A DNA stretch of 64,000 nt from an uncultured virus (IMG/VR IMGVR_UViG_3300006033_000021) (taxonomy: Duplodnaviria; Heunggongvirae; Uroviricota; Caudoviricetes). Positions 1 through 64,000 of this stretch are shown here, one piece after another. Position numbers and translations under genes: made by a program. The first letter of the stretch is position 1. Every line of letters starts with the position of its first letter. Where the stretch lies: the IMG/VR virus record IMGVR_UViG_3300006033_000021; one strand, given 5' to 3'. The notes beneath the pieces were generated by a model that made no database searches, was not told the DNA's origin, and saw nothing but the letters and a program-made list of their open reading frames with translations.

Positions 1-5
1 AATAG

Positions 6-356
6 ATGGCAAGCTTAAGCGATTTCTTAGTTGATGTTATTATAGTTTCTTTGGAAGAGCATGATTTTCAGTATATCATGACTCCTTCTGATATAGAGCT
101 TGTTGAAGCTTTTGCTGCCGATAATGATTTGTTTGTCTTAGATTTGAAAAACATAGGTTCATATGGCGTTTATGTGATGTATTCGGGTGATCCTTTCTCT
201 TTCTTAGGGCTTGCTATTCCCGAACACGATCAGGACGCATTGGAAGCTTGGGAATCTTATCCTAAAATTACTATTGAGGCTCAGATTTCGATTCCCAAAC
301 TTATTGAAGATCTAGCTTCAAAGATTAAGGTAATGCAAGATGAGCATACTGAGTAA
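6..356 (+). CDS. hypothetical protein
   Basis: 116-aa ORF overlapping the start of the next gene; no motif recognised. Confidence 0.6.
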   Translation: MASLSDFLVDVIIVSLEEHDFQYIMTPSDIELVEAFAADNDLFVLDLKNIGSYGVYVMYSGDPFSFLGLAIPEHDQDALEAWESYPKITIEAQISIPKLIEDLASKIKVMQDEHTE

Positions 357-972
357 CTCGTATCATTTGTCTCTAAATCCTAAGCCCCCAGTTTCTATTG
401 CGATTTGTGGTACAGCATGTGCTGGTAAAGATGCCTTAGCCGATGCCTTGAGAAACGTTTTATCCAATAGGTGCGGTAAAGTAGACGAATTCGCTAGGTT
501 GTATATTGAAAAGCATGGTCCCTTAGAGACAGCTTTTCAGCAGCATATGATTGTGGGGCAACAACAAAGTCTTGAAGCCTCTTCCCTTAACACCTATGAG
601 GTTACTATTACTTCATCTCCATTGTTTCTAGGAATGTTCTATACTCAGGCATTGCTCCCCCGCCCCCTAACTTCGGCCTATTTAGATCTTGTGGCTGAAC
701 ACTATAAGATAGCCGTAAAGTCTTTATTTTCATATACCTATATCATTTTGTGTGATCCGATTGATGAATATGATCGAGATGGGGTAAGGTATCAATCCCC
801 TAATGAGCGAACTCTTATACATGATGGGCTGAAGAATCTTCTGCAAACTTATCGAGTAGATTTTCTGGAGTTACCATCAGTATCACTATCAGATAGGATT
901 AAGTTAGTCCTTGATTGGTTACCTGTGATGCGTATGGGAGATGATCATGAAGAACAAGTCAGTGAAGGATAG
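340..972 (+). CDS. NadR/AAA_28-like P-loop nucleoside/nucleotide kinase
   Basis: IAICGTACAGKD P-loop variant followed by DEFARLYIE; C-terminal YDRDGVR and SDRI pattern typical of NadR-type kinase domains. Confidence 0.6.
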   Translation: MSILSNSYHLSLNPKPPVSIAICGTACAGKDALADALRNVLSNRCGKVDEFARLYIEKHGPLETAFQQHMIVGQQQSLEASSLNTYEVTITSSPLFLGMFYTQALLPRPLTSAYLDLVAEHYKIAVKSLFSYTYIILCDPIDEYDRDGVRYQSPNERTLIHDGLKNLLQTYRVDFLELPSVSLSDRIKLVLDWLPVMRMGDDHEEQVSEG

Positions 973-1123
973 ACCTATTGCATGGAAGGTTCGTCGTCAA
1001 CAACAGTTGGAGCAGCTAAAACAAGACTCTCCAGTGGATGAGGATATTGAGGCTGCTGCTCGGGTTGATGCTGAGTTAGATAAACAAGCAATGGTTGCCA
1101 ACTTAAGAAAAGTAATGAGGTAG
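941..1123 (+). CDS. small hypothetical protein
   Basis: GGGAG RBS before ATG; tightly packed between neighbours. Confidence 0.55.
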   Translation: MIMKNKSVKDRPIAWKVRRQQQLEQLKQDSPVDEDIEAAARVDAELDKQAMVANLRKVMR

Positions 1124-1128
1124 ATGGT

Positions 1129-1632
1129 ATGTCGTTTGCATCCGACCACGGGGAACTTCCCGATGGTGTATTAGAAACCAGTATCTTTGATGCCTTGATG
1201 TCTAAGGGGCCGGATAATAATCAGCACGTTATTCAAATCAAACGGGCCAATGAAATTCTACCTAAGACACCGGGGGATGTTGTTAATCAATTAACTGCCA
1301 AGCTTTCTAGTACTGGCGATTTATTGATGAACTTAGAGGCTCAAAGTATTTCTGATAAGATTATGATAAATCTGCTTCAGTCACTCCATACAGAGTTGAA
1401 GTCTGTATGCATATGGTTGGTAAATAAGCATATTTCGTCAGAAGATAAGATTCAGAATATCATCAATGAGATTATTGGTCTTGGCTATGCAATGCATGAC
1501 GGTAGGATCGACAAAGATCTTAACGATGATCGTGTCGTTGAAAAGCAACTTGAGAAATTAGATAAGGATATGGGTGCTCCCAAGGGGTTGCGTCCGCGAG
1601 GTAACTACGAATTGCTTAGTGGTGAGGATTAG
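1129..1632 (+). CDS. hypothetical protein
   Basis: 167-aa ORF with GAGG RBS, operon-like packing. Confidence 0.65.
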   Translation: MSFASDHGELPDGVLETSIFDALMSKGPDNNQHVIQIKRANEILPKTPGDVVNQLTAKLSSTGDLLMNLEAQSISDKIMINLLQSLHTELKSVCIWLVNKHISSEDKIQNIINEIIGLGYAMHDGRIDKDLNDDRVVEKQLEKLDKDMGAPKGLRPRGNYELLSGED

Positions 1633-1654
1633 TGGTGAGGATTAGTTGTGAATA
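1616..1654 (+). repeat. 13-bp tandem direct repeat at a gene junction
   Basis: TTAGTGGTGAGGA twice (1616-1641) plus degenerate TTAGTTGTGAATA. Confidence 0.85.
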
Positions 1655-2088
1655 GACAAGACATTTTGGATAGATTATCTCCATCTAATCTATTTAAGAA
1701 CTCACCAGAGGCTTATCGAAAAAGCGTAGAACGCTATATTCCTGAATATTGTAACATAGATTATGTGGTGTTCCTATATAAGACCAACAACCTATGGAGT
1801 AGCCCTTTAGCTCTGATTAGAGAAGATGGTACATTCTATATGATGGGATGTGGTTATTGTCTGGGGCCGAATCATATTTACAATGAGGCAGAAACCAAGT
1901 TAGCTATCGCGGGTGCGCAAGCCCCTTATATCACATCTAAAACCAATGTCTTTGATGGTTTAGTTACAGGTGAGGAACTCGGCATCTTTTTATGCCCGCA
2001 TTGCAATAATGTGATCGATAAGTACGCCAAGCATGTACCTGAGTTATTAGCGATGAGGAGAGAGATTCATGCGCGAAAATATGAATGA
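1648..2088 (+). CDS. hypothetical protein with two CxxC motifs (possible Zn-binding)
   Basis: CGYC and CPHC; GTG start with GAGG RBS supplied by the repeat. Confidence 0.6.
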   Translation: MNRQDILDRLSPSNLFKNSPEAYRKSVERYIPEYCNIDYVVFLYKTNNLWSSPLALIREDGTFYMMGCGYCLGPNHIYNEAETKLAIAGAQAPYITSKTNVFDGLVTGEELGIFLCPHCNNVIDKYAKHVPELLAMRREIHARKYE

Positions 2089-2401
2089 TTGGGATTGCAT
2101 ATCGGTTGTCGCACAGGATACTAAAGCTGAGGGTAGCGAAGAGCGGGAAAAGCTACGCTTAAGGATTAGAGAGGTCCTTAAGATTGTCAAAGAGGGCGAT
2201 AAGCGCCATGATTTCTTGCTCTCTCTCTCGGGTCGTATTAAGACCAAAGACCTGACTGATCCGCAGATGAACTACTTCTTGTCGATAGAGAAAGATGTTA
2301 TTGGCAAGCATATGTATCATAATGATTGCCCCGATTTGTTGGGGGGCAATTTGTGGTATACTGGCCTGAATATCCTTGAGCGTAGTGAATGTTTGTTTTA
2401 A
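2069..2401 (+). CDS. hypothetical protein
   Basis: 110-aa ORF overlapping upstream gene end. Confidence 0.55.
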   Translation: MRENMNDWDCISVVAQDTKAEGSEEREKLRLRIREVLKIVKEGDKRHDFLLSLSGRIKTKDLTDPQMNYFLSIEKDVIGKHMYHNDCPDLLGGNLWYTGLNILERSECLF

Positions 2402-3909
2402 GGTGTGGGCGTAGCCGTTGCCGCAGGTGTTCTTCGGTTTCTTCTAGTTATAGCAGAAAGAGCGGTTGCTAGTCCTTGTCCGGTTACTAGAGCTAGTAGC
2501 AGTGACTTGTCAATTTCTTCAGCACTCTTCATTGTAATGGCAATTAACGCATCCTTAAGGATTTCTACCAATGCATTATTGGTGCCACCTTTTCGGTCGC
2601 TCTTTTGTTGAAGGAATGTTCCTGCTTCGGCAATCATCACGTTGTATTCATCAATGGCATCTTGAGAATCTAAAGTGATACCAGGGTGGTCTTTCCTTAG
2701 TTGTGCTTTATATGCGTTGAGGCCAAACATAAACAATTCCCTAAGTGCTTTTAGGCCATAGGGATTTTGCCATGGAGTATTAACATTCATATAGGGTCGG
2801 CCCGCTAAGAGGTTGGCATTAGATAGTGGTGCCTGATTCGTACCCATATATGGCATTTGATATAGATCTTCTTCAGATATTCGATCTTTTGTACCAACGA
2901 GTAAGCCATTGACGATTCTCGGAAGCGCTTCTTCGGCTGTCTTTCTGATATCGGCTTCTGTCGCCACTCTGTAGGTACCATCGGCATTTTGTACAGCCAA
3001 TCCTTTCTCAGTACCAGTAATTCCAAGTGCTTTTGCTTCGGCGGCGTTCTTGAACTCTTTGTATTGAGTAGTGAAAGGACTACTAATGTCAGAAAACTTG
3101 CCGGTTGATCCAGGCGGTAATTGAATTTGTCTATCAAGTGTTAGTAGCTCATTGAAGTTTCCGCTCTTGAAGGCATTTATCCAGCTCTGTAGCTGTTTAT
3201 CATAGAACTCTTGACCAAGTGCTACAACCTTGCCGGGTTCGTCAAGCATCGTTCGGGGGACAGGTAATGTCTCGCCTTCGGTTTGGTGGAATTGCTTGGG
3301 TATAATGGCTTGTTCTTGCTCGGGCGATATTTCGTATTCCGTCCCGATCTGATCCAAGGGGCTAAGTCCAGTTTGCTTACTAATGTATTCACTACGTATG
3401 CCTTTGGTGTCCGCTAATGATGGATTTACCCAATTTGCGGCATTCATTTCCGATGTTGCTAATTTCTTGATTTCAAGGCTAGCCTTATATAGCGACTGCC
3501 AATAAGCTTGAATTGAGTTGTAAAGTTCGGAATTACCTCCGCTTACCTCTCCTCCTGCGAGGGCTTGGTTGATCAGGGCAGGAATTCTTTGCTCCATTAA
3601 CTGTAATGAACGCATGGCCTCAATTTGTTTGCGCTTGTCTATTCCCATGGTTTTGGGATTGTTGACATTTGGCATTTTAACATTTTGCAAGCCCTGTAAT
3701 CTAGATTCTGGTGTATTGTTGAATCGGGTGCTATTCTCAAATCCAAGCTTTTTGCCTTGTAGCCAAGAAGGTACATTAGGATTCTTGACAGGCGCACCAG
3801 CGGGTGCGACTTGGGCATAAATAGCTCGCAATAGACATTGATCCGCCTCAGCAAAGTTCCCTTGCTGATCATGTCTTCGTGATTGCGCTAGTAATTCGTT
3901 GATATTCAT
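2398..3909 (-). CDS. putative virion-associated protein, unknown function
   Basis: 503 aa; N-terminal RHDQQGNFAEAD..RAIYAQ motif shared with other late-class ORFs; AGGA-N16-TAGAA upstream. Confidence 0.7.
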   Translation of the reverse strand: MNINELLAQSRRHDQQGNFAEADQCLLRAIYAQVAPAGAPVKNPNVPSWLQGKKLGFENSTRFNNTPESRLQGLQNVKMPNVNNPKTMGIDKRKQIEAMRSLQLMEQRIPALINQALAGGEVSGGNSELYNSIQAYWQSLYKASLEIKKLATSEMNAANWVNPSLADTKGIRSEYISKQTGLSPLDQIGTEYEISPEQEQAIIPKQFHQTEGETLPVPRTMLDEPGKVVALGQEFYDKQLQSWINAFKSGNFNELLTLDRQIQLPPGSTGKFSDISSPFTTQYKEFKNAAEAKALGITGTEKGLAVQNADGTYRVATEADIRKTAEEALPRIVNGLLVGTKDRISEEDLYQMPYMGTNQAPLSNANLLAGRPYMNVNTPWQNPYGLKALRELFMFGLNAYKAQLRKDHPGITLDSQDAIDEYNVMIAEAGTFLQQKSDRKGGTNNALVEILKDALIAITMKSAEEIDKSLLLALVTGQGLATALSAITRRNRRTPAATATPTP

Positions 3910-3930
3910 AGGGCTTACTCAGTAAATAGG

Positions 3931-3955
3931 TTCTAGCATTGGCTTAGAACATCCT
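3931..3955 (-). promoter_or_regulatory. class II (putative late) promoter AGGA-N16-TAGAA
   Basis: recurrent motif at the same spacing upstream of at least 11 genes or gene positions. Confidence 0.6.
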
Positions 3956-3983
3956 TGCGATATAACATAGATGGAGGTCGGCT

Positions 3984-4817
3984 ATGCTGTCAATAAGTAT
4001 TCCTCAGGGCTATGGGGAAAATCCTAGTGATCAGATATTTGAAGATGTCTTAACTCATCTTCGAGAGATCTATCTACATAACAATGATATCGCTTACGAG
4101 TTAGAACTTGACTTGGCGCAAAAGATGTTTGGTCGTATTTTCGCGGCGACCACGCGCGATCTCAAAGATGCTGCTATTATTGACCTTTGTACCTATTTGT
4201 CAATGACCTTGATGAATAAGACATCAGTGGGTTTTAATGGTTTGGTAGATGCTCACCAAAAAGTTGCCAATAAACCACAAGAAAAAGTCGCCCTACCCAA
4301 ACAATCGCAGGCTCAGGCCGCTGCTGCTCAGATTAAGCATGAGTTATCAATAGAGGTTGATAATATCAAACAATTCATTGAAGAGAAGAACTTTCCGGTC
4401 TTGATAGATATCTCATTTGATAATGTGGTATCAAATCTCCAGGTAATTACTGTCGGCCCCTTCTATTACCAAAGAGCAGATACTCTACCAATAGAATCTG
4501 AATTTGAGAAGAATTATCAGAAGACTCAACATGGTTACTTATATCTTAGAATTCCAATCAATAGCAAGCCTGATTACGAACAGTTAAGCAACTACCTCGA
4601 TCCTCAAGAAGTTCCTGATCCGTTCGTGGCTAATGCCAATGATTTTAGTGCTGTATCCAAGATTAACGATTTATCAACAGCAATGCAAGCCCCTTTGAAT
4701 GATCTACAGCCTGTGAGTAATATGGGGATCATGGCAAGGTTTGGCACGGCCTCGGCAGCACCCCCTAGATACAATACGTTCGGCACAGGGCCTGACAACC
4801 TGCACAGCTTCGTCTAG
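3984..4817 (+). CDS. hypothetical protein
   Basis: 277 aa, GGAGG RBS. Confidence 0.7.
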   Translation: MLSISIPQGYGENPSDQIFEDVLTHLREIYLHNNDIAYELELDLAQKMFGRIFAATTRDLKDAAIIDLCTYLSMTLMNKTSVGFNGLVDAHQKVANKPQEKVALPKQSQAQAAAAQIKHELSIEVDNIKQFIEEKNFPVLIDISFDNVVSNLQVITVGPFYYQRADTLPIESEFEKNYQKTQHGYLYLRIPINSKPDYEQLSNYLDPQEVPDPFVANANDFSAVSKINDLSTAMQAPLNDLQPVSNMGIMARFGTASAAPPRYNTFGTGPDNLHSFV

Positions 4818-4822
4818 TCGCC

Positions 4823-4851
4823 TTGATGCATTCTCCTCGTTGTGCTATAAT
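4823..4851 (+). promoter_or_regulatory. sigma70-type promoter
   Basis: TTGATG-17-TATAAT with extended -10 TG. Confidence 0.7.
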
Positions 4852-4880
4852 AAATAGGATGACCTTTGAAGGAGTCGCTG

Positions 4881-5942
4881 ATGCACAGACCCATACTACC
4901 ACAGGCGGATGATGAGCGCACGTTATTAGAGCGCTATAATACCATCTTTGAGGGAACCCGTTACGAGATGGACACAGAAGAAGCACTTAAGGGTAGCTTC
5001 GTCTGGAATGATCCGGCATTTAAGGAAGATAGGTTCATTGACGTAGAGTCCGTTTGGGCTCCCGTTTTGAGGCTTTTAGATGAACATCGCCGGATGGTCG
5101 GGTTTATGCTGCTACTGAGGACTAGTCCTCGCCATCATGCCGCCCCATCTTCTAGTACAGGTCGGTACCATCCGCCTGAGGATAATGGTGCTGCTGGTCA
5201 AATGATTCATGAAATCAAGGGTGTTGCTCAAGGCTTGATTCTCTGCGATGTTTTAGGGTATGCTAAGGGCTCTGAAGATTATGATCGATTAATCCTCGGT
5301 CTATCTTTACATGACCACGCCAAGAATGGCATTCCTAGTACTTTTGCCTTAGAGGAACTTCCCGATAATCTTAAGCATCGCCACAACGAGGATACTCGTA
5401 CATCACATACGGTGAATACCCATGATGTTGATATGGCTATGCTGCTGGCTCATGAAGCACCTAGAGTGATTGCCGTAGTGGCTCAGGGCGATGAAGAGCT
5501 TGAGGCATCTTTGCTTGAGGATTTTAAGCAAGTAACAAGATGTGTTTCTTGGCATTCGGGGCCATGGCGCTCAGATCGTCCTACTCTAACAGGTGGTAAA
5601 GTTACTCATTGTATCAAGTGTAAGACGGAGCTTCCCGATAATAATGCTAAGTATCGCCGATGTCCTAGTTGTGGGCAAAGTAATGCGCAATATGGTCGTG
5701 CTACAGGTGAAGAGATAGCATATGCTCAATTGTCGGTGGTTAATGACGCAGGTTACTTACAGGGCTACACTCATATGGCGGACTATATCGTCAGTCGGTA
5801 CTCCGCGGACGGTGTATGGACAATGAGTGAAGACGACTTTGCAACGCTGCGAATTGTGCTACCGCAATTGGTGGAGAGAGAGCATTTTGTGAGGGAATTC
5901 AAAGATGCTCTTATGGTACTCAAGAAGCACCTAGAGGACTAG
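4881..5942 (+). CDS. HD-domain phosphohydrolase with inserted Zn-ribbon
   Basis: APSSSTGRYHP, LHDHAKNG, WHSGPW, HMADY; CIKC...CPSC insertion; ATG 4881 has AAGGAG RBS. Confidence 0.75.
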   Translation: MHRPILPQADDERTLLERYNTIFEGTRYEMDTEEALKGSFVWNDPAFKEDRFIDVESVWAPVLRLLDEHRRMVGFMLLLRTSPRHHAAPSSSTGRYHPPEDNGAAGQMIHEIKGVAQGLILCDVLGYAKGSEDYDRLILGLSLHDHAKNGIPSTFALEELPDNLKHRHNEDTRTSHTVNTHDVDMAMLLAHEAPRVIAVVAQGDEELEASLLEDFKQVTRCVSWHSGPWRSDRPTLTGGKVTHCIKCKTELPDNNAKYRRCPSCGQSNAQYGRATGEEIAYAQLSVVNDAGYLQGYTHMADYIVSRYSADGVWTMSEDDFATLRIVLPQLVEREHFVREFKDALMVLKKHLED

Positions 5943-6401
5943 ATCAAAACTTAGTGCTTTTCTCAATGAATCTCGCATGGCCTTTGGGACATCTTTGAAT
6001 AGTGGCGTATAGGAATCTATTCGTTTTGTCTCAGAGGCTATGGAGATAGCTTTAGTAATCTTATCGGGTACGTTGTTTAATGAATAGCTACCGACAACAT
6101 ATCCATGATCTAATGGTACTTCACGATCAATCTTATCATGGTTGATAATGGTGACTTTGTTTTTAAGGGCATCGAGGGCGGGAATCGGGACTTTTGAAGT
6201 GTGACAAAGCACCCATACCATGTCCGCTGAGTCTATGCTTTTTGAGAGTTCGGGCGACGTATAGCTAATCTTCCTAACCTTTTGATTGGGTAGTAACTCC
6301 GATACGATCTGGTTCGGAACTTTACAATCGGCGTTATTGTTGTGTATTAGTAACACATCGATTCCTGGATTCATATCTCTTAGCCTCACATGGGATCCCA
6401 T
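5931..6401 (-). CDS. hypothetical protein (class II promoter)
   Basis: 156-aa ORF; AGGA-N16-AAGAA at 6410-6434 on minus strand. Confidence 0.6.
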   Translation of the reverse strand: MGSHVRLRDMNPGIDVLLIHNNNADCKVPNQIVSELLPNQKVRKISYTSPELSKSIDSADMVWVLCHTSKVPIPALDALKNKVTIINHDKIDREVPLDHGYVVGSYSLNNVPDKITKAISIASETKRIDSYTPLFKDVPKAMRDSLRKALSFDLVL

Positions 6402-6461
6402 TTGGCAATTTCTTTAGTGTAGATGTGAGATCCTTGTAAACTATCGCAAAGAAGAGGAAAT

Positions 6462-7268
6462 ATGGAAGCAATTATCATCGATCTTTCTAATTTGTACTAT
6501 CGAGCATACTATGCTGCTCCAAAGAATCTATCTCATAACGGAATTCCTACTGGTGTGACATATCTATTATACAAGATGCTCTATAAGCTGTATGAAAAGA
6601 ACCCACATCCAATGCTGGTTACCCTTGAAGGCGGCAGGACTAGCCGTAATGATATCTACGATGGATATAAGGCGAATCGTTCGCGAATTGATGATGAAGT
6701 ATTCGAGATCTGCTGGAAAGATACGCTAACATTAATCGAATTATCAGGCATTCCAATTTGGAAAATCGAAGGATTTGAGGCTGATGATTTGATGGCATCT
6801 TATGCTAAGCAAAGAGATTGTGTCATATACACCAAGGATTGCGATCTCTATGGGGCAATGCGCGATGGCGTTCGGGTCCTTCAGCCTATAACTGGTGGGG
6901 TAACAATGTATACCCATGAGGATTTTAAGGCTGAGCATGGCTTTCATCCTCAGTACTGGTATATTTACAAAGCTCTAGTTGGCGATAAGTCGGATAACAT
7001 CCCCGGTATCCCACAGTTTGGTGCCAAGGCAGCGGAGAGGGCAGTTATAAAGTTCAGGGATGACTTTGAGCAGATGAAGCGCCGGGGCTCGGGTAAGCCA
7101 TATGATAATTTGAGGGCGAATTGGTCTGACTTCTTGCGCAATCTTCAACTATGCAGTCTCAACGAGTCGGCTCCGATCACGCTTGAACCCGCTCATCCAG
7201 ACTGGACTAAGACGCACGAATGGCTAACTAAAGAGCGGGGATTCTCTATGGAGATGGATCTGGCATAG
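6462..7268 (+). CDS. 5'-3' exonuclease / flap endonuclease (Pol I N-terminal, T4 RNase H-like)
   Basis: IIDLSNLYYRAYY, YKANR, GFEADD, TKDCD, LVGDKSDNIPGIPQFGAK (H3TH). Confidence 0.92.
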   Translation: MEAIIIDLSNLYYRAYYAAPKNLSHNGIPTGVTYLLYKMLYKLYEKNPHPMLVTLEGGRTSRNDIYDGYKANRSRIDDEVFEICWKDTLTLIELSGIPIWKIEGFEADDLMASYAKQRDCVIYTKDCDLYGAMRDGVRVLQPITGGVTMYTHEDFKAEHGFHPQYWYIYKALVGDKSDNIPGIPQFGAKAAERAVIKFRDDFEQMKRRGSGKPYDNLRANWSDFLRNLQLCSLNESAPITLEPAHPDWTKTHEWLTKERGFSMEMDLA

Positions 7269-7974
7269 TTGGTACAAGATACTTACTTAGATCAATGGGA
7301 CGCATCTTTCTGAGCGTATCTAGGCCCATACTGAGTAGTTGTTCTATTCTATAGTTTTTGACTTGGCTGAAAAAGTCAGATAGTTTTCTTGTCAATGGAT
7401 GGGTTAGTCCGTAGTCTAGACAAGAGTACGCCATGCCATTAAGCTTAATCGTGTATTCAAGTATTGGCAATCCTTCTCTTACAATGGAAGGTACATACAA
7501 CATCTCTACCGGCAATAGAGATTGAATTTCTTCTTCTAGTCTTGTGTATAGTTCTTCGCCAATATCCATATCAGGAATGACGTTGACTACAGTGTAGGGG
7601 AGATGGCTTTCCTTGATATTTTCAAAGTAGCACAGGTATTGCTCTTGTTGCGGGGCAAGTCTACCCCAGTATTGATAGGGACGATTAACGCAGAAGGCAT
7701 GGACTGTAATTTCAAGTCGTTCTTGTGAGCAACTGATAGGCCATTCGTGAAACTCTTGTGAGAGCGCAGGAATGAGGATGCCATTCTCTTCGACGAAGAT
7801 TGGTTGCTCTTCTTGTTGTTCATGGAACATTAGAACTTCACGCAGTAGAAACTTATCATTGTTACTAGAGTATCTTAGATTGGTTTGCTCTAGTATCTCA
7901 TCAGGATCTAGCCATTTGCTGTCATGGAATAGATCGATGAGCTTCTGCTTTTGTTTGTTGCGCAACAGGTCCAT
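7246..7974 (-). CDS. hypothetical protein
   Basis: 242-aa ORF following 7991-8545 on the same strand. Confidence 0.65.
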   Translation of the reverse strand: MDLLRNKQKQKLIDLFHDSKWLDPDEILEQTNLRYSSNNDKFLLREVLMFHEQQEEQPIFVEENGILIPALSQEFHEWPISCSQERLEITVHAFCVNRPYQYWGRLAPQQEQYLCYFENIKESHLPYTVVNVIPDMDIGEELYTRLEEEIQSLLPVEMLYVPSIVREGLPILEYTIKLNGMAYSCLDYGLTHPLTRKLSDFFSQVKNYRIEQLLSMGLDTLRKMRPIDLSKYLVPTMPDPSP

Positions 7975-7990
7975 GAAAATATCATATCGA

Positions 7991-8545
7991 CTATCTGCGT
8001 CTACCCTTTGGTATATTCCCTAGATTTTCAAGTACAAGAGAAGTCAATGTAGAGACTAAGGTTTCAATTGCCTTATTACCTCTTTCTCTATATTTTGTAA
8101 ATGGCTCCTGAGTGATTGCTGGGCCGATAGGAAGTGGTTTTTGATCTACGCTTTCGCCACGACTTCTTCTTACGGTATCGTTAATGCCTTCTTCGGTAAA
8201 TTGATTGTACATCCCAAGGTTGGTGTCGGTTCGTTGCTCCAAATCCCCTGTAATGCCTGCTTTCATTTTTCCAAGTTGATCTTTTACTGATTCAAAATCA
8301 CCTTCTTGTAGTGCTTTTAGGATTGCTGGGCTGACATATTTCTGTGTCACAAGCGCGGAGAGCATTTTCATCATTGCTCTTTGATCATCCGCATTAATTT
8401 CAGCAGTCTTTTGCATCGGAAGCATTGTGTTGGTCTCGCTCATATATCTGAAGATAGCATCATCCATCAAGCTGGCAGATCGGGTGAAACCGGCTTGATC
8501 GGTGATTTCTGCTATTTCTAAAGCACTTTTCAGTATATGATCCAT
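7991..8545 (-). CDS. putative virion-associated protein
   Basis: start MDHILK with GGAG RBS; N-terminal AEITDQAGFTRSASLMD...KTA motif. Confidence 0.65.
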   Translation of the reverse strand: MDHILKSALEIAEITDQAGFTRSASLMDDAIFRYMSETNTMLPMQKTAEINADDQRAMMKMLSALVTQKYVSPAILKALQEGDFESVKDQLGKMKAGITGDLEQRTDTNLGMYNQFTEEGINDTVRRSRGESVDQKPLPIGPAITQEPFTKYRERGNKAIETLVSTLTSLVLENLGNIPKGRRR

Positions 8546-8578
8546 GGTACTCTCCATTGTCAATAGTACAGCATTGGT

Positions 8579-8603
8579 AGGTGTAACCCCTACTTAAGTA
8601 GAA
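8579..8603 (+). promoter_or_regulatory. class II promoter AGGT-N16-TAGAA
   Basis: matches recurrent motif; lies in a divergent intergenic region. Confidence 0.55.
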
Positions 8604-8624
8604 AAAGACAAGGAGGAGACTTTT

Positions 8625-9185
8625 ATGGATAACCTGTTGAGATATGCTAAGCTATTGGATGCAGAGGGTGATTTTCAAACATCAGATTTGTGTCATGCTG
8701 CTGCTTTGTCTATTCAGATCTTAGCTGCATTCACAGATAATTCTGGCTATCGTCAAGCAGCACATACTGTTAAGCCTTTGGGAATTCAGGATGCCCTAAA
8801 ACAAGGTGGTCCGGCCCTTGAAGCATATATGGAAGCCCTTGGTTTGGGTGAAATGGCAGGTCTTGATCAACTAGTTAAGGATAATCCACTTGAGATTCTA
8901 CAGGATATTAACAAAGAAAGAGATGTATCTCCAGGCAAACTAATTGGCGCAACTGAAATCCGCCCCACTATGGTTGGAAGTACCCTTGAAGACGGTAAAG
9001 TTAAAACTACAGGCATGGAACCTAATAGAATGTTTGATAGGCTTCAAAAGAATTACCAAAAGATGACTGCTACTGCTCTTCTAACAAGGCTATTGTCAGG
9101 ATTGAGTCGAGGTTTCACAGGTAAATTAAGCGCTGACCAGAATGATGCTCTCAACCAACTACGGAAGCTATTGGGGTATAACTAG
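8625..9185 (+). CDS. putative virion-associated protein
   Basis: AAGGAGG RBS; N-terminal RYAKLLDAEGDFQTSD motif. Confidence 0.7.
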   Translation: MDNLLRYAKLLDAEGDFQTSDLCHAAALSIQILAAFTDNSGYRQAAHTVKPLGIQDALKQGGPALEAYMEALGLGEMAGLDQLVKDNPLEILQDINKERDVSPGKLIGATEIRPTMVGSTLEDGKVKTTGMEPNRMFDRLQKNYQKMTATALLTRLLSGLSRGFTGKLSADQNDALNQLRKLLGYN

Positions 9186-9189
9186 TTCT

Positions 9190-9531
9190 ATGAGAGCAAT
9201 GGAACCTGACTGGGAAAAGATCTTCGCTGAGGTTGACTGGCATGAGTTTGAACACAATGGTTCAAAGTACAGGGCCGGTCAGTACGTCATGGACGGTAAG
9301 CCATCAGTCGCGTGTCAAAAGTATGTGGGTGAGGCATCCCCGCATCCTAGCGGATGGATTGGTTATCGCCTTCATTCAAAGAATTACCCAAATGAGTTAT
9401 GGCCTGACGATGCTGTAATTGGTAAGGTTCTCAAAGATGGTCAACCACGCAAAGAACCCGTCGCCCAAGCTACTAAGCCTGCTCGACCAAATTATCATCG
9501 TGCTTCAAAGCCGCTTCAAAGCCGCTTTTAG
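9190..9531 (+). CDS. hypothetical protein
   Basis: ORF directly after the upstream stop; start 9190 or 9199. Confidence 0.6.
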   Translation: MRAMEPDWEKIFAEVDWHEFEHNGSKYRAGQYVMDGKPSVACQKYVGEASPHPSGWIGYRLHSKNYPNELWPDDAVIGKVLKDGQPRKEPVAQATKPARPNYHRASKPLQSRF

Positions 9532-9680
9532 AAGCAGGAGTTCTTGGTAAGCATACAGTACATAGGGTGATAATGAGAGCATACAATACCGTTGGTGTTC
9601 TCAGAACGAGGAATAACAGGGACAGCGTTACCTCTACGCTCCGTCACAGTTACTTTCTCACCGGGGCGGTACGTGACCAT
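9528..9680 (-). CDS. small 50-aa Cys/His-containing protein (not in ORF track)
   Basis: MVTYRPGEKVTVTERRGNAVPVIPRSENTNGIVCSHYHPMYCMLTKNSCF*, GAGGTG RBS, fills the gap downstream of 9709-11091. Confidence 0.55.
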   Translation of the reverse strand: MVTYRPGEKVTVTERRGNAVPVIPRSENTNGIVCSHYHPMYCMLTKNSCF

Positions 9681-9708
9681 GCGCAGCAGACACCTCAGCA
9701 AAGCGTCT

Positions 9709-11091
9709 CTATCCGCCCTCCCCCTCTTCGGGAACGCTTGCGGGTGTAATTCCTCTTAATGCATCCTGTGCATCTCGCACATCTTGTAGCGTTCTATACA
9801 AAGGGCCTAACTCAGCACTTAGCTTCGCAGCTAGTTGCTCCACGTATAATCCTTGTTTTTCCCCGGCAGCCAAAATGTCCATGCATTTCTGTGATAGGGC
9901 TGCAATTCGTACACGATAATTAGAGTAGGAGGTTTTGAACTGGTCGATGATTGCTTGTTGTTTTTCTTTTGGTATTTTATTGATGTTCTCAACGATAATC
10001 TCATAGCCACGATCTAATCCCATAGTGATAGACATAAAGTTAACGTCTTGCCTCATCTCTTGTCCAAGAATTTGAATCTGATTCAATAGCTCAATAGCTG
10101 CACTATCTAAATCTTCAGCCGTTATCTTTGAATATGTCTCAGCAACTTGCGGCGTCAATTTACTCATGGTCCTATATTGGTTACCATAGGTTTTTGATTC
10201 ATTGAGCAACCAATCTTCTACAATTCCGCTTACATTATTTCCTTTATCATCAACTAATGTATTGGTCTTAACAGCTTCAATGGCTTTAGGGACTCCAAAT
10301 TGTTCTTGGTAGTCAAGAAAGACCTGTATTGCCGGAGCCTTGTTCGTGAGGTAGTCTCTTGATTCTTTATCAACTTTCTTAGCTCGCGCACGAGCATCCA
10401 TTGTTTCCGTGACAGCTTTGAAGGCTTCGCTGCCAATATTTCCTGCTGCCGCTGCCGCACTATTGATAGCAAAAGAGCCGCCCGGCCCACCACCAGCATA
10501 TGCTGAAATAGCTGAAGCAGAAGCTGCTCCAACGAATCCTATTGCTTTTAACCAGTACTCAATTTGGTGATTTCTAACATGATAGCCTTGTGATCGGAAG
10601 TGATTTTCTAGATAAGGCCCTAAATAGTCCTCAATGAGATTATTGAAGATTACACCAAGTGCTGCATAATTGAAAAGTCCTGATCCGAACCCTTTAACAC
10701 CCGTCGTGCCTATCATCGCATCTCTTCTAAGGAGTCCCTTTTTGACAAGCAATGCAAATCCTGGAGTAGCGACTAGGTTAAATAAGGCGTCCTTCAGCAA
10801 CTCCAACTTCCCTACAAAAGAGATAGCGCTACCCGCTGTACCAAGTTTAGCAAGTATAGGACCGAGTTGTTTAGTAAGCCATCCACCTAATTCCATATAG
10901 AATTCAGCAGTGAGGGTTTTATCTAGTACGCCAACAACTTTATTGGCCTTATCAGATGGTTTGCTCTCAACAGGCGCAGATTCTTCAGCATTAGGTAAGT
11001 CCACTTGAGTCATAGCTGCAAATTCGGGATGCGCTGTATTGATCCCGTCTTGTACTTGTGCTATTCTTAGTTGTAGGTCTCGTAGATTCAT
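9709..11091 (-). CDS. putative virion/ejection protein with Gly/Ala-rich hydrophobic segments
   Basis: 460 aa; starts MNLRDLQLRIAQ; AIGFVGAASASAISAYAGGG segment. Confidence 0.7.
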   Translation of the reverse strand: MNLRDLQLRIAQVQDGINTAHPEFAAMTQVDLPNAEESAPVESKPSDKANKVVGVLDKTLTAEFYMELGGWLTKQLGPILAKLGTAGSAISFVGKLELLKDALFNLVATPGFALLVKKGLLRRDAMIGTTGVKGFGSGLFNYAALGVIFNNLIEDYLGPYLENHFRSQGYHVRNHQIEYWLKAIGFVGAASASAISAYAGGGPGGSFAINSAAAAAGNIGSEAFKAVTETMDARARAKKVDKESRDYLTNKAPAIQVFLDYQEQFGVPKAIEAVKTNTLVDDKGNNVSGIVEDWLLNESKTYGNQYRTMSKLTPQVAETYSKITAEDLDSAAIELLNQIQILGQEMRQDVNFMSITMGLDRGYEIIVENINKIPKEKQQAIIDQFKTSYSNYRVRIAALSQKCMDILAAGEKQGLYVEQLAAKLSAELGPLYRTLQDVRDAQDALRGITPASVPEEGEGG

Positions 11092-11094
11092 AGA

Positions 11095-12450
11095 TTATAC
11101 CATCTTAGCATATACGGATTTGGGAAGAACACCAAATTCACCATATTTGTTCTCGACTAAGATCCAGTCGCTGGCATCACATTCATTTAACTTTTTGAAC
11201 TCAAAATCAACCCCACTAACTCTAACTATTCGATTGTTATGAGAGCTTCCGGTCGGGGACAAGAGCTTACTTAGATCTGGGGCAGAACCTTCCGTGGCTG
11301 ATTCCTCGGGGGCTGTAATTCCTTTTTGAACAGCAGTTGATAGAAGGTTGAGAATAAGTGGAGCAGATTCTTGAATGAGTTCACTATATTGGGCTTTATC
11401 CTCAGGAGATAGATTTAATCGCTCATCATCAAGTAGGCCCGTTAAGAACGTTTCTACTTTATCGCGAGTGCCTTTGTTGAGAATTGCTCCACCGGCTGCG
11501 CCCACAGCCGCAGCGCCAGCTATACCTTTCGCATATTCGCTAGGATTTGTGACTATTTGGGGGAGATGTTGGCCTGCATAGCCAATACCGCCGCCGATTG
11601 CTCCAATCTTTCCGGCGGTTTCTCTATCAGTTTGTTTTCCTGCTAAGTAAGTTCCTGCCAATGGTGCGCCCCAACCTATTCCGTTGGCTGCCAAATATGC
11701 TATCACATTCCTTCTATTGAAGACCTTCCCCGTCATTCTCTCGAACCATGGGGCTTGGGTCCTCAATATCTCAAAGATATCATCTTGCGCTTTGGCTAGT
11801 AACTCGGGGGCCGGATTGGTTCCTAAGCTATTGACGATTCTCCTAATGGCATCCTGTTGTCCCCCACCTATATTGAATACCTTTTTCAAGGATCCAACAA
11901 GTGGATCGACAGTTTGTGGAGACATCAATGTTGATAGCTCTCTATCTAATAGAGCCGGTTTATTACGCCCCATTAATCTATCTAGAATATTCCGCTTAGG
12001 TGAAAATTGTAGACCCTTGGTCGCCGCTTCCCCCTCTTTGGCTACGTTCTCTACAATTTCCCCAGTTGGCATTCGTTTTAAGCGAATACCTGAATCTAGG
12101 GCTTTCTGAATCTCTCGGTTCGTTTTGAATACTCTTGGATGGATTCGACCAAGCCCCTCAGCCGCTTTTGCAACATCTTCAGTAACTTTGGGCGCTAATT
12201 CCCCAAGGGCTCTTTCGGGAGCTTCTTTCAGGAGCCCTTTTAGTCCCTCCCATAACTTAGGTGCTTTTTCTATTCCTTTTTCTATGAAACCTCCAATACC
12301 ACTCTCTTTGTTAAGTGCGGCATTCCTTTCAAGGGTATTGATAGCAATAATGGCAGCTTCTTCGCATAGTTGCTGCATTTCGGGTGAATCTTCGAAATAC
12401 TCGGCTGTTTCAAGTGCATTGATGGCGACCCTGATAAGTTGTTTATCCAT
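11095..12450 (-). CDS. putative virion/ejection protein with glycine-zipper-like segments
   Basis: start MDKQLIRVA with GGGAG RBS; GAIGGGIG and GAAAVGAAGG segments; AGGA-N15-GAGAA upstream (12481-12504). Confidence 0.7.
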   Translation of the reverse strand: MDKQLIRVAINALETAEYFEDSPEMQQLCEEAAIIAINTLERNAALNKESGIGGFIEKGIEKAPKLWEGLKGLLKEAPERALGELAPKVTEDVAKAAEGLGRIHPRVFKTNREIQKALDSGIRLKRMPTGEIVENVAKEGEAATKGLQFSPKRNILDRLMGRNKPALLDRELSTLMSPQTVDPLVGSLKKVFNIGGGQQDAIRRIVNSLGTNPAPELLAKAQDDIFEILRTQAPWFERMTGKVFNRRNVIAYLAANGIGWGAPLAGTYLAGKQTDRETAGKIGAIGGGIGYAGQHLPQIVTNPSEYAKGIAGAAAVGAAGGAILNKGTRDKVETFLTGLLDDERLNLSPEDKAQYSELIQESAPLILNLLSTAVQKGITAPEESATEGSAPDLSKLLSPTGSSHNNRIVRVSGVDFEFKKLNECDASDWILVENKYGEFGVLPKSVYAKMV

Positions 12451-12507
12451 GTAGAACTCCCAGATGATATCATATACTAATTCTCGGAAGGGGTATATAG
12501 TCCTGCG

Positions 12508-12536
12508 TTGAAGGGATGCGCTTTGCGCGCTATACT
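12508..12536 (+). promoter_or_regulatory. sigma70-type promoter
   Basis: TTGAAG-17-TATACT, back-to-back with a class II promoter on the other strand. Confidence 0.65.
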
Positions 12537-12553
12537 TTCCTTGGGAGGTCGTT

Positions 12554-13117
12554 ATGGAGCCATTCTCGATACGCACCTATACGGGCCGATGCTTTAGGCT
12601 GGATGACGTAGACCCTGAGTCAGTGGATATCGTTGATATATCACACGCCTTGGGGAATTTGTGTCGTTTCGCGGGGCATTCATCTAGATTCTATAGCATT
12701 GCACAACATAGCTGCGCAACGGCGGCAATAGCTCCCCTGTATGGGGTGACCATTGGTCGTCAACTTCAGCAACTGTGCCTTTTGCATGATGCCTCAGAAG
12801 CTTATTGTTCAGATATTGTTAGTCCATTGAAGCCAATGATCGATGGCTATAAGGCTTTAGAGAAATCTATTCAAGATGCGATTTGGAAGAGATTCGGGTG
12901 TGATATAGATGATGAGTTGATGTTGAAAGTCAAAGAAATAGATCGTAAGGTTCTGGAATACGAATCATCTGTTTTATTACCAAAATCCGATACTTATTTC
13001 GGAGCAAATCTATTGACCTCAACTCTTAGTGCGGTGATTGATCAATATTGGTCTCCTGATAAAGCTAAAAGCATGATGATGGAGCAATACCTGAAGCTAT
13101 TTGCCCATCGACTCTAA
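12554..13117 (+). CDS. YfdR/YfbR-like HD 5'-deoxynucleotidase
   Basis: DISHALGNLCRFAGH, YSIAQHS, LLHDASEAYCSDIVSPLK. Confidence 0.88.
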   Translation: MEPFSIRTYTGRCFRLDDVDPESVDIVDISHALGNLCRFAGHSSRFYSIAQHSCATAAIAPLYGVTIGRQLQQLCLLHDASEAYCSDIVSPLKPMIDGYKALEKSIQDAIWKRFGCDIDDELMLKVKEIDRKVLEYESSVLLPKSDTYFGANLLTSTLSAVIDQYWSPDKAKSMMMEQYLKLFAHRL

Positions 13118-13122
13118 AAGGG

Positions 13123-13151
13123 TTGACATCCCCGGCGCGATGTGCTACTAT
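13123..13151 (+). promoter_or_regulatory. sigma70-type promoter
   Basis: TTGACA-17-TACTAT with extended -10 TG. Confidence 0.75.
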
Positions 13152-13210
13152 AAGGATAGCCGAGGAACGATTTGCCCCAGGCTACACGTCATTGTTTAGG
13201 GAGTTTAGAT

Positions 13211-15232
13211 ATGAACGATATGCAAAAAGATATCGCAGCAGCCATGAAGGCCATTGGTGAGCGTATTGCCTTGGCAGATGAAGCGTATTATGGTCAAGAT
13301 CGACCTAATATGGTGGATACAGAGTACGACACTTTGCGCCAAACGCTGAAGGACCTGGAAGATCAATATCCTGAGCTAGTGCAGGCTAATTCGCCTACTC
13401 ATCGAATTGGCTCGGCTAGGTCTTCTTCTTCGCGTGAAGAGCGTGAGCATGTCGTTCCTATGTATTCGTTGGATAATGCGATGAATCCAACGGCAACACA
13501 AGATTTCCTTAAGGGATTGGGTGCTGATTTCTGGAAGAGCCCCAAGATGTCAGCAGAACCAAAGATTGATGGCCTGAGTCTCAATCTGTACTATGTTAAT
13601 GGATTGCTAGTATCTGCTACGACTAGAGGTGATGGTGTTATCGGTGAAGATGTTACCGAGAATGCCAAGACGATTCGCGACATCCCCTTGTCTCTCACTT
13701 ATCTCCATACTGCTGAATCTGCATTGGGTGATGACATTATAGAAATTCGTGGCGAAGTCTATATGTCTAAGGCTACTTTTGCTCGTCTTAATGAGGAACG
13801 AAAGCAAAAGAACGAAGAGCCTTTTGCGAATTGCCGTAATGCAGCCGCAGGTTCTTTGCGCCAATTGGATAGTCGGATTACTGCGAATCGCTCATTGAGT
13901 TTCTTCGCTTATGATATCGGAGCACAGGAGGGGATTGAGATCTTCTCTCAGGCTGATCTGGTAGATTGGTTGCGCACCGCAGGATTTAAGGTCGCACCCG
14001 AAACTACACAAGTCTACTCCATTGAAGAGGCACTTGAATATTGCCGTAATATGGAAGCTAATCGTAGCGACATGAGTTACGATATTGACGGCGCAGTTCT
14101 CAAGGTTGACGATTTTAATGTCCGCAAGAACTTGGGCTGGTCGTCGCGCGCTCCTAAGTGGGCAATTGCTGTGAAGTTCAAGCCCGAAGAAGTCACTACC
14201 ATTGTTTTGAGTATTGATACTCAGGTTGGTAGGACGGGTAACATTACTCCTGTGGCTAATCTTCAGCCCGTGAGTGTTGCCGGATCGACTATTTCTCGTG
14301 CAACTCTTCACAACAAGGATGAAGTTGAGCGCCTTGGTATCAACATTGGTGATACTGTAGCTATTTACAAGGCGGGTGATGTCATCCCCAAGATTGATAG
14401 GGTGGTTGCTCACGTTCCGCATAAGACAGGCACATTCCAGATGCCTACTCATTGTCCTGTTTGTGGAACGGAATTGCAGCAACGCTCCACAGGGGATGCA
14501 ACCATTATTTTCTGCCCCAATACAGAAGAATGTCCTGCCCAGGGCTTGGCTCGTTTGAAGCACTTCGTTAGTCGTGGCGCAATGGATATTGATGGTCTTG
14601 GCGTCAAGGTTCTTGAGCAAATGCTTGATGAGCAACTTGTGACCGATCCTTCTGATTTGTATAAGTTGGACCGTTTGCAACTTATGCCATTGGATAGGAT
14701 GGGGACGCGCAAGGCAGATAATATCATTCAGGCTATTAAGGCGAGTATGCGACCGCCATTGGGTAAGTTCATTAATGCCCTTGGTATGTACCATGTTGGT
14801 GATACGGCTTCTGAGCAGTTGGCAAATCACTTTAAGACCATTGAAGCTTTCTTGGCTGCGCGTAGCTTTACTAGTCTTGATGGCATTGGGGATACTATCG
14901 CGAATTCCATCATGGAATTCGTCGCAGATCCTAATAATCTCGCTGTCAAGTTGATGGCTCGTGGGGTTGTGCCTGAACCCGTTGTTGCTAAGCAAGTTGT
15001 CACCAATTCTCCATTCTCGGGTAAGGTAGTGGTCTTTACTGGTGGATTGGATAATTACACCCGTAGCGAGGCAGGGGATCTTGTTAAGGCGCGTGGTGGA
15101 GAGATCGGTTCTAGTATTAGTAAGAAGACCGATATCGTGATTGTCGGGACTGATGCGGGTTCTAAGCTCAAGAAGGCACAGGATCTTGGCTTGACGATCT
15201 ACAATGAATCTGAATTCATGGCAATGCTCTAA
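13211..15232 (+). CDS. ligA: NAD-dependent DNA ligase
   Basis: EPKIDG adenylation motif, TRGDG, EIRGE, RNAAAGSLRQ, CPVC Zn finger, HhH, C-terminal BRCT (VVFTG...GSKLKKA). Confidence 0.97.
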   Translation: MNDMQKDIAAAMKAIGERIALADEAYYGQDRPNMVDTEYDTLRQTLKDLEDQYPELVQANSPTHRIGSARSSSSREEREHVVPMYSLDNAMNPTATQDFLKGLGADFWKSPKMSAEPKIDGLSLNLYYVNGLLVSATTRGDGVIGEDVTENAKTIRDIPLSLTYLHTAESALGDDIIEIRGEVYMSKATFARLNEERKQKNEEPFANCRNAAAGSLRQLDSRITANRSLSFFAYDIGAQEGIEIFSQADLVDWLRTAGFKVAPETTQVYSIEEALEYCRNMEANRSDMSYDIDGAVLKVDDFNVRKNLGWSSRAPKWAIAVKFKPEEVTTIVLSIDTQVGRTGNITPVANLQPVSVAGSTISRATLHNKDEVERLGINIGDTVAIYKAGDVIPKIDRVVAHVPHKTGTFQMPTHCPVCGTELQQRSTGDATIIFCPNTEECPAQGLARLKHFVSRGAMDIDGLGVKVLEQMLDEQLVTDPSDLYKLDRLQLMPLDRMGTRKADNIIQAIKASMRPPLGKFINALGMYHVGDTASEQLANHFKTIEAFLAARSFTSLDGIGDTIANSIMEFVADPNNLAVKLMARGVVPEPVVAKQVVTNSPFSGKVVVFTGGLDNYTRSEAGDLVKARGGEIGSSISKKTDIVIVGTDAGSKLKKAQDLGLTIYNESEFMAML

Positions 15233-15248
15233 GAGTAAAGGAATAACT

Positions 15249-15557
15249 ATGTTGAATGTAACTGACGCAAATTATGATAACGAAGTCGTTAATAGTAAAG
15301 GTGTAGTGCTTGTAGACTTTTGGGCTCCGTGGTGTGGTCCGTGCCGCACGATGGAATCTACAATGGAACAGTTGGCTGAAAAAGGCGTAACTATCCTTAA
15401 GGTCAATATTGATAAAGAAGATGGTTTAGCAACCCGTAACCAAGTTATGAGTATTCCATCCTTCCTTTGGTTTAAGGACGGTGTAGAAGTAGATCGTAGT
15501 GTTGGTTTGCAATCAATTGAAGTCTTAACCGCAACATACGAAAGACTGTCGAGGTAG
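15249..15557 (+). CDS. trxA: thioredoxin
   Basis: VDFWAPWCGPC; AAAGGA RBS. Confidence 0.95.
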   Translation: MLNVTDANYDNEVVNSKGVVLVDFWAPWCGPCRTMESTMEQLAEKGVTILKVNIDKEDGLATRNQVMSIPSFLWFKDGVEVDRSVGLQSIEVLTATYERLSR

Positions 15558-15559
15558 TA

Positions 15560-16252
15560 ATGGCTGAGCAGGTCCTAGTCGTTATGAGCGACAGCTTTTC
15601 AAATTATAGCCTTGATATCAACTATAATGATGGTGTCTTTTTTCCTGAGTCGGGAACTGAAGATGCCGGGCTGATTGATGATTTCTTTGCTATGATGACA
15701 AAAGAACATTCGTTCATTCCACGTCATGACGCTGAAGAAGACGAGAGTTATAAGCAAATCATTCCATATGTGCTTGTTCGTATCAAGGGGACCAATAGGT
15801 ACTTTGTTTATAGGCGATTGTCTACTTCAGGTGAAAGTCGTTTGCACGGCAAGATCTCTATTGGGGTTGGTGGTCATATTAATGACACTGATTTCGATGG
15901 AGAAACCGCCAGGACTTTACTGGATATTGCAGCAACCCGAGAGATTTTGGAAGAGACAAATCTTCAAGTCATAGGGTATACGTCTGCTGATATTATGGAG
16001 AATTTGCGCCCTGTTGGTTTGATTCAACTTGCCAAGACTCCGGTAGATCGTGTGCATTTGGGTGTGCTTTATATCCTGGAGTTAGATGAGAAGAATCAAG
16101 ATGCATTTGACATCAATGAGTCCTGCCTAGAGAAGATTGGCTGGTATACGCCAAACGACCTACGCCACATGCAGACCACTGGGGAGAATTTAGAAGGGTG
16201 GACCGACGCGGTGATGATGGCTCTGTTACTAACCAGTCGGCAGGGCGTATAA
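15560..16252 (+). CDS. NUDIX-family phosphoesterase (COG4112-like)
   Basis: AEEDESYKQIIPY, ESRLHGKISIGVGGHIN, REILEE, RVHLG. Confidence 0.85.
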   Translation: MAEQVLVVMSDSFSNYSLDINYNDGVFFPESGTEDAGLIDDFFAMMTKEHSFIPRHDAEEDESYKQIIPYVLVRIKGTNRYFVYRRLSTSGESRLHGKISIGVGGHINDTDFDGETARTLLDIAATREILEETNLQVIGYTSADIMENLRPVGLIQLAKTPVDRVHLGVLYILELDEKNQDAFDINESCLEKIGWYTPNDLRHMQTTGENLEGWTDAVMMALLLTSRQGV

Positions 16253-16262
16253 GATTCTCTAA

Positions 16263-16360
16263 GGGGCCTTGTAGCCGGGCTCGTTATCGGCTATAACAAG
16301 ATCGGTGGATGGTATCCTGCTGTAAGCGGCGGCGGGCACTACCATTCACCGATCTTTTCT
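16263..16360 (+). other. structured intergenic RNA element: H-type pseudoknot plus long hairpin/terminator
   Basis: GGGCC/GGCTC and TTGTAGCCG/CGGCTATAA interleaved; 17-bp stem 16298-16314/16340-16356 followed by T-rich run. Confidence 0.55.
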
Positions 16361-16373
16361 TTAGGAGGCTCTC

Positions 16374-16805
16374 ATGGCGGATGCTTATGTAATGATCGGG
16401 ATTGATCCTGGCCCTTATTTGACAACACGGGTGGTCACTCACGTTACCAAATACAACGAAGACACAGGCGCTCCATATAAAAAGGAAGTTGTCGAAGAGA
16501 TGCTTAGAATTGGAACCTGGAAGGCTAGCGCAGAGCACTTGGCGACAATTCAAGAAGATGGTTTGAGTTGTTTTCTGTGCGAGGAGCTAGAGGAAGTGAT
16601 TGGTCTAGAGGCATTTTGGGTTGACTATAAAACTAATGGCGAATATTCGTATGACGAAGAAGTTCCCAGCTTGATTGGTCTTACTTTAAGTAAGGCTGTC
16701 TATAATCTAGAGCAGATTACTGCCGTGTATGATAAGGTGAAAACTATTCTGATGGGATTGGGTATCGAAGAAGATCCCAAGTTATACCATTGGGTTACTT
16801 ATTAG
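16374..16805 (+). CDS. hypothetical protein, paralog of the next gene
   Basis: AGGAGG RBS; TKYNEDTGAPY..IGTWK..GIEEDPKLY. Confidence 0.7.
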   Translation: MADAYVMIGIDPGPYLTTRVVTHVTKYNEDTGAPYKKEVVEEMLRIGTWKASAEHLATIQEDGLSCFLCEELEEVIGLEAFWVDYKTNGEYSYDEEVPSLIGLTLSKAVYNLEQITAVYDKVKTILMGLGIEEDPKLYHWVTY

Positions 16806-16813
16806 GGGAATAA

Positions 16814-17218
16814 ATGATGTTTGTAGGCATATATGCTGAAAATCATATTCGAGTTGAGGATAAAGAAGAAAGCGTCACTAGATATAGAAATCTAACAGGT
16901 GAACCATATATCACTAAGATAAAATATCAAGATATTCAGATTGGTTCTTGGAAGCCAACACTCGAAAACGATCTACTATTCCTCAAAAAGCATAAGGCTA
17001 CTGATTATTTTAGGGGGTCTTATTTTCAGGAACAAACTGGCCTTGAATGTCCTATGGCGTATTTGAGTGTTCCATGGGGCCTTGGTGTGAGGGTGAAAGA
17101 GGGGGCGGATCTTGCAGCAATTACCGAGGCTTTTCTTAACGTTTCAGAACGATTAAAGGCTATCGGTATTACAGAAGAGCCGCTCATGTATGATGTAGAC
17201 AGTGATTATTATGACTAA
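16814..17218 (+). CDS. hypothetical protein, paralog of the previous gene
   Basis: TRYRNLTGEPY..IGSWK..GITEEPLMY. Confidence 0.7.
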   Translation: MMFVGIYAENHIRVEDKEESVTRYRNLTGEPYITKIKYQDIQIGSWKPTLENDLLFLKKHKATDYFRGSYFQEQTGLECPMAYLSVPWGLGVRVKEGADLAAITEAFLNVSERLKAIGITEEPLMYDVDSDYYD

Positions 17219-17510
17219 CCTTAGCTTTAATGGTCTAACACTTAACTTCGTGAATTACAACGAGAACGATGACGATCTCCAAAGTGAACTTCAAGACTTC
17301 TTCCTTGGGCTTAAGCAACTAAAGGCCGACGAGCTTAGCGAGTTGATGTATCTGGAAGATGATCCTACAGATCCTAGACTTAACACTAAGGTCGAACGTC
17401 TCAGAGAAGAAATGAAAATCCTAGAGATGTTACATCGATCAGTTGAGATTGATGTAATCCAAGATAGTGAGGAAACTCTTGGCGAAGTTATTCCCCTTAG
17501 GAGACAATAG
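17211..17510 (+). CDS. acidic hypothetical protein
   Basis: ORF overlapping upstream stop. Confidence 0.6.
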   Translation: MTNLSFNGLTLNFVNYNENDDDLQSELQDFFLGLKQLKADELSELMYLEDDPTDPRLNTKVERLREEMKILEMLHRSVEIDVIQDSEETLGEVIPLRRQ

Positions 17511-18092
17511 GTGGTAGATCTCAATATTCTGGATAGTTACGATTGGATCGATGAATCAAGCTTAGAAGATTGTCTTTTGAAGAGTATTGCTGTGGCGGGG
17601 CATAATGCAACCTCTACTACCAAGGCCGTTAATAGGTTCTTAACTACAGGATCCGAAAAGTGGGGAATAGGTTATTATCCATTCGAGATCATTCTGGAAT
17701 ATGCCGAAAAAGGTGGTCTAGAACAAGCATTGCAAACGGCTGGAGTTGGGTGCTATACTAGAGTTGCGCGAGCGTATACAGATGTAGCTAACGCAGGTAT
17801 GAACCTTAGAACTTGCTCTTTTGAGGATCTTGAAGCGATATACGGTATTGGCCCAAAGACGGCTAGAATGTTTGTACTATATACTCGCTCTGACGTTCGT
17901 TGTGCTGTATTGGATGTCCATGTGCTTCGATATCTGAAAGATTGTGGATATGAGGTTCCAGCAGCAACACCTACAGGTCGGAAGTATGCAGTTTTGGAAG
18001 CGGCTTTTTTGGAGCAATTTGATAAAAGTGAGTTTCCCACAATAAGAGACTTTGATTTTCATATCTGGGAACAATATTCAGGTCGTAAGTAG
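17511..18092 (+). CDS. HhH-superfamily DNA glycosylase/lyase-like protein
   Basis: LEAIYGIGPKTARMF (HhH with Lys) and AVLDVHVLRYL (Asp). Confidence 0.75.
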   Translation: MVDLNILDSYDWIDESSLEDCLLKSIAVAGHNATSTTKAVNRFLTTGSEKWGIGYYPFEIILEYAEKGGLEQALQTAGVGCYTRVARAYTDVANAGMNLRTCSFEDLEAIYGIGPKTARMFVLYTRSDVRCAVLDVHVLRYLKDCGYEVPAATPTGRKYAVLEAAFLEQFDKSEFPTIRDFDFHIWEQYSGRK

Positions 18093-18138
18093 GATAGTAG
18101 GAAATCAGTATGAATAATAGCATCATCATAGCAATGGG

Positions 18139-18414
18139 ATGCTGACCATAGACATCCCAAAAGGAGTAGGGATGTTTGGCGATGGAGATCAGATTTCAAA
18201 ACAAGACATAGCTAAGATGCTCAATAAGAACTTAGCTGACATGAGTGATGATGATATTATCGATGCATTTGAAGAGATGCATGGTATAGAGATCTACTAT
18301 ATAGGTGATGATACCTTCGCCTTCGCCCAAGACGATGTTAGCTTGGAAAATGTTGATTGGGATAGCCAAGATGATATCTGGGGTGATGGCGATACGAGTT
18401 ATGATACAGTGTAG
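18139..18414 (+). CDS. very acidic hypothetical protein
   Basis: ORF; start may be the ATG at about 18172 after AAGGAG; AGGA-N15-ATGAA at 18091-18114. Confidence 0.55.
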   Translation: MLTIDIPKGVGMFGDGDQISKQDIAKMLNKNLADMSDDDIIDAFEEMHGIEIYYIGDDTFAFAQDDVSLENVDWDSQDDIWGDGDTSYDTV

Positions 18415-18422
18415 GAAAATAG

Positions 18423-19286
18423 ATGCTAGTAATCAATTCTTTCTTCCGTACAGGTAGTACGGCTCTCTCGTGGGCAATTACATCTGCTTATCGAGATAGG
18501 GGAAAGATTCTTGTGGAGCCCCTGCTGCATCCTCAGAATCCAAATGATGAGATTGAGGCGTTACGAAAAAGGACTCAATTCAATAACGCCAATAAATCAA
18601 TTGATGATTTAGCTGATCTTTGTGATTATTTTGATTCATTATTGGTGGAAGGGTGTCTTGGCTACAAAGAAATGGGTATGGCCTATTTGGCTCCTGTAGT
18701 TGAGGCTTCTTGTCTTGGCTCTATCTTTACTTGTAGAGATTTATGGCCTTGTATAACATCTCAGATTCAACGCAATTTTCATCTATGGGACTGGGAGTCA
18801 CACTTCCCTGGTCTGCTTTGTATGGAATTTCAGGATGGGATGCAATACCTCATTAAGAAGTGTGATGATCTATTCCCCTCCCCATACCATCTCATGGTTA
18901 GGGCTTGGCTATTCCATACATACTACGCTATTTACTATAGGAATGAGAACTATACCAAATTAGTGTGGATTGAAGATTTAGATGATACTGTTGCCGAGGT
19001 TGCTGATTACATTAGGGATATACTCGGTCCCGAAACATGCGGTAGTTTAGAAGAGCATATTCTTCATCCGCAGGGTTGGTATCCTGAATTATCAGAAGGG
19101 ATTGAGTATTGGTGGAAGCCAAAAGAGGTGAGGGACTTTAATCCACAATTTATGAATTCAGATTTAGATGATAGTATGCTTGAGTTTATTACTAGCTGTC
19201 AATCAAATATGGAATTGTATACCAATCCAATCTTATCGGAAATTCTAGGACATCTAGGGAGCAATAAATGGAACGAGTCGCATTGA
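18423..19286 (+). CDS. putative sulfotransferase
   Basis: N-terminal FFRTGSTAL (5'-PSB loop), GYKE, CRDLWPCITS (3'-PB RD..S motif). Confidence 0.65.
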   Translation: MLVINSFFRTGSTALSWAITSAYRDRGKILVEPLLHPQNPNDEIEALRKRTQFNNANKSIDDLADLCDYFDSLLVEGCLGYKEMGMAYLAPVVEASCLGSIFTCRDLWPCITSQIQRNFHLWDWESHFPGLLCMEFQDGMQYLIKKCDDLFPSPYHLMVRAWLFHTYYAIYYRNENYTKLVWIEDLDDTVAEVADYIRDILGPETCGSLEEHILHPQGWYPELSEGIEYWWKPKEVRDFNPQFMNSDLDDSMLEFITSCQSNMELYTNPILSEILGHLGSNKWNESH

Positions 19287-20089
19287 AGCCTTTTCTAAAA
19301 TGGGTTGGTGGTAAGGGGCGGATGCTATCAAAGTATGCGCCGTTGCTACCCGATATGACACAAGTTAGAAGGTATGTGGAGCCAATGGTGGGTGGGGCTG
19401 CGATGCTCTTTTCGCTACAACATCCTGAAAATATCATATGTGACTATAATGAAGAATTGATAGATACTTATAGGGTCGTAAAGCATCGAGTCGATGAATT
19501 GATCGATATCCTATCAGGGTACGTATATGATAGGGACTTCTTTCATGAGATCCGTTCGTGGAATGTCTTGGAACTTGATGATGTAACCAAGGCTGCGCGT
19601 ATGATCTATCTCAATAAAACATGCTATAATGGCCTGTATCGCGTCAATAAGAGTGGGCAGTTTAATGCTCCATTCGGCACATATAAGAACCCCAAGATTT
19701 ATTGTAAGGATAACCTTAGGAATGTCTCACAATTCTTAAAGACTACGGAAATTCTGAGTGGTGACTTCACAGTTCCTGCTGCATTGATAGGTGAGAATGA
19801 TTTTGTGTATATTGATCCGCCATATATTCCATTGAATGCAACTAGTAACTTTACATCATATACGGCAAAAGGCTTTTCTATCCAGGAGCAAATAAGGTTG
19901 GGGGCGTTTACGGCTCAACTCATTGCTCAAGGTGCCAAAGTAATGTTATCTAATAGCGACACAGTATTATCGCGTGAGATATTTGGACACATGCAAGCAC
20001 ACGAGGTATTGTCGGGTCGATCTATCAATAGTAATCCTAATCGTCGTGGTAATGTTCATGAGTTAGTATTTACTAGTTATGAGGTGTAA
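19268..20089 (+). CDS. dam: Dam-family DNA adenine methyltransferase
   Basis: KPFLKWVGGK, YVEPMVGGAA, YLNKTCYNGLYRVNKSGQFNAPFG, YIDPPY. Confidence 0.93.
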   Translation: MERVALKPFLKWVGGKGRMLSKYAPLLPDMTQVRRYVEPMVGGAAMLFSLQHPENIICDYNEELIDTYRVVKHRVDELIDILSGYVYDRDFFHEIRSWNVLELDDVTKAARMIYLNKTCYNGLYRVNKSGQFNAPFGTYKNPKIYCKDNLRNVSQFLKTTEILSGDFTVPAALIGENDFVYIDPPYIPLNATSNFTSYTAKGFSIQEQIRLGAFTAQLIAQGAKVMLSNSDTVLSREIFGHMQAHEVLSGRSINSNPNRRGNVHELVFTSYEV

Positions 20090-20351
20090 AGTGTTTAATC
20101 TTAGTGATAAGGAAAAGAAGATCGCCAAAAAGAGCGCCGTTGTGTCTGTTGTGGGTTTGATCATAACGCTAATTACCGTGTTGTGTAAGAACTATTTGCT
20201 TAAACAAGCATATAGTGGAATTCTATTTGTGTCTTTGAGCCTTGTGTTATTTGGTGTGATACACATAGTCGTTTATTGTATTGGTAATTCAGTAATTAAC
20301 AATGCATTTGAACGATTTTTTAATACTCAATCACAGGAAGAAGATTCGTAA
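20079..20351 (+). CDS. small membrane protein with two hydrophobic helices
   Basis: AVVSVVGLIITLITVL and ILFVSLSLVLFGVIHIVVYCI. Confidence 0.55.
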   Translation: MRCKVFNLSDKEKKIAKKSAVVSVVGLIITLITVLCKNYLLKQAYSGILFVSLSLVLFGVIHIVVYCIGNSVINNAFERFFNTQSQEEDS

Positions 20352-20384
20352 TCCTAGAAATCTCATACAAGGTAGGTAACCGCT

Positions 20385-20591
20385 ATGAATAAGTATGTAG
20401 AGCAGGCTATTCAGGCAGGTGTTTATGCAACGGTTGATGCTGTTTGGCAGACCGTCAAAGAAGCTAGGGACGAGCGTAAACGGCGTAAAGAAGAAGAAAA
20501 ACGCCGCAAAGATAATGAGAATCAAGATGCAGCATCTCCTAAGAAACAGGATGATGAGTATCGTCAACTTGAGTTCAATCCAAAGGATTAG
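20385..20591 (+). CDS. small charged hypothetical protein
   Basis: 68 aa, AGGT RBS. Confidence 0.55.
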   Translation: MNKYVEQAIQAGVYATVDAVWQTVKEARDERKRRKEEEKRRKDNENQDAASPKKQDDEYRQLEFNPKD

Positions 20592-20593
20592 CC

Positions 20594-20704
20594 ATGGCGG
20601 GATGTTGTAGAGATTTCTTTATAACTACTGGATGTGGTTGTATGTGTGTTGGTGTTATTGTATGTATGGGGCTTGGATTTATGATGGGCTTCATTTTACG
20701 ATAG
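20594..20704 (+). CDS. 36-aa Cys-rich hydrophobic peptide (not in ORF track)
   Basis: MAGCCRDFFITTGCGCMCVGVIVCMGLGFMMGFILR*, AAGGA RBS, starts 2 nt after upstream stop. Confidence 0.45.
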   Translation: MAGCCRDFFITTGCGCMCVGVIVCMGLGFMMGFILR

Positions 20705-20752
20705 CATATCTAAGATAATTCGATAGCCTCAGGGGTCGAATTATCCTGAGAC

Positions 20753-20782
20753 TTGACACGGGGCTGGGCGGCGTGCTACCAT
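20753..20782 (+). promoter_or_regulatory. sigma70-type promoter
   Basis: TTGACA-18-TACCAT with extended -10 TG. Confidence 0.7.
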
Positions 20783-20803
20783 AAGGGTAGAGGAGACCAA
20801 CCC

Positions 20804-22654
20804 ATGTCCGATACGATGACCGCTCCGAGCGGGCCGATTGCTGCGATTAGCGTTACGCCTGATATTTGCCGTACTTTTGGTGAGCGAATGTACAGTTCGC
20901 CTATGGAGACGATCTGGACTCGCGAAACCTTCCAGAATAGTCGTGATGCTCGCGCACGCAATATCCACTTTTCCAGTAAGACGGTTCGTGGTAGTGAGCT
21001 TAGGCGCGAATTGCCTAATGGAGATGCCACTACTCTTAAGGATTCTGAACACTATTATGTGATGGAATGCGCTGACGATGGTACTGGTATGAGTGCCAAG
21101 CAGTTCGTCGAGGCTTTTCTGAAGATTGGTGGTTCCGACAAGAGTGATAGCGGCGATGATCCGATTGGCGGCTTTGGTATTGCTATGCTGGTTATTCTTG
21201 CCGGGGATCATTGGCAGGTAATCAGCAAGCGCCAAGGACAAGAAGAGATTTATTGCGACAGTACGATGATGGGCCGGTCGATTAGTATCGGTGAAACCAA
21301 CTATCTGGCAGGTCAGAAGTCTGGTACCATTGTTCGCTTGTATCGCAGTAAGTATGTTAGTACCAGGAACATGAAGAAGGTTCTGGAGCTTTCTCGCTTG
21401 ACGGGATTGACCGTAACCTTGAATGGGGAAATGCCTCAGGCTGTACGTATTGGTCGGGTGATCTCGCAATTCAAGTTCGGTGATATTACTGCCAATAAGA
21501 GTGATGATCGCTATCCGGGTTTTCATGTTCGGGTTGGTGGTATCTTTCAGTTCTCGCATAGCCTGTACGGTGTGACGCAGGTTTGTTGCTTTGGTGACTT
21601 CGAGGTCGATAAGATCCCGTCTGTCAAAATGGATGAGTATCCTTTCGATTCGAGTCGTGAAAGTTTGAAGTGGAATTATCGTAGTGATGTTGAAGCGGAG
21701 ATTCACCGTCTCATTACGGATACCACCTCTGCTCTAAAGGAGCACGAACCTGATCTCTTCGTTGAAGTATTTAGTGATCGAGAAATGAATGAACTGGCTG
21801 CCTATTTTGGTGAAGCCACGGCTATTCAGGATGTTGATGATTATCAGCAAACCCAACCCATCGGTGGCTATAATCATGTGACCGGCAATCCTGTTATTGT
21901 TGGCGGCATTCCTATCTCTGTTACTGATCCTACTCTTGTCTCTAGTAGTAATAGTGTTAGTGCTGGTAATACTACAGGATTGCATAATCCATCTACTGAA
22001 GGTGCTTCGACTCCCTATGTTGCGCCTCCTGGTGTGGTCTTCGTTCAAAATTCATATGCAGATAATTGTGATGAAGTAACGTTTGCCCTTAAGAATCTCG
22101 GAGTGGAGTTCGCAACCGACAATGTTACCGATTCCTCTGAAATTGAATGTAAGCGACAAGAGGCAGGACAGAGCGTTAGTAAGCGCGTTAGTGTGAGGCG
22201 ACAGTTTAGTGTCGGTGGCGTTGCAGACCAGCAAGAGGCTTCCCCGCTAAACTTCCCCTTCGTGACCTTTAGGTCGAAGGAGTCACAGAAGGCTCAGCGA
22301 CCCGAAACAGTTCGTGCTAATCGTCGGGTTTTGCGCATGATGCGCATGATGTTGGACTTCCTCGGATACAAGGATGTTGGTGTAGGGTTCTTGTGTGCTG
22401 ATAAGAGTGTTGATGGTATGTATCACACTATCGGTAATGTTGGTATTATCGCATATCGACCCCGAGCCATCAATGTCTCTGACCGACGCGAATTCTTTAT
22501 TCGCGTCGTGACCCTGTTGGCACATGAACTGACTCATCACGAGGGATATATGGCGCATGATCAGTCTTTCCTGATGGCCTATGAAGGTCGGCTGGAAGAT
22601 ATGTTGATTGCGAAGTATGGTATGCTCTGGTCCATTTTCTGCAATATGGACTAA
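20804..22654 (+). CDS. GHKL (Hsp90/MORC-like) ATPase with C-terminal HExxH zincin domain
   Basis: RETFQNSRDA, ADDGTGMS, IGGFGIA, SGT; C-terminal LAHELTHH...H. Confidence 0.8.
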   Translation: MSDTMTAPSGPIAAISVTPDICRTFGERMYSSPMETIWTRETFQNSRDARARNIHFSSKTVRGSELRRELPNGDATTLKDSEHYYVMECADDGTGMSAKQFVEAFLKIGGSDKSDSGDDPIGGFGIAMLVILAGDHWQVISKRQGQEEIYCDSTMMGRSISIGETNYLAGQKSGTIVRLYRSKYVSTRNMKKVLELSRLTGLTVTLNGEMPQAVRIGRVISQFKFGDITANKSDDRYPGFHVRVGGIFQFSHSLYGVTQVCCFGDFEVDKIPSVKMDEYPFDSSRESLKWNYRSDVEAEIHRLITDTTSALKEHEPDLFVEVFSDREMNELAAYFGEATAIQDVDDYQQTQPIGGYNHVTGNPVIVGGIPISVTDPTLVSSSNSVSAGNTTGLHNPSTEGASTPYVAPPGVVFVQNSYADNCDEVTFALKNLGVEFATDNVTDSSEIECKRQEAGQSVSKRVSVRRQFSVGGVADQQEASPLNFPFVTFRSKESQKAQRPETVRANRRVLRMMRMMLDFLGYKDVGVGFLCADKSVDGMYHTIGNVGIIAYRPRAINVSDRREFFIRVVTLLAHELTHHEGYMAHDQSFLMAYEGRLEDMLIAKYGMLWSIFCNMD

Positions 22655-22660
22655 TACGGC

Positions 22661-22717
22661 TTGCTAAGCCTCTTGTGAACGGCTATACTATAAGTAGTCA
22701 TTCACAGGAGGCTTAGC
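22661..22717 (+). promoter_or_regulatory. RBS-sequestering hairpin containing an internal promoter
   Basis: 17-bp stem 22663-22679/22701-22717 (one G.U) covers AGGAGG; TTGCTA-17-TATACT at 22661-22689. Confidence 0.7.
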
Positions 22718-22719
22718 CT

Positions 22720-23715
22720 ATGCCAAGAATCAAAGCACATGCGACACAAGATAATGTGATGCTAGAGAGTGAGGTTGCCTCCCTTTTAGCCGAGGGAACA
22801 AGCTTCAATTACAAAGACAAATTATGGATTGTGAAGTTATCGGGTAAACCTGTTTCCGTGGGGGGATCTACTCAGCCCAAAACAGACGTTTACGTGCAGG
22901 CTCAGTCCGGTGACGATACTCAAGAGTTCAAGATCTCAATTAAAAAACGGGGCGCAACTTCAGGTAATGCCTCATTTATAGAAACTAAGATAAAACCAGA
23001 TATAGCTGCTGCTATCTTTGAAGCAGATGGCGTAAAGTGGCAACAAAACCTCATTAACTACCTCAGCGAACACGATGTATTGACTAACCTCAATAATCGT
23101 CCTCTATTAGATCTAGAAAACAACAAGGCAATCATCGGCTGGCGTCTAGATATCGTCATTAATGCTGATGGGTTGCTTTGCACAAAACCCCTTAAACTAT
23201 CCTCTGATATCCGTAAGGCATTGCTCTCAGGCGCATACCGTCCCGCTGATCAGCAAGACGGTATGGTTAATGGCGTTATTATTCCTAAGGCTGCCATAGC
23301 TAGTCATTTGTTATCAGGTAGGCCGGGTCTATTCTCGTCTGCTCAATCCATATTCGACGCAATTCATGAAATTGATGATGATATCTTTGACTTTCATGCC
23401 AAATTGTCGGGGCATAACTATATAGGTAAATACTCACAATTATCAAGGAAGATGAATGATCATCGTGCTTTAGTCGTGGCTGTGGATTATTCGGTGGAGC
23501 TTGAGAAGCTTCATCATCGGTTAGTCTATAATCGTGCCTTGTATATGTCTAGTGAAGAATTCGGTCATAAGTTCCACTCATGCCTTGGTCAGTTGGGGAT
23601 GGAATATGGGCGCAAAATAGAGAATGTTTCGGATATTACCCGAGAAATGGTCTTTGATAAGAGCATTATCCGCACATCTAACAACGCCTTGATGGATACG
23701 CCGGTGGTGCTATAA
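22720..23715 (+). CDS. putative PD-(D/E)XK restriction-like endonuclease
   Basis: QPKTDVYV...QEFKISIKK catalytic-type motif. Confidence 0.6.
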   Translation: MPRIKAHATQDNVMLESEVASLLAEGTSFNYKDKLWIVKLSGKPVSVGGSTQPKTDVYVQAQSGDDTQEFKISIKKRGATSGNASFIETKIKPDIAAAIFEADGVKWQQNLINYLSEHDVLTNLNNRPLLDLENNKAIIGWRLDIVINADGLLCTKPLKLSSDIRKALLSGAYRPADQQDGMVNGVIIPKAAIASHLLSGRPGLFSSAQSIFDAIHEIDDDIFDFHAKLSGHNYIGKYSQLSRKMNDHRALVVAVDYSVELEKLHHRLVYNRALYMSSEEFGHKFHSCLGQLGMEYGRKIENVSDITREMVFDKSIIRTSNNALMDTPVVL

Positions 23716-23735
23716 TAAGATCAGGAGCTACAGGT

Positions 23736-23948
23736 ATGGATAGGGTAGAGTGCTTGGGCTGGGCCGGGGGCATATTCGGTCACAAATACGTTAACGTATA
23801 TAATGAGCAGAGAGACGCACCGAATTTTCGTGGTGCGACTAGCATCTCGGGTTACATTAATCCTACTGAATTTTGTGAAACCAAGAAGACTTATGTTCAT
23901 ACTATCTGTCTTAGGTGTGGGCATACCATAAAGGAGTGCCAACAATGA
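23736..23948 (+). CDS. small hypothetical protein with CxxC
   Basis: AGGAG RBS; FGHKY...ICLRCG. Confidence 0.6.
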   Translation: MDRVECLGWAGGIFGHKYVNVYNEQRDAPNFRGATSISGYINPTEFCETKKTYVHTICLRCGHTIKECQQ

Positions 23949-24697
23949 TAAGAAATCCCAAGCAAGAGGGCACAAACCTTTTTGATTGCATTCCTCAATG
24001 CGGTCCATGTAGTATTGGCTGCAATCAATGCTTCTATAATCGCCCAGGGGCATACTATATTCCAATTGATGAGCCAAGCATCCCAACTGTAGAAGAAGTT
24101 GGTGATGGTATTGTTAGAATGAACTGTGGTAATGATAGCAATCTTGAGCGTGAGCTTGTAATTAAGACTGCATCGCAGTACAAGCACGCTTTTTTCAACA
24201 CTTCATTGCCTTTCTTTGACTTTCCGGGGCCTGTTGTTTTTACAGCTAATAGGAATGAGGAAGAGCCTGCCACTCTACCCGAAGATTTCGATCCTGACGC
24301 ACTCAAGAACTTGATGTTCGTTCGTCTCCGTGTTTCCGCCACCAATCTCCCCCATATTGATAAAGCCGTTACGGCTTGGACAAGCGCACATATTCCAGTA
24401 GTATTGACTTTTATGGCATATTACACAGAGAATCCATATAAAGATCCTTCAGCGCTAGGAACTTTGGTAGATGATGAATTGTGGGATGCCTTAGGCGAAA
24501 ATCCCTATGTGTGGAAAGTTAGGCATATCAATTCTTATTGGTGTCCAAAACCACAGTTCATCGAATACGTGATGGGATATTTTGCTGGTGAGCCATTGGT
24601 GTCTTTGTGTGGGGCTGTCAATAGCGGTTATTGCAAAGATTGTCTTAACTGTCAGACGCGATACTATCTTACCGCTAAGCATCTAAGAGGAGAATAG
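23945..24697 (+). CDS. radical-SAM-like Fe-S protein
   Basis: CSIGCNQCF (CxxxCxxC) plus C-terminal C..CKDCLNC; AAGGAG RBS. Confidence 0.6.
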   Translation: MIRNPKQEGTNLFDCIPQCGPCSIGCNQCFYNRPGAYYIPIDEPSIPTVEEVGDGIVRMNCGNDSNLERELVIKTASQYKHAFFNTSLPFFDFPGPVVFTANRNEEEPATLPEDFDPDALKNLMFVRLRVSATNLPHIDKAVTAWTSAHIPVVLTFMAYYTENPYKDPSALGTLVDDELWDALGENPYVWKVRHINSYWCPKPQFIEYVMGYFAGEPLVSLCGAVNSGYCKDCLNCQTRYYLTAKHLRGE

Positions 24698-24699
24698 AT

Positions 24700-24942
24700 A
24701 TGACTGATACTGCTACGACTACCTTTATCGACGATTTGGGTGTTCAGCCCGAAGAATTGAATCGATGGTTCAAATATGAACTAGAAAACAAACCTGTAGT
24801 TAATCTAGCAATGAGCTATGAAGCGCGTGGTTTGTCAGAAAATCAGTGTTTGAGGTTGGCTGTTGTTGGTCTATGCCAACAATTAGACATACACCTAAAG
24901 AAAGAAGAAAATCTGTTGCTTAGATCGGGTATGTTACTATAG
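24700..24942 (+). CDS. hypothetical protein
   Basis: GAGGAG RBS. Confidence 0.6.
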   Translation: MTDTATTTFIDDLGVQPEELNRWFKYELENKPVVNLAMSYEARGLSENQCLRLAVVGLCQQLDIHLKKEENLLLRSGMLL

Positions 24943-24966
24943 ACAAAAAGGGAGTAAAAGAATCGA

Positions 24967-25194
24967 ATGAATAAAACCAATAAACGAATGCTAGTGATAG
25001 CGGGGCCGCAATCGCGCAAAGATGGGTACGATCATCTTAGGTTAACTAAGGACGACATGTTTAGATTCCGCAATGAGTGGGAAGCAGCGTTGAAGTCTGA
25101 TAATCCTAAGCAGCCTATCTATCTATTCCAGACAAATGGTGATGAAGTAGCATATCAGGCGTCTGAAATTCATCAGATAGTTATCTTTGATTAG
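24967..25194 (+). CDS. hypothetical protein
   Basis: 75-aa ORF in co-oriented run. Confidence 0.55.
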   Translation: MNKTNKRMLVIAGPQSRKDGYDHLRLTKDDMFRFRNEWEAALKSDNPKQPIYLFQTNGDEVAYQASEIHQIVIFD

Positions 25195-25324
25195 AAGGAA
25201 GATGCAGTGGAAGGGTCGAAAAGTATATATGACCTAAGAGGTGTCTGCAATTGGTCACTCCTTGGATCAATACAATGATCCTTCCCCCCATTTTGAGATA
25301 TAGGCGTTTGCTGCTGCCTGCGCC

Positions 25325-25354
25325 TTGCGCTGCGCCCCCCTGGCGTGCTACCAT
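25325..25354 (+). promoter_or_regulatory. sigma70-type promoter with GC-rich structured leader
   Basis: TTGCGC-18-TACCAT with TG; leader CCCTGG...CCAGGG. Confidence 0.6.
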
Positions 25355-25423
25355 AGAGGTATGGCCCTGGCCCTCGCTGCCCCCGACGGCAACGCTTAGC
25401 CCAGGGGATTGGTAGTGATTAAG

Positions 25424-26032
25424 ATGAGCAAAGTGATAACTGTTGATGATTTTGTGCGGGCGGCGACTATAGTTAATGGTAATGTACAAATGGCCCTAAC
25501 ACAAGCGCAAGAGCGTGATTCCAATCAAACAAATGGAATGCTAGGTGTTAGAAACGCAATTGAACAACGCAATTACGATGGCATTCTGAGTGACTATGAT
25601 CGTGCTTTTCAAACGATTATGCGAGCCCTTGATCTACTGACTCTGATGGCGGATATCGAAGCTACATTGCCAGGATCTGAAGCTTTGGTTAAACAGGCAT
25701 CCAAGCAGATAGTAGACGCTTTTGCGGGCTTCATTGAATTTGATCAAGCAGGCAGGGAAGTCCTTATTGATCTGGTGCGAATGTTTAGTGACGATCCAAT
25801 AAAGCGTCAACAGCAGATTACAGATGTTAAGTATGTGCTTGCTGCTAAGAAGCCTATTGGTGATATCATTGCATTGCTGCAAGTTCTTCGCAATAATGGC
25901 GTAGACAATGCTGTGCAGTTGGCGAACATGCTGAAGACTGCTAATGATGCAATGGCGAAGTCTTTGACTAAGCCAACAGCCAAGAGCGATGCCCGCCGTG
26001 GGTTGTCTCTCTTTAAGTGGGGACGAAAATAA
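25424..26032 (+). CDS. helical hypothetical protein
   Basis: about 200 aa; C-terminal RRGLSLFKWGRK. Confidence 0.65.
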   Translation: MSKVITVDDFVRAATIVNGNVQMALTQAQERDSNQTNGMLGVRNAIEQRNYDGILSDYDRAFQTIMRALDLLTLMADIEATLPGSEALVKQASKQIVDAFAGFIEFDQAGREVLIDLVRMFSDDPIKRQQQITDVKYVLAAKKPIGDIIALLQVLRNNGVDNAVQLANMLKTANDAMAKSLTKPTAKSDARRGLSLFKWGRK

Positions 26033-26301
26033 TGAACTATCCATTACATCAAGAAATTCCTGGGCGCTTAAAGAATGCAGATGGTATAGTCGATTGTGTA
26101 TTACGTGTCACATTCAATTGTCACACCGATCCACCCGATGCTCCTGAAGATCATACAGTTGGCTTCTACCTGAATTTGTCAAAAGTTTACGACTTGCCTG
26201 ATGGACACTATAAATTTAAGAGCGATGATGGTCGTTATGACTTTAGCTTTGGTTTAGTTGATTCTGATGTTATTATGTTCCTCGGAAAAAGTGGTCTTTA
26301 A
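26032..26301 (+). CDS. hypothetical protein
   Basis: TAATG coupling with upstream gene. Confidence 0.6.
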   Translation: MNYPLHQEIPGRLKNADGIVDCVLRVTFNCHTDPPDAPEDHTVGFYLNLSKVYDLPDGHYKFKSDDGRYDFSFGLVDSDVIMFLGKSGL

Positions 26302-26322
26302 TGATTCAGATGGAGGTGGCGT

Positions 26323-26955
26323 ATGGCGCTAATAGGGCTTTCGGGTGTCAAGCGTTCAGGAAAGAATGCTTTTGCAGACGCTTTAACGGAGCTTGGGTAT
26401 GATAGTATAGCCTATGCGGATAAGCTTCGAGAAGTTACGGCTGCTGCTTTTGGTTTTACCAGCGAGCAATTACATGATCTTAAAGAAGTCCCCCTTTCCG
26501 ATCCGCTTAAAATGACCCATGGTGTGGTAGATAAAGCGATCCAGGCCGCGAATATCAAGGTTACTTCGGCGCAGCTTAAAAATATGTATGCCGCCGCCGA
26601 TAAGCTTGGTCCCATTCTTTGCCCAAGACATGCTCTGCAATACATCGCGACTGAAATCTTCAGACAATGCATTGAGCAAGAATTCTGGGTGAATCGACTA
26701 GATGTAAAATCTACAGATACAGTGGTTACTGATTGTAGATTCTTAAATGAACGCCAACACATCAAAGATCTGGGTGGTGTGACCGTTTTGATCAAGCGTA
26801 ATGCAGTGGCGCATAGTGGTGATACTCACATCAGCGAAACCTCCTTGGGCACTGATGAGGAGTATGATTACATTGTGACCAATAACTCTACCTTAGAGGA
26901 ACTGCACCTTAAAGCCAGAAAACTGGCTAACATTCTAAAGCGAATGAAAGGATAG
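26323..26955 (+). CDS. deoxynucleoside monophosphate kinase
   Basis: IGLSGVKRSGK, AYADKLRE, PRHALQYIATEIFR, VVTDCRFLNE, HISE. Confidence 0.9.
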   Translation: MALIGLSGVKRSGKNAFADALTELGYDSIAYADKLREVTAAAFGFTSEQLHDLKEVPLSDPLKMTHGVVDKAIQAANIKVTSAQLKNMYAAADKLGPILCPRHALQYIATEIFRQCIEQEFWVNRLDVKSTDTVVTDCRFLNERQHIKDLGGVTVLIKRNAVAHSGDTHISETSLGTDEEYDYIVTNNSTLEELHLKARKLANILKRMKG

Positions 26956-26957
26956 AG

Positions 26958-27614
26958 ATGGGCACCAAAAACAAGTCTGCGGAGGCCCATAAGATGGATA
27001 TCAAAACAATTCAGAATTTCTTCGAAAGAGATAAGTGGACTGATATAGTTGTTAATGAAGAGATCAATACTGCATATTCTCATTTTGTTACGCCATATGG
27101 TCAATATCACTTGATCGCCCAGTTGAATATGGATGATGATGCCAATAGCATTGATGATGTGATTCTGGTTATCCCTAACTTTTTGAGAACGCCCGTTGGT
27201 GTCTTCTCAAAGAAGGTGATGTATGAACTCTTCCAATTAATGCTATGCATTAACTACCAAGTTGGTGTTGGTGCTTTTGAGCGCACATTGGATGATGGGG
27301 AGGTGCGATATAGCGTTTGTTATGCTTTGGCTGATAATGATGAGGAAAACTTCCGAAGATGGAAGATTAACGTCAAGGCAATCTTGCAGATCTTGAATCA
27401 CTTCTATCCTGCTTTCCAGTATGTTCTTTACGGCAAACATACGGCACAAGAAGCCTTGGATCTATTGGAAAATGGAGAAAGTGACGATGATCATGAGTTC
27501 TGGTTCGATTCTACCTCTGAATTGCCAACCGAGGTTGCGGCTGACGAAGACGGCTGCGAAGTGATCTCTTTGATGCCTGCAATTGAAAAACGGGATGGGA
27601 ATATTCCTGCTTGA
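26958..27614 (+). CDS. YbjN/type III chaperone-like fold protein
   Basis: LMLCINYQVGVGAFERTLDDGEVRY pattern. Confidence 0.55.
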   Translation: MGTKNKSAEAHKMDIKTIQNFFERDKWTDIVVNEEINTAYSHFVTPYGQYHLIAQLNMDDDANSIDDVILVIPNFLRTPVGVFSKKVMYELFQLMLCINYQVGVGAFERTLDDGEVRYSVCYALADNDEENFRRWKINVKAILQILNHFYPAFQYVLYGKHTAQEALDLLENGESDDDHEFWFDSTSELPTEVAADEDGCEVISLMPAIEKRDGNIPA

Positions 27615-27639
27615 CATCCCGACTAGTACGTGCTATAGT
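27611..27639 (+). promoter_or_regulatory. sigma70-type promoter
   Basis: TTGACA-17-TATAGT with TG. Confidence 0.75.
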
Positions 27640-27682
27640 AGAAGAACCCCCTGGTGGGGAAACTTGTCGCTCGGAGAATGAT

Positions 27683-28078
27683 ATGGAACTGAAGAAACTG
27701 ACGAAAATGTTCACCAAGAGTGCTACTACTCCTCCTGCGGAGGTTCGTCGTAATACATCAATCGGTGCTGCAATGATTGACCTGATTGATTTGTATTGCC
27801 GCAAGGAAAAAGTGGACTTTAATGCTGCCCTGAATGCGCTTTTGCGTGTTGGTCTTGATGACTGGGCGGCGAAGCATGGTGGTACAGAGTTCGTCAATCA
27901 GATGCTCAGTGACGTTGAGACCGCCGCCACGGCAGAACCTACCCCCAAGGCCGACGCTCCTCGCGTAGAGGAATTAGAAAGCCCACAGCCGCCTGCTAAG
28001 GCCGACAAGCCCAAGGCTACTAAAACGACTCCTCTGCCCGAGGATGCGCAGCGCGCCATCGAGACAAATACTCCGTAA
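27683..28078 (+). CDS. putative ribbon-helix-helix DNA-binding protein with Pro/Ala/Lys-rich tail
   Basis: RRNTSIGAAMIDLIDLYCRKEKVDFNAALNALLRVGL; GGAG RBS. Confidence 0.55.
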   Translation: MELKKLTKMFTKSATTPPAEVRRNTSIGAAMIDLIDLYCRKEKVDFNAALNALLRVGLDDWAAKHGGTEFVNQMLSDVETAATAEPTPKADAPRVEELESPQPPAKADKPKATKTTPLPEDAQRAIETNTP

Positions 28079-28118
28079 CTGTTTATCTAAACCGTGCAAC
28101 AGATAAACAGATGGGAGT

Positions 28119-29105
28119 GTGATGGTGGCTGATGCAAATCAAAAAGCAATTGCCTCAGTGAATTTTGCGGAACTTATCCATTTCTTCCAAGGGCAAAGTA
28201 AAACCAATCACAATGAGTCTCACAAACAGGAAGTTAGAATAGAACCAAAAGTTCAAAAGTTCAAACCTGTTTGTGAGACTCCAAAGCAATTGGTTGATGA
28301 TGCCGTAGAAGAGGATACCAATCTAGAACTATTCGAAGATTCTCTCGGTGAGAATAAGGGTAGTTTTGAAGACAGGAATCAGGTATATTGCGCAATTATA
28401 CAATCCGATAAGACTTGTAAGATAGAGTACGAAGAGACCTGCACTAAGTTGCAGAAAAACAATGAGGGGCTGGTTAATTATGTGGTTGGCAAATATAAGG
28501 TCGATATTCATAAGCGAAAAGACCTAATTGCTACCAGTAATATGGCATTGGTGCTTGCCGCTCAGGAGTACGATGTAGAGAAAGGTACTCGTTTTATCAC
28601 CTATGCGTACTATAAGATATTAGGCGCGCTCAAAACAGAGATGAGGACGAGTGCTTTGATTCGGGTTCCCGATAGGCATATCGAAGTCTTGGAGGACGAC
28701 GAGGGAGCGGATTATGACTTTACGTGGGACTCTAAAGCAAATAACCAAAAACAATACGAGTTGGAGGTTGCTGTACATAGAGCACGAAGTGGTCATTTAG
28801 CCATCAATTCGAACGACGAACTTGGGTCTGCACAAGAGGATGGCATGACCTATGCAATAGGTGATAATCACTATAGCTTGTCGTCCCATGGTACAGATGT
28901 CGTAGAAGAGGCTATGAATAATGTTATCATTGCTTCGGCTATGAAGTTCCTTAATAGGACAGAACAAGATCTGTTGGTAGATTACTATGTCTGCGGTATG
29001 TCTATGTCTGAGATCGGGCATAAGATGAATCGTAGTCCACAAGCCATTAGCTTGAGACATCAGAAGGTTATCGCAAAACTACAGCAAGTAATGAAGCCCG
29101 AATAG
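28119..29105 (+). CDS. RNA polymerase sigma-70 family sigma factor
   Basis: region 2 LVLAAQEYDVEKGTRFITYAYYKI; region 4 LNRTEQDLLVDYY..MSMSEIGHKMNRSPQAIS. Confidence 0.88.
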   Translation: MMVADANQKAIASVNFAELIHFFQGQSKTNHNESHKQEVRIEPKVQKFKPVCETPKQLVDDAVEEDTNLELFEDSLGENKGSFEDRNQVYCAIIQSDKTCKIEYEETCTKLQKNNEGLVNYVVGKYKVDIHKRKDLIATSNMALVLAAQEYDVEKGTRFITYAYYKILGALKTEMRTSALIRVPDRHIEVLEDDEGADYDFTWDSKANNQKQYELEVAVHRARSGHLAINSNDELGSAQEDGMTYAIGDNHYSLSSHGTDVVEEAMNNVIIASAMKFLNRTEQDLLVDYYVCGMSMSEIGHKMNRSPQAISLRHQKVIAKLQQVMKPE

Positions 29106-29132
29106 TGGGGGTGTTGATGGCCTCCCATGCGC

Positions 29133-29161
29133 TTGCATCGCGTCTAGCCGCGTGCTACCAT
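29133..29161 (+). promoter_or_regulatory. sigma70-type promoter
   Basis: TTGCAT-17-TACCAT with TG. Confidence 0.65.
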
Positions 29162-29207
29162 AGGGGTAGAGGCACCTCCTAGCGGGGTGCCGGGAGGCTC
29201 GCCGACA

Positions 29208-30344
29208 ATGGCGATTTCGAATTGGTTCTCTCGAATTATTGGAAAAGCACCCGAGGTAGTTGTGGAATCGCCTCGGCCCATCACTATTATGGAGGATGAT
29301 TCTTGTAGTAATGCTTACGGACAGCCCAATAGACCCGATAGTCTAGATACTTTCAGTGGACAAGATAAACTCAAGGTCAATGTTGAACGAGACATTCGCG
29401 CTGCCAGGGCATTAGGGCTTGCTTTTGGTCACACACTGATTACAGGCCCTAGTGGTACTGGTAAGACCACTTTGGGTTACATCATTGCGAATGAAATGCG
29501 GGTTAATTGTACGATTATCAACGCATCGCAGATTACTAATACGACTGACTTTAACAATAGCGTCGTGGCCTGCATGTATGATGATGGCCTAGCAGCCTTG
29601 GATAATCCGGCTAGTAGTCGTCCTAGTCCTAAGAAGAAGAACATTCTCATTATTGATGAGGCGCATCTTTTGCCTAAGAAGGTACAAACGGATGCTTATC
29701 ATCTTCTAGAGGATCATGTCTTTAACCATACATACAAGGACCTAGTGATCCAGTTTAATAGTCAGCTTCGTGAAACAGGGAGGGGACCTGGGCAGTTCTT
29801 TACTCTGATTTGTATCACGACGCATACTTCTCGTTTGTTGGAAGCATTTAGGAACCGTCTCAAGAATCAATACGTACTTGATAGATATAGCGATGAATAT
29901 ATCGCGGAGCTTCTAGTTTCACAGGCAAAGGTCTGGGATCTTGAGCTATCTGATGAAGTGGCAGTATTGATTGCTCAGCGGTCTAATGGTATTCCACGCG
30001 AAGCGTTGAATCATCGGCTGCGCCCAATCCGTGATGAGATTGTGGGGTATGGTTTATCCCCTATCATTACTAAAGAACTTGTCGAAAAAGTAATGCGCGC
30101 ACTCCAAGTAGACCATTATGGTTTTACTAGCGAGCATAGACAGGTTTTGAGGGCTGTTGATGAGGGTATGTCCTCATTGGACTCCTTGATGATCACGCTT
30201 GGAATCGATGACGTTGATACTATCAAGTTGGTATATGAAGCAGAACTACGTCGTCAAGGACTTCTTGCTGTTAAACCGGGGAAGGGTCGTTATCTAACTC
30301 CGGCAGGCCAGAAGTATTTGGCGTCTGTGGAAAATTGGAGCTAA
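29208..30344 (+). CDS. ruvB: RuvB-like Holliday junction branch-migration AAA+ ATPase
   Basis: RPDSLDTFSGQDKLK, HTLITGPSGTGKTTL, IIDEAH, RSNGIPREA, C-terminal winged helix GRYLTPAG. Confidence 0.82.
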   Translation: MAISNWFSRIIGKAPEVVVESPRPITIMEDDSCSNAYGQPNRPDSLDTFSGQDKLKVNVERDIRAARALGLAFGHTLITGPSGTGKTTLGYIIANEMRVNCTIINASQITNTTDFNNSVVACMYDDGLAALDNPASSRPSPKKKNILIIDEAHLLPKKVQTDAYHLLEDHVFNHTYKDLVIQFNSQLRETGRGPGQFFTLICITTHTSRLLEAFRNRLKNQYVLDRYSDEYIAELLVSQAKVWDLELSDEVAVLIAQRSNGIPREALNHRLRPIRDEIVGYGLSPIITKELVEKVMRALQVDHYGFTSEHRQVLRAVDEGMSSLDSLMITLGIDDVDTIKLVYEAELRRQGLLAVKPGKGRYLTPAGQKYLASVENWS

Positions 30345-30355
30345 GGAGAATTGTG

Positions 30356-30949
30356 ATGCAATTGCCTAAAACTGACTTTCATGAAGAGTACCCAGGTGAA
30401 TTTGGTCGTGACTCAGCTTTCTTTGACGCTGTGAAAGATAATTACCTTGAACCGTTGTTTGAGATAATGCGAAAAACGATACATAGTACTGAAGAGAGGG
30501 GATGGACTATTGTTAATGGTGAGCCCGAACGCGAAGAGACCGTCCCTGATTTGTTTACAGGATGGTCTTGTGAACTAACCATGGGTGATGGTTACCCTGA
30601 GACGAAGATTTGTCTTTTGCTGCATCAGGATTATAGGGGCTTTGTGCAGTTTTTGGCGAATGTGTATATTAACGATCCTGGCTTGCTAAGCAACGATCTG
30701 TGCTATACTCCTTATTGGCCCGATGAGTTTACTAGTGATTCCTTTGCTATTCCTGATCGAGCCGATATTGAATTCACTCTATTCTCTAATCGTCTTGAGC
30801 AGTATTGGTTGAAGGTCTTGGGTGAATATCAGGATAAGCTAAGTCTGGGTAAAGTGCATCAAGGAATGGGGCCGCTAAACAATCCTAGACTGACAGGTGC
30901 AGACGCGGTGAAGCTTGATATGTGTTTACTTCGTGCGCTTAAGATATAA
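30356..30949 (+). CDS. hypothetical protein
   Basis: AAGGAG RBS. Confidence 0.65.
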   Translation: MQLPKTDFHEEYPGEFGRDSAFFDAVKDNYLEPLFEIMRKTIHSTEERGWTIVNGEPEREETVPDLFTGWSCELTMGDGYPETKICLLLHQDYRGFVQFLANVYINDPGLLSNDLCYTPYWPDEFTSDSFAIPDRADIEFTLFSNRLEQYWLKVLGEYQDKLSLGKVHQGMGPLNNPRLTGADAVKLDMCLLRALKI

Positions 30950-30969
30950 CATCAAAAGAGGTGTGAGTA

Positions 30970-31341
30970 ATGTCAAACGAGACTGATAAGATTCTGAAGG
31001 CACTGGTTGGCGGTGCCACTAATGCTATTGTCGGCGGCGTGGCTAACAAGAAGCCTGTTGAAGCTAATGATTGGAAGGTCATGAAATGTCTTACGAAGGA
31101 TCTTGGTAAGACATTGCGTGCCATGGAGGCATCGGGCTATATTGTTAGGTTTGTCAATCCTTTTGATCAGACTATTTGCGCCGATGAGGGTCTCATTAAG
31201 ACGCATAACTGGTTAGTATTGGGATCTAAGTTTGATCTGCCTCTGGAACTGCTTCAGCAAGCCGAGCAAGAGGCTACGCCAGTGCCGCTAGATCTCACAT
31301 CAATTCTTGCCTCTTCGGAAGATTTTGATGTAGTATCTTAA
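30970..31341 (+). CDS. hypothetical protein
   Basis: GAGGTG RBS. Confidence 0.65.
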   Translation: MSNETDKILKALVGGATNAIVGGVANKKPVEANDWKVMKCLTKDLGKTLRAMEASGYIVRFVNPFDQTICADEGLIKTHNWLVLGSKFDLPLELLQQAEQEATPVPLDLTSILASSEDFDVVS

Positions 31342-31799
31342 TCTTCGCGCGGGATTAGATAGCTACTGTGTAATACGGGGTCGAAAGTGGTTAGGGCATA
31401 TTGTCCTAACCACTTTTCGTATATTAGGGTCTCTATATTAACGCCTGTGGTCTCAGTAAACCATTCGCTTGTGACGCGGAAGATGGTACTGAGTTTATTG
31501 CCGATGAATATCACCCTATAGTCGGGCGCAGGTTGTTGCTTCAGAAGACAATGATAGTATCCAATTCCTTGACCTATAGCTAATGATGTTAAAGTCCCTG
31601 CTTTGAGTTCTACGATACATATCTTGCCATCTTTGTCAACGCCAAATAGATCCATCTTGCCAACTAATTGTCCTCGCCATTTGACGGCACGTTGTCTAGA
31701 AACCCATCTCATACCATCTTCGAGCCGAGAGGCATCTTCAAATAGCCAATCCTCAAGTTCCTGCTCAATCTTGTTTCTTTTGGTAGTTGCCATGCTCAT
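31338..31799 (-). CDS. NucS/EndoMS-like (DUF91) endonuclease domain protein
   Basis: IEQELEDWL, GKMDLFGVDKDGKICIVELK, AIGQGIGY. Confidence 0.75.
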   Translation of the reverse strand: MSMATTKRNKIEQELEDWLFEDASRLEDGMRWVSRQRAVKWRGQLVGKMDLFGVDKDGKICIVELKAGTLTSLAIGQGIGYYHCLLKQQPAPDYRVIFIGNKLSTIFRVTSEWFTETTGVNIETLIYEKWLGQYALTTFDPVLHSSYLIPRED

Positions 31800-31823
31800 T
31801 TTATACCCCGTTCCGAATCGGGC

Positions 31824-31852
31824 TTGACGCATCCGGCGCAGGGTGGTATAAT
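31824..31852 (+). promoter_or_regulatory. sigma70-type promoter
   Basis: TTGACG-17-TATAAT with TG. Confidence 0.75.
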
Positions 31853-31896
31853 AGATCTTAGCAAGCTTGCATAAGCAGGCGCTGAACGGAGGTACT

Positions 31897-32745
31897 ATGA
31901 GGTACGTAAGGTCCAGCGCAAGCAGCTTGGTGGTATTGATGGTAACACTATTGCAGTTCTCTGGTATTTGTTTTGGGAATACAAGCACCCAAATCGAAGC
32001 TAAGCCAGTAGTGACTGTAGTTACCAGGAACCTTGAAAATGAGGCGTTGGCCTCTGCTTTCAGACCGACGCCAATCCAGGGCGCTTACAGGAGTCCGCTC
32101 CTGCGTCCTGACTATCCCTCGTTGTCGCCCATGCCGTTTCTAAGCAACGGCATGACGATCATGGGGGCTGACCCCTACCTGACGCCATTGGCTGCCCCAC
32201 AGGGCATTTTAGCCGCACTGTCGCCGGTAGGGTTGCCTAAGCCGCCTACAAGTCCCAATGTTCCTGCTAAAGTAGCTGAAAAGCCCGTACTGAAGTATCG
32301 AACATTTGTGATTTGCGGACGTACTTACCGGGAAACGTATTGGTCCACAGCCAGCGCCAGTGTATATGGCGAAGATTCTGTAACGGCGTGGTGCAATGGT
32401 CGTCCAGGCAGAGGTAGGTACGAACCTTTAGCAGAGAAGTGGGTTGATCGCGGGAAGGCCGTATATCACTTCACTTGGAAGGGTGTGACAAATTGGCACA
32501 AGTTTTCTTCGTACAAGAATACTGTACCAACTGTTGCGCATCTGCGACATGAGTTCGGAACTTTTGTTCTGTTCAAGTATGGGAAGCGAGAGTGCATCGC
32601 TATGGTCACTGATAGCGGCCCATACATCAAAGGCAGAGCATGGGATCTTAATCCAAAACTCCAACGAGAGTTAGGATTCCCTTATGGGGTTGAGGACGTG
32701 AGTTACACAATTCTCGTCACTGACAAATATCCCATGTATCGCTAG
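31897..32745 (+). CDS. secreted RlpA-like DPBB (lytic transglycosylase-like) protein
   Basis: signal-peptide-like N terminus; ASVYG, TVAH..FGT, VTDSGPYIKGRAWDL. Confidence 0.75.
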   Translation: MRYVRSSASSLVVLMVTLLQFSGICFGNTSTQIEAKPVVTVVTRNLENEALASAFRPTPIQGAYRSPLLRPDYPSLSPMPFLSNGMTIMGADPYLTPLAAPQGILAALSPVGLPKPPTSPNVPAKVAEKPVLKYRTFVICGRTYRETYWSTASASVYGEDSVTAWCNGRPGRGRYEPLAEKWVDRGKAVYHFTWKGVTNWHKFSSYKNTVPTVAHLRHEFGTFVLFKYGKRECIAMVTDSGPYIKGRAWDLNPKLQRELGFPYGVEDVSYTILVTDKYPMYR

Positions 32746-32773
32746 ACGTACTATACCACCATTGCTTGTGCTA

Positions 32774-32811
32774 GAAAGGAGGATGTAGATTTCGGTCTAC
32801 ATCCTCCTTTC
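32774..32811. terminator. 17-bp hairpin with UUCG loop, probable intrinsic terminator
   Basis: GAAAGGAGGATGTAGAT-TTCG-GTCTACATCCTCCTTTC. Confidence 0.75.
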
Positions 32812-32837
32812 GCTATCTTATAAGAAGAGTTAAAATC

Positions 32838-33113
32838 ATGGCAGAAGACTATTTCTATTTTGTTAGTTGCAAATATCGCGATCAAGGTGTTGAGGAATAC
32901 AAGGAAGTGAGATTTAGCGAAATTGCTAAGGCGGGCACATTCTACGCTATAGCAATTAAGATATCAATGGGTAGGGATTGGCGTGAACTCAATAAGAGAA
33001 AACCATTAGAGGTTGACGAGGAGTTATTGGCGCAGGTAGAAGAATTCCTCAATATTCCCGATCCAAATCCTCGAATTGAATTTGGTTCCAAGGGAGCATC
33101 AACTTCTATTTAG
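32838..33113 (+). CDS. hypothetical protein
   Basis: 91-aa ORF. Confidence 0.55.
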   Translation: MAEDYFYFVSCKYRDQGVEEYKEVRFSEIAKAGTFYAIAIKISMGRDWRELNKRKPLEVDEELLAQVEEFLNIPDPNPRIEFGSKGASTSI

Positions 33114-33115
33114 AA
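33091..33115 (+). promoter_or_regulatory. class II promoter AGGG-N16-TAGAA
   Basis: matches recurrent motif, upstream of the cell-wall hydrolase. Confidence 0.6.
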
Positions 33116-33137
33116 TAGTATACCTTAGGGGTGTGCT

Positions 33138-33809
33138 ATGAATCAAAAGTTAGCAACTGCTGCTAGACAAGCTGTATACGCTGGGGATTTTGAGTTAACC
33201 AAGGGTTATTGCTCAAGATTTGTTAGGCAAGTAACTGAGTCAGTTTATGGCGCAAAGTACGCAGATCTTTTTGGGACATCTGCAATTGTTACAGGTAAGA
33301 ATTTCCTAGAAGCAGGAATGACTGCAATAGGCGAGCCACAAGTAGGTGATATCTTCATAAAGATGTCGGGTAGCGGTGGTTTCGGGCATATCGGCATCTA
33401 TGTTGGTGACAATAAAGTCGCCGAGAATAGTTCTACTCGTATTGGTCGGGTACGCGGAGCCTTGGGCTTTAGAAGTTTAGAACAATATGGTGCATATCAG
33501 GTGACGGGTCGCATTCAAGAAGAACAAGTATACAACAAACTCTTCTTCAAGATGTGGACTAATTATGCAGCCATGATGCCTGTTATTGATGGCGTTTCAT
33601 ATGTTAGAGTTAGGACGCTAGGAACACTGCTGAATATTGATGTCGATTGGAATCAAGATGATGCTAGAGTAATATGGGGCGGACATGAAATAGAGACCGC
33701 ACCCAAATTCTTCTACGATGAATCTTACCTACCTTTGCGTACATTGGTAGGCAATGCATATAGTATTGCTGTTGATGACAATAAAGTCTTACTGACGCCT
33801 AAGAATTAA
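33138..33809 (+). CDS. CHAP/NlpC-P60-like cell-wall hydrolase with copper-amine-oxidase-N-like binding domain (candidate endolysin)
   Basis: GYCSRFVRQV (Cys), GDIF..GFGHIGIYVG (His); C-terminal PVIDGVSYVRVRTL..VDWN and YLPLRTL. Confidence 0.7.
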   Translation: MNQKLATAARQAVYAGDFELTKGYCSRFVRQVTESVYGAKYADLFGTSAIVTGKNFLEAGMTAIGEPQVGDIFIKMSGSGGFGHIGIYVGDNKVAENSSTRIGRVRGALGFRSLEQYGAYQVTGRIQEEQVYNKLFFKMWTNYAAMMPVIDGVSYVRVRTLGTLLNIDVDWNQDDARVIWGGHEIETAPKFFYDESYLPLRTLVGNAYSIAVDDNKVLLTPKN

Positions 33810-33823
33810 GATGTCTAATGAAG

Positions 33824-35143
33824 CTAAGCAAAGTACGAAGGTAGATATTGTTTACCTAATTGCGCTTGCTTAGCTTCCAAATCAGCTATCGTGATATTAG
33901 CAGGTGCTGCTTCTTTGTTGTAAACATCCGGTATCTGCTCTAAATTACTGGGTAATGGTAATAATGGTTGTCCAGCCTTGCTTCTCTCTTTGTTTTGATT
34001 GGCTATATCTTGTCTCGCACGCACTAATGCCTGCATATAGTAGATCCATTGATACCAGTCATCTAATTCTTTGACGCGCTGCGCAATCTTGCCATGTTGC
34101 TTTTGATATTGCGCATATTCGAATTCATCACCCATACGGAAGCGTTTTAGCCAATTAGCATCCTTGTGGTTTGCTACATATTCAGCTTTGAGTTGTTTGT
34201 CAATTTGCGCCCTTTCCTTTTGTATGCCTTTATTGATTTCACTCAAAAAGCGGATTCTTTGATATTCCTTGTCCTCGTCGAGTACAGTTTGAATGTTGGG
34301 GTCTGAGGAGTTAGGAGCGACTTTCTTTTGCGCGTCTTCTCGAATAAACATTAGATGTTCTAATTGATTTTCTTCGAGAGAGGCTTTGAGTTTTTCTATT
34401 TCATTGGCAACTTTAGCTAAATGCCCCCATACTTGTACATAGTTGTTGTTGGCATCTTGATTATCAGATAGATCAGTAATACGTTGTCTGACCATATCAA
34501 TTGACGCCATCATTATTTCACCTTGATGGCGTAGATTGCGAACTTTCTCTACAAACTGATCAATTAGCTGTATATATTGGGCGGGGGCTTGATTAGCTAA
34601 GTGATGTTGGGAGATCTGTAGATATTCACTGTAGATATTTCTGCATTCTTGTTGAAAACCAGCTAAATAGTTATTGGATGTATTAATTGGATCTTTCCAT
34701 ATATCTTGTGACACGTCTACTTGAAAAACACCTTTACTTCCCAATGGCCCAACTTCTCCTACGCTTGTGGGGCCTTTTAGTTTATCAGTGACGCCCTTGT
34801 AAGCATTAGGATCATAAACGGTTTTAGTATTAGGATCACCATATTGGTATTTCTGTTGAGGATTGAATGCCGTGAGTTTGGTCTCAGCTATTTGTTGATT
34901 ATAGATATCATTGGAGACTTGTTGCAATAGCGCATTCTCATCAACTTGTCCACCTTGGTTGGCAGTCCATTGGTAGCGCTGCCTCCATAAATCCCGAGGG
35001 CTATATGTCTGTCCTTTTACACTATTGAAACTTTTATCGGCGGGCACAACAGTCCCATCTTTCAAAGTGTATGAGTCGGGACCATTGACCCCATATTGTG
35101 CTTGAGCCATTCGTATTAGCTTAATTGCCGTTGATAGTTCCAT
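33824..35143 (-). CDS. putative virion-associated coiled-coil protein
   Basis: 439 aa, starts MELSTAIKLIRMAQ; AGGG-N16-AAGAA at 35169-35193 (minus). Confidence 0.7.
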   Translation of the reverse strand: MELSTAIKLIRMAQAQYGVNGPDSYTLKDGTVVPADKSFNSVKGQTYSPRDLWRQRYQWTANQGGQVDENALLQQVSNDIYNQQIAETKLTAFNPQQKYQYGDPNTKTVYDPNAYKGVTDKLKGPTSVGEVGPLGSKGVFQVDVSQDIWKDPINTSNNYLAGFQQECRNIYSEYLQISQHHLANQAPAQYIQLIDQFVEKVRNLRHQGEIMMASIDMVRQRITDLSDNQDANNNYVQVWGHLAKVANEIEKLKASLEENQLEHLMFIREDAQKKVAPNSSDPNIQTVLDEDKEYQRIRFLSEINKGIQKERAQIDKQLKAEYVANHKDANWLKRFRMGDEFEYAQYQKQHGKIAQRVKELDDWYQWIYYMQALVRARQDIANQNKERSKAGQPLLPLPSNLEQIPDVYNKEAAPANITIADLEAKQAQLGKQYLPSYFA

Positions 35144-35196
35144 ATCGCCTCTACCTCATTTATTATGGTTCTTGTTATATGGGTGGGTTCCCTAGC

Positions 35197-35225
35197 TTGT
35201 CGCTTGTCACGTCCGGCGCTATAAT
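35197..35225 (+). promoter_or_regulatory. sigma70-type promoter
   Basis: TTGTCG-17-TATAAT. Confidence 0.65.
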
Positions 35226-35244
35226 CCAAATGAGGAGGTTCTTT

Positions 35245-36615
35245 ATGGGACATTCAGTTGGTATCATTGGCGCTGGACCAGCAGCATTGATTATTGCAGA
35301 GCGATTATGTGCTTTTGCAGATGTTACAATCCTCGATGTTGGAGAGTCATTAGAAACTCGGACTAGTATCACTGAGGGTTTTGGGGGTGCGGGGGCTTTC
35401 AGTGATGGTAAGTTCAACCTTGAGCCTAAAATTGGTTCTCGTCTAACCACCATTATGTCAGAACATGAGCTTTCCGACAAAATCAATGAAGTAGATAGGT
35501 TCTTCATTAACTATGGCGCACCTGATGATGCTGACTACATAAAAGAGTCGCTCTTCCCTCGTAGTTTCTTGCGGCAATGTAGAGAAGCTGGTTTTCAATT
35601 GATAGCGGGGGCAACTCGCCATTGGGGTACAGACGTTGGTAGGACAATCGTATCTAATCTCTATGATGTTCTTAAGGATAAAGTGACTATTCACCAAAAT
35701 GTCAGGGTGGATCCTCTCATTCATAGGGAGGGTGGTGTTGAGGTTGTTGCTACATTAGAATCGGGCTCACATAGTTATTTCAATTTTGATGAACTTATTA
35801 TTGCTGTTGGTCGTTCAGGCTCTACTTGGATGAAGGAGTTTTATAACAAGACAGCAATGCCGCATTTTCCAGGAGCCACAGATATAGGTGTTAGGTATGA
35901 GTGTCCATCCGAGGTGTTTGAAGAGTGCTTCCAATGGACGTATGAACCTAAGCTATCAATGATCTCTAGTAGGGGTGAGAAGGTTAGGCTGTTCTGCTCC
36001 TGTTTGGATAATGGTAGAGTGGCTATAGAGAAATACGTTCACAATGATGTTGTTTGTGTGAATGGGCACTCTTATTCAGCCGATTCGGGGATGCCACCCA
36101 CAGGCAATAGTAACTTTGCTATTTTAGTAACTACTCGTTTTACTGCGCCCTATGATGATCCTGATAGTTATTGCCGCAGTATTTGTAAGATCGCTAACAC
36201 CTTAGCGGGATCTGATAGCGGTGTAATCGTGCAGGCATATCGAGACTTTCTAAAAGGACGCAGAAGTTACGACAATCGTATCCAGGAGGCTGGCGTCAGG
36301 CCATCGTGTTTGGAGGCCATACCGGGCGATGTGAGTTGTATTATTCCATATCGTCAAATGGTCGGTATCGTTGAATTCATCGATGCTGCCGAAAAAGTCT
36401 TCCCAGGTGTGTCTTCGGGGTTAATGTATTGCCCTGAGGTGAAGTTCTATAGTAGTGAGGCAGATATAGATCCTGTTAACTTACATTTCAAAGGTGAATC
36501 CAAGATTTACCCAGTGGGGGACTGTAGCGGATGGACGAGAAGTCTAGCTGGTGCGGCAGTTCATGGGTACTTGGTAGCCGACAAAATACTGGAGAAGCTC
36601 TCCATAAAAGGGTGA
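35245..36615 (+). CDS. FAD-dependent oxidoreductase (COG2509-like)
   Basis: IIGAGPAA, GFGGAGAFSDGK, AVGRSG, DIGVRYE, VNGHS, PEVKFYS, GDCSG. Confidence 0.85.
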   Translation: MGHSVGIIGAGPAALIIAERLCAFADVTILDVGESLETRTSITEGFGGAGAFSDGKFNLEPKIGSRLTTIMSEHELSDKINEVDRFFINYGAPDDADYIKESLFPRSFLRQCREAGFQLIAGATRHWGTDVGRTIVSNLYDVLKDKVTIHQNVRVDPLIHREGGVEVVATLESGSHSYFNFDELIIAVGRSGSTWMKEFYNKTAMPHFPGATDIGVRYECPSEVFEECFQWTYEPKLSMISSRGEKVRLFCSCLDNGRVAIEKYVHNDVVCVNGHSYSADSGMPPTGNSNFAILVTTRFTAPYDDPDSYCRSICKIANTLAGSDSGVIVQAYRDFLKGRRSYDNRIQEAGVRPSCLEAIPGDVSCIIPYRQMVGIVEFIDAAEKVFPGVSSGLMYCPEVKFYSSEADIDPVNLHFKGESKIYPVGDCSGWTRSLAGAAVHGYLVADKILEKLSIKG

Positions 36616-36624
36616 TAATAGCGA

Positions 36625-37707
36625 ATGAATGATAATGCGATAATCAAGTTAACCACTAATGCTCAAGAAGCTTTGCAGTTGGTGGCAGATGGATATATCC
36701 CGATTGAAGCAACTTACGGTGAGATAAGTTGTCATAGTAGAGAAGATGAACTATTAACTTTAGATCATCATAATGATTTCTCTGATTTAGAGTGCCCTGC
36801 ATTTAGGGCGCAGGCCGAGATGTTCGGTAAGGGCAATGGCAAGTACGTATTGAGTCATTTAGATAATGACTCAGTTATGACAGTATTAGGTCTTGAGGGT
36901 ATTAAGATTCCCTTAGATCTTATCGAGGCTGTTAAGTTTAATGATACCATGGGACCACACAAGGTTCCCAAGGAGAAGATCTATTCAGCACTGCAAGCTC
37001 GCACTCAGTTGATGAATGAGGTTTGTTGTGATGCTCAGCGGTATATTGATGGTCCCGGAGCTTTAGCCACATTGTGTGATAAGATTTGCGAGATGATAGC
37101 TTGGGAAGATGATCATCCAGAGATACAGAGGTTCATTGCAGTAGATCGTGCCCGGCGTCATAAAGTTCGTAGGTTGTATTCTTTGTGGGCTGATGATATT
37201 CGGATTGCACATACATCATTGGATGAATATCCTATGGATGTATTGTATGAAGTGTCTCCTGTTGTTGTCTTTCATTCCCCGGCGCGGAAGGCATTTACAA
37301 TTGGTTGTATAGATGAAGCTGTGGCAACAAAGCTTTTTGGCGATGGTGGGTTAAAACGAGTCTTCCCAATTCTAGGGGTGGGCTTCGGTGGGCGAGAGTC
37401 AGTAGGCGGCAGCCCTAGAGGTGAAGAACTACATTACGAGATGGTGAGCTACATATGTTCGAAACTTCAGATGATGATCAAGATTAACGATGAAGTATCG
37501 GTTTATCCTGATTATGAAAGTTGTCGTTCATATGAGAATTGGAGTGCTATGTGTAAAAGAGCATATAATCCATCTAACAATAAATCGGAAGAAGTGTGGT
37601 ATCATGGCTTCAAAGTCTTGGATATGGCTTTGGAGCCATCAGGCAATGGTCTGATTGTTAAGACATACACGAGTCATGGTTCATCTTCGCATCTTATGGA
37701 ACAATAA
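36625..37707 (+). CDS. hypothetical protein, possible divergent DHH phosphoesterase
   Basis: TLDHH, SHLDND, GFGGRESVGGSPRG. Confidence 0.5.
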   Translation: MNDNAIIKLTTNAQEALQLVADGYIPIEATYGEISCHSREDELLTLDHHNDFSDLECPAFRAQAEMFGKGNGKYVLSHLDNDSVMTVLGLEGIKIPLDLIEAVKFNDTMGPHKVPKEKIYSALQARTQLMNEVCCDAQRYIDGPGALATLCDKICEMIAWEDDHPEIQRFIAVDRARRHKVRRLYSLWADDIRIAHTSLDEYPMDVLYEVSPVVVFHSPARKAFTIGCIDEAVATKLFGDGGLKRVFPILGVGFGGRESVGGSPRGEELHYEMVSYICSKLQMMIKINDEVSVYPDYESCRSYENWSAMCKRAYNPSNNKSEEVWYHGFKVLDMALEPSGNGLIVKTYTSHGSSSHLMEQ

Positions 37708-37713
37708 ATCGGA

Positions 37714-38142
37714 ATGGAGACTCAAATGACGGGTAAGGGACTGTATAGATTCTCATGTGATTGTGGTCGCATGGGAGATCTGGATGGGCTGTTTGTAGCT
37801 ACTCAAGAGGAAGTTGATGAGGTTATTGGTAAGGAAGTGTATTTCGGCGAAGTCTTAGGGAAGCACTCTGAGATCTTTGGTGTTATAGAGGAGAACGAGA
37901 TTACGCTTCTTACTACCGATCCTTTAATCGTTGGCACTATGGAACAGTATGTAACTTATCGCGGGGCCATTTGTGGTTATAATCCGGTAGCGATATATCG
38001 GGATGCTAATGAAGATTATGATGATACAGATGATGATTGGGAAGATTCAGATGACGAAATAGATTCACAGGAATTAGATGATAACTCAGCAACCGGAGTT
38101 GACATGATTCGGCCTTTTTTGCATGACGATTCGGACGACTAA
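37714..38142 (+). CDS. conserved-looking phage protein with acidic tail
   Basis: DCGRMGDLDGLFVA...YFGEVLGKHSEI. Confidence 0.65.
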   Translation: METQMTGKGLYRFSCDCGRMGDLDGLFVATQEEVDEVIGKEVYFGEVLGKHSEIFGVIEENEITLLTTDPLIVGTMEQYVTYRGAICGYNPVAIYRDANEDYDDTDDDWEDSDDEIDSQELDDNSATGVDMIRPFLHDDSDD

Positions 38143-38161
38143 GGGCGCTGCCGATCCCACC

Positions 38162-38190
38162 TTGACCCCCACCGCGCCGCGTGCTACAAT
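38162..38190 (+). promoter_or_regulatory. sigma70-type promoter
   Basis: TTGACC-17-TACAAT with TG. Confidence 0.75.
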
Positions 38191-38196
38191 ATGAGA

Positions 38197-38352
38197 TAGG
38201 AGCACCGGCTGCCGGTCGCTCCCCCCAGTTTCAGAGGGGTGGTGCCCTCTGAAAACCGAAACAGATCCGAGATGATCTGGGTTGGTTCCTCCATGGTGGT
38301 TAGATGCCACCGGAATGATACGGGCGATAACTCTAGGGTTATCGCCCGTATC
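38197..38352 (+). ncRNA. candidate small structured RNA (about 155 nt)
   Basis: own promoter, four consecutive hairpins and a 15-bp closing terminator stem (38317-38352); no credible ORF. Confidence 0.6.
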
Positions 38353-39060
38353 TTATTTACTTGCCCTTAACTGTTTGAGGTGTTTTTGGATGACATCATA
38401 TTGCTTAAGCCTGATTGCTGTAGCCGGATCGGTTTTGTCTATTGTTCCATCTTGTGGAATAAACGATATGCCGCCAAAGTGAATACAGTCGTCCCATATC
38501 CAATCTCGCTCAATGACTTTGAACCCCAATAAACGAGCCGCCTCACTAACCATGGCTGCTGTGTCATAAAAGTAACATGGACCAAACTTTGTAATGTAGT
38601 TGGTGAATGAGAAGACATTGAGGATTCTCATTAGTTGATCTTTACGGAAAAGTGCGCAAGATGGATCGATTCTTGCCATCCCTGTCGTTACGACGCCATC
38701 CCAATTAACGACTGCCACAGGTGATCTAGGGGTTCTACAAACACAAAAGGCGTCATTATCTTCAAGTTCTTTTACCATCTTATCTATGCAATTCGTGGTG
38801 AATTCTACATCTGAGTCCATAATTAAGATATAGTCTTCTTTGACTTGCTTGCACAAGTGATCTAACATCCTACCATGAGTGGTGTATTCTTCATAGAAGT
38901 AATCGGCAAGGGGTTGTGCATATTCTCGTGCCCCATCTTGACTGAGTGTGACGCCTATATAGAGTGGAAGATTAGGGTGGTATTTACGAGCACTCTCTAT
39001 GCATAGCTGTACTGCATAATTGGCATTACAAATAACCATACACGCGCCAACTGTAGACAT
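38353..39060 (-). CDS. GT-A (family 2-like) glycosyltransferase
   Basis: HGRMLD, YILIMDSDVEF (DxD), YDTA. Confidence 0.8.
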   Translation of the reverse strand: MSTVGACMVICNANYAVQLCIESARKYHPNLPLYIGVTLSQDGAREYAQPLADYFYEEYTTHGRMLDHLCKQVKEDYILIMDSDVEFTTNCIDKMVKELEDNDAFCVCRTPRSPVAVVNWDGVVTTGMARIDPSCALFRKDQLMRILNVFSFTNYITKFGPCYFYDTAAMVSEAARLLGFKVIERDWIWDDCIHFGGISFIPQDGTIDKTDPATAIRLKQYDVIQKHLKQLRASK

Positions 39061-39068
39061 AATACCTC

Positions 39069-39821
39069 CTAGTGTCTTCTTTCTAAGATTATCATTCCGT
39101 CTAAATTATCTGGGTGTTTTAGACGGTTTAGTCTTTTTTTGATGGTTTCGTATGCTCTTAGCCGTTCTTGTGTAGCAGGATCGTCAAGATTAATAGTACC
39201 ATCTTGAGGGATGAAGGATATACTCCCATAGTGCGGGCATACATGATTAATCCAATCCTCTTGCATTATCTTGAGCCCCATTAATCTTGCGACATTGGCT
39301 ACCATCGCGGCTGTATCATACAGATGGTTGTATTTGTCATATAAACTCGAATAGAGGGTAAAAGAAAATACCTCAAGTATTTTTAGTAGTTGGTTTTTGT
39401 TAAAAAGGGCACATGAGGGATCAATTCTCTTTTTCGCTATAAAGGTTTCACCTTCCCATGTCTGGATGGTTTCTTTAACTTCCCAATCGGGCCGACATAT
39501 ACAAAAGGCGTCATTGTCTTCAAGTTCTTTTACCATCTTATCTATACAGCTAGTAGTGAACTCCACATCTGAATCAATAATTAGGATGTAGTCTTCTTCC
39601 ACTTGTTTGCAAAGATGATCCAACATTCGTCCATGTGTTAATCCTTTTGCTTCGTGAAAATACTTAGCATATGGTTGTGCAAATTCTTTGGCTCCATCTT
39701 GACTAAGATTGACACCTATGTACAATGGGATATCAGGATGATATTTTCGCAAACTCTCAATGCATAGTTGTACAGCATAGTTGGCATTGTAGATTACTAG
39801 ACATACACCGACTGTTGGCAT
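39069..39821 (-). CDS. GT-A (family 2-like) glycosyltransferase, tandem paralog
   Basis: HGRMLD, YILIIDSDVEF; closely similar to 38353-39060. Confidence 0.8.
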   Translation of the reverse strand: MPTVGVCLVIYNANYAVQLCIESLRKYHPDIPLYIGVNLSQDGAKEFAQPYAKYFHEAKGLTHGRMLDHLCKQVEEDYILIIDSDVEFTTSCIDKMVKELEDNDAFCICRPDWEVKETIQTWEGETFIAKKRIDPSCALFNKNQLLKILEVFSFTLYSSLYDKYNHLYDTAAMVANVARLMGLKIMQEDWINHVCPHYGSISFIPQDGTINLDDPATQERLRAYETIKKRLNRLKHPDNLDGMIILERRH

Positions 39822-39823
39822 AG

Positions 39824-40408
39824 TTACACCTTAGCGAAATAAGCTAGATATGTATGTAGCTCTGTGATAGTTTCGGGTTTATCCATTAGGAAGTCAGTTA
39901 GCCCTTTTTCAACACCGGGTAATTCATAGTACTTATAATCATCAAATAGTATGATACCTCCTTTATTCATTCGCGGATATACATAGTCTAAGAAATTGAC
40001 TAGTGTTTGATAGTGATCTCCATCAAAGTGAGCAAAAGAGAATCTAACATCATCGGGCATATCTATTGTAGTGTCTGGGAACCAGCCCTCATAGTATCTT
40101 GCGTTAGGGCAATCCCTTAGGAAATTCTTAACAATATCTATCCCGCACGCTAGAATTCCTTCTTGGAAACGTGAACCTTCCTCAAATTCAGAAACAGGCG
40201 GTAGTCCTTTTGCGAATCTATCAAAGAGATGAACAACTTTGTTGGGGAGAGTCTTACATATGACTCGTGCAGTTCCACCGCTATATACTCCAACCTCAAT
40301 AGAATCGCCATCTATATTGGAGCATCTTGCCGCAAGAGTATGTAGGCTACGTAGTTTGTCTATATTATATAGACTTCTTTGAGCCGATTGTTGTAGTATA
40401 TCTTGCAT
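39824..40408 (-). CDS. TylF/MycF-family O-methyltransferase
   Basis: GDSIEVGVYSGGT, HLFDRF.GLP, EGWFPDT, FAHFDGD, GGIILFDDY; AGGA-N16-CCGAA at 40439-40463. Confidence 0.85.
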   Translation of the reverse strand: MQDILQQSAQRSLYNIDKLRSLHTLAARCSNIDGDSIEVGVYSGGTARVICKTLPNKVVHLFDRFAKGLPPVSEFEEGSRFQEGILACGIDIVKNFLRDCPNARYYEGWFPDTTIDMPDDVRFSFAHFDGDHYQTLVNFLDYVYPRMNKGGIILFDDYKYYELPGVEKGLTDFLMDKPETITELHTYLAYFAKV

Positions 40409-40526
40409 TGAACCTCTCCTTGTTTCCTTATATGAATATTCGGCGTCGTTTGGACAATATCCTTGGTGCATGGAGGAAGATCGTTACTAGTGGTAGTATA
40501 ATAGTACTAGTACTAGGAGGTGAGCG

Positions 40527-41477
40527 ATGGAAACGACACAGATTAATTTCAGAATAGCCAAGGATCTTTTAGATACTTTGAGGCAGATGGCTTCCGATAG
40601 AGGTATTGAATATACAGATTTGATAAGAGATATATTGAGTCAGAATGTTACCGTAGATGAACAGATTGACTTTTTTAATTGTAGAGTAGCAACCCCTTAT
40701 TCACCGATAGCTGAAAAGATTTTAGCCACAAAGAGGCTTTCAAAAGCTGAGATTAAGGAGAAAATGATTAATGGTAAGTTGTTTTTTGATAGGCAGATAT
40801 CTGTAAAATCATATGTAATACAATCTAGGGGTTCGGTTCCTGATATGCATATTGAGAAGGAACATATTCCTGTAGATCCAATTACAATATCTGTACATTG
40901 TATGACAAGGGAAGATGATCTTGAGGATGAGATTTATGAAAGAACAGTTGATTCAATAAGAAGACAGGTTGATTTACAGGTATATAAGACATTAATGCTT
41001 GGTTTAGATGAATACCATAAAATAACGATTCGTGCTATCCCCGATGATATCGCTAAACATACTCGTGATGCTTTGTATCTAGGGATATCTATGGTGGAAT
41101 CTCATGAATTTCAAGCAAAAACTGTTTTATGTCATCCATATCAAGCAAGGATACTACATGATATTGTTAGTGAATACAATGAAACTCACGATTCAAAACT
41201 CATACTTCTAAAGAATACTATGTGCCCCAAAAATACAATATTGGTTTTGCCCGATCTGAATTATTTGGGTCGGATGGCTATCTTGTCGGATATTAGTAGA
41301 AATCAGTTGGATGATCCCAAGGATAGAAAGAAGGGCTGGATCTTTTCGATGGATATTGCTTTATTCATCAGCCCTTATGCTGCTGCTATGATTACGGTAT
41401 TGGAACAAGGTGGACCCAAGCACGGTCAGCCACCTATTGCTGCGGAAGATTCGGATCCTTCCTGTTCCACCAAATAG
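40527..41477 (+). CDS. RHH DNA-binding domain fused to a major-capsid-protein-like domain
   Basis: N-term TQINFRIAKDLLDTLRQMASDRGIEYTDLIRDIL; C-term VESHEFQAKTVLCHP...CPKNTILVLPDLNYLGRM...KKGWIF resembling HK97-fold MCPs of large myoviruses. Confidence 0.55.
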   Translation: METTQINFRIAKDLLDTLRQMASDRGIEYTDLIRDILSQNVTVDEQIDFFNCRVATPYSPIAEKILATKRLSKAEIKEKMINGKLFFDRQISVKSYVIQSRGSVPDMHIEKEHIPVDPITISVHCMTREDDLEDEIYERTVDSIRRQVDLQVYKTLMLGLDEYHKITIRAIPDDIAKHTRDALYLGISMVESHEFQAKTVLCHPYQARILHDIVSEYNETHDSKLILLKNTMCPKNTILVLPDLNYLGRMAILSDISRNQLDDPKDRKKGWIFSMDIALFISPYAAAMITVLEQGGPKHGQPPIAAEDSDPSCSTK

Positions 41478-41530
41478 TCACCAGAGGCTGGTGACTATTT
41501 GGAAGGCTTGAAAAGCTCCCAAAATAGGGC

Positions 41531-41559
41531 TTGACAAGCAGGGATGCGCGCTGTACAAT
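41531..41559 (+). promoter_or_regulatory. sigma70-type promoter for tmRNA
   Basis: TTGACA-17-TACAAT followed by a GC-rich leader hairpin. Confidence 0.8.
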
Positions 41560-41612
41560 GAGAAATGTGGACGGGGCGGCAAGCCTGCCGCGTTCCACGA
41601 CCTTGAAAACTA

Positions 41613-42051
41613 GGGGATGAAATGGTCTCGACAGGGAGTGTCGGAGTATTTCAATGCACGCCGGGGATGATGAGTTGGCCCCGTTAACAATCTTATCAAA
41701 CAATGAAATGACGAAGCTAACGTAGTTAGTATTAGTGACTTCCGCGCAGCTAAGGCCGCTAAGGTGGCTAAGGTTTCCGCTCCGGTCGCTTTCGCTCTCG
41801 CTGCCTAAATCGGCGAGACCGTTGGTCTAGGACTGTACCGAACAATAGCCTAGCAATGTTATTCCAAAAGTCGGTGTAGAGATCCACTGAATGACCTTTA
41901 GGTGGCTCGAAATAACTGGTTCTGAATTAGGCAAATGGCCTTGCTCATTGTGCTTCCGAGCCTAATTCAGCATTCAGGGGAACAATGAGACAAGCGTGTA
42001 GAGTTGGGTATAACGTCTCTTTGGACGCGAGTTCGATTCTCGCCATCTCCA
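41613..42051 (+). ncRNA. ssrA: tmRNA
   Basis: acceptor stem GGGGATG/CATCTCC-A with G3.U70; 5' GGTCTCGAC; T-arm GCGAG-TTCGATT-CTCGC; tag ORF 41710-41808 ending FALAA-stop; CCA not encoded. Confidence 0.95.
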
Positions 42052-42209
42052 TTGGTATTCAGGAGTATTAGGACACTGGATACTATCCCCTATTTTCCTA
42101 TCTCGCCTACATATGTAGAAGGAGACACAGGCCCGCTTCCACCATGGAGGCGGGCACTGGTTTTTATGGTGACTCCTGAATTGGAGTCATTCTTGCATTT
42201 AAGGAACCC

Positions 42210-42701
42210 ATGATGAACGAGCCAATTGTAATCATCCCATTTACTGAGGGTTTTATTCCAGTAGATCCGTCTCAATTTACAGATGATACCGCTACTTTTG
42301 TCTCTATAATTGAGGGCGCGTATAATTTGGTGGGTTTGTCCAAGAGAACAGAGATGCGTCTCATTGCGGATAAGAGGGTGTCCGTCCCCTCTGTCCGTGT
42401 TTTTGAGGAACTTTCGAGTTTTCAAAAGACCATGGTTATTGAAATTACGGCTCCTGGTCAGGAGTTTGAACATGATGATGACTATGAGTATCCTTTGCGC
42501 CTTCAGATGCTAGTGAATGGCCTACTGGATGTATATGAGATTTTCTGCTCATATGGTCCTGAGTCAAATATCGATGCAGAGCATAACTTCTCGTGGATGC
42601 AACCTGAAGGTGTCGATGTTGCCTATGAGGATCGACTAAAGCTTGATAGATACGGATATCGTAGATCGATGCAAACTCCGCATCTATGGTACCGTAAGTG
42701 A
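42210..42701 (+). CDS. hypothetical protein
   Basis: AAGGA RBS, 163 aa. Confidence 0.6.
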   Translation: MMNEPIVIIPFTEGFIPVDPSQFTDDTATFVSIIEGAYNLVGLSKRTEMRLIADKRVSVPSVRVFEELSSFQKTMVIEITAPGQEFEHDDDYEYPLRLQMLVNGLLDVYEIFCSYGPESNIDAEHNFSWMQPEGVDVAYEDRLKLDRYGYRRSMQTPHLWYRK

Positions 42702-42715
42702 GTAGTATAATAGAT

Positions 42716-42909
42716 GGTGGGTAGGGCAGTAGTGACAAACTACCTTCAAAAGCGGGTGCCGGGAAGTACGCACTTCTCCGCAGTAGTATCACAGATAATT
42801 GGAGGTCCCCCGCGTGGTTGAGATGCTTAGATTAGCGTGGTAGAACCTAGCTAGTTAGTAAGACATGGTGGTGAGATATGCGTAATCAAAACCATCCCTA
42901 CCCATTGCC
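42716..42909 (+). ncRNA. candidate structured ncRNA (about 190 nt), family not recognised
   Basis: TATAAT at 42706-42711; terminal stem GGTGGGTAGGG/CCCTACCCATT; internal hairpins; downstream terminator. Confidence 0.6.
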
Positions 42910-42932
42910 TACCAGGGGAGAGAATAAGGCAC

Positions 42933-42956
42933 GCGGCCCGCTGAGAAGCGGGCCGC
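42933..42956. terminator. GC-rich hairpin between convergent units
   Basis: GCGGCCCGCT-GAGA-AGCGGGCCGC. Confidence 0.75.
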
Positions 42957-42962
42957 ACTGCT

Positions 42963-43142
42963 TTATTGGGGTTTAGCGTCTTCTAGATCCGCCTTGATTT
43001 GGTCTTCAAGTGTCGGAAGCGTTTGTAGTCTTCCTAATAGATCTAGCACATTTTCTACCGAGAATTCGCTCTTGCTCTTAAGTACATATTTGATTGTACT
43101 CTCAAGTAGGGTTTTGCTAATGGCATATTGAGGTTCGGTCAT
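42963..43142 (-). CDS. small protein downstream of tail-fibre genes
   Basis: AAGGAGG RBS before MTEPQY. Confidence 0.6.
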   Translation of the reverse strand: MTEPQYAISKTLLESTIKYVLKSKSEFSVENVLDLLGRLQTLPTLEDQIKADLEDAKPQ

Positions 43143-43172
43143 AGCTAGCCTCCTTTCCATTAGCTATTATAC

Positions 43173-44216
43173 CTAGTTCAGTGCTGACCAAGTTGCAGGG
43201 TTGCCCGCAGTGATACAGCCATAGAATTTGCTATTTGCTGAGTTATAGACGACTTCAGCTAATGTTCCCGCAGTCGCGGTCATGGGGCCGGCATCATCTA
43301 CTGTGCGTACACTTAATCGACCCGTACAAGTAATTGTGTCGGTGTTAGCATTACCTAATGTAGTGTTACCATTTACTGTGAAATCACTATCAACAATTAG
43401 TTTGTCATCAGTCTTCAAAGTATCATTAGCTGAACGATAAAGATTAGCAGTGTTGGCGTCGGTGCCGAATAGGATCTTAGTGGCAGATCCTAATTCTAAT
43501 TCGTTTCCTACACTGTCGTAGGCTAGGTTGGCACTATCAGTAACTACACCAACAGCAGACGCGAATGGAATTCTTGTGGCGACGAGGGTACCCAATATGA
43601 TGTCTGTACTGGCTCCAGCATCTTGGAATGAATAGATTCTGTTGGCTGCTAGATTGGCTCCCACTTTAATGGTGGCTGTGTTATTATCAACAGTATCAGG
43701 TAATACTAGTTGCTCACCATTTATTGATAAGAATGTACCTGCTGTTGGTGTGAAAGTAGTCAAGGCACCCAGGGCTACATTTCCTGTACCAAGTACTAAT
43801 GAGTGGGCCGGTGCCGGGTCAGCATCATCATATACAGCAAATGTAACATCGGTTACATTGCCTTTAGCTGCTATGGGAGTGTAACTTGGTGATAGGTCAA
43901 TGATGGCGTATAATGTACCTGCGGCACCGGCACAATTACTAAAATCAATAGTAGTAGTTGATGCATTGTTAAAAAACCATGCTTCACCATTATCATCTTC
44001 CATTAAGAGACAGTATGCAGGATAGGTTGTCCCTGTGGTGATATCTCCGATAACCCTAGCGCCCCCGGAAATGAAGCCTTCTGCTCCACCGTACATCTCA
44101 CTTAAAGCTTTAGCAATTGCTATTCTCTGATAGATGCTTTGGTTAATATCTTGTTGTGTCGTAATATCATTTGTGGTTGATAATAGATTCAATCCTGTTC
44201 TGGTACTGAAAGACAT
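43173..44216 (-). CDS. short tail fibre-like protein
   Basis: N-term shared with 48813 and 50588 ORFs; one copy of the NLYRSANDTLKTDD repeat; AGGA-N16-AGGAA at 44241-44265. Confidence 0.7.
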   Translation of the reverse strand: MSFSTRTGLNLLSTTNDITTQQDINQSIYQRIAIAKALSEMYGGAEGFISGGARVIGDITTGTTYPAYCLLMEDDNGEAWFFNNASTTTIDFSNCAGAAGTLYAIIDLSPSYTPIAAKGNVTDVTFAVYDDADPAPAHSLVLGTGNVALGALTTFTPTAGTFLSINGEQLVLPDTVDNNTATIKVGANLAANRIYSFQDAGASTDIILGTLVATRIPFASAVGVVTDSANLAYDSVGNELELGSATKILFGTDANTANLYRSANDTLKTDDKLIVDSDFTVNGNTTLGNANTDTITCTGRLSVRTVDDAGPMTATAGTLAEVVYNSANSKFYGCITAGNPATWSALN

Positions 44217-44265
44217 GTCGTGCTCCTTATGATAACCATATTCCTTAATCTAGTACTCTATTCCT

Positions 44266-44865
44266 TTAGTCGCTATACTCCCCATTACTACCTATTCTGT
44301 CAGTCGTGAAGTGACAATCAACTCCAAGTATACCAAAGTTAGCGGCATTAGTTGCTCCTGGATCAGTTCTGTTTGCGCTAAATGTATCTAGTGGGTTACT
44401 ACCCAATCTTGTAAGTTTCAAGAGCAATATTGAACTATGACTATCAGGGGACGGTGCTGCCATGTTAGCTGCAATATTATCAACTTGGTGTGTCCATATG
44501 GCACCTGCTGGTACAACTATTGTGGCATTACCGCTAGCCCATGATCCAATTTCAGGTATGGCTTGTCCTATTGATACCCAAGCATATTGATAGTAAAAAT
44601 AAACATCGCCACCCGTATTAACACCAGGCATATAGTGTATATGAAGATTAGCTACAGTTCCCAATTTTCTTCTATGAGAGAATTGGGTGATTAACTGAAA
44701 ATAATCGTCTTGATCATGTCGTAACCAGTTTAATATGAAACCCGTAGAATTGAATTCTTCTGTTGAGTATTGCGATGTTCCACTTAGGGAACTTCTATCA
44801 ACACCAAAACTATCATCATGGGAATCGGCGAACCTATCATTAAGTCCTTGTCCTCTACTTGACAT
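44266..44865 (-). CDS. tail-fibre-associated beta-rich protein
   Basis: located in fibre cluster; QFSH..LHIHY motif. Confidence 0.55.
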   Translation of the reverse strand: MSSRGQGLNDRFADSHDDSFGVDRSSLSGTSQYSTEEFNSTGFILNWLRHDQDDYFQLITQFSHRRKLGTVANLHIHYMPGVNTGGDVYFYYQYAWVSIGQAIPEIGSWASGNATIVVPAGAIWTHQVDNIAANMAAPSPDSHSSILLLKLTRLGSNPLDTFSANRTDPGATNAANFGILGVDCHFTTDRIGSNGEYSD

Positions 44866-44874
44866 AATCTACTC

Positions 44875-47800
44875 CTAATTATTGCTTCTGTTGACTTCAT
44901 TCCACTTAGATGTAGTGGCATTGTAAATTAGCGTTAAAGTGTCCCCTACGCCCATTACAAAGTCAATTCCATCTGATAATTCTATGCCGCTATTGGCTAA
45001 ATTGGCAGAATCTCTAATTGTTACCGTATTGACATTATTGCTACCTTCTAGTATAATCATTTGACCATCGCTACCCGCCGCAATATTGGGGGTCGCTGTA
45101 ATACTAATGGGGGCTGCATCGCCTTGAATCCTAATGAGGGTGTTACTTGCGATCATGCCGGCAGTAATACCTGTAGCGGCTGCTATATTTTGAATAGTAG
45201 TTGGGGTGAATACCGTTTTGTTAAGTGAGAATGTGGCGCTTAAGCTACCTATAACAGTAAGATCGCCTGCTACAATTAGACTATCATCAGTTTTAAGTAT
45301 ATTGGTATCATTCCTATATAGGTTAGTGTCCGCACCTATAACTAGTTTTGTTGCACTTCCAAGATTTAGTTCATTATTAGCGGTGCTGAAGATGAAGTTG
45401 GCAGAGTCGGTTAATACTCCATCAGCGCTAACAAGGGGAACTCGGGTAGCCGTCAATGTCTGCGCGACAAGGATGTTAGCTGCTGCGCCAGCATCTTGTA
45501 ATGTATAGGTTCGTGCAGCAGCTAGTGCGGCAACAGAGAAAGTTAGTAGGTCAGATCCACCACCGCTTTCCTGGAGTTTTAGACTACCTAAGACAGTGGC
45601 ATTGGTTGCAACAATTAAACTATCATCGGTCTTTAATGTATCATTGGCTGACCGATATAGATTAACGCTGTTACCATCAGTACCGAATAGTATTTTTGTG
45701 GCTGAGCCTAGATCTAATTCGTTGTTAGCAGTACTGAATACAAAGTTGGTTGAATCGGTGAGTATACCATCTGCACTAACGATTGGTACTCTGGTTGCTG
45801 TTAGCGTTTGTGCGACAAGGATATTGCCCGCTGCGCCTGCATCTTGTAGTGTGTAGGTGCGCGCTGCACCTAATGCGGCAGAATTGATTGTTAGAAGCTC
45901 GACACCACCCCCGGCTTCTTGTATGTTAAGGGAGCCAAGTGTCGTAAGTGCGGTTGCAGCTATTAATGTCCCATCAGTTTTTAGTGTGTTAGCGGCTGAG
46001 CGATATAGATTAGTGTCAACATCAAATAATAGCTTGGTGGCAGCACCTAGTTCTAGTTCATTCCCGACGCTATCGTATACTAGATTGGCTGAATTAGTTA
46101 GCACCCCATCGGCGGATACGTATGGAATTCTGGTAGCAGTTAGTGTTTGTGCAACTAGAATATTTGCAGCGGCTCCAGCATCTTGAAGTGTATAGGTGCG
46201 TGCTGCACCTAATGCGGCAGAGTTAATTGTCAGTAACTCAAGTCCACCAGCTTCTTGAAGTTTTAAGCTACCTAGAACTGTTGCATTAGCGCCGACAATT
46301 AGGTCGTCATCTGTCTTTAATGTATCATTGGCTGATCGATATAGATTGACGCTATTGGCATCTGTACCGAAGAGTATCTTGGTCGCAGATCCAAGCTCTA
46401 GCTCATTACCGACACTATCGAAAACTAGATTCGCAGAGTTGGTTAGTACGCCATCAGAGGATACATATGGAATGTAGGTCGCCGTTAGAGTTTGAGCCAC
46501 CAATAGATTACCGGAAGCACCAGCATCTTGAATAGTGTAGGTCCTTGGCGCAGCGCTTGCGGCTGCAACAATACTGATTAAGTCGGCACCACCGCCTAAT
46601 TCTTGTATCTTCAGTGTACCAAGCGCCGTTAGGTCTACTGCAACAATTAGGCTATCATCGGTTTTAAGTACATGGGCGGAATCCCTATATAGATTAGCAT
46701 CGGTCCCTATGTTAATCTTGGTCGCTGCTCCTAGTTTTAGCTCATTAGCATCAAAGATAAGATTAGCCGAATCAGTTAGGACGCCATCGACGCTAACAAG
46801 AGGAACTCGGGTAGTAGTCAATGTTTGCGCGACAAGGATGTTAGCTGCTGCGCCAGCATCCTGTAGTGTATACGTTCTTGCGGCTACCATCGGAGCAGTT
46901 GATATAGTTAGTAGATCAGTGCCACCACCAACAAGTCCAATTTGTATCTTTAATGAGCCAAGCGTTGTTAGATCGGATGCTACAAGGAACTTGTCATCAG
47001 TTTTTAGTGTGTCATTAGCAGAGCGATACAGGTTGGCATTATTGGCATCTGTGCCAAATAGGATTTTTGTGGCAGATCCAAGCTCTAGTTCATTACCAGC
47101 ACTATCATAGGCTAGGTTCGCAGAGTTGGTTAATACGCCATCGGAAGATACATATGGAATGCGGGTTGCTGTTAATGTTTGCGCTACTAATAGGTTACCA
47201 GAAGCCCCAGCGTCTTGGATGGTATAAGTTCGGGCTGCACCAGATGCCGCAGCATCAATGGTAATGAGTTCGAGTCCGCCCGTTTCTTGAATATTAATGT
47301 TGGTTAGTGTTGTTATCGTATTAGCTACAAAGGCGTCATCAGTTTTCAGGATGTCGGCACCTGAGCGATATAGATTAGTATCAATATCCCATAGAATTTT
47401 AGTTGCGGTACCTAATTCTAGCTCATTACCAACACTATCGAAAACTAGATTCGCAGAGTTAGTCAAAACACCATCAGAGGATACATATGGGATCCTAGTT
47501 GCGGTTAGTGTTTGGGCGACAAGGATGTTAGCTGCTGCGCCTGCATCTTGGATAGTATAGGTGCGCGCTGCTCCCAAAGCAGCAGAGTTAATCGTTAGTA
47601 GGTCAGCCCCACCAGCCTCTTGAAGTTTTAGAGAGCCTAAGACTGATAGGTTAAGTGCTACGATTAAATTATCGTCAGTCTTCAAAGTGTGTGCGGCTGA
47701 TCTATATAGATTGCTATCGGTGCCAATATTGATTTTCGTTGCGGCACCTAATTGTAATTCATCAGAAATTGTATCAAATAGGAAGTTGGCGCTATTCGTC

Positions 47801-48813
47801 AGTGTAGCTGCGTTGGTTGCAAACGCGACTCTTTTATTGCCTAAAGCCCCAACAATAATATTGGCATCACCACCGGCGTCAATAAATGTGTAATTTCTGT
47901 TTCCTGTTAAATCGGCTGAAACCGAGATAGATAAAGTATGGTCAGCAATTAAGTCAGGAAGAGTTACACTAGTCGTTGTAAGTGCTCCACCAAGCTCAAG
48001 ACTATCATCACTTGCTAATACATCGGCGGCCTGTCGATATAGATTGGCATCGGCTCCAAATAGTATTTTTGTGGCACTACCTAATTTGAGTTCGTTTGCG
48101 GCAGCATCATATACAAAATCAGAATCGTCGGTTAGTATTCCGGGCGAAGATACGAATGGGATGCGAGTTGTTGTAAGCTCACCGATTAGAACATCAACAT
48201 CTGCACCCGCATCATTGAAATGATAATCTCTGTTAGCTACCCAATCTGCTGGGATGGAGAATGTCAAATCATGATCGCCACCCGCATCCTGAATATTAAG
48301 GCTAACACCTGTATATAGGAGTTGTCTGAATAAGTCAGCAGCGGCAGCGAAAGCTGTAAAGACGCCACCTGCGACAGTTCCTGTGCCTAGTTTTAATGAG
48401 TTGATTGGTGCAGCATCAATGGTATCATAGGCTATGAAGTTGATGCCATCAATATCTCCTTTAGCCGCCGCCGGAGCACTTGTTGGGCTAAGTTGTATTT
48501 GGGCATATAGGTGCGCATCTGCCGTGGCTACATTGTCAAAATTGATCAATGTATCTACATCAGTATCGAAGACCCAGATTTGATCACTATCATCCTTAAT
48601 GAGCAAACAGGTGGCAGGATAGTAGTTACCAGTCGTTAGATCAACTAGATTGATAGCGCCACCATCGAGTATGCCTTCTTTATTTCCGAAGATTCTATAG
48701 AGAGCCCGAGCAATAGCCATTCTTTGATATATGTCTTGGTTGAAACCAAGCTGATCAACCAGATCATTGGTTTGAGCTACAAGATTCAGGCCAATTCTTG
48801 AACTTAGTGGCAT
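44875..48813 (-). CDS. long tail fibre / receptor-binding protein with nine internal repeats
   Basis: 1312 aa, Ala/Thr/Gly/Asn-rich; nine NLYR-containing units. Confidence 0.8.
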   Translation of the reverse strand: MPLSSRIGLNLVAQTNDLVDQLGFNQDIYQRMAIARALYRIFGNKEGILDGGAINLVDLTTGNYYPATCLLIKDDSDQIWVFDTDVDTLINFDNVATADAHLYAQIQLSPTSAPAAAKGDIDGINFIAYDTIDAAPINSLKLGTGTVAGGVFTAFAAAADLFRQLLYTGVSLNIQDAGGDHDLTFSIPADWVANRDYHFNDAGADVDVLIGELTTTRIPFVSSPGILTDDSDFVYDAAANELKLGSATKILFGADANLYRQAADVLASDDSLELGGALTTTSVTLPDLIADHTLSISVSADLTGNRNYTFIDAGGDANIIVGALGNKRVAFATNAATLTNSANFLFDTISDELQLGAATKINIGTDSNLYRSAAHTLKTDDNLIVALNLSVLGSLKLQEAGGADLLTINSAALGAARTYTIQDAGAAANILVAQTLTATRIPYVSSDGVLTNSANLVFDSVGNELELGTATKILWDIDTNLYRSGADILKTDDAFVANTITTLTNINIQETGGLELITIDAAASGAARTYTIQDAGASGNLLVAQTLTATRIPYVSSDGVLTNSANLAYDSAGNELELGSATKILFGTDANNANLYRSANDTLKTDDKFLVASDLTTLGSLKIQIGLVGGGTDLLTISTAPMVAARTYTLQDAGAAANILVAQTLTTTRVPLVSVDGVLTDSANLIFDANELKLGAATKINIGTDANLYRDSAHVLKTDDSLIVAVDLTALGTLKIQELGGGADLISIVAAASAAPRTYTIQDAGASGNLLVAQTLTATYIPYVSSDGVLTNSANLVFDSVGNELELGSATKILFGTDANSVNLYRSANDTLKTDDDLIVGANATVLGSLKLQEAGGLELLTINSAALGAARTYTLQDAGAAANILVAQTLTATRIPYVSADGVLTNSANLVYDSVGNELELGAATKLLFDVDTNLYRSAANTLKTDGTLIAATALTTLGSLNIQEAGGGVELLTINSAALGAARTYTLQDAGAAGNILVAQTLTATRVPIVSADGILTDSTNFVFSTANNELDLGSATKILFGTDGNSVNLYRSANDTLKTDDSLIVATNATVLGSLKLQESGGGSDLLTFSVAALAAARTYTLQDAGAAANILVAQTLTATRVPLVSADGVLTDSANFIFSTANNELNLGSATKLVIGADTNLYRNDTNILKTDDSLIVAGDLTVIGSLSATFSLNKTVFTPTTIQNIAAATGITAGMIASNTLIRIQGDAAPISITATPNIAAGSDGQMIILEGSNNVNTVTIRDSANLANSGIELSDGIDFVMGVGDTLTLIYNATTSKWNEVNRSNN
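45250..48250 (-). repeat. about nine tandem 333-348-bp coding repeats
   Basis: recurring RTYT(L/I)QDAGA..(L)TATR(I/V)P.VS.DG.LT.SAN...ATKI...NLYRS...LKTDD. Confidence 0.85.
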
Positions 48814-48863
48814 TGCTGTATTTCCCTTATTCGTTCATTAACGCTTTCTTAGAATTCTACCTC

Positions 48864-50588
48864 TTAGTATTTGCTTCGACTTATTTCGTTCCACATATTG
48901 GTGGTACTATTATAGATTAGAGTAATAGTATCACCTGCCTCTAGTTCATAATCAACACCATGGGCCAAATTGAGCCTTGTTCCTACTAGATTAGCTTCGC
49001 TCCTTAGCGTGACAGTTGCTGCACTATTGCTGCCTTCTATAATAACCATTTGACCATCAGCGCCAATAGGGATGGATGGTGTCGCAGTGACAACTACATC
49101 GCCTGCATTTCCTTGTACTCTAATGATTGTGGATGCTTCGATCATAGCGTCAGTGATACCCGTTGCTGCCTCAATATTCTGTATGCTGCTTGCTGCAAAT
49201 GAGGTTTTTGTTGCAATAATTGTTCCTGGTGCGTATACTTGTGACCACGCACTCTCCACTAAACCTGTTGTTTCGCTTTTTCTTACTATAATTCTACCCA
49301 CAAGAACACCATGAGTTTGTATAAGCTGGGGAAGAGTTGCCATTACTGGAGCATTTTCAGTAAGCGCATCCTCAGGCTTTGTATATTGAGCATTACCAAG
49401 GATGTACATCGCGTGAGGGACGCTGCCGATATTCTCATTTGCTCTATAGATCCAGTTTACTACATATTTCCGGTTATCTAATTCGACAAGATTGGTTCCA
49501 TTATCGTAGGAGAGATTATTATATTTGGTAGTAGTCATATTTACTGTTCAGATACCACCAACATGATAGAAAAAACATAATAAGTCAGTTGACGAATCAA
49601 ATTCTTCTATTTGATATCGATGAGCCCCATTCCAGGCGACGCCGGCTGATATTTTCACAACATTGCCTGCGCTTTCGGTTAAGACTAGACCCGACTCCCT
49701 TGCAAATCTAGCAGTTTTAACAAAACGTTGGTGTAGCTTATTAGATAAGCCCAAACCCATTTGATCCCATCCCAGCATAAATAGATAATTACCATTGCGA
49801 TATACTGTTACATATGGTAGAATATTGCTTTCTGTGATTAATTCTACATTGGTAATTACATCAAATATTGGAGAGCCCGAATTATAATTAGCCACTATAT
49901 ATGATGTTTGGGCATTGGGAATAGCATCAAACTCTATTCCAGTAGTTCCGCCTGTCAATACATATCTTTTGGGCTTGCCAATGAAAGTAGTGTTATCATA
50001 TAGGTAAACATTATGATCAACAAGAGTTAAGGTGCCATTCCCATTATCATGGGGTAGAGTAAAATCTTGAAATCCCGCTGAGAAAGCGACAGGTATTTGG
50101 ACGAAGAGGTGAGGGGGTGTTGAAAAGCTAGTAAATAACCCAGCGGCAACAGTTCCTGTTCCAATTTTCATCGCATCAGTTGGTGCGACATCAATGGTAT
50201 CATAGGCGAAGAATTTGACGGAGCTTATATTTCCTTTGGCGGCATTAGGGACGTGAGTGGGATCGATCTCTATAACGGCATAAAGATCAGCGTTAGCAGT
50301 GGCAACATTATCAAAGTTAATGATTTGGGCATCGGTCACATCAAAGAACCATACTTCATCATCGTCATCCAACAATATTAAGCATACCGCAGGATACATA
50401 TTGCCGGCTCCGAGATCGGATAGTGTTGCGGCACCGCCATCGACAATTCCTTGTTGTTGATCGAAAAGGTGATATAGACATCGAGCGAGCGCAATCCGTT
50501 GATAGATATTCTGGTTAAAACCCAACTGATCTACTATATCTTTACTTTGACAAATGAGATTCAATCCCGCCCTAGAGCTTAGTGCCAT
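48864..50588 (-). CDS. tail fibre-like protein interrupted by one in-frame TGA (49548-49550)
   Basis: ORFs 49548-50588 and 48864-49538 are in frame; joined product has the N- and C-terminal domains of the 1312-aa fibre. Confidence 0.7.
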
Positions 50589-50597
50589 GTCAACACC

Positions 50598-52097
50598 TTA
50601 ACCTATCAAGGCGTCACCAACACTGTCTATACCGATATCCCATGCATCTGGTGTTGCCGCGCCTAGTAGACCAGGAGTGACAGGTAGATCTTGTTGCATA
50701 TAAAGACCCCAGAATGTAGGCCATTGGCTCACAGTATTGTTAACTCCGATTCTTACCCAATATCTTTCTATAGCATCCAATGAATCGCTATTGACGGCAG
50801 TGAGATCCGTCTTTTTCCAGTTTCCAGGTTGTGTCCAATAGATAGAACCTGTAACTGCTAGGTTTCTATCGATTTGTGTCGTGCCGCCATAAACTGTGGT
50901 GCATCTATTGGTATTATCAGTAACTGCACCAACTGTCTGCCAAGTATTATCCACCCTTAGGTATTCTACAACGAGGTTAGAAGTCGTGGTTTGTGCTCCG
51001 GTAGCAATGAATTCAGTTGCCGCAGTTAGGTTGCCGCTAAATGTGAGTTCTATCCAATATAGATTGGTCACTCCCGCGCCCGCAAAGGCGTTCACGGCTG
51101 TATCGGCAGTCCAAGCTGCTGGTGCAGCCCAAGTTACAACACCATCTACTGCTAGAGATGCGCCACCATTAGCAGTATTGTCAGTACTAGCTAGCGCCGC
51201 GAAGGCGAGTCCATTCCAGTACTTAGTTGTCATTACAGAGGCAAGAGCATTCGCGGAGTTAATTACGATATTCAAGCCATTGGTCTTTTGTGATAAGCCG
51301 ACATAGATCTTATCTTGTGCTGCAACAAAGGCAGCAAATGCTTGACCTGTACCAGTTAAATCAGCAGTAATATCGGAAAGTACAGCGTTATCAGAGTATA
51401 CGGCTTCTTGTACTGAACCTTGTGCTACGATCATAGCATGATCTAAACTTGCATATAGTCGAGCGAATGGTACTGCCGCCCCAAGATAGATATAGTTGTC
51501 ATTGGCAGATGTATCTGCTAATAATTGAGTAGCATATGCGCGATAAGCATTGCACATTTTCTTAGTGTATTCTGTGAAGTTATTGCCATCATAGGCCCAT
51601 ATGGCTTTTCTTTGAATACCCCATTTCTGTGGAGAAGATAAGACGGATCCACCGTCAGTTGCCTTAACTCTAGCTGTGACTCTTACGGTAAAACCTGTTG
51701 CTTTGTTGAGTGTAACATTTGCTATATAGAAGTGTAGGCACTTGGCGTTTGTCGCATCATAGTATTGAACAGGAGCCGCACCGAGGTTAAGATCAAGCCG
51801 CCAAGTAGGTGAAACACCAAGACCCGAGCTAGCTACATTATTGGCTTCATATAGTGTGAGACGCTCTTTGCCAAGATCGCTTGTGGCTTCTCTATAACCA
51901 GCTCCATCACTCAAAATGCGAAGATCAAGAGTACCTGTTACAGCATTCTCATTCGCTATAACTGTAATATAGGTAATTTCTGCTTTATCAGCAAAATAAG
52001 GTATAGAGAAGTAGATTTCATCGGCGGCGGTCGTCCCAATTGCTTGACTTACGCCTTCGACGATTATCTCTTGCTGAATGTAGCTGTATAGATCCAT
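50598..52097 (-). CDS. virion structural protein (beta-rich)
   Basis: 499 aa; duplicated DNT...G.(V/I).W..P..W and YW(I/V) motifs; heads the fibre operon. Confidence 0.6.
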   Translation of the reverse strand: MDLYSYIQQEIIVEGVSQAIGTTAADEIYFSIPYFADKAEITYITVIANENAVTGTLDLRILSDGAGYREATSDLGKERLTLYEANNVASSGLGVSPTWRLDLNLGAAPVQYYDATNAKCLHFYIANVTLNKATGFTVRVTARVKATDGGSVLSSPQKWGIQRKAIWAYDGNNFTEYTKKMCNAYRAYATQLLADTSANDNYIYLGAAVPFARLYASLDHAMIVAQGSVQEAVYSDNAVLSDITADLTGTGQAFAAFVAAQDKIYVGLSQKTNGLNIVINSANALASVMTTKYWNGLAFAALASTDNTANGGASLAVDGVVTWAAPAAWTADTAVNAFAGAGVTNLYWIELTFSGNLTAATEFIATGAQTTTSNLVVEYLRVDNTWQTVGAVTDNTNRCTTVYGGTTQIDRNLAVTGSIYWTQPGNWKKTDLTAVNSDSLDAIERYWVRIGVNNTVSQWPTFWGLYMQQDLPVTPGLLGAATPDAWDIGIDSVGDALIG

Positions 52098-52162
52098 GGG
52101 TGCTCCTCTTTTTCCTGTTCTACTTGTATTTGTTATTGATCTATCTACTTAGTTCCTGCTAT

Positions 52163-52203
52163 AAAACAAGAACGACACAATCATTCGACTGTGCCGTTCT
52201 TGT
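52163..52203 (-). terminator. intrinsic terminator
   Basis: minus strand ACAAGAACGGCACAGTC-GAAT-GATTGTGTCGTTCTTGT followed by TTT. Confidence 0.75.
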
Positions 52204-52227
52204 CTTGCTTGTTATGAGTAGGAAGAG

Positions 52228-52647
52228 TTATGTCGGGGCGACTTTTACGGTATTTGTAGGTGCTACATTGGATACTGGGGCTACAGGTTCCGCGACTAAT
52301 TTGCCTAACATAGCTAAGTCGTTGACGCTAACCTTGACTCCTGGTAGTGTGTTAATAGAAATAGGCTCAAAATCTAGTGCAACTTCTTCATTGAGCAATC
52401 GATTAAAATCGTCATGAAAATCCTTGCGCTTTGCGTCGGGTACTTCAATCCCGGTCTTACCATTCTCCCCGTATTGTTTGACTAATTCTTGTCTTTTGCG
52501 ATCAATTTCTTGCCAAGCCTCCATGAATGGCTCCACGGTTCGCTTGAAAAGCATCCAGGCAGGTCGAATATCCATGTCGGTACCACAGATCTTGTCGAGA
52601 ACTGACTTCGCGCTCCAAAGTTCGCCAGCTTTAATCATTAGTTTCAT
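52228..52647 (-). CDS. DUF1617-like phage protein
   Basis: KRQELVKQYGE...FNRLLNEEVALDFEPI pattern. Confidence 0.5.
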   Translation of the reverse strand: MKLMIKAGELWSAKSVLDKICGTDMDIRPAWMLFKRTVEPFMEAWQEIDRKRQELVKQYGENGKTGIEVPDAKRKDFHDDFNRLLNEEVALDFEPISINTLPGVKVSVNDLAMLGKLVAEPVAPVSNVAPTNTVKVAPT

Positions 52648-52716
52648 GCGATGTGTCCTTTGATGGGTGTTTTGCCTTACGGCTGATTCTTATTATATGC
52701 CATATCGCTCAATCTA

Positions 52717-54378
52717 TCAAGAGAGTTTTGTTTCAGCCGGTATCCAGCCATATAGCACTGCTTGGTATTGTTTAGCTTGAACGCCGTTGATTTTCTTGGT
52801 CGCTGTACCTTCGGGAATTAAAATAGCATTGGCAGGCAATTTAATCGGGTCTTTACCAAAGATCGGATATAGTAGCGTGCTACCCTCGGGATTAAGGGTG
52901 CCCGCCGGCATCTCAGGCTTATATGATTTGCTAGGGGTGGGTTTCATACTAGATATCCCATCCCCATATTCAGGTAGTACGGGTAGCACAGGAGTTAAAT
53001 CGTTGGCCCATGGTTCTGTTTGCGCTTCTTGAGGATCTACTCCTAAATATGGTGTGGGCTGTTTATCACCTTCATTGGTAATACTATCCTTTATGCGTTT
53101 ATCAATCTGTTCTCGTTCTGCTTGTAGCTTTTCTGCAACAGAGAATTGCTCGCTATTCTTTCGCTTATCGATATCTGCTTGTTGTGCTTCATCGATTAGA
53201 TCCTTAGACTGCGTTGCTGTATTGGGTAGTGCTGCAATCCTTCTTAAGATATTATCGGCATATTCATACTTACCATAATAATCAAGTATCTTAGCGAATT
53301 TCACGAGGCTATCTACTTTAGATTCTTTGTATTGTTGTAGTTTATTATCGATCACAAAACCTGGTATAAAGACCCTAACATATCTTTGATTATTAATGGG
53401 GGCTTTGAAGTAGTCTAGTGGTTCGACCTTAATACCTGTATCTAAACTGAAGGGGCCTTGATTAGTTATCAAGCTTGATGGTGCAGCCAGTGTTTTCAAT
53501 CCCTTAATGTAGCTTGTATCTTGGATTCCCGAGATCCCTAAGTTCTTTCGCTCCTCTAATGGCTGCGTAAAAGCACCCATTGTGCTAGTTGCAGCAGGCA
53601 TAATCGATTGTTGCCAGTTTTGGAATTCTTTTGATTTCTCTAAATTAGTACCTGTCGGTGATAGTAAGGTAAAGTATATTACATTGTCGGTTGCAAATTC
53701 AGATGCCAAGAGTTTAGTTGATGCATCCGTTTTGGTAGCCATAAGGTTAGTAATTACTTTCGATAGTTCACTTCGAATGGCTTCGAGTTTATCTTTTGGA
53801 ATTGTCATTAGGTCATCTGCATATGTGTAAGTCTTAACTTTATTCTTGTCTTCTTTCTCGGATGTTTGAATTACAATCCATCGATCAGTAATACTATAGA
53901 TTGTGGGTAGGGCTGTTTTGAGTATATTTCCAGTAGATAGGTATGCTTTGAGTTGGTCGGCAGGAATTGCTACAGATTTGTAGTTGGCGAATCCAATTCT
54001 AACACCTTGTGGTGCAGATAGTGGAACGCCTGCCTTTGATACTAATGTGAAAGGTCGGCTTTTGGGGAAGAATAGCAGCATGGAGGCCATAGGAAATGCC
54101 ACTTTATCTGTGGCATTGTTGCGGATGACCTTTTTTGCTATGTCTTCATATACCGCTTGAGCAATCATATTTTTGTTGGGAATTTGGCTTGAATCTTCTA
54201 TATATTGTTGTGTTTTTCTGTTTTTGATGCCGATTAAGCCAAATTGGTAATCATAGGTGATGTCATATTCGCCAACTGAGAGTTTGTTGCTCAAATTATC
54301 AACATTTGACAGACGTGTGGCTGCCTTTTGTCTATTGGAAAATATGATGGCTCTATTAGTTGCTACGGGTGTATTCAT
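52717..54378 (-). CDS. putative virion-associated protein
   Basis: 553 aa; internal LVKFAKILDYYGKYEYADNILRRIAA motif; AGGG-N16-GAGAA at 54391-54415. Confidence 0.7.
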   Translation of the reverse strand: MNTPVATNRAIIFSNRQKAATRLSNVDNLSNKLSVGEYDITYDYQFGLIGIKNRKTQQYIEDSSQIPNKNMIAQAVYEDIAKKVIRNNATDKVAFPMASMLLFFPKSRPFTLVSKAGVPLSAPQGVRIGFANYKSVAIPADQLKAYLSTGNILKTALPTIYSITDRWIVIQTSEKEDKNKVKTYTYADDLMTIPKDKLEAIRSELSKVITNLMATKTDASTKLLASEFATDNVIYFTLLSPTGTNLEKSKEFQNWQQSIMPAATSTMGAFTQPLEERKNLGISGIQDTSYIKGLKTLAAPSSLITNQGPFSLDTGIKVEPLDYFKAPINNQRYVRVFIPGFVIDNKLQQYKESKVDSLVKFAKILDYYGKYEYADNILRRIAALPNTATQSKDLIDEAQQADIDKRKNSEQFSVAEKLQAEREQIDKRIKDSITNEGDKQPTPYLGVDPQEAQTEPWANDLTPVLPVLPEYGDGISSMKPTPSKSYKPEMPAGTLNPEGSTLLYPIFGKDPIKLPANAILIPEGTATKKINGVQAKQYQAVLYGWIPAETKLS

Positions 54379-54425
54379 ATCATCTTACCTTTCTCTCAGG
54401 AGACAAGGTTCCCCTACGGGGCCGC

Positions 54426-54454
54426 TTGTGGTTCCTCGCCCGGCGCGCTATAAT
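54426..54454 (+). promoter_or_regulatory. sigma70-type promoter
   Basis: TTGTGG-17-TATAAT with GC-rich spacer. Confidence 0.65.
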
Positions 54455-54473
54455 GACTATAGGAGTCGATCAT

Positions 54474-54863
54474 ATGTCTACCCAGCCCAGCTATGTCGAA
54501 GAGGCATTCATCAATGCCTTCAAGGCAGTCAATTATTGGGATATGCGACTAATACAATTACGAGCCATACAAAAAGAACTCCGATCAAATCAAAGAAATC
54601 AGGATGCTAGCGACACTCTTGCTTGCGCAATCTTGGAAGAAATCAATTATGCATATCGAAGTTTCTTTATGCTCGCAAACTTAGGGGACGATGCCATGAG
54701 GGAAAAGGCTCGGCAAATTGCCTTGGATCGTATTTTGACAGAGGATGATCTAATCATTGCATATCTAAATCCTTTACTCAAATGTCCATCATCGTATGAA
54801 TGTGAAGAGGAAGATCTATTCAGGGCTGAACTTGCGGAAATTCGCGCGAAGCTAAGGAGCTAG
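54474..54863 (+). CDS. hypothetical protein
   Basis: AGGAG RBS before MSTQPS. Confidence 0.65.
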   Translation: MSTQPSYVEEAFINAFKAVNYWDMRLIQLRAIQKELRSNQRNQDASDTLACAILEEINYAYRSFFMLANLGDDAMREKARQIALDRILTEDDLIIAYLNPLLKCPSSYECEEEDLFRAELAEIRAKLRS

Positions 54864-54865
54864 TA

Positions 54866-56122
54866 ATGAAGTATCGACTATTCAATCGAACTGAGAGCCT
54901 ACTCATTGTGCTATGGGGGCTTGGTTTGAGTCTAGGAGTTGCTAAACTTCTGGATTCTGGTGTTAAGGATCAAAAGGTACAAGGCAGTATTCAGTATTGT
55001 GTAGATGTTGATGAGACTCAAGTGAGTTTCAACGCAATCTCTGTCTTGGGGTACGATGCAAAGCTTAATTCTGACGCAGGGCATGGTCTGTATATTGTGG
55101 ATGTGCCCGCGTCGAAAGCTAAGGAATTTAAAGCCAAGCTAGCCAAGCTGCCGCAGATCGAATCAGTTCAAGAGAATAGTCGATTTGTTGTTTTTGGTGT
55201 TCCCAATGATCCAATGTATAAGGATCAGTGGAATTTCAAGATGGTCGATGTAGAGTCTGCATGGAATCAGGATATTACAGGCGAAGATGTTGTAGTGGCT
55301 GTGATTGATACGGGTGTGGCGTTTGAGAAGAAGGGGCGATACCCGCAAGCTAGTGATTTAGTAGGTACACACTATCGGGACGCCAAGGACTTTAGTAACG
55401 ATACTGAGATTGCTTATGACGATCATGGGCATGGTACACATGTCGCAGGTACTATTGCGCAGAAGACCAACAATAATCATGGTGTCGCTGGTCTCGCATA
55501 TGATGCCACTATTATTCCTATCAAGGTGTTAAGCGCTTCAGGTTCAGGAACCTTGGCTGATGTTGCTGATGGTATTTACTATGCCGCTGATAAGGGTGCA
55601 GATGTTATCAATATGAGTCTTGGGTCTTCGCGCGGCGACAAAGCACTAGAAGCAGCTTGTCAGTATGCATTGGAAAAGGGCGTCTTGATTGTTTGTGCCG
55701 CTGGCAATAGTGGTCGCGAAGGCGTTGGATATCCGGCAGCATATCCTTCATGTCTAGCTGTTTCTGCTGTGAGTCCTAATGGTGAAATGACTTTCTATTC
55801 CTCGTGGGGCAGAGAAGTCTTTATCGCTGCGCCGGGTGGTGACACACGTAACTTCGGGAAACTTGGTGGTGTGCTGCAAAATACTGTAGCTGATGGTGTC
55901 GATTCCTTTGAAGCCTGGAATGGTACATCAATGGCTTCACCGCATGTTGCGGGCGCTGCTGCATTGATTATCCAAGCCTATAATGTGAAGCACGGCACAA
56001 AACCATCTGCTGCTAAGGTTCGTGAAATTCTCGCGAATGGCGCTGTTCCCAAGGGGGATCCTAAGAAATTCGGTGCTGGTATTCTGAATATTGCGAAATC
56101 AATAGAAAAGTGCGGTGCATAA
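54866..56122 (+). CDS. S8 subtilisin-like serine protease with signal/TM anchor and prodomain
   Basis: VAVIDTG (Asp), HGTHVAG (His), AAGN (oxyanion), GTSMASPHVAG (Ser). Confidence 0.95.
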   Translation: MKYRLFNRTESLLIVLWGLGLSLGVAKLLDSGVKDQKVQGSIQYCVDVDETQVSFNAISVLGYDAKLNSDAGHGLYIVDVPASKAKEFKAKLAKLPQIESVQENSRFVVFGVPNDPMYKDQWNFKMVDVESAWNQDITGEDVVVAVIDTGVAFEKKGRYPQASDLVGTHYRDAKDFSNDTEIAYDDHGHGTHVAGTIAQKTNNNHGVAGLAYDATIIPIKVLSASGSGTLADVADGIYYAADKGADVINMSLGSSRGDKALEAACQYALEKGVLIVCAAGNSGREGVGYPAAYPSCLAVSAVSPNGEMTFYSSWGREVFIAAPGGDTRNFGKLGGVLQNTVADGVDSFEAWNGTSMASPHVAGAAALIIQAYNVKHGTKPSAAKVREILANGAVPKGDPKKFGAGILNIAKSIEKCGA

Positions 56123-56308
56123 TTGGGTAAGCCACTGGAAGTCTTGCGGACTATGACTACAGTTTCACGGGAAGTCCGCGCCTGGGTATCAGAGTATCGT
56201 AAGCATCGACAAAAAGTCGCTGAAGAGAAGAAGCGTGCCGCTGCCGCTGAAGAAGCAGCTAAGCAGCGCGATCATGTCAGCGATAGTGATTTAGTCGAGG
56301 AGGGTTAA
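56123..56308 (+). CDS. small hypothetical protein
   Basis: fills the gap in the operon; start uncertain. Confidence 0.45.
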   Translation: MGKPLEVLRTMTTVSREVRAWVSEYRKHRQKVAEEKKRAAAAEEAAKQRDHVSDSDLVEEG

Positions 56309-56310
56309 TA

Positions 56311-56766
56311 ATGGACGCTACGCGAATGACACCTGCTGAGCTTAGGGCTTTAGCAGACAAAATAGAAAGAGAAGATGTAGTTATCACTTTGAAAGTTGGC
56401 TATATCAAACATCCTCTATACATCTTTGATGAATCAGTCGCAGATCTAGCGTTCCTTGAATTAACTTCTGAAGAAGATATGTGGCAGAAGCTAATCGATG
56501 GTCGTTACCTACTCAGAATGTATGAGGGTGGGGAGATTTGTCACTATCAGCAAAAAGGTGGTAGGCGATATTGGGAATCCATTCACGGCGAAATTCGTGA
56601 CGCTGATGATGACAAATGGGTTATGGCAAATATCGACAATATTACAGATACCTCAATCTTGGCATCTGATACTGGCGAACTTGAAGCAAGACTGCTTGAA
56701 GCTACGACCAAGCGGCAAGTTAAGCCACTAAATTCGGGTTTCGGTAGTAGAAGAGATCCGAGGTAG
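56311..56766 (+). CDS. hypothetical protein
   Basis: GAGGAGG RBS. Confidence 0.65.
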   Translation: MDATRMTPAELRALADKIEREDVVITLKVGYIKHPLYIFDESVADLAFLELTSEEDMWQKLIDGRYLLRMYEGGEICHYQQKGGRRYWESIHGEIRDADDDKWVMANIDNITDTSILASDTGELEARLLEATTKRQVKPLNSGFGSRRDPR

Positions 56767-56770
56767 GACA

Positions 56771-56986
56771 ATGAAAAAGGCAATTAGAGTCGTTGATGCT
56801 AAATCGGCGCATGGCATGGACAAGAGTTGGAACTTTAACTTAATCACAGGACCTAAGTGGTTTATTGTTTGCGGAGATTGTGAGCAGGAGTTCGTTGCTC
56901 AACTTCCTCTGCGGGATAATCCAACTGTAGTGTGTAAGCATTGCGGTGCCCATAACCGTCTCTCAGTGGTTTTTAAGGGAGTATAA
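56771..56986 (+). CDS. small Zn-ribbon protein
   Basis: CGDC...CKHC. Confidence 0.65.
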   Translation: MKKAIRVVDAKSAHGMDKSWNFNLITGPKWFIVCGDCEQEFVAQLPLRDNPTVVCKHCGAHNRLSVVFKGV

Positions 56987-56987
56987 T

Positions 56988-57317
56988 ATGTCGGATTTCA
57001 TTACGATAGATGTTGAAGGTTGTGCTTTATTTAGAACTGGTCGAGTGAAGTGCAATTTGTACCGTATTGCTGATTTATATGAGAATCAGTTCTCTTCAAC
57101 TCAAGATCCTATGATTCAATTATTGCCCCGAGAAGAAGCGGAATCGATGATACTTCTTTTTGTACCAAAGGGAACTTTAGTAGGATGTTTTGTGGGGGAT
57201 GATTATTTGGGTTGGTTTGATGAGGACGGGCTGATAGAGGGGGCGAATCAGGCGTGGGCAGATGTTTTTCTTGAGGATATTCAGGAATGTGGGGCAGATG
57301 AAGAAGACGACGAATGA
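56988..57317 (+). CDS. hypothetical protein
   Basis: GGGAG RBS; weak resemblance to 56311-56766. Confidence 0.6.
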   Translation: MSDFITIDVEGCALFRTGRVKCNLYRIADLYENQFSSTQDPMIQLLPREEAESMILLFVPKGTLVGCFVGDDYLGWFDEDGLIEGANQAWADVFLEDIQECGADEEDDE

Positions 57318-57967
57318 ACCAAATATCCCAGGCGCACAGCATTGTTGGGCAAAGTCGGGGTCGGCCCGAAACTGACTTCTATCCTACACCTCCAGTAGCA
57401 ACGATTGAGTTATTGCAACGGGAACGATTCGATGGAACGATTTGTGAGCCATGTTGTGGCACTGGGGCGATTAGTGAGATCCTAAAAGAGAAGAGACCTT
57501 TTAGTGATATCTACTCCTACGATCTTAACGATTATGGCTATGGCGAAACGGGAGTGGACTTCCTAGAGGCTAATCGTCTGTGGGATAACATTATTACCAA
57601 TCCGCCATATTCTTTAGCTAGTGAGTTCGTTCAACAAGCCTTGGATCGGACGACAGGCAAAGTTGCTATGTTGCTAAAGACTGTCTTCCTTGAAGGGGTG
57701 TCAAGATATGGCCTTTTCAAAAGCACACCGCTTAAGACGGTATACGTCTTTAGTGGTAGATTGACTCTATATAGGAATGGAGAGAAACTAACCAATCAGG
57801 GTATGATTTCGTATTCTTGGTTTGTCTGGGATCACAACTATAATGGTTTACCAAATCTAGACTGGATCCTATTAGATAAGAATGTCCAGAATTCTGCCAC
57901 TGAACAAGTAAAAGCAATGAAGGCTTCTGAATTGCTTCTTCCACTATGCCAAGGGAGTCTCAAATGA
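57314..57967 (+). CDS. phage-type N6-adenine DNA methyltransferase
   Basis: DFYPTP, EPCCGTGAI (motif I), ITNPPY (motif IV), YSWFVW. Confidence 0.88.
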   Translation: MNQISQAHSIVGQSRGRPETDFYPTPPVATIELLQRERFDGTICEPCCGTGAISEILKEKRPFSDIYSYDLNDYGYGETGVDFLEANRLWDNIITNPPYSLASEFVQQALDRTTGKVAMLLKTVFLEGVSRYGLFKSTPLKTVYVFSGRLTLYRNGEKLTNQGMISYSWFVWDHNYNGLPNLDWILLDKNVQNSATEQVKAMKASELLLPLCQGSLK

Positions 57968-58530
57968 AAGTCAAAGATCTAAGAGCAAGCTTGAATGTGT
58001 TTGACCGTGATGCTCTATGTTGCGCGACCTCAAAACGATTTGATACCGTATATGGTGTAGAAGCAATCTTTTATGGAGGTATCCCCAAGGATGATCCGTC
58101 AACCATATTAGAATACGAGAAGATTGGCGATATGAGCCAAGTTACTCCTGTTTTAACAATTATGGTTGATAGTCCGCTATATGTTGACTCCCTGAAAGAC
58201 AAGAGTACTTTATCAGATTATTGGTCGGTTGGCGAAGTTCTTGATTTTCTTACCTTCATTAATGACGATCTGGAAGTCCGTATCTTGGAATTAGAAGTTG
58301 GTGAACTTGCCAATCAATTTGATGAGTATCTGTATTGCGTAAAGGATGTTGTGGCTGCTTGGTGCTTACCATATGTCGGCGAGAATATAGCGACGGAGCA
58401 TCATTGGCTAACACCTGATATAGATATGGATGTGGTTGAGAAATATGTTGAGGATAATCATAACGCCATAACCTCCGAGGATGTTTTGGAAGACCATATT
58501 GTGGATTGTGCTTTGATTCAAAGCGCTTGA
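57964..58530 (+). CDS. acidic hypothetical protein
   Basis: ATGA overlap with upstream stop; GGGAG RBS. Confidence 0.6.
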   Translation: MKVKDLRASLNVFDRDALCCATSKRFDTVYGVEAIFYGGIPKDDPSTILEYEKIGDMSQVTPVLTIMVDSPLYVDSLKDKSTLSDYWSVGEVLDFLTFINDDLEVRILELEVGELANQFDEYLYCVKDVVAAWCLPYVGENIATEHHWLTPDIDMDVVEKYVEDNHNAITSEDVLEDHIVDCALIQSA

Positions 58531-58555
58531 CACCTACCGCTCGTTGTGGTACGAT
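58527..58555 (+). promoter_or_regulatory. sigma70-type promoter
   Basis: TTGACA-17-TACGAT with TG. Confidence 0.7.
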
Positions 58556-58580
58556 AGTGGTATAGGCAAGGAGTAATTGG

Positions 58581-59198
58581 ATGTGGTCCTCCGATATCAC
58601 TAAGGCATTTGACTATGCGATGTATAATCATCGCACACAAACACGCAAAGCCATGGGGTCGGTTCCTTATGGATCCCACCTCATGGCTGTTACTGCTATT
58701 GTTTTAGAATGCGGCGGCACAGAGGCAGAAGCTATTGCTGCATTGCTGCATGATGTCGTTGAAGACACAGATCGTACACTTAACGACATTCAGGTGTTGT
58801 TCGGCGACGAAGTGATGAGTATCGTTGCTCAAGTGAGCGAAGATAAGTCACTCAAATGGGAAGACCGAAAGCGAGCGGCTATTACGCATGTTACCGATAT
58901 GACCGATTCGGGTCTTTTGGTAAAATGTGCAGATGTGTTACATAACACTGGTACCTTGCTTTCTGATTTTGATAGTATCAACTGGTCTTTCTTTAAGAAG
59001 GGTAAGCATGTTACTCTTCACAAGTATAGTTCGGTACTCAAGGCGTTGGTTAATGAGGTGGCGCAGAGGCAGAACTTCGCGCCCGTCATAAGGGAGCGCT
59101 TGGATAAGACCTATGCTAATTTCCAGGAATTGGTGTTGACGCATTGTTGCGAATCAGATCCTCGAAAAGTCTACGATTGGTTTAAGGGAGAAGAATGA
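58581..59198 (+). CDS. stand-alone RelA/SpoT-type HD hydrolase (small alarmone hydrolase/MESH1-like)
   Basis: HRTQTRK..PYGSHL, AALLHDVVEDT, FGDEV, VKCADVLHN. Confidence 0.85.
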   Translation: MWSSDITKAFDYAMYNHRTQTRKAMGSVPYGSHLMAVTAIVLECGGTEAEAIAALLHDVVEDTDRTLNDIQVLFGDEVMSIVAQVSEDKSLKWEDRKRAAITHVTDMTDSGLLVKCADVLHNTGTLLSDFDSINWSFFKKGKHVTLHKYSSVLKALVNEVAQRQNFAPVIRERLDKTYANFQELVLTHCCESDPRKVYDWFKGEE

Positions 59199-59770
59199 TG
59201 GATTCAATAACTGTACAGGCTATGTTGGTAGAGTTTGCGAAGACCTTTGATGCTGAACAGATTCGTTACGCTGTCATGCAGGATACGAATCGACAAATTG
59301 GTGGGGAATTTGTAGGTTTTTCTAATGAGGGACTCTTATATCAGGGCCTTTATAGTTATGATATTGACGTAATTACATGGCGGGAATTTGACGATATAAA
59401 GGATTGTGCCCCAGCTATTTATGAAGAGTTCCAAACCAAGCTGCAAGAGAAGATTCAGCTAAAAGCGGAGCATGAAAACCTGTTGACTTATCTTAGAGAG
59501 CGCGTTCGTATGTTTGATAGAGATATCTCGTCTCATATAAGCGCAATCAAGGCTCTTTCTGCCTCTCAACAGGCAAGTCCGTTGTTTAAGGACTGGAAGA
59601 GTTTAATCGATGATCGTCAGCAACGACTTAATCATGCAACGCTTGGTAAGTCGCTTTTGGAAGAAGCGCTGAAGAATCTGCGAGCCGTTTTTCTTGAGGA
59701 TTTGCCCTCAGTAAAGCGTAATCTTGAAATTCTGCAAGCATTGAGGGATGACCCTCGTATGATTCCTTGA
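59195..59770 (+). CDS. hypothetical coiled-coil protein
   Basis: ATGA overlap. Confidence 0.6.
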   Translation: MMDSITVQAMLVEFAKTFDAEQIRYAVMQDTNRQIGGEFVGFSNEGLLYQGLYSYDIDVITWREFDDIKDCAPAIYEEFQTKLQEKIQLKAEHENLLTYLRERVRMFDRDISSHISAIKALSASQQASPLFKDWKSLIDDRQQRLNHATLGKSLLEEALKNLRAVFLEDLPSVKRNLEILQALRDDPRMIP

Positions 59771-59777
59771 GGAGAAA

Positions 59778-60224
59778 ATGATGTGTTTGAGTGATTGGTT
59801 ACAGTTAATTGAACGGGTTTCAGAGAAGTGGCAGAAGAATTACATCGAGGATTGCATGATTGCTCAACCAAAGCAATCATGGACCCGTCAGTATGGCAGG
59901 GCCATAACACCCTATACCGAAAATTGCTTGATTTATAAGCAGTGGGTTATAGGCGGGATTACTGGGTGTGGATGGAGCGATAAAGACCAAGGCTATCCCA
60001 GAGATCCTGATCCTGAACCGAATAATGATTTGCTGGATGCTATCTTAACAGAGGTAGCACCCGACATCAAGTATCTTCAGTATCGTAAGATTGAAGCACT
60101 GGAAAAGCAGTCATATTACGAAGAACAATCAGGATACTACGGTAATCGTAATAGGTATGCTGTTAAGACGATTGCCTTGAAAGATCTGTATGCGGCTCTA
60201 GTCGATATGGGATATCTTCAATAG
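59778..60224 (+). CDS. hypothetical protein
   Basis: GAGGAG RBS. Confidence 0.65.
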   Translation: MMCLSDWLQLIERVSEKWQKNYIEDCMIAQPKQSWTRQYGRAITPYTENCLIYKQWVIGGITGCGWSDKDQGYPRDPDPEPNNDLLDAILTEVAPDIKYLQYRKIEALEKQSYYEEQSGYYGNRNRYAVKTIALKDLYAALVDMGYLQ

Positions 60225-60257
60225 GATTCCAGGATTGTCAATGGGTATCAATACCAT

Positions 60258-60719
60258 ATGGACCTATTGAGGATAGTTTTAGCTAACATGCGCACACTTG
60301 AACAAGATCTGTATTCAATTGTGCCTGCTATTGTGGCGAGCGCGCAAGCGGCTTATAATAAGCATGATTTGTTGCCTGAGGATATCGAGGATTTGGCGGG
60401 TGGTGGTATCTGTGATGATATCGCAGAAGCCATCGCAGAAGCCATTAATGAAGCTTTATTTTCGGGTGACTCAGATGTAGACGTTGAAGCTAAAACTGTT
60501 CATCATATGGACGAAAACCATACATTGGTATATGTTCGAAGGATACAGCAAAACGGTGGAGTCGAAGTGGTTATGGTTGATATTCCATACCATATCTATG
60601 AGACACAAAGGGGGTATTATCAGTATGATATTACTCCAAATGTGGTTTTCGAGCCAAATAATGTGCTAATCAATACTATTGATATCTCCTCCGAGGATTT
60701 TGACGCTTTAGACGAGTAG
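60258..60719 (+). CDS. acidic hypothetical protein
   Basis: 153 aa; GGGICDDIA; variant class II motif upstream. Confidence 0.6.
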   Translation: MDLLRIVLANMRTLEQDLYSIVPAIVASAQAAYNKHDLLPEDIEDLAGGGICDDIAEAIAEAINEALFSGDSDVDVEAKTVHHMDENHTLVYVRRIQQNGGVEVVMVDIPYHIYETQRGYYQYDITPNVVFEPNNVLINTIDISSEDFDALDE

Positions 60720-60743
60720 TATAATAGAGCTAGGAGAATAAGA

Positions 60744-61073
60744 ATGCGCAGATATTAGGACCAACACTTCTACGTACTGGTAAGGGATGACCTTCCCATT
60801 CCTCAACAAGCTGTTCAGGCAATTCACGCCGCTCACGAAGCAGCTTTACACTTAGTCGAACCTCCCCCTAAGATTGCATCATTGGTACTATGTTCTGTGC
60901 CAGATGAAGATGCTTTACTTCGGGCTGAGCATGTCCTTAATATGAAGGGCGTGCGTAGCATTGTCTTTTATGAACCCGATATGGGTAATATCCCTACTGC
61001 TCTGGCTACAGAGTATGTGACGGGTTCCACTCGTAAGTTGTTTAGTAAATATCCACTATGGGGAAAGGAGTAA
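60744..61073 (+). CDS. PTH2-like peptidyl-tRNA hydrolase with in-frame UAG at codon 5
   Basis: AGGAG-ATG CGC AGA TAT TAG GAC...; reading on gives FYVLVRDDL..QQAVQAIHAA...FYEPDMGNIPTALA, a PTH2-family pattern. Confidence 0.75.
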
Positions 61074-61076
61074 ACC

Positions 61077-61118
61077 ATGTTGTAGGGCACGGTAGAACGC
61101 GCGCCTCCCATTGGCTAA
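61077..61118 (+). other. leader minigene ML(UAG)GTVERAPPIG*
   Basis: AAGGAG RBS overlapping the PTH2 stop; RAPP follows an in-frame UAG. Confidence 0.55.
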
Positions 61119-61158
61119 CTAAATCGGTATGTTGCCCTTTTGCCAATGGAGAGATACA

Positions 61159-61527
61159 ATGTTAACTGAATATATCATCGACCGTTTAACCAAGATTCGT
61201 CAGCGTATCAAGGCTTGTGCTTACTATGTGACTAACCAGGAGCATTGCAAGCCTGAAGATTATGATGAGATCATTAAGACAATCAGCCCATATAGCCGTA
61301 GTTGTGAATACTATATGACTGCCTTGTTGAATCTACACCATAAGATTCGTGGTCATACTGAAAGTTATCACGACTATAAGCCAGCTAAGGATGGTTCTCA
61401 TGATGGGCGACAAAACTATGTGAGTAGCCTTCAGTATGCGCTCATGAAAGAACTCGACATTACCAAGGAGATGCTCGATATGATCGCTGCAAATGTCGAG
61501 GAATATCAAGCGCAGAAAGTTGCGTAA
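61159..61527 (+). CDS. hypothetical protein downstream of PTH2 with occludable RBS
   Basis: GGAGAG RBS (61148-61153) pairs with 61105-61115. Confidence 0.65.
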   Translation: MLTEYIIDRLTKIRQRIKACAYYVTNQEHCKPEDYDEIIKTISPYSRSCEYYMTALLNLHHKIRGHTESYHDYKPAKDGSHDGRQNYVSSLQYALMKELDITKEMLDMIAANVEEYQAQKVA

Positions 61528-61538
61528 TATTGCGCAAT

Positions 61539-61571
61539 GGGGCGGTGGGGGGGATGATTCTCCACCGCCCC
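61539..61571 (+). terminator. GC-rich hairpin closing the PTH2 unit
   Basis: GGGGCGGTGGGG...CTCCACCGCCCC; no strong U-tract. Confidence 0.5.
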
Positions 61572-61618
61572 GAATACAGGAATTTTGAACCATAAGGCCG
61601 AATGAGATATTGGAGGCT

Positions 61619-62029
61619 ATGATGCGATACTTACTAAAGTGCTTGACAGTTATAGTGCTATTGGCTACTCCTCTTTTTGGGCAATCGCTCAATGATCCTA
61701 ATGTAACAGCTACAGCTAAAGGGCAATGTGTTGTTATTCCTCTTAGATATGCAGATGCACCAGCGTTGGCAATGCTATTCGCCAATTCTCAGTGTCAGGG
61801 GATGCCATTGAGATATCAGATGTTAATGATGATGTCTGGTGGTTTTGGTAATCAGGGCGGCATGGGCGGCGGCAATCAAAATCGCTACGGTGGCGGTATG
61901 GGTGGCTGGGGCAACCAGGGTGGCGGTATGGGCTACGGTGGCGGTATGGGCGGTTTTGGTAACCAGGGTGGCTACGGTGGTGGTCCGCGCGGCTATCAAG
62001 GCGGCTTTGGTCGTAACCGGAGAAATTAG
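61619..62029 (+). CDS. secreted protein with secretin N-domain-like motif and Gly-rich low-complexity tail
   Basis: signal peptide; VIPLRYADAPALA; repeated GGMGG(F/W)GNQGG. Confidence 0.6.
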   Translation: MMRYLLKCLTVIVLLATPLFGQSLNDPNVTATAKGQCVVIPLRYADAPALAMLFANSQCQGMPLRYQMLMMMSGGFGNQGGMGGGNQNRYGGGMGGWGNQGGGMGYGGGMGGFGNQGGYGGGPRGYQGGFGRNRRN

Positions 62030-62232
62030 TGAGCGACCAACCCACAATACTTACTGATGAAAAAGGTAAGATAGTAACTTTATCCGAGTTGATGCGAGGA
62101 ACTGTATATGAGCACGCCTGTAAGCGAGGTGTTACTCATACAATTGACACCAATAGTAGATCGAAACTTCTGCGTGATCCAGTGGCGGGTATCCACTATC
62201 CTAAGTCCAAACCTCATAGGGGCTCAACCTAG
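62029..62232 (+). CDS. small hypothetical protein
   Basis: GTG start overlapping upstream stop. Confidence 0.5.
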   Translation: MSDQPTILTDEKGKIVTLSELMRGTVYEHACKRGVTHTIDTNSRSKLLRDPVAGIHYPKSKPHRGST

Positions 62233-62307
62233 CTCCTAGAGCGGGCTATACGCCTCATCCTTGAAATGAAAAATGGGTACTTTTCATTTCAAGCCAAGGA
62301 GATAAGA

Positions 62308-62610
62308 ATGAGTAGGGATCGTTCTTGGCGGCGCTCTCAAACCGAGCGGGTAATTCAACGACGCGGTAAATGCGTACAGATGTGGGGCTTCGACGAAGAC
62401 CACCTCTGGGTTTCTCAACCCCACCGCTTGAGTAAGTATAATCTCGTCTGCGACTGTTGGATGTGCAATCATAAACATCAACGTCGCCATGCTGTTTCAG
62501 TAACAATGGGGCGAACATTGGTTCCATATGAAGCTGAAGATATTCTTGAAGTCCCATCGAATCTGCGGCGGTGTCTTAAGCTTCCGCATCCTGTTCAAAA
62601 TGTGTGGTAA
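62308..62610 (+). CDS. basic hypothetical protein with CxCxxC
   Basis: AAGGAG RBS; CDCWMC. Confidence 0.6.
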   Translation: MSRDRSWRRSQTERVIQRRGKCVQMWGFDEDHLWVSQPHRLSKYNLVCDCWMCNHKHQRRHAVSVTMGRTLVPYEAEDILEVPSNLRRCLKLPHPVQNVW

Positions 62611-62652
62611 GATTGGGTCATAGGTGCTATAACTCCTATATAGGAGTTTCAA

Positions 62653-63540
62653 ATGGCATTTACGACAATCACACCGGGGACACTACCCGTCGTCAACGTG
62701 AGTGGGGATACATTGCCCGAAGTATGGGAGGCAGCACTAGTTGCTGTATGGGACCATGGGGCGGCTATTCCCACTCAATACGACAAGCCCGGTGATCCAC
62801 CTAGCAAAGATGCTACAGCCATCTTAACTATCCACCATCCTCTACAAGAGCCCCGTATTCACCTCGCATTCCCAGGCGGTATAGCGGATCTAGAGATCTA
62901 TCGCCAAGAAGTCGTAGATGGTATTCACGATCATTGGATTGATCCCAAAGCCGGCAAGTGGGAGTATACCTATCACGAGCGATTGTTTGATTACAAGGTT
63001 TTGGTAAAGCAAGATGCTGGGACGGTTTTTGAATGCCGGCCTATAAAGCATATCAATCAGATCCAATACGTAATTGACGCTTTAGTAGAAGCCCCTCATA
63101 CACGCAGAGCCCAAGCTATTACTTGGAAACCGTGGGAGGATTGTGGTATTAGCGATCCCGCATGTCTCCAGTCATTATGGTTCCGTATATTTGATGATGA
63201 ATTGGTAATGAATGTTAGAATGAGATCTAATGATCTATTTAAGGCTACATTCATGAATCTTTATGCCTTTATAGATTTGCAAAGATTGGTGGCTGAAAAA
63301 GTATCAGAAAAGCTTGGTAGAGAAATCCGTGTTGGTCAGGTTAATCACCAAGTTGATTCTATGCATATCTACGGGTCTTATTATCAAGAGGTTGAGCGTT
63401 TCCTTGACACAATGAAGAATAAAACCTTCAGTCAGAGGACTTGGAATGCTTGTGATTACGCTGATGTCTTTGAAGAGGCTAAGGCTGATATCAAAAAGTC
63501 TCTAGAAGAAGAAAAGCGCACAGGCAGAAAAGGAGTCTAG
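62653..63540 (+). CDS. thyA: thymidylate synthase (ThyA fold)
   Basis: YTYHERL, TRRAQAITW, DPACLQ (catalytic Cys), RMRSND, Asn in FMNLYA, SMHIY. Confidence 0.85.
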   Translation: MAFTTITPGTLPVVNVSGDTLPEVWEAALVAVWDHGAAIPTQYDKPGDPPSKDATAILTIHHPLQEPRIHLAFPGGIADLEIYRQEVVDGIHDHWIDPKAGKWEYTYHERLFDYKVLVKQDAGTVFECRPIKHINQIQYVIDALVEAPHTRRAQAITWKPWEDCGISDPACLQSLWFRIFDDELVMNVRMRSNDLFKATFMNLYAFIDLQRLVAEKVSEKLGREIRVGQVNHQVDSMHIYGSYYQEVERFLDTMKNKTFSQRTWNACDYADVFEEAKADIKKSLEEEKRTGRKGV

Positions 63541-63541
63541 A

Positions 63542-63943
63542 ATGGGTAACTGGTTTGAAATGTGTGGAATAGAAGATTGGACAGATTTAGATAAGGAATT
63601 CCCATCTTCTCCTGTGGTTCTAACTATTGATGAGGCTAAAGATGAGGATCGCTCATTTCCATTGATTTCAGCCGTTAAATTCAATGATGATGGAATGTAT
63701 TTGATTTGGGTTGATAATTCTGTGTCATTAATAGAGTGGTCAACCTATAAAGACAACAGATATTATTTGGCTGATTTCTGTAATATGCATACGCCGAATT
63801 GGTTCGATGCGGCCCAGTCATTATTGGCCTCGGCGGGACTTACACCTAATGCTATGGGTGCGGCCTTTGCAATGACAGAAGATTGTCTAAGTAAAAGCCT
63901 GATGGAAGAAAACCCTACAGACAGAAAAGGCGTACAAGTGTAG
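63542..63943 (+). CDS. hypothetical protein
   Basis: AAGGAG RBS; class II motif AGGA-N16-AAGAA follows at 63942-63966. Confidence 0.6.
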   Translation: MGNWFEMCGIEDWTDLDKEFPSSPVVLTIDEAKDEDRSFPLISAVKFNDDGMYLIWVDNSVSLIEWSTYKDNRYYLADFCNMHTPNWFDAAQSLLASAGLTPNAMGAAFAMTEDCLSKSLMEENPTDRKGVQV

Positions 63944-64000
63944 GAAAGATTCACTTACAACAAGAAAGTTAGAGGGTAATAGGGATATTCGGAGGTTGAA

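Follow-up and report, generated by a model that had tools for sequence, protein, structure and literature searches.

Introduction

In the ermCL and cat attenuators, a ribosome stalled within a short leader ORF opens a hairpin in which the next gene's SD is sequestered. Stop codons also act as sensors: in prfB (RF2), an early in-frame stop is escaped by +1 frameshifting and measures RF2, while the tnaC leader, whose own stop is where RF2 is blocked, works through Rho termination. The bar minigenes of phage lambda release peptidyl-tRNA that peptidyl-tRNA hydrolase must recycle. Certain phages reportedly recode TAG as sense ('code 15') with phage suppressor tRNAs, and expression timing is reported to have been proposed as the purpose (Borges et al., 10.1101/2021.08.26.457843; PMC9523058). 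Many large standard-code phages carry 'orphan' stop-reading tRNAs for which we know of no purpose.

The arrest peptides most akin to the element described here are ApdA and ApdP, SecM (RAGP), ApcA (RAPG), CruR, and the RAPP/RGPP uORFs of Streptomyces (PMC7897499, PMC10951233 and PMC12992588). Of the arrest cores, RAPP and RGPP are the most robust pair; they are refractory to EF-P and demand little N-terminal context (PMC12992588). In the stalled ribosome, RAP-tRNA occupies the P site and the A site contains Pro-tRNA (PMC10951233). For ApdA/ApdP, RAPP alone is insufficient for stable arrest (Sakiyama 2021, PMC7897499), 5-10 upstream residues contribute to arrest (PMC7897499, PMC10951233), and about 15-20 contribute when arrest is stable (PMC7897499). 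Amber-codon leader switches have been engineered in which genes are controlled by unnatural amino acids (review: PMC6412442).

Here we describe a phage leader in which RAPP follows an in-frame amber codon, located in a 64-kb stretch of DNA (the window) between a PTH2-like gene and a gene for a helical protein. We consider it fairly probable that positions 61065-61161 form the leader of a readthrough-gated arrest (translational) attenuator; we found no published description of a stop-gated RxPP leader in the literature. With the RAPP/RGPP arrest peptides the leader shares R-[A/G]-P-P close to the end of a short ORF upstream, the predicted stall geometry (RAP-tRNA and Pro-tRNA in the P and A sites, respectively), and a stalled ribosome that is thought to open a helix hiding the SD of the next gene; it and its relatives use only RAPP and RGPP, the two most robust cores. 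Unlike in the known RAPP/RGPP peptides, an in-frame stop 1-4 codons before the R gates the motif, and the predicted chain has 9-13 residues (11 here), compared with arrest proteins of about 100 or more of which 15-20 contribute. A leader of only 13 codons leaves no room for a signal or membrane segment, and thus for the stall-releasing pulling force of arrest peptides that are released by the localisation machinery. The setting differs as well, the leader being phage-borne beside a Pth2-like gene and suppressor tRNAs, whereas the known RAPP/RGPP peptides lie by sec/yidC or metal genes.

The remaining systems each share part of this design. With ermCL/cat the leader has in common the short ORF and, as proposed here, a stall that opens an SD hairpin; the trigger there is a tunnel-bound antibiotic, whereas here it would be the decoding of a stop, the stall motif being self-acting. 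As in prfB and tnaC, a stop codon would sense its own decoding and set expression of the downstream frame, but the proposed escape is readthrough and the output an SD-freeing arrest. Engineered amber switches likewise use UAG to let a suppressor tRNA decide downstream expression; those are synthetic, and the leader would be their equivalent in nature, actuated by an arrest motif. Lambda bar offers the parallel of a phage two-codon mini-ORF with a good SD (here ATG TTG TAG), and a Pth2-like gene adjoins the leader; however, coding is conserved in the frame beyond the leader stop (RxPP), a feature for which a pure drop-off minigene would have no use.

Results

Anatomy of the leader and the anti-SD helix

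The cassette consists of the following features:

60732..60736, + strand: SD (AGGAG) of the first mini-ORF and PTH2-like gene, 7 nt ahead of ATG 60744
60744..60758, + strand: first mini-ORF, ATG CGC AGA TAT TAG (MRRY, stop), in frame with the PTH2-like body
60759..61073, + strand: body of the PTH2-like ORF, 104 codons plus TAA, with no ATG, GTG or TTG before codon 42
61065..61070, + strand: leader SD (AAGGAG), read from the sequence, within the last codons of the PTH2-like ORF
61077..61085, + strand: leader mini-ORF (ML, stop); ATG 61077-79, TTG 61080-82, TAG 61083-85
61086..61118, + strand: post-stop leader (GTVERAPPIG, stop); GGC ACG GTA GAA 61086-97, RAPP codons, ATT GGC 61110-15, TAA 61116-18
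61098..61109, + strand: RAPP codons CGC GCG CCT CCC (R-A-P-P), read from the sequence
61105..61115, + strand: 5' arm of the helix (anti-SD), CTCCCATTGGC, spanning the Pro-Pro-Ile-Gly codons, in MFE and centroid folds
61142..61153, + strand: 3' arm of the helix, GCCAATGGAGAG, including GGAG 61148-51, the SD of the downstream gene
61159..61527, + strand: downstream gene (the proposed regulated gene), encoding a 122-aa helical protein, aligned with the genes behind other leaders

On re-reading the sequence, every letter and coordinate originally given for the leader (SD, ATG TTG TAG, RAPP and TAA) was correct. The whole leader comprises 13 codons; its ATG at 61077 lies 6 nt past the first base of the PTH2-like stop (TAA, 61071-73). 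The original prediction had placed it in the same frame as the PTH2-like gene, which is true of the window but not of its relatives, in which leader frames vary with starts from -4 to +6 nt.

The pairing claimed earlier is also present: CTCCCATTGGC at 61105-15 is complementary to GCCAATGG-A-GAG at 61142-53, with the downstream SD inside the 3' arm and its GGAG 7 nt ahead of ATG 61159. Folding of 61060-61170 (111 nt) recovered this 11-bp helix in both the MFE and the centroid structure, but the overall stability was no better than that of shuffles (z -0.75; 42/200 shuffles equally stable). The 5' arm forms the best duplex of the SD region within the leader (-18.8 kcal/mol), and 9.7 base pairs are expected between RAPP plus 24 nt and the segment from SD to AUG, a value reached by 2/100 shuffles of the 5' region (2.0 expected pairs). 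An intrinsic (Rho-independent) terminator or transcription attenuator was considered and rejected, as no U-run follows the 3' arm (ATACAATG follows); a terminator scan called none at 61105-61160. A promoter scan of the window was uninformative (6 found, 4.6 expected).

The six frames of the window contain four R[AG]PP occurrences (61098+, 38248-, 62337-, 61989-). Judged from the window alone, leader and hairpin are thus no more than chance; the leader rises above chance because it is conserved in relatives. A mini-ORF and a hairpin that arose side by side by chance in an unremarkable intergenic spacer would suit both the fold z-score and the number of R[AG]PP occurrences, but is already contradicted by the recurrence of the arrangement in 15 further loci spanning 34-62% G+C, and we attach almost no probability to it.

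Conservation of the leader in related loci

Relatives were gathered by tblastn; 80 loci were kept, and 72 metagenome loci held a relative of the PTH2-like gene. A leader was defined by a start at -4 to +6 nt from the PTH2-like stop, followed by 1-6 codons, an in-frame stop, 1-4 codons, and R-[A/G]-P-P. The combination of stop and R(A/G)PP singled out by the original prediction recurs behind the PTH2-like gene in 14 of these 72 loci and in one more from IMG/VR (L091). Start position, codon counts, in-frame stop and RAPP/RGPP are shared by 15/15 leaders, with a GGAG-type SD at the same position in all of them, and L089 and L091 have the motif too. The condition set for refuting the original prediction, a lack of motif or hairpin at related loci, was thus contradicted, which supports that prediction. 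The motif is conserved as a peptide: its Arg is written with five synonymous codons (CGC, CGT, CGG, AGG, AGA), the second residue with GGC, GGT, GGA, GCT or GCG, and the prolines with CCT or CCC. Differences in RxPP between the close pairs L015/L021, L019/L023 and L001/L002 are all synonymous, whereas flanking codons alter the residue; the residues preceding R are not conserved among leaders.

Anti-SD pairing recurs as well. In 13/16 leaders the best anti-SD duplex includes the Pro-Pro codons, and each locus extends the helix with a different sequence. In L005, L019 and L023, the SD pairs best with a segment 11-19 nt downstream of the R codon. Among the 15 leaders, nine have an MFE fold in which the downstream SD is paired to RxPP codons, and pairing exceeds at least 94/100 shuffles in 11, the others (L015, L016, L017, L021) not being above shuffles. 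Such pairing might act alone, as an RNA hairpin that represses or couples translation of 61159 and is opened, for example, by ribosomes finishing the PTH2-like ORF, with mini-ORF, stop and RAPP incidental to CCUCC. In keeping with this, CCUCC is what would naturally pair with GGAGG, conservation extends to both the helix and the placing of leader starts beside the upstream stop, and L007/8, L009/10 and L087 lack any leader, the downstream family there following or overlapping the PTH2-like gene. However, an RNA-only hairpin would not explain an invariant Arg in five codons that switch between CGN and AGR, mostly outside the helix, nor Gly/Ala at the following codon, nor the in-frame stop 1-4 codons upstream in 15/15 leaders, nor the change of that stop to TGA along with the tRNA (see below), and we regard it as quite improbable.

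Some leaders depart from the common pattern. L089 has an RGPP leader (MTPYLARGPP) without in-frame stop, and the codon directly after the leader stop is GTG in L004, L005, L019 and L023 and ATG in L091, so that stop-independent starts are possible in these loci. Both observations (the latter in 5/16 leaders) would fit an RxPP pause that controls the downstream gene with the stop not serving as sensor, ribosomes either initiating after it or being merely throttled in flux by it, and with Pro-tRNA, EF-P state or rescue capacity, for instance, as input. We give this ungated version very little chance: 11/16 leaders, the window's included, have no start codon between stop and R, the SD is positioned for the start of the mini-ORF, and RAPP/RGPP stalls are EF-P-refractory (PMC12992588).

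Blastn against 50,697 phage records found no close DNA relatives of the window, and no full cassette in a cultivable phage was found among these records; the RxPP leader was seen in 0/3 cultured phages examined (ME3, RsoM2USA, LR756511). In IMG/VR, an exact 25-base pattern search and single-protein scans with the PTH2-like and downstream proteins gave no match.

The upstream Pth2-like gene

The gene preceding the leader is itself interrupted by a stop. The succession of SD, mini-ORF, TAG and long startless frame has a single instance in the window, the 60744 gene. Among 76 non-redundant relatives, 55 have an early stop in the PTH2-like gene (by a looser criterion), and in 43 of these 55 no canonical start lies between the early stop and the conserved N-terminus. 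The module also accounts for the way gene callers cut this gene short or overlook it, examples being ME3_195 of Acinetobacter phage vB_AbaM_ME3 and, in Ralstonia phage RsoM2USA, a gap left without annotation. Annotated proteins of ~260-280 residues in XacN1, Xoo-sp13 and RAS14 end in the Pth2-like domain.

The label 'PTH2' given originally holds by fold and falls short by Pfam threshold. The AlphaFold2 model of the protein (pLDDT 92.9) matched Pth2 structures at all of Foldseek ranks 1-12 against the PDB (E 8e-6 to 1.4e-4, TMq 0.71-0.81), among them 2zv3, 1q7s, 3erj, 1wn2, 1rlk and 1xty, whereas the score against Pfam PTH2 (PF01981) was 14.7 bits (E 0.036), below the gathering cut-off of 23. 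A profile of the family reached a peptidyl-tRNA hydrolase among PDB sequences at E 0.072, and the protein matches phrog_1866 (E 3.2e-5). Across 32 family sequences D11, Q16, Q17, Q20, H23, E72, D74 and T80 are invariant. On the evidence of the predicted structure, the upstream gene product has the Pth2 fold.

In-frame stops and suppressor tRNAs

The type of the early stop follows the anticodon of the neighbouring suppressor tRNA. Over the 76 non-redundant loci, an early TAG was accompanied by tRNA-cta (CUA) in 28/28 loci where a suppressor was found and an early TGA by tRNA-tca (UCA) in 5/6, a match in 33/34 loci with a suppressor (Fisher p = 2e-5); all six genome_contigs loci combine TAG with tRNA-cta. 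The distance from this tRNA to the PTH2-like gene downstream of it is 50-260 nt in most relatives. The leader stop is TAG in 13 of 14 metagenome loci; the remaining one, L025, has TGA as both early stop and leader stop, with a tRNA(UCA) 52 nt upstream, and L091 also has TGA in both positions. The acceptor ends of the suppressor tRNAs, listed to learn which amino acid they carry, are inconsistent as called by ARAGORN.

Gated stops are TAG or TGA, never TAA, and the terminal stop of the PTH2-like gene is unlike the gated stop in 15/15 cassettes. The base following a gated stop is a purine in 52/56 early stops and 13/13 leader stops and is never T, compared with a purine after 78/120 ordinary terminal TAGs.

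TAG terminates 25/58 window ORFs of at least 150 aa and 6/15 ORFs that either have family hits or belong to the cassette. That it works as a frequent terminator in this phage speaks against the gated reading. Genome-wide recoding of TAG was therefore rejected, the window being densely coded under table 11 with TAG as the commonest terminator, and so was a 'code 15' genome, one long frame alone being interrupted by an early TAG. Through its relatives the cassette does share with code 15 phages a phage tRNA (CUA or UCA) and genes with in-frame stops that can be completed only when this tRNA acts. Unlike in those phages, there are just two in-frame TAGs in 64 kb, both among the first 5 codons of their translation units and at fixed places in one module. 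The pair of PTH2-like gene and leader would amount to regulation of a module, not to part of a recoded genome.

No tRNA was detected in the 64-kb window by ARAGORN or by Rfam, whether at the gathering threshold or at E<=0.1; the sole Rfam match there is a tmRNA, so the decoder of UAG does not show in this stretch. The contig extends beyond the window: the longest contig for this protein measures 78,409 bases, which places ~14 kb outside. Among the 55 non-redundant early-stop loci, a suppressor tRNA was present in the fetched stretch of 34 and unseen in 21 (17 TAG, 4 TGA), many of these stretches being short. These loci and the lack of a tRNA in the window could indicate that in this phage the leader is a sensor of release-factor activity or readthrough, in which weak UAG termination (low or inhibited RF1, near-cognate decoding) is the input and no phage suppressor tRNA takes part. 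The restriction of gated stops to TAG and TGA, which are served by one release factor each, points the same way. Set against it are the agreement of stop type and anticodon wherever a tRNA is found, with its one exception, and the incompleteness of the window, and we judge such a sensor unlikely.

The missing tRNA could also mean that this phage has lost its suppressor and inherited a cassette that it no longer uses, as the tRNA is close by in most relatives. Decay is not apparent, however: both SDs, both mini-ORFs, RAPP, the 11-bp helix and a 122-codon downstream gene are intact, the 104-codon PTH2-like frame is open and keeps the invariant residues of its family, and the ~14 kb of contig beyond the window would have to be considered as well. 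There is accordingly only a slim chance that the cassette is a relic.

Proposed mechanism

The only sensible reading of the leader requires its stop to be decoded. That this design is kept beside stop-reading tRNAs in related phages suggests that the downstream gene is probably made only upon stop readthrough. From the arrangement we infer readthrough, a ribosome stall, opening of the helix and, as the direction of regulation, a switch from off to on. In the attenuator that we favour, ribosomes would initiate at AUG 61077 through its own SD, and probably also by coupling to PTH2-like termination 4 nt upstream, and would meet UAG 61083-85 after Met-Leu. If the release factor wins, the dipeptide would be freed and the ribosome would stop short of 61105, leaving the helix closed and the SD of 61159 hidden (off). 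If UAG is decoded, in relatives presumably by the phage suppressor tRNA(CUA) encoded beside the cassette, the ribosome would reach R-A-P, with CCU 61104-06 in the P site and CCC 61107-09, carrying Pro-tRNA, in the A site. A stall there, as on RAPP/RGPP arrest peptides, would place the entire 5' arm in the mRNA channel, free the SD and permit downstream translation (on). A stop of the same kind, at the fifth codon, would gate the PTH2-like gene as well, so that the output of the two-gene module would be proportional to suppressor activity.

The original prediction had cautioned that the nascent chain would be much shorter than known RAPP arrest peptides, and this caution stands: the predicted chain at the stall has 11 residues in the window and 9-13 in relatives, and RAPP alone is insufficient for stable ApdA/ApdP arrest (PMC7897499). 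A bolder proposal, which we think rather unlikely, turns this shortness into a function. In it, the suppressor tRNA would be a diffusible regulatory signal in standard-code phages and the module its two-stage detector. The Pth2-like enzyme would be made only after one readthrough, and the leader, probably coupled, would need a second to reach RAPP; with two readthroughs required, the response of 61159 would be steep, roughly the square of suppressor activity. The stalled 11-residue RAP-tRNA would be too short for anchoring in the exit tunnel and might be cleared by drop-off and the Pth2-like hydrolase, which would reset the switch and make downstream expression self-limiting.

The module supplies concrete, conserved targets for orphan suppressor tRNAs, namely an enzyme gene and a leader. 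Should the attenuator be real, it would be the first natural switch with nonsense suppression as input and nascent-chain arrest as actuator, the shortest RAPP-type arrest unit known, and a ready-made natural part for genetic-code-expansion circuits.

The downstream gene

Sequence and structure searches gave no function for the 122-aa protein encoded at 61159. Pfam, PHROGs and PDB sequences gave nothing informative, Foldseek against the PDB found no fold match (best E 1.4), a wide VIA-align search reached a best Z of 5.4, in a range common for helical models, the ESM Atlas was uninformative (scores 0.76), and all 24 close homologues are unnamed. A tblastn search with three neighbouring proteins against the 80 loci gave no match at E<=1e-3. 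A HEPN-like reading of 'RGxxxRH' was rejected, the first R being replaced by Q in L005 and by C in L023 and the HEPN rows of Foldseek having a probability of 0.11-0.13. The family, which numbers 245 representatives at E<=1e-3 and carries the motif ITAxLNLxHExRGxxxRHG, was recognised solely once the ORFs behind each leader were aligned.

Anatomy of the leader in the window

The leader and the start of the Pth2-like gene preceding it comprise the following elements (SD, Shine-Dalgarno sequence).

60732-36 (+): SD of the Pth2-like gene, preceding ATG 60744
61065-70 (+): leader SD AAGGAG, within the final codons of the Pth2-like ORF (TAA 61071-73)
61077-61085 (+): leader mini-ORF ATG TTG TAG (TAG at 61083-85)
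from 61086 (+): post-stop codons GGC ACG GTA GAA, ahead of RAPP
61098-61109 (+): RAPP codons CGC GCG CCT CCC
61105-15 (+): helix 5' arm CTCCCATTGGC, pairing with 61142-53
up to TAA 61116-18 (+): leader end ATT GGC TAA
61142-53 (+): helix 3' arm GCCAATGG-A-GAG, including GGAG 61148-51

The leader sequence and coordinates of the original prediction match the window as written, and the helix it proposed between 61105-15 and 61142-53 is present in both the minimum free energy (MFE) and the centroid fold, with GGAG 61148-51 lying 7 nt upstream of ATG 61159. In a slightly different view of the fold, base pairing additionally joins the leader mini-ORF to the start region of the 61159 gene. The 111-nt leader fold has no unusual stability (z = -0.75), and translating the window in six frames gives the arrest core R-[A/G]-P-P (RxPP) four times. 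The window by itself is no proof of leader function. A second RAPP, at 38248 (-), closes a short frame located between two convergent ORFs, whose ends are 38142 (+) and 38353 (-).

Coding in the window is dense under the standard code, and TAG is a genuine and frequent terminator. ATG 60744 is followed by CGC AGA TAT TAG (MRRY-TAG) in frame with the Pth2-like ORF (60759-61073), which lacks a canonical start ahead of codon 42; this succession of SD, mini-ORF, TAG and long startless frame is the sole instance in the window. The gene callers' product here is a 58-aa fragment (P0001). The protein, which falls below the Pfam cut-off, is predicted to have a Pth2 fold (model pLDDT 92.9; Foldseek ranks 1-12 all Pth2 structures).

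Conservation of the leader

If the leader were functional, as originally predicted, it should recur beside other phage Pth2-like genes. A stop followed by RxPP was indeed kept after the Pth2-like stop in 14 of 72 metagenome loci carrying relatives of the gene, all 14 among the closer relatives (L001-5, L011, L015-17, L019, L021-23 and L025; the leaders of L015 and L017 are identical, and that of L016 is a few bases apart). With the window counted, all 15 leaders have a GGAG-type SD within the final Pth2-like codons, a start codon at -4 to +6 nt relative to the Pth2-like stop's first base, 1-6 codons between start and in-frame stop, and RxPP 1-4 codons past that stop. The leader stop is TAG in 14 of the 15 and TGA in L025, and in all 15 cassettes the terminal Pth2-like stop differs in type from the gated stop. 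RxPP is written with varied codons (Arg: CGC, CGT, CGG, AGG, AGA; second residue: GGC, GGT, GGA, GCT, GCG; Pro: CCT, CCC); between close locus pairs all changes within it are synonymous, while adjoining codons change residue. A stop directly follows RxPP in four loci and the frame continues in the rest. L025 combines a tRNA(UCA) with TGA in both the Pth2-like gene and the leader, and TGA likewise occupies both positions in L091 (IMG/VR). The counter-example is L089:2790-2860, where an RGPP leader (MTPYLARGPP) has no in-frame stop and continues into the next ORF; the Pth2-like gene before it carries an early TAG and is accompanied by a tRNA(CUA).

The helix was compared across loci. The downstream SD has the RxPP codons as its pairing partner in the MFE folds of L001-4, L011, L021, L022, L025 and the window, and in L019 the segment directly 3' of RxPP pairs with the start region; RxPP-SD pairing is absent from the MFE folds of L005, L015-17 and L023. 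Ensemble pairing of RxPP plus 24 nt with the SD-to-AUG region exceeded that of 94 or more of the 100 shuffles for 11/15 leaders, falling short in L015-17 and L021. For 13/16 leaders, the Pro-Pro codons provide the best duplex of the SD region with any upstream sequence. Outside the CCUCC/GGAGG core, arm sequences share no relationship between loci, yet stay complementary within each locus. Judged by these comparisons of sequence, the leader is a real, selected element.

Early stops match suppressor tRNAs

Scanning metagenome contigs with a profile yielded 129 relatives of the Pth2-like gene; 80 were retained (72 with tblastn matches), and 17 IMG/VR loci, 6 genome_contigs loci and 8 phage records were added. 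Among 100 loci examined, 95 had the N-terminal motif and 76 were non-redundant. A stop was counted as early if it lay in frame no more than 14 codons ahead of the conserved N-terminus and was itself preceded by a start codon within 12 codons. Such a stop was found in 55/76 loci (TAG 45, TGA 10, TAA 0), 43 of the 55 having no canonical start after it. Where a suppressor tRNA was found in the stretch examined, early TAG went with anticodon CUA in 28/28 loci and early TGA with UCA in 5/6 (Fisher p = 2e-5). In the mismatch, L078, an ATG four codons past the TGA may be an ordinary start. The suppressor tRNA lies 50-260 nt upstream in many loci, and TAG with tRNA-cta occurs in 6/6 genome_contigs loci. 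Early TAGs are also present in Acinetobacter phage vB_AbaM_ME3 (ATGACTTAG; L086), which has an annotated tRNA with anticodon CTA, in Ralstonia phage RsoM2USA (ATGTTGTAG; L085) and in uncultured phage LR756511. The recurrence of the early stop, matched to the suppressor anticodon, thus indicates that the first amber minigene of the window is characteristic of the family and linked to suppressor tRNAs.

The annotation of the ME3 gene (ME3_195) begins at an internal start codon, and the gene of RsoM2USA falls within an unannotated gap. The codon preceding the early stop is ACG in 18/55 loci and ACN in 27/55, and many mini-ORFs, at Pth2-like starts and leaders, end in Gly-Phe-Thr or similar (MGFT, MTGFT, MSGFL, MSGFV); both may form a readthrough-favouring context. 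ARAGORN also called tRNAs with two- or four-base anticodons ((ca), (tt), (cttc), (gaaa)) near suppressor tRNAs in L007/L008 (about 330 nt past the cassette), L034, L036 and L044, which may be miscalls or reflect unusual anticodon loops.

A proposed stop-gated arrest leader

A purine 3' of a stop favours amber suppression. One follows 52/56 early stops and 13/13 leader stops, compared with 78/120 ordinary TAGs, which fits a suppression-friendly context of the gated stops. According to PMC12992588, arrest is most robust with two cores, RAPP and RGPP, and is refractory to EF-P and undemanding of upstream sequence; in PMC10951233 the stalled ribosome has RAP-tRNA at the P site, with Pro-tRNA occupying the A site. 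A ribosome whose P site holds CCU 61104-06 would cover the 5' arm 61105-15, whereas one whose A site holds UAG 61083-85 would stop short of that arm, so that termination would keep the SD hidden and readthrough plus stalling would free it. We regard as moderately probable a RAPP-type arrest leader with stop-codon-gated access, within a suppressor-tRNA-linked phage module, in which only ribosomes passing the UAG would stall, melt the helix and switch on the 61159 gene. A release factor-sensing version, an RNA-only helix, an ungated pause leader, a relic or chance are together somewhat less probable. The weak points of the gated arrest leader are a nascent chain of 11 residues, the report by Sakiyama 2021 (PMC7897499) that RAPP by itself is insufficient for stable ApdA/ApdP arrest, and the absence of a suppressor tRNA from the window, where ARAGORN and Rfam detected no tRNA genes in 64 kb. 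In the literature searched, neither a stop-gated arrest leader nor a suppressor-gated Pth2 gene was described; PTH2 is noted in jumbo phages by Iyer 2021 (PMC7824862), whose text contains neither 'suppressor' nor 'stop codon'.

The downstream gene and its surroundings

The ORFs downstream of the leaders belong to a single divergent family (alignment A2; 78-122 aa; motif ITAxLNLxHExRGxxxRHG) with 245 representatives at E<=1e-3. The protein model is helical, and Pfam, PHROGs, PDB sequences, Foldseek, VIA-align, ESM Atlas and close homologues gave no functional clue. In L007/8, L009/10 and L087 a family member follows or overlaps the Pth2-like gene without a leader, which argues that the gene pair predates the leader. 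With or without a leader, the second gene would appear to depend on ribosomes past a gated stop. In more distant relatives (L024, L030, L031, L036, L038, L040, L054, L059-L062 and L077), a different conserved gene, whose product starts like SRWGFHPCDYE..KLKRLHK, abuts or overlaps the Pth2-like gene at its stop.

A G+C-rich inverted repeat (61539-61571, +; 10-bp arms) lies 12 nt past the stop of the 61159 gene; it has no U-run and was not called by the terminator scan. The next ORF, 61622-62029 (+), with no Pfam or PHROG match, encodes a hydrophobic N-terminus and then Gly/Asn/Gln-rich repeats (GGMGGGNQ..GGYGGG). The window is phage-like in content, with genes for an NAD-dependent ligase, clamp loader, sigma factor, methyltransferases and thymidylate synthase; the major-head match is weak. 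Rfam identified a full-length tmRNA at 41613-42054 (+) (RF00023, 116 bits) that is absent from the ARAGORN output. In the relative L002, a tmRNA stands at the head of a tRNA array containing the suppressor tRNA and the cassette.
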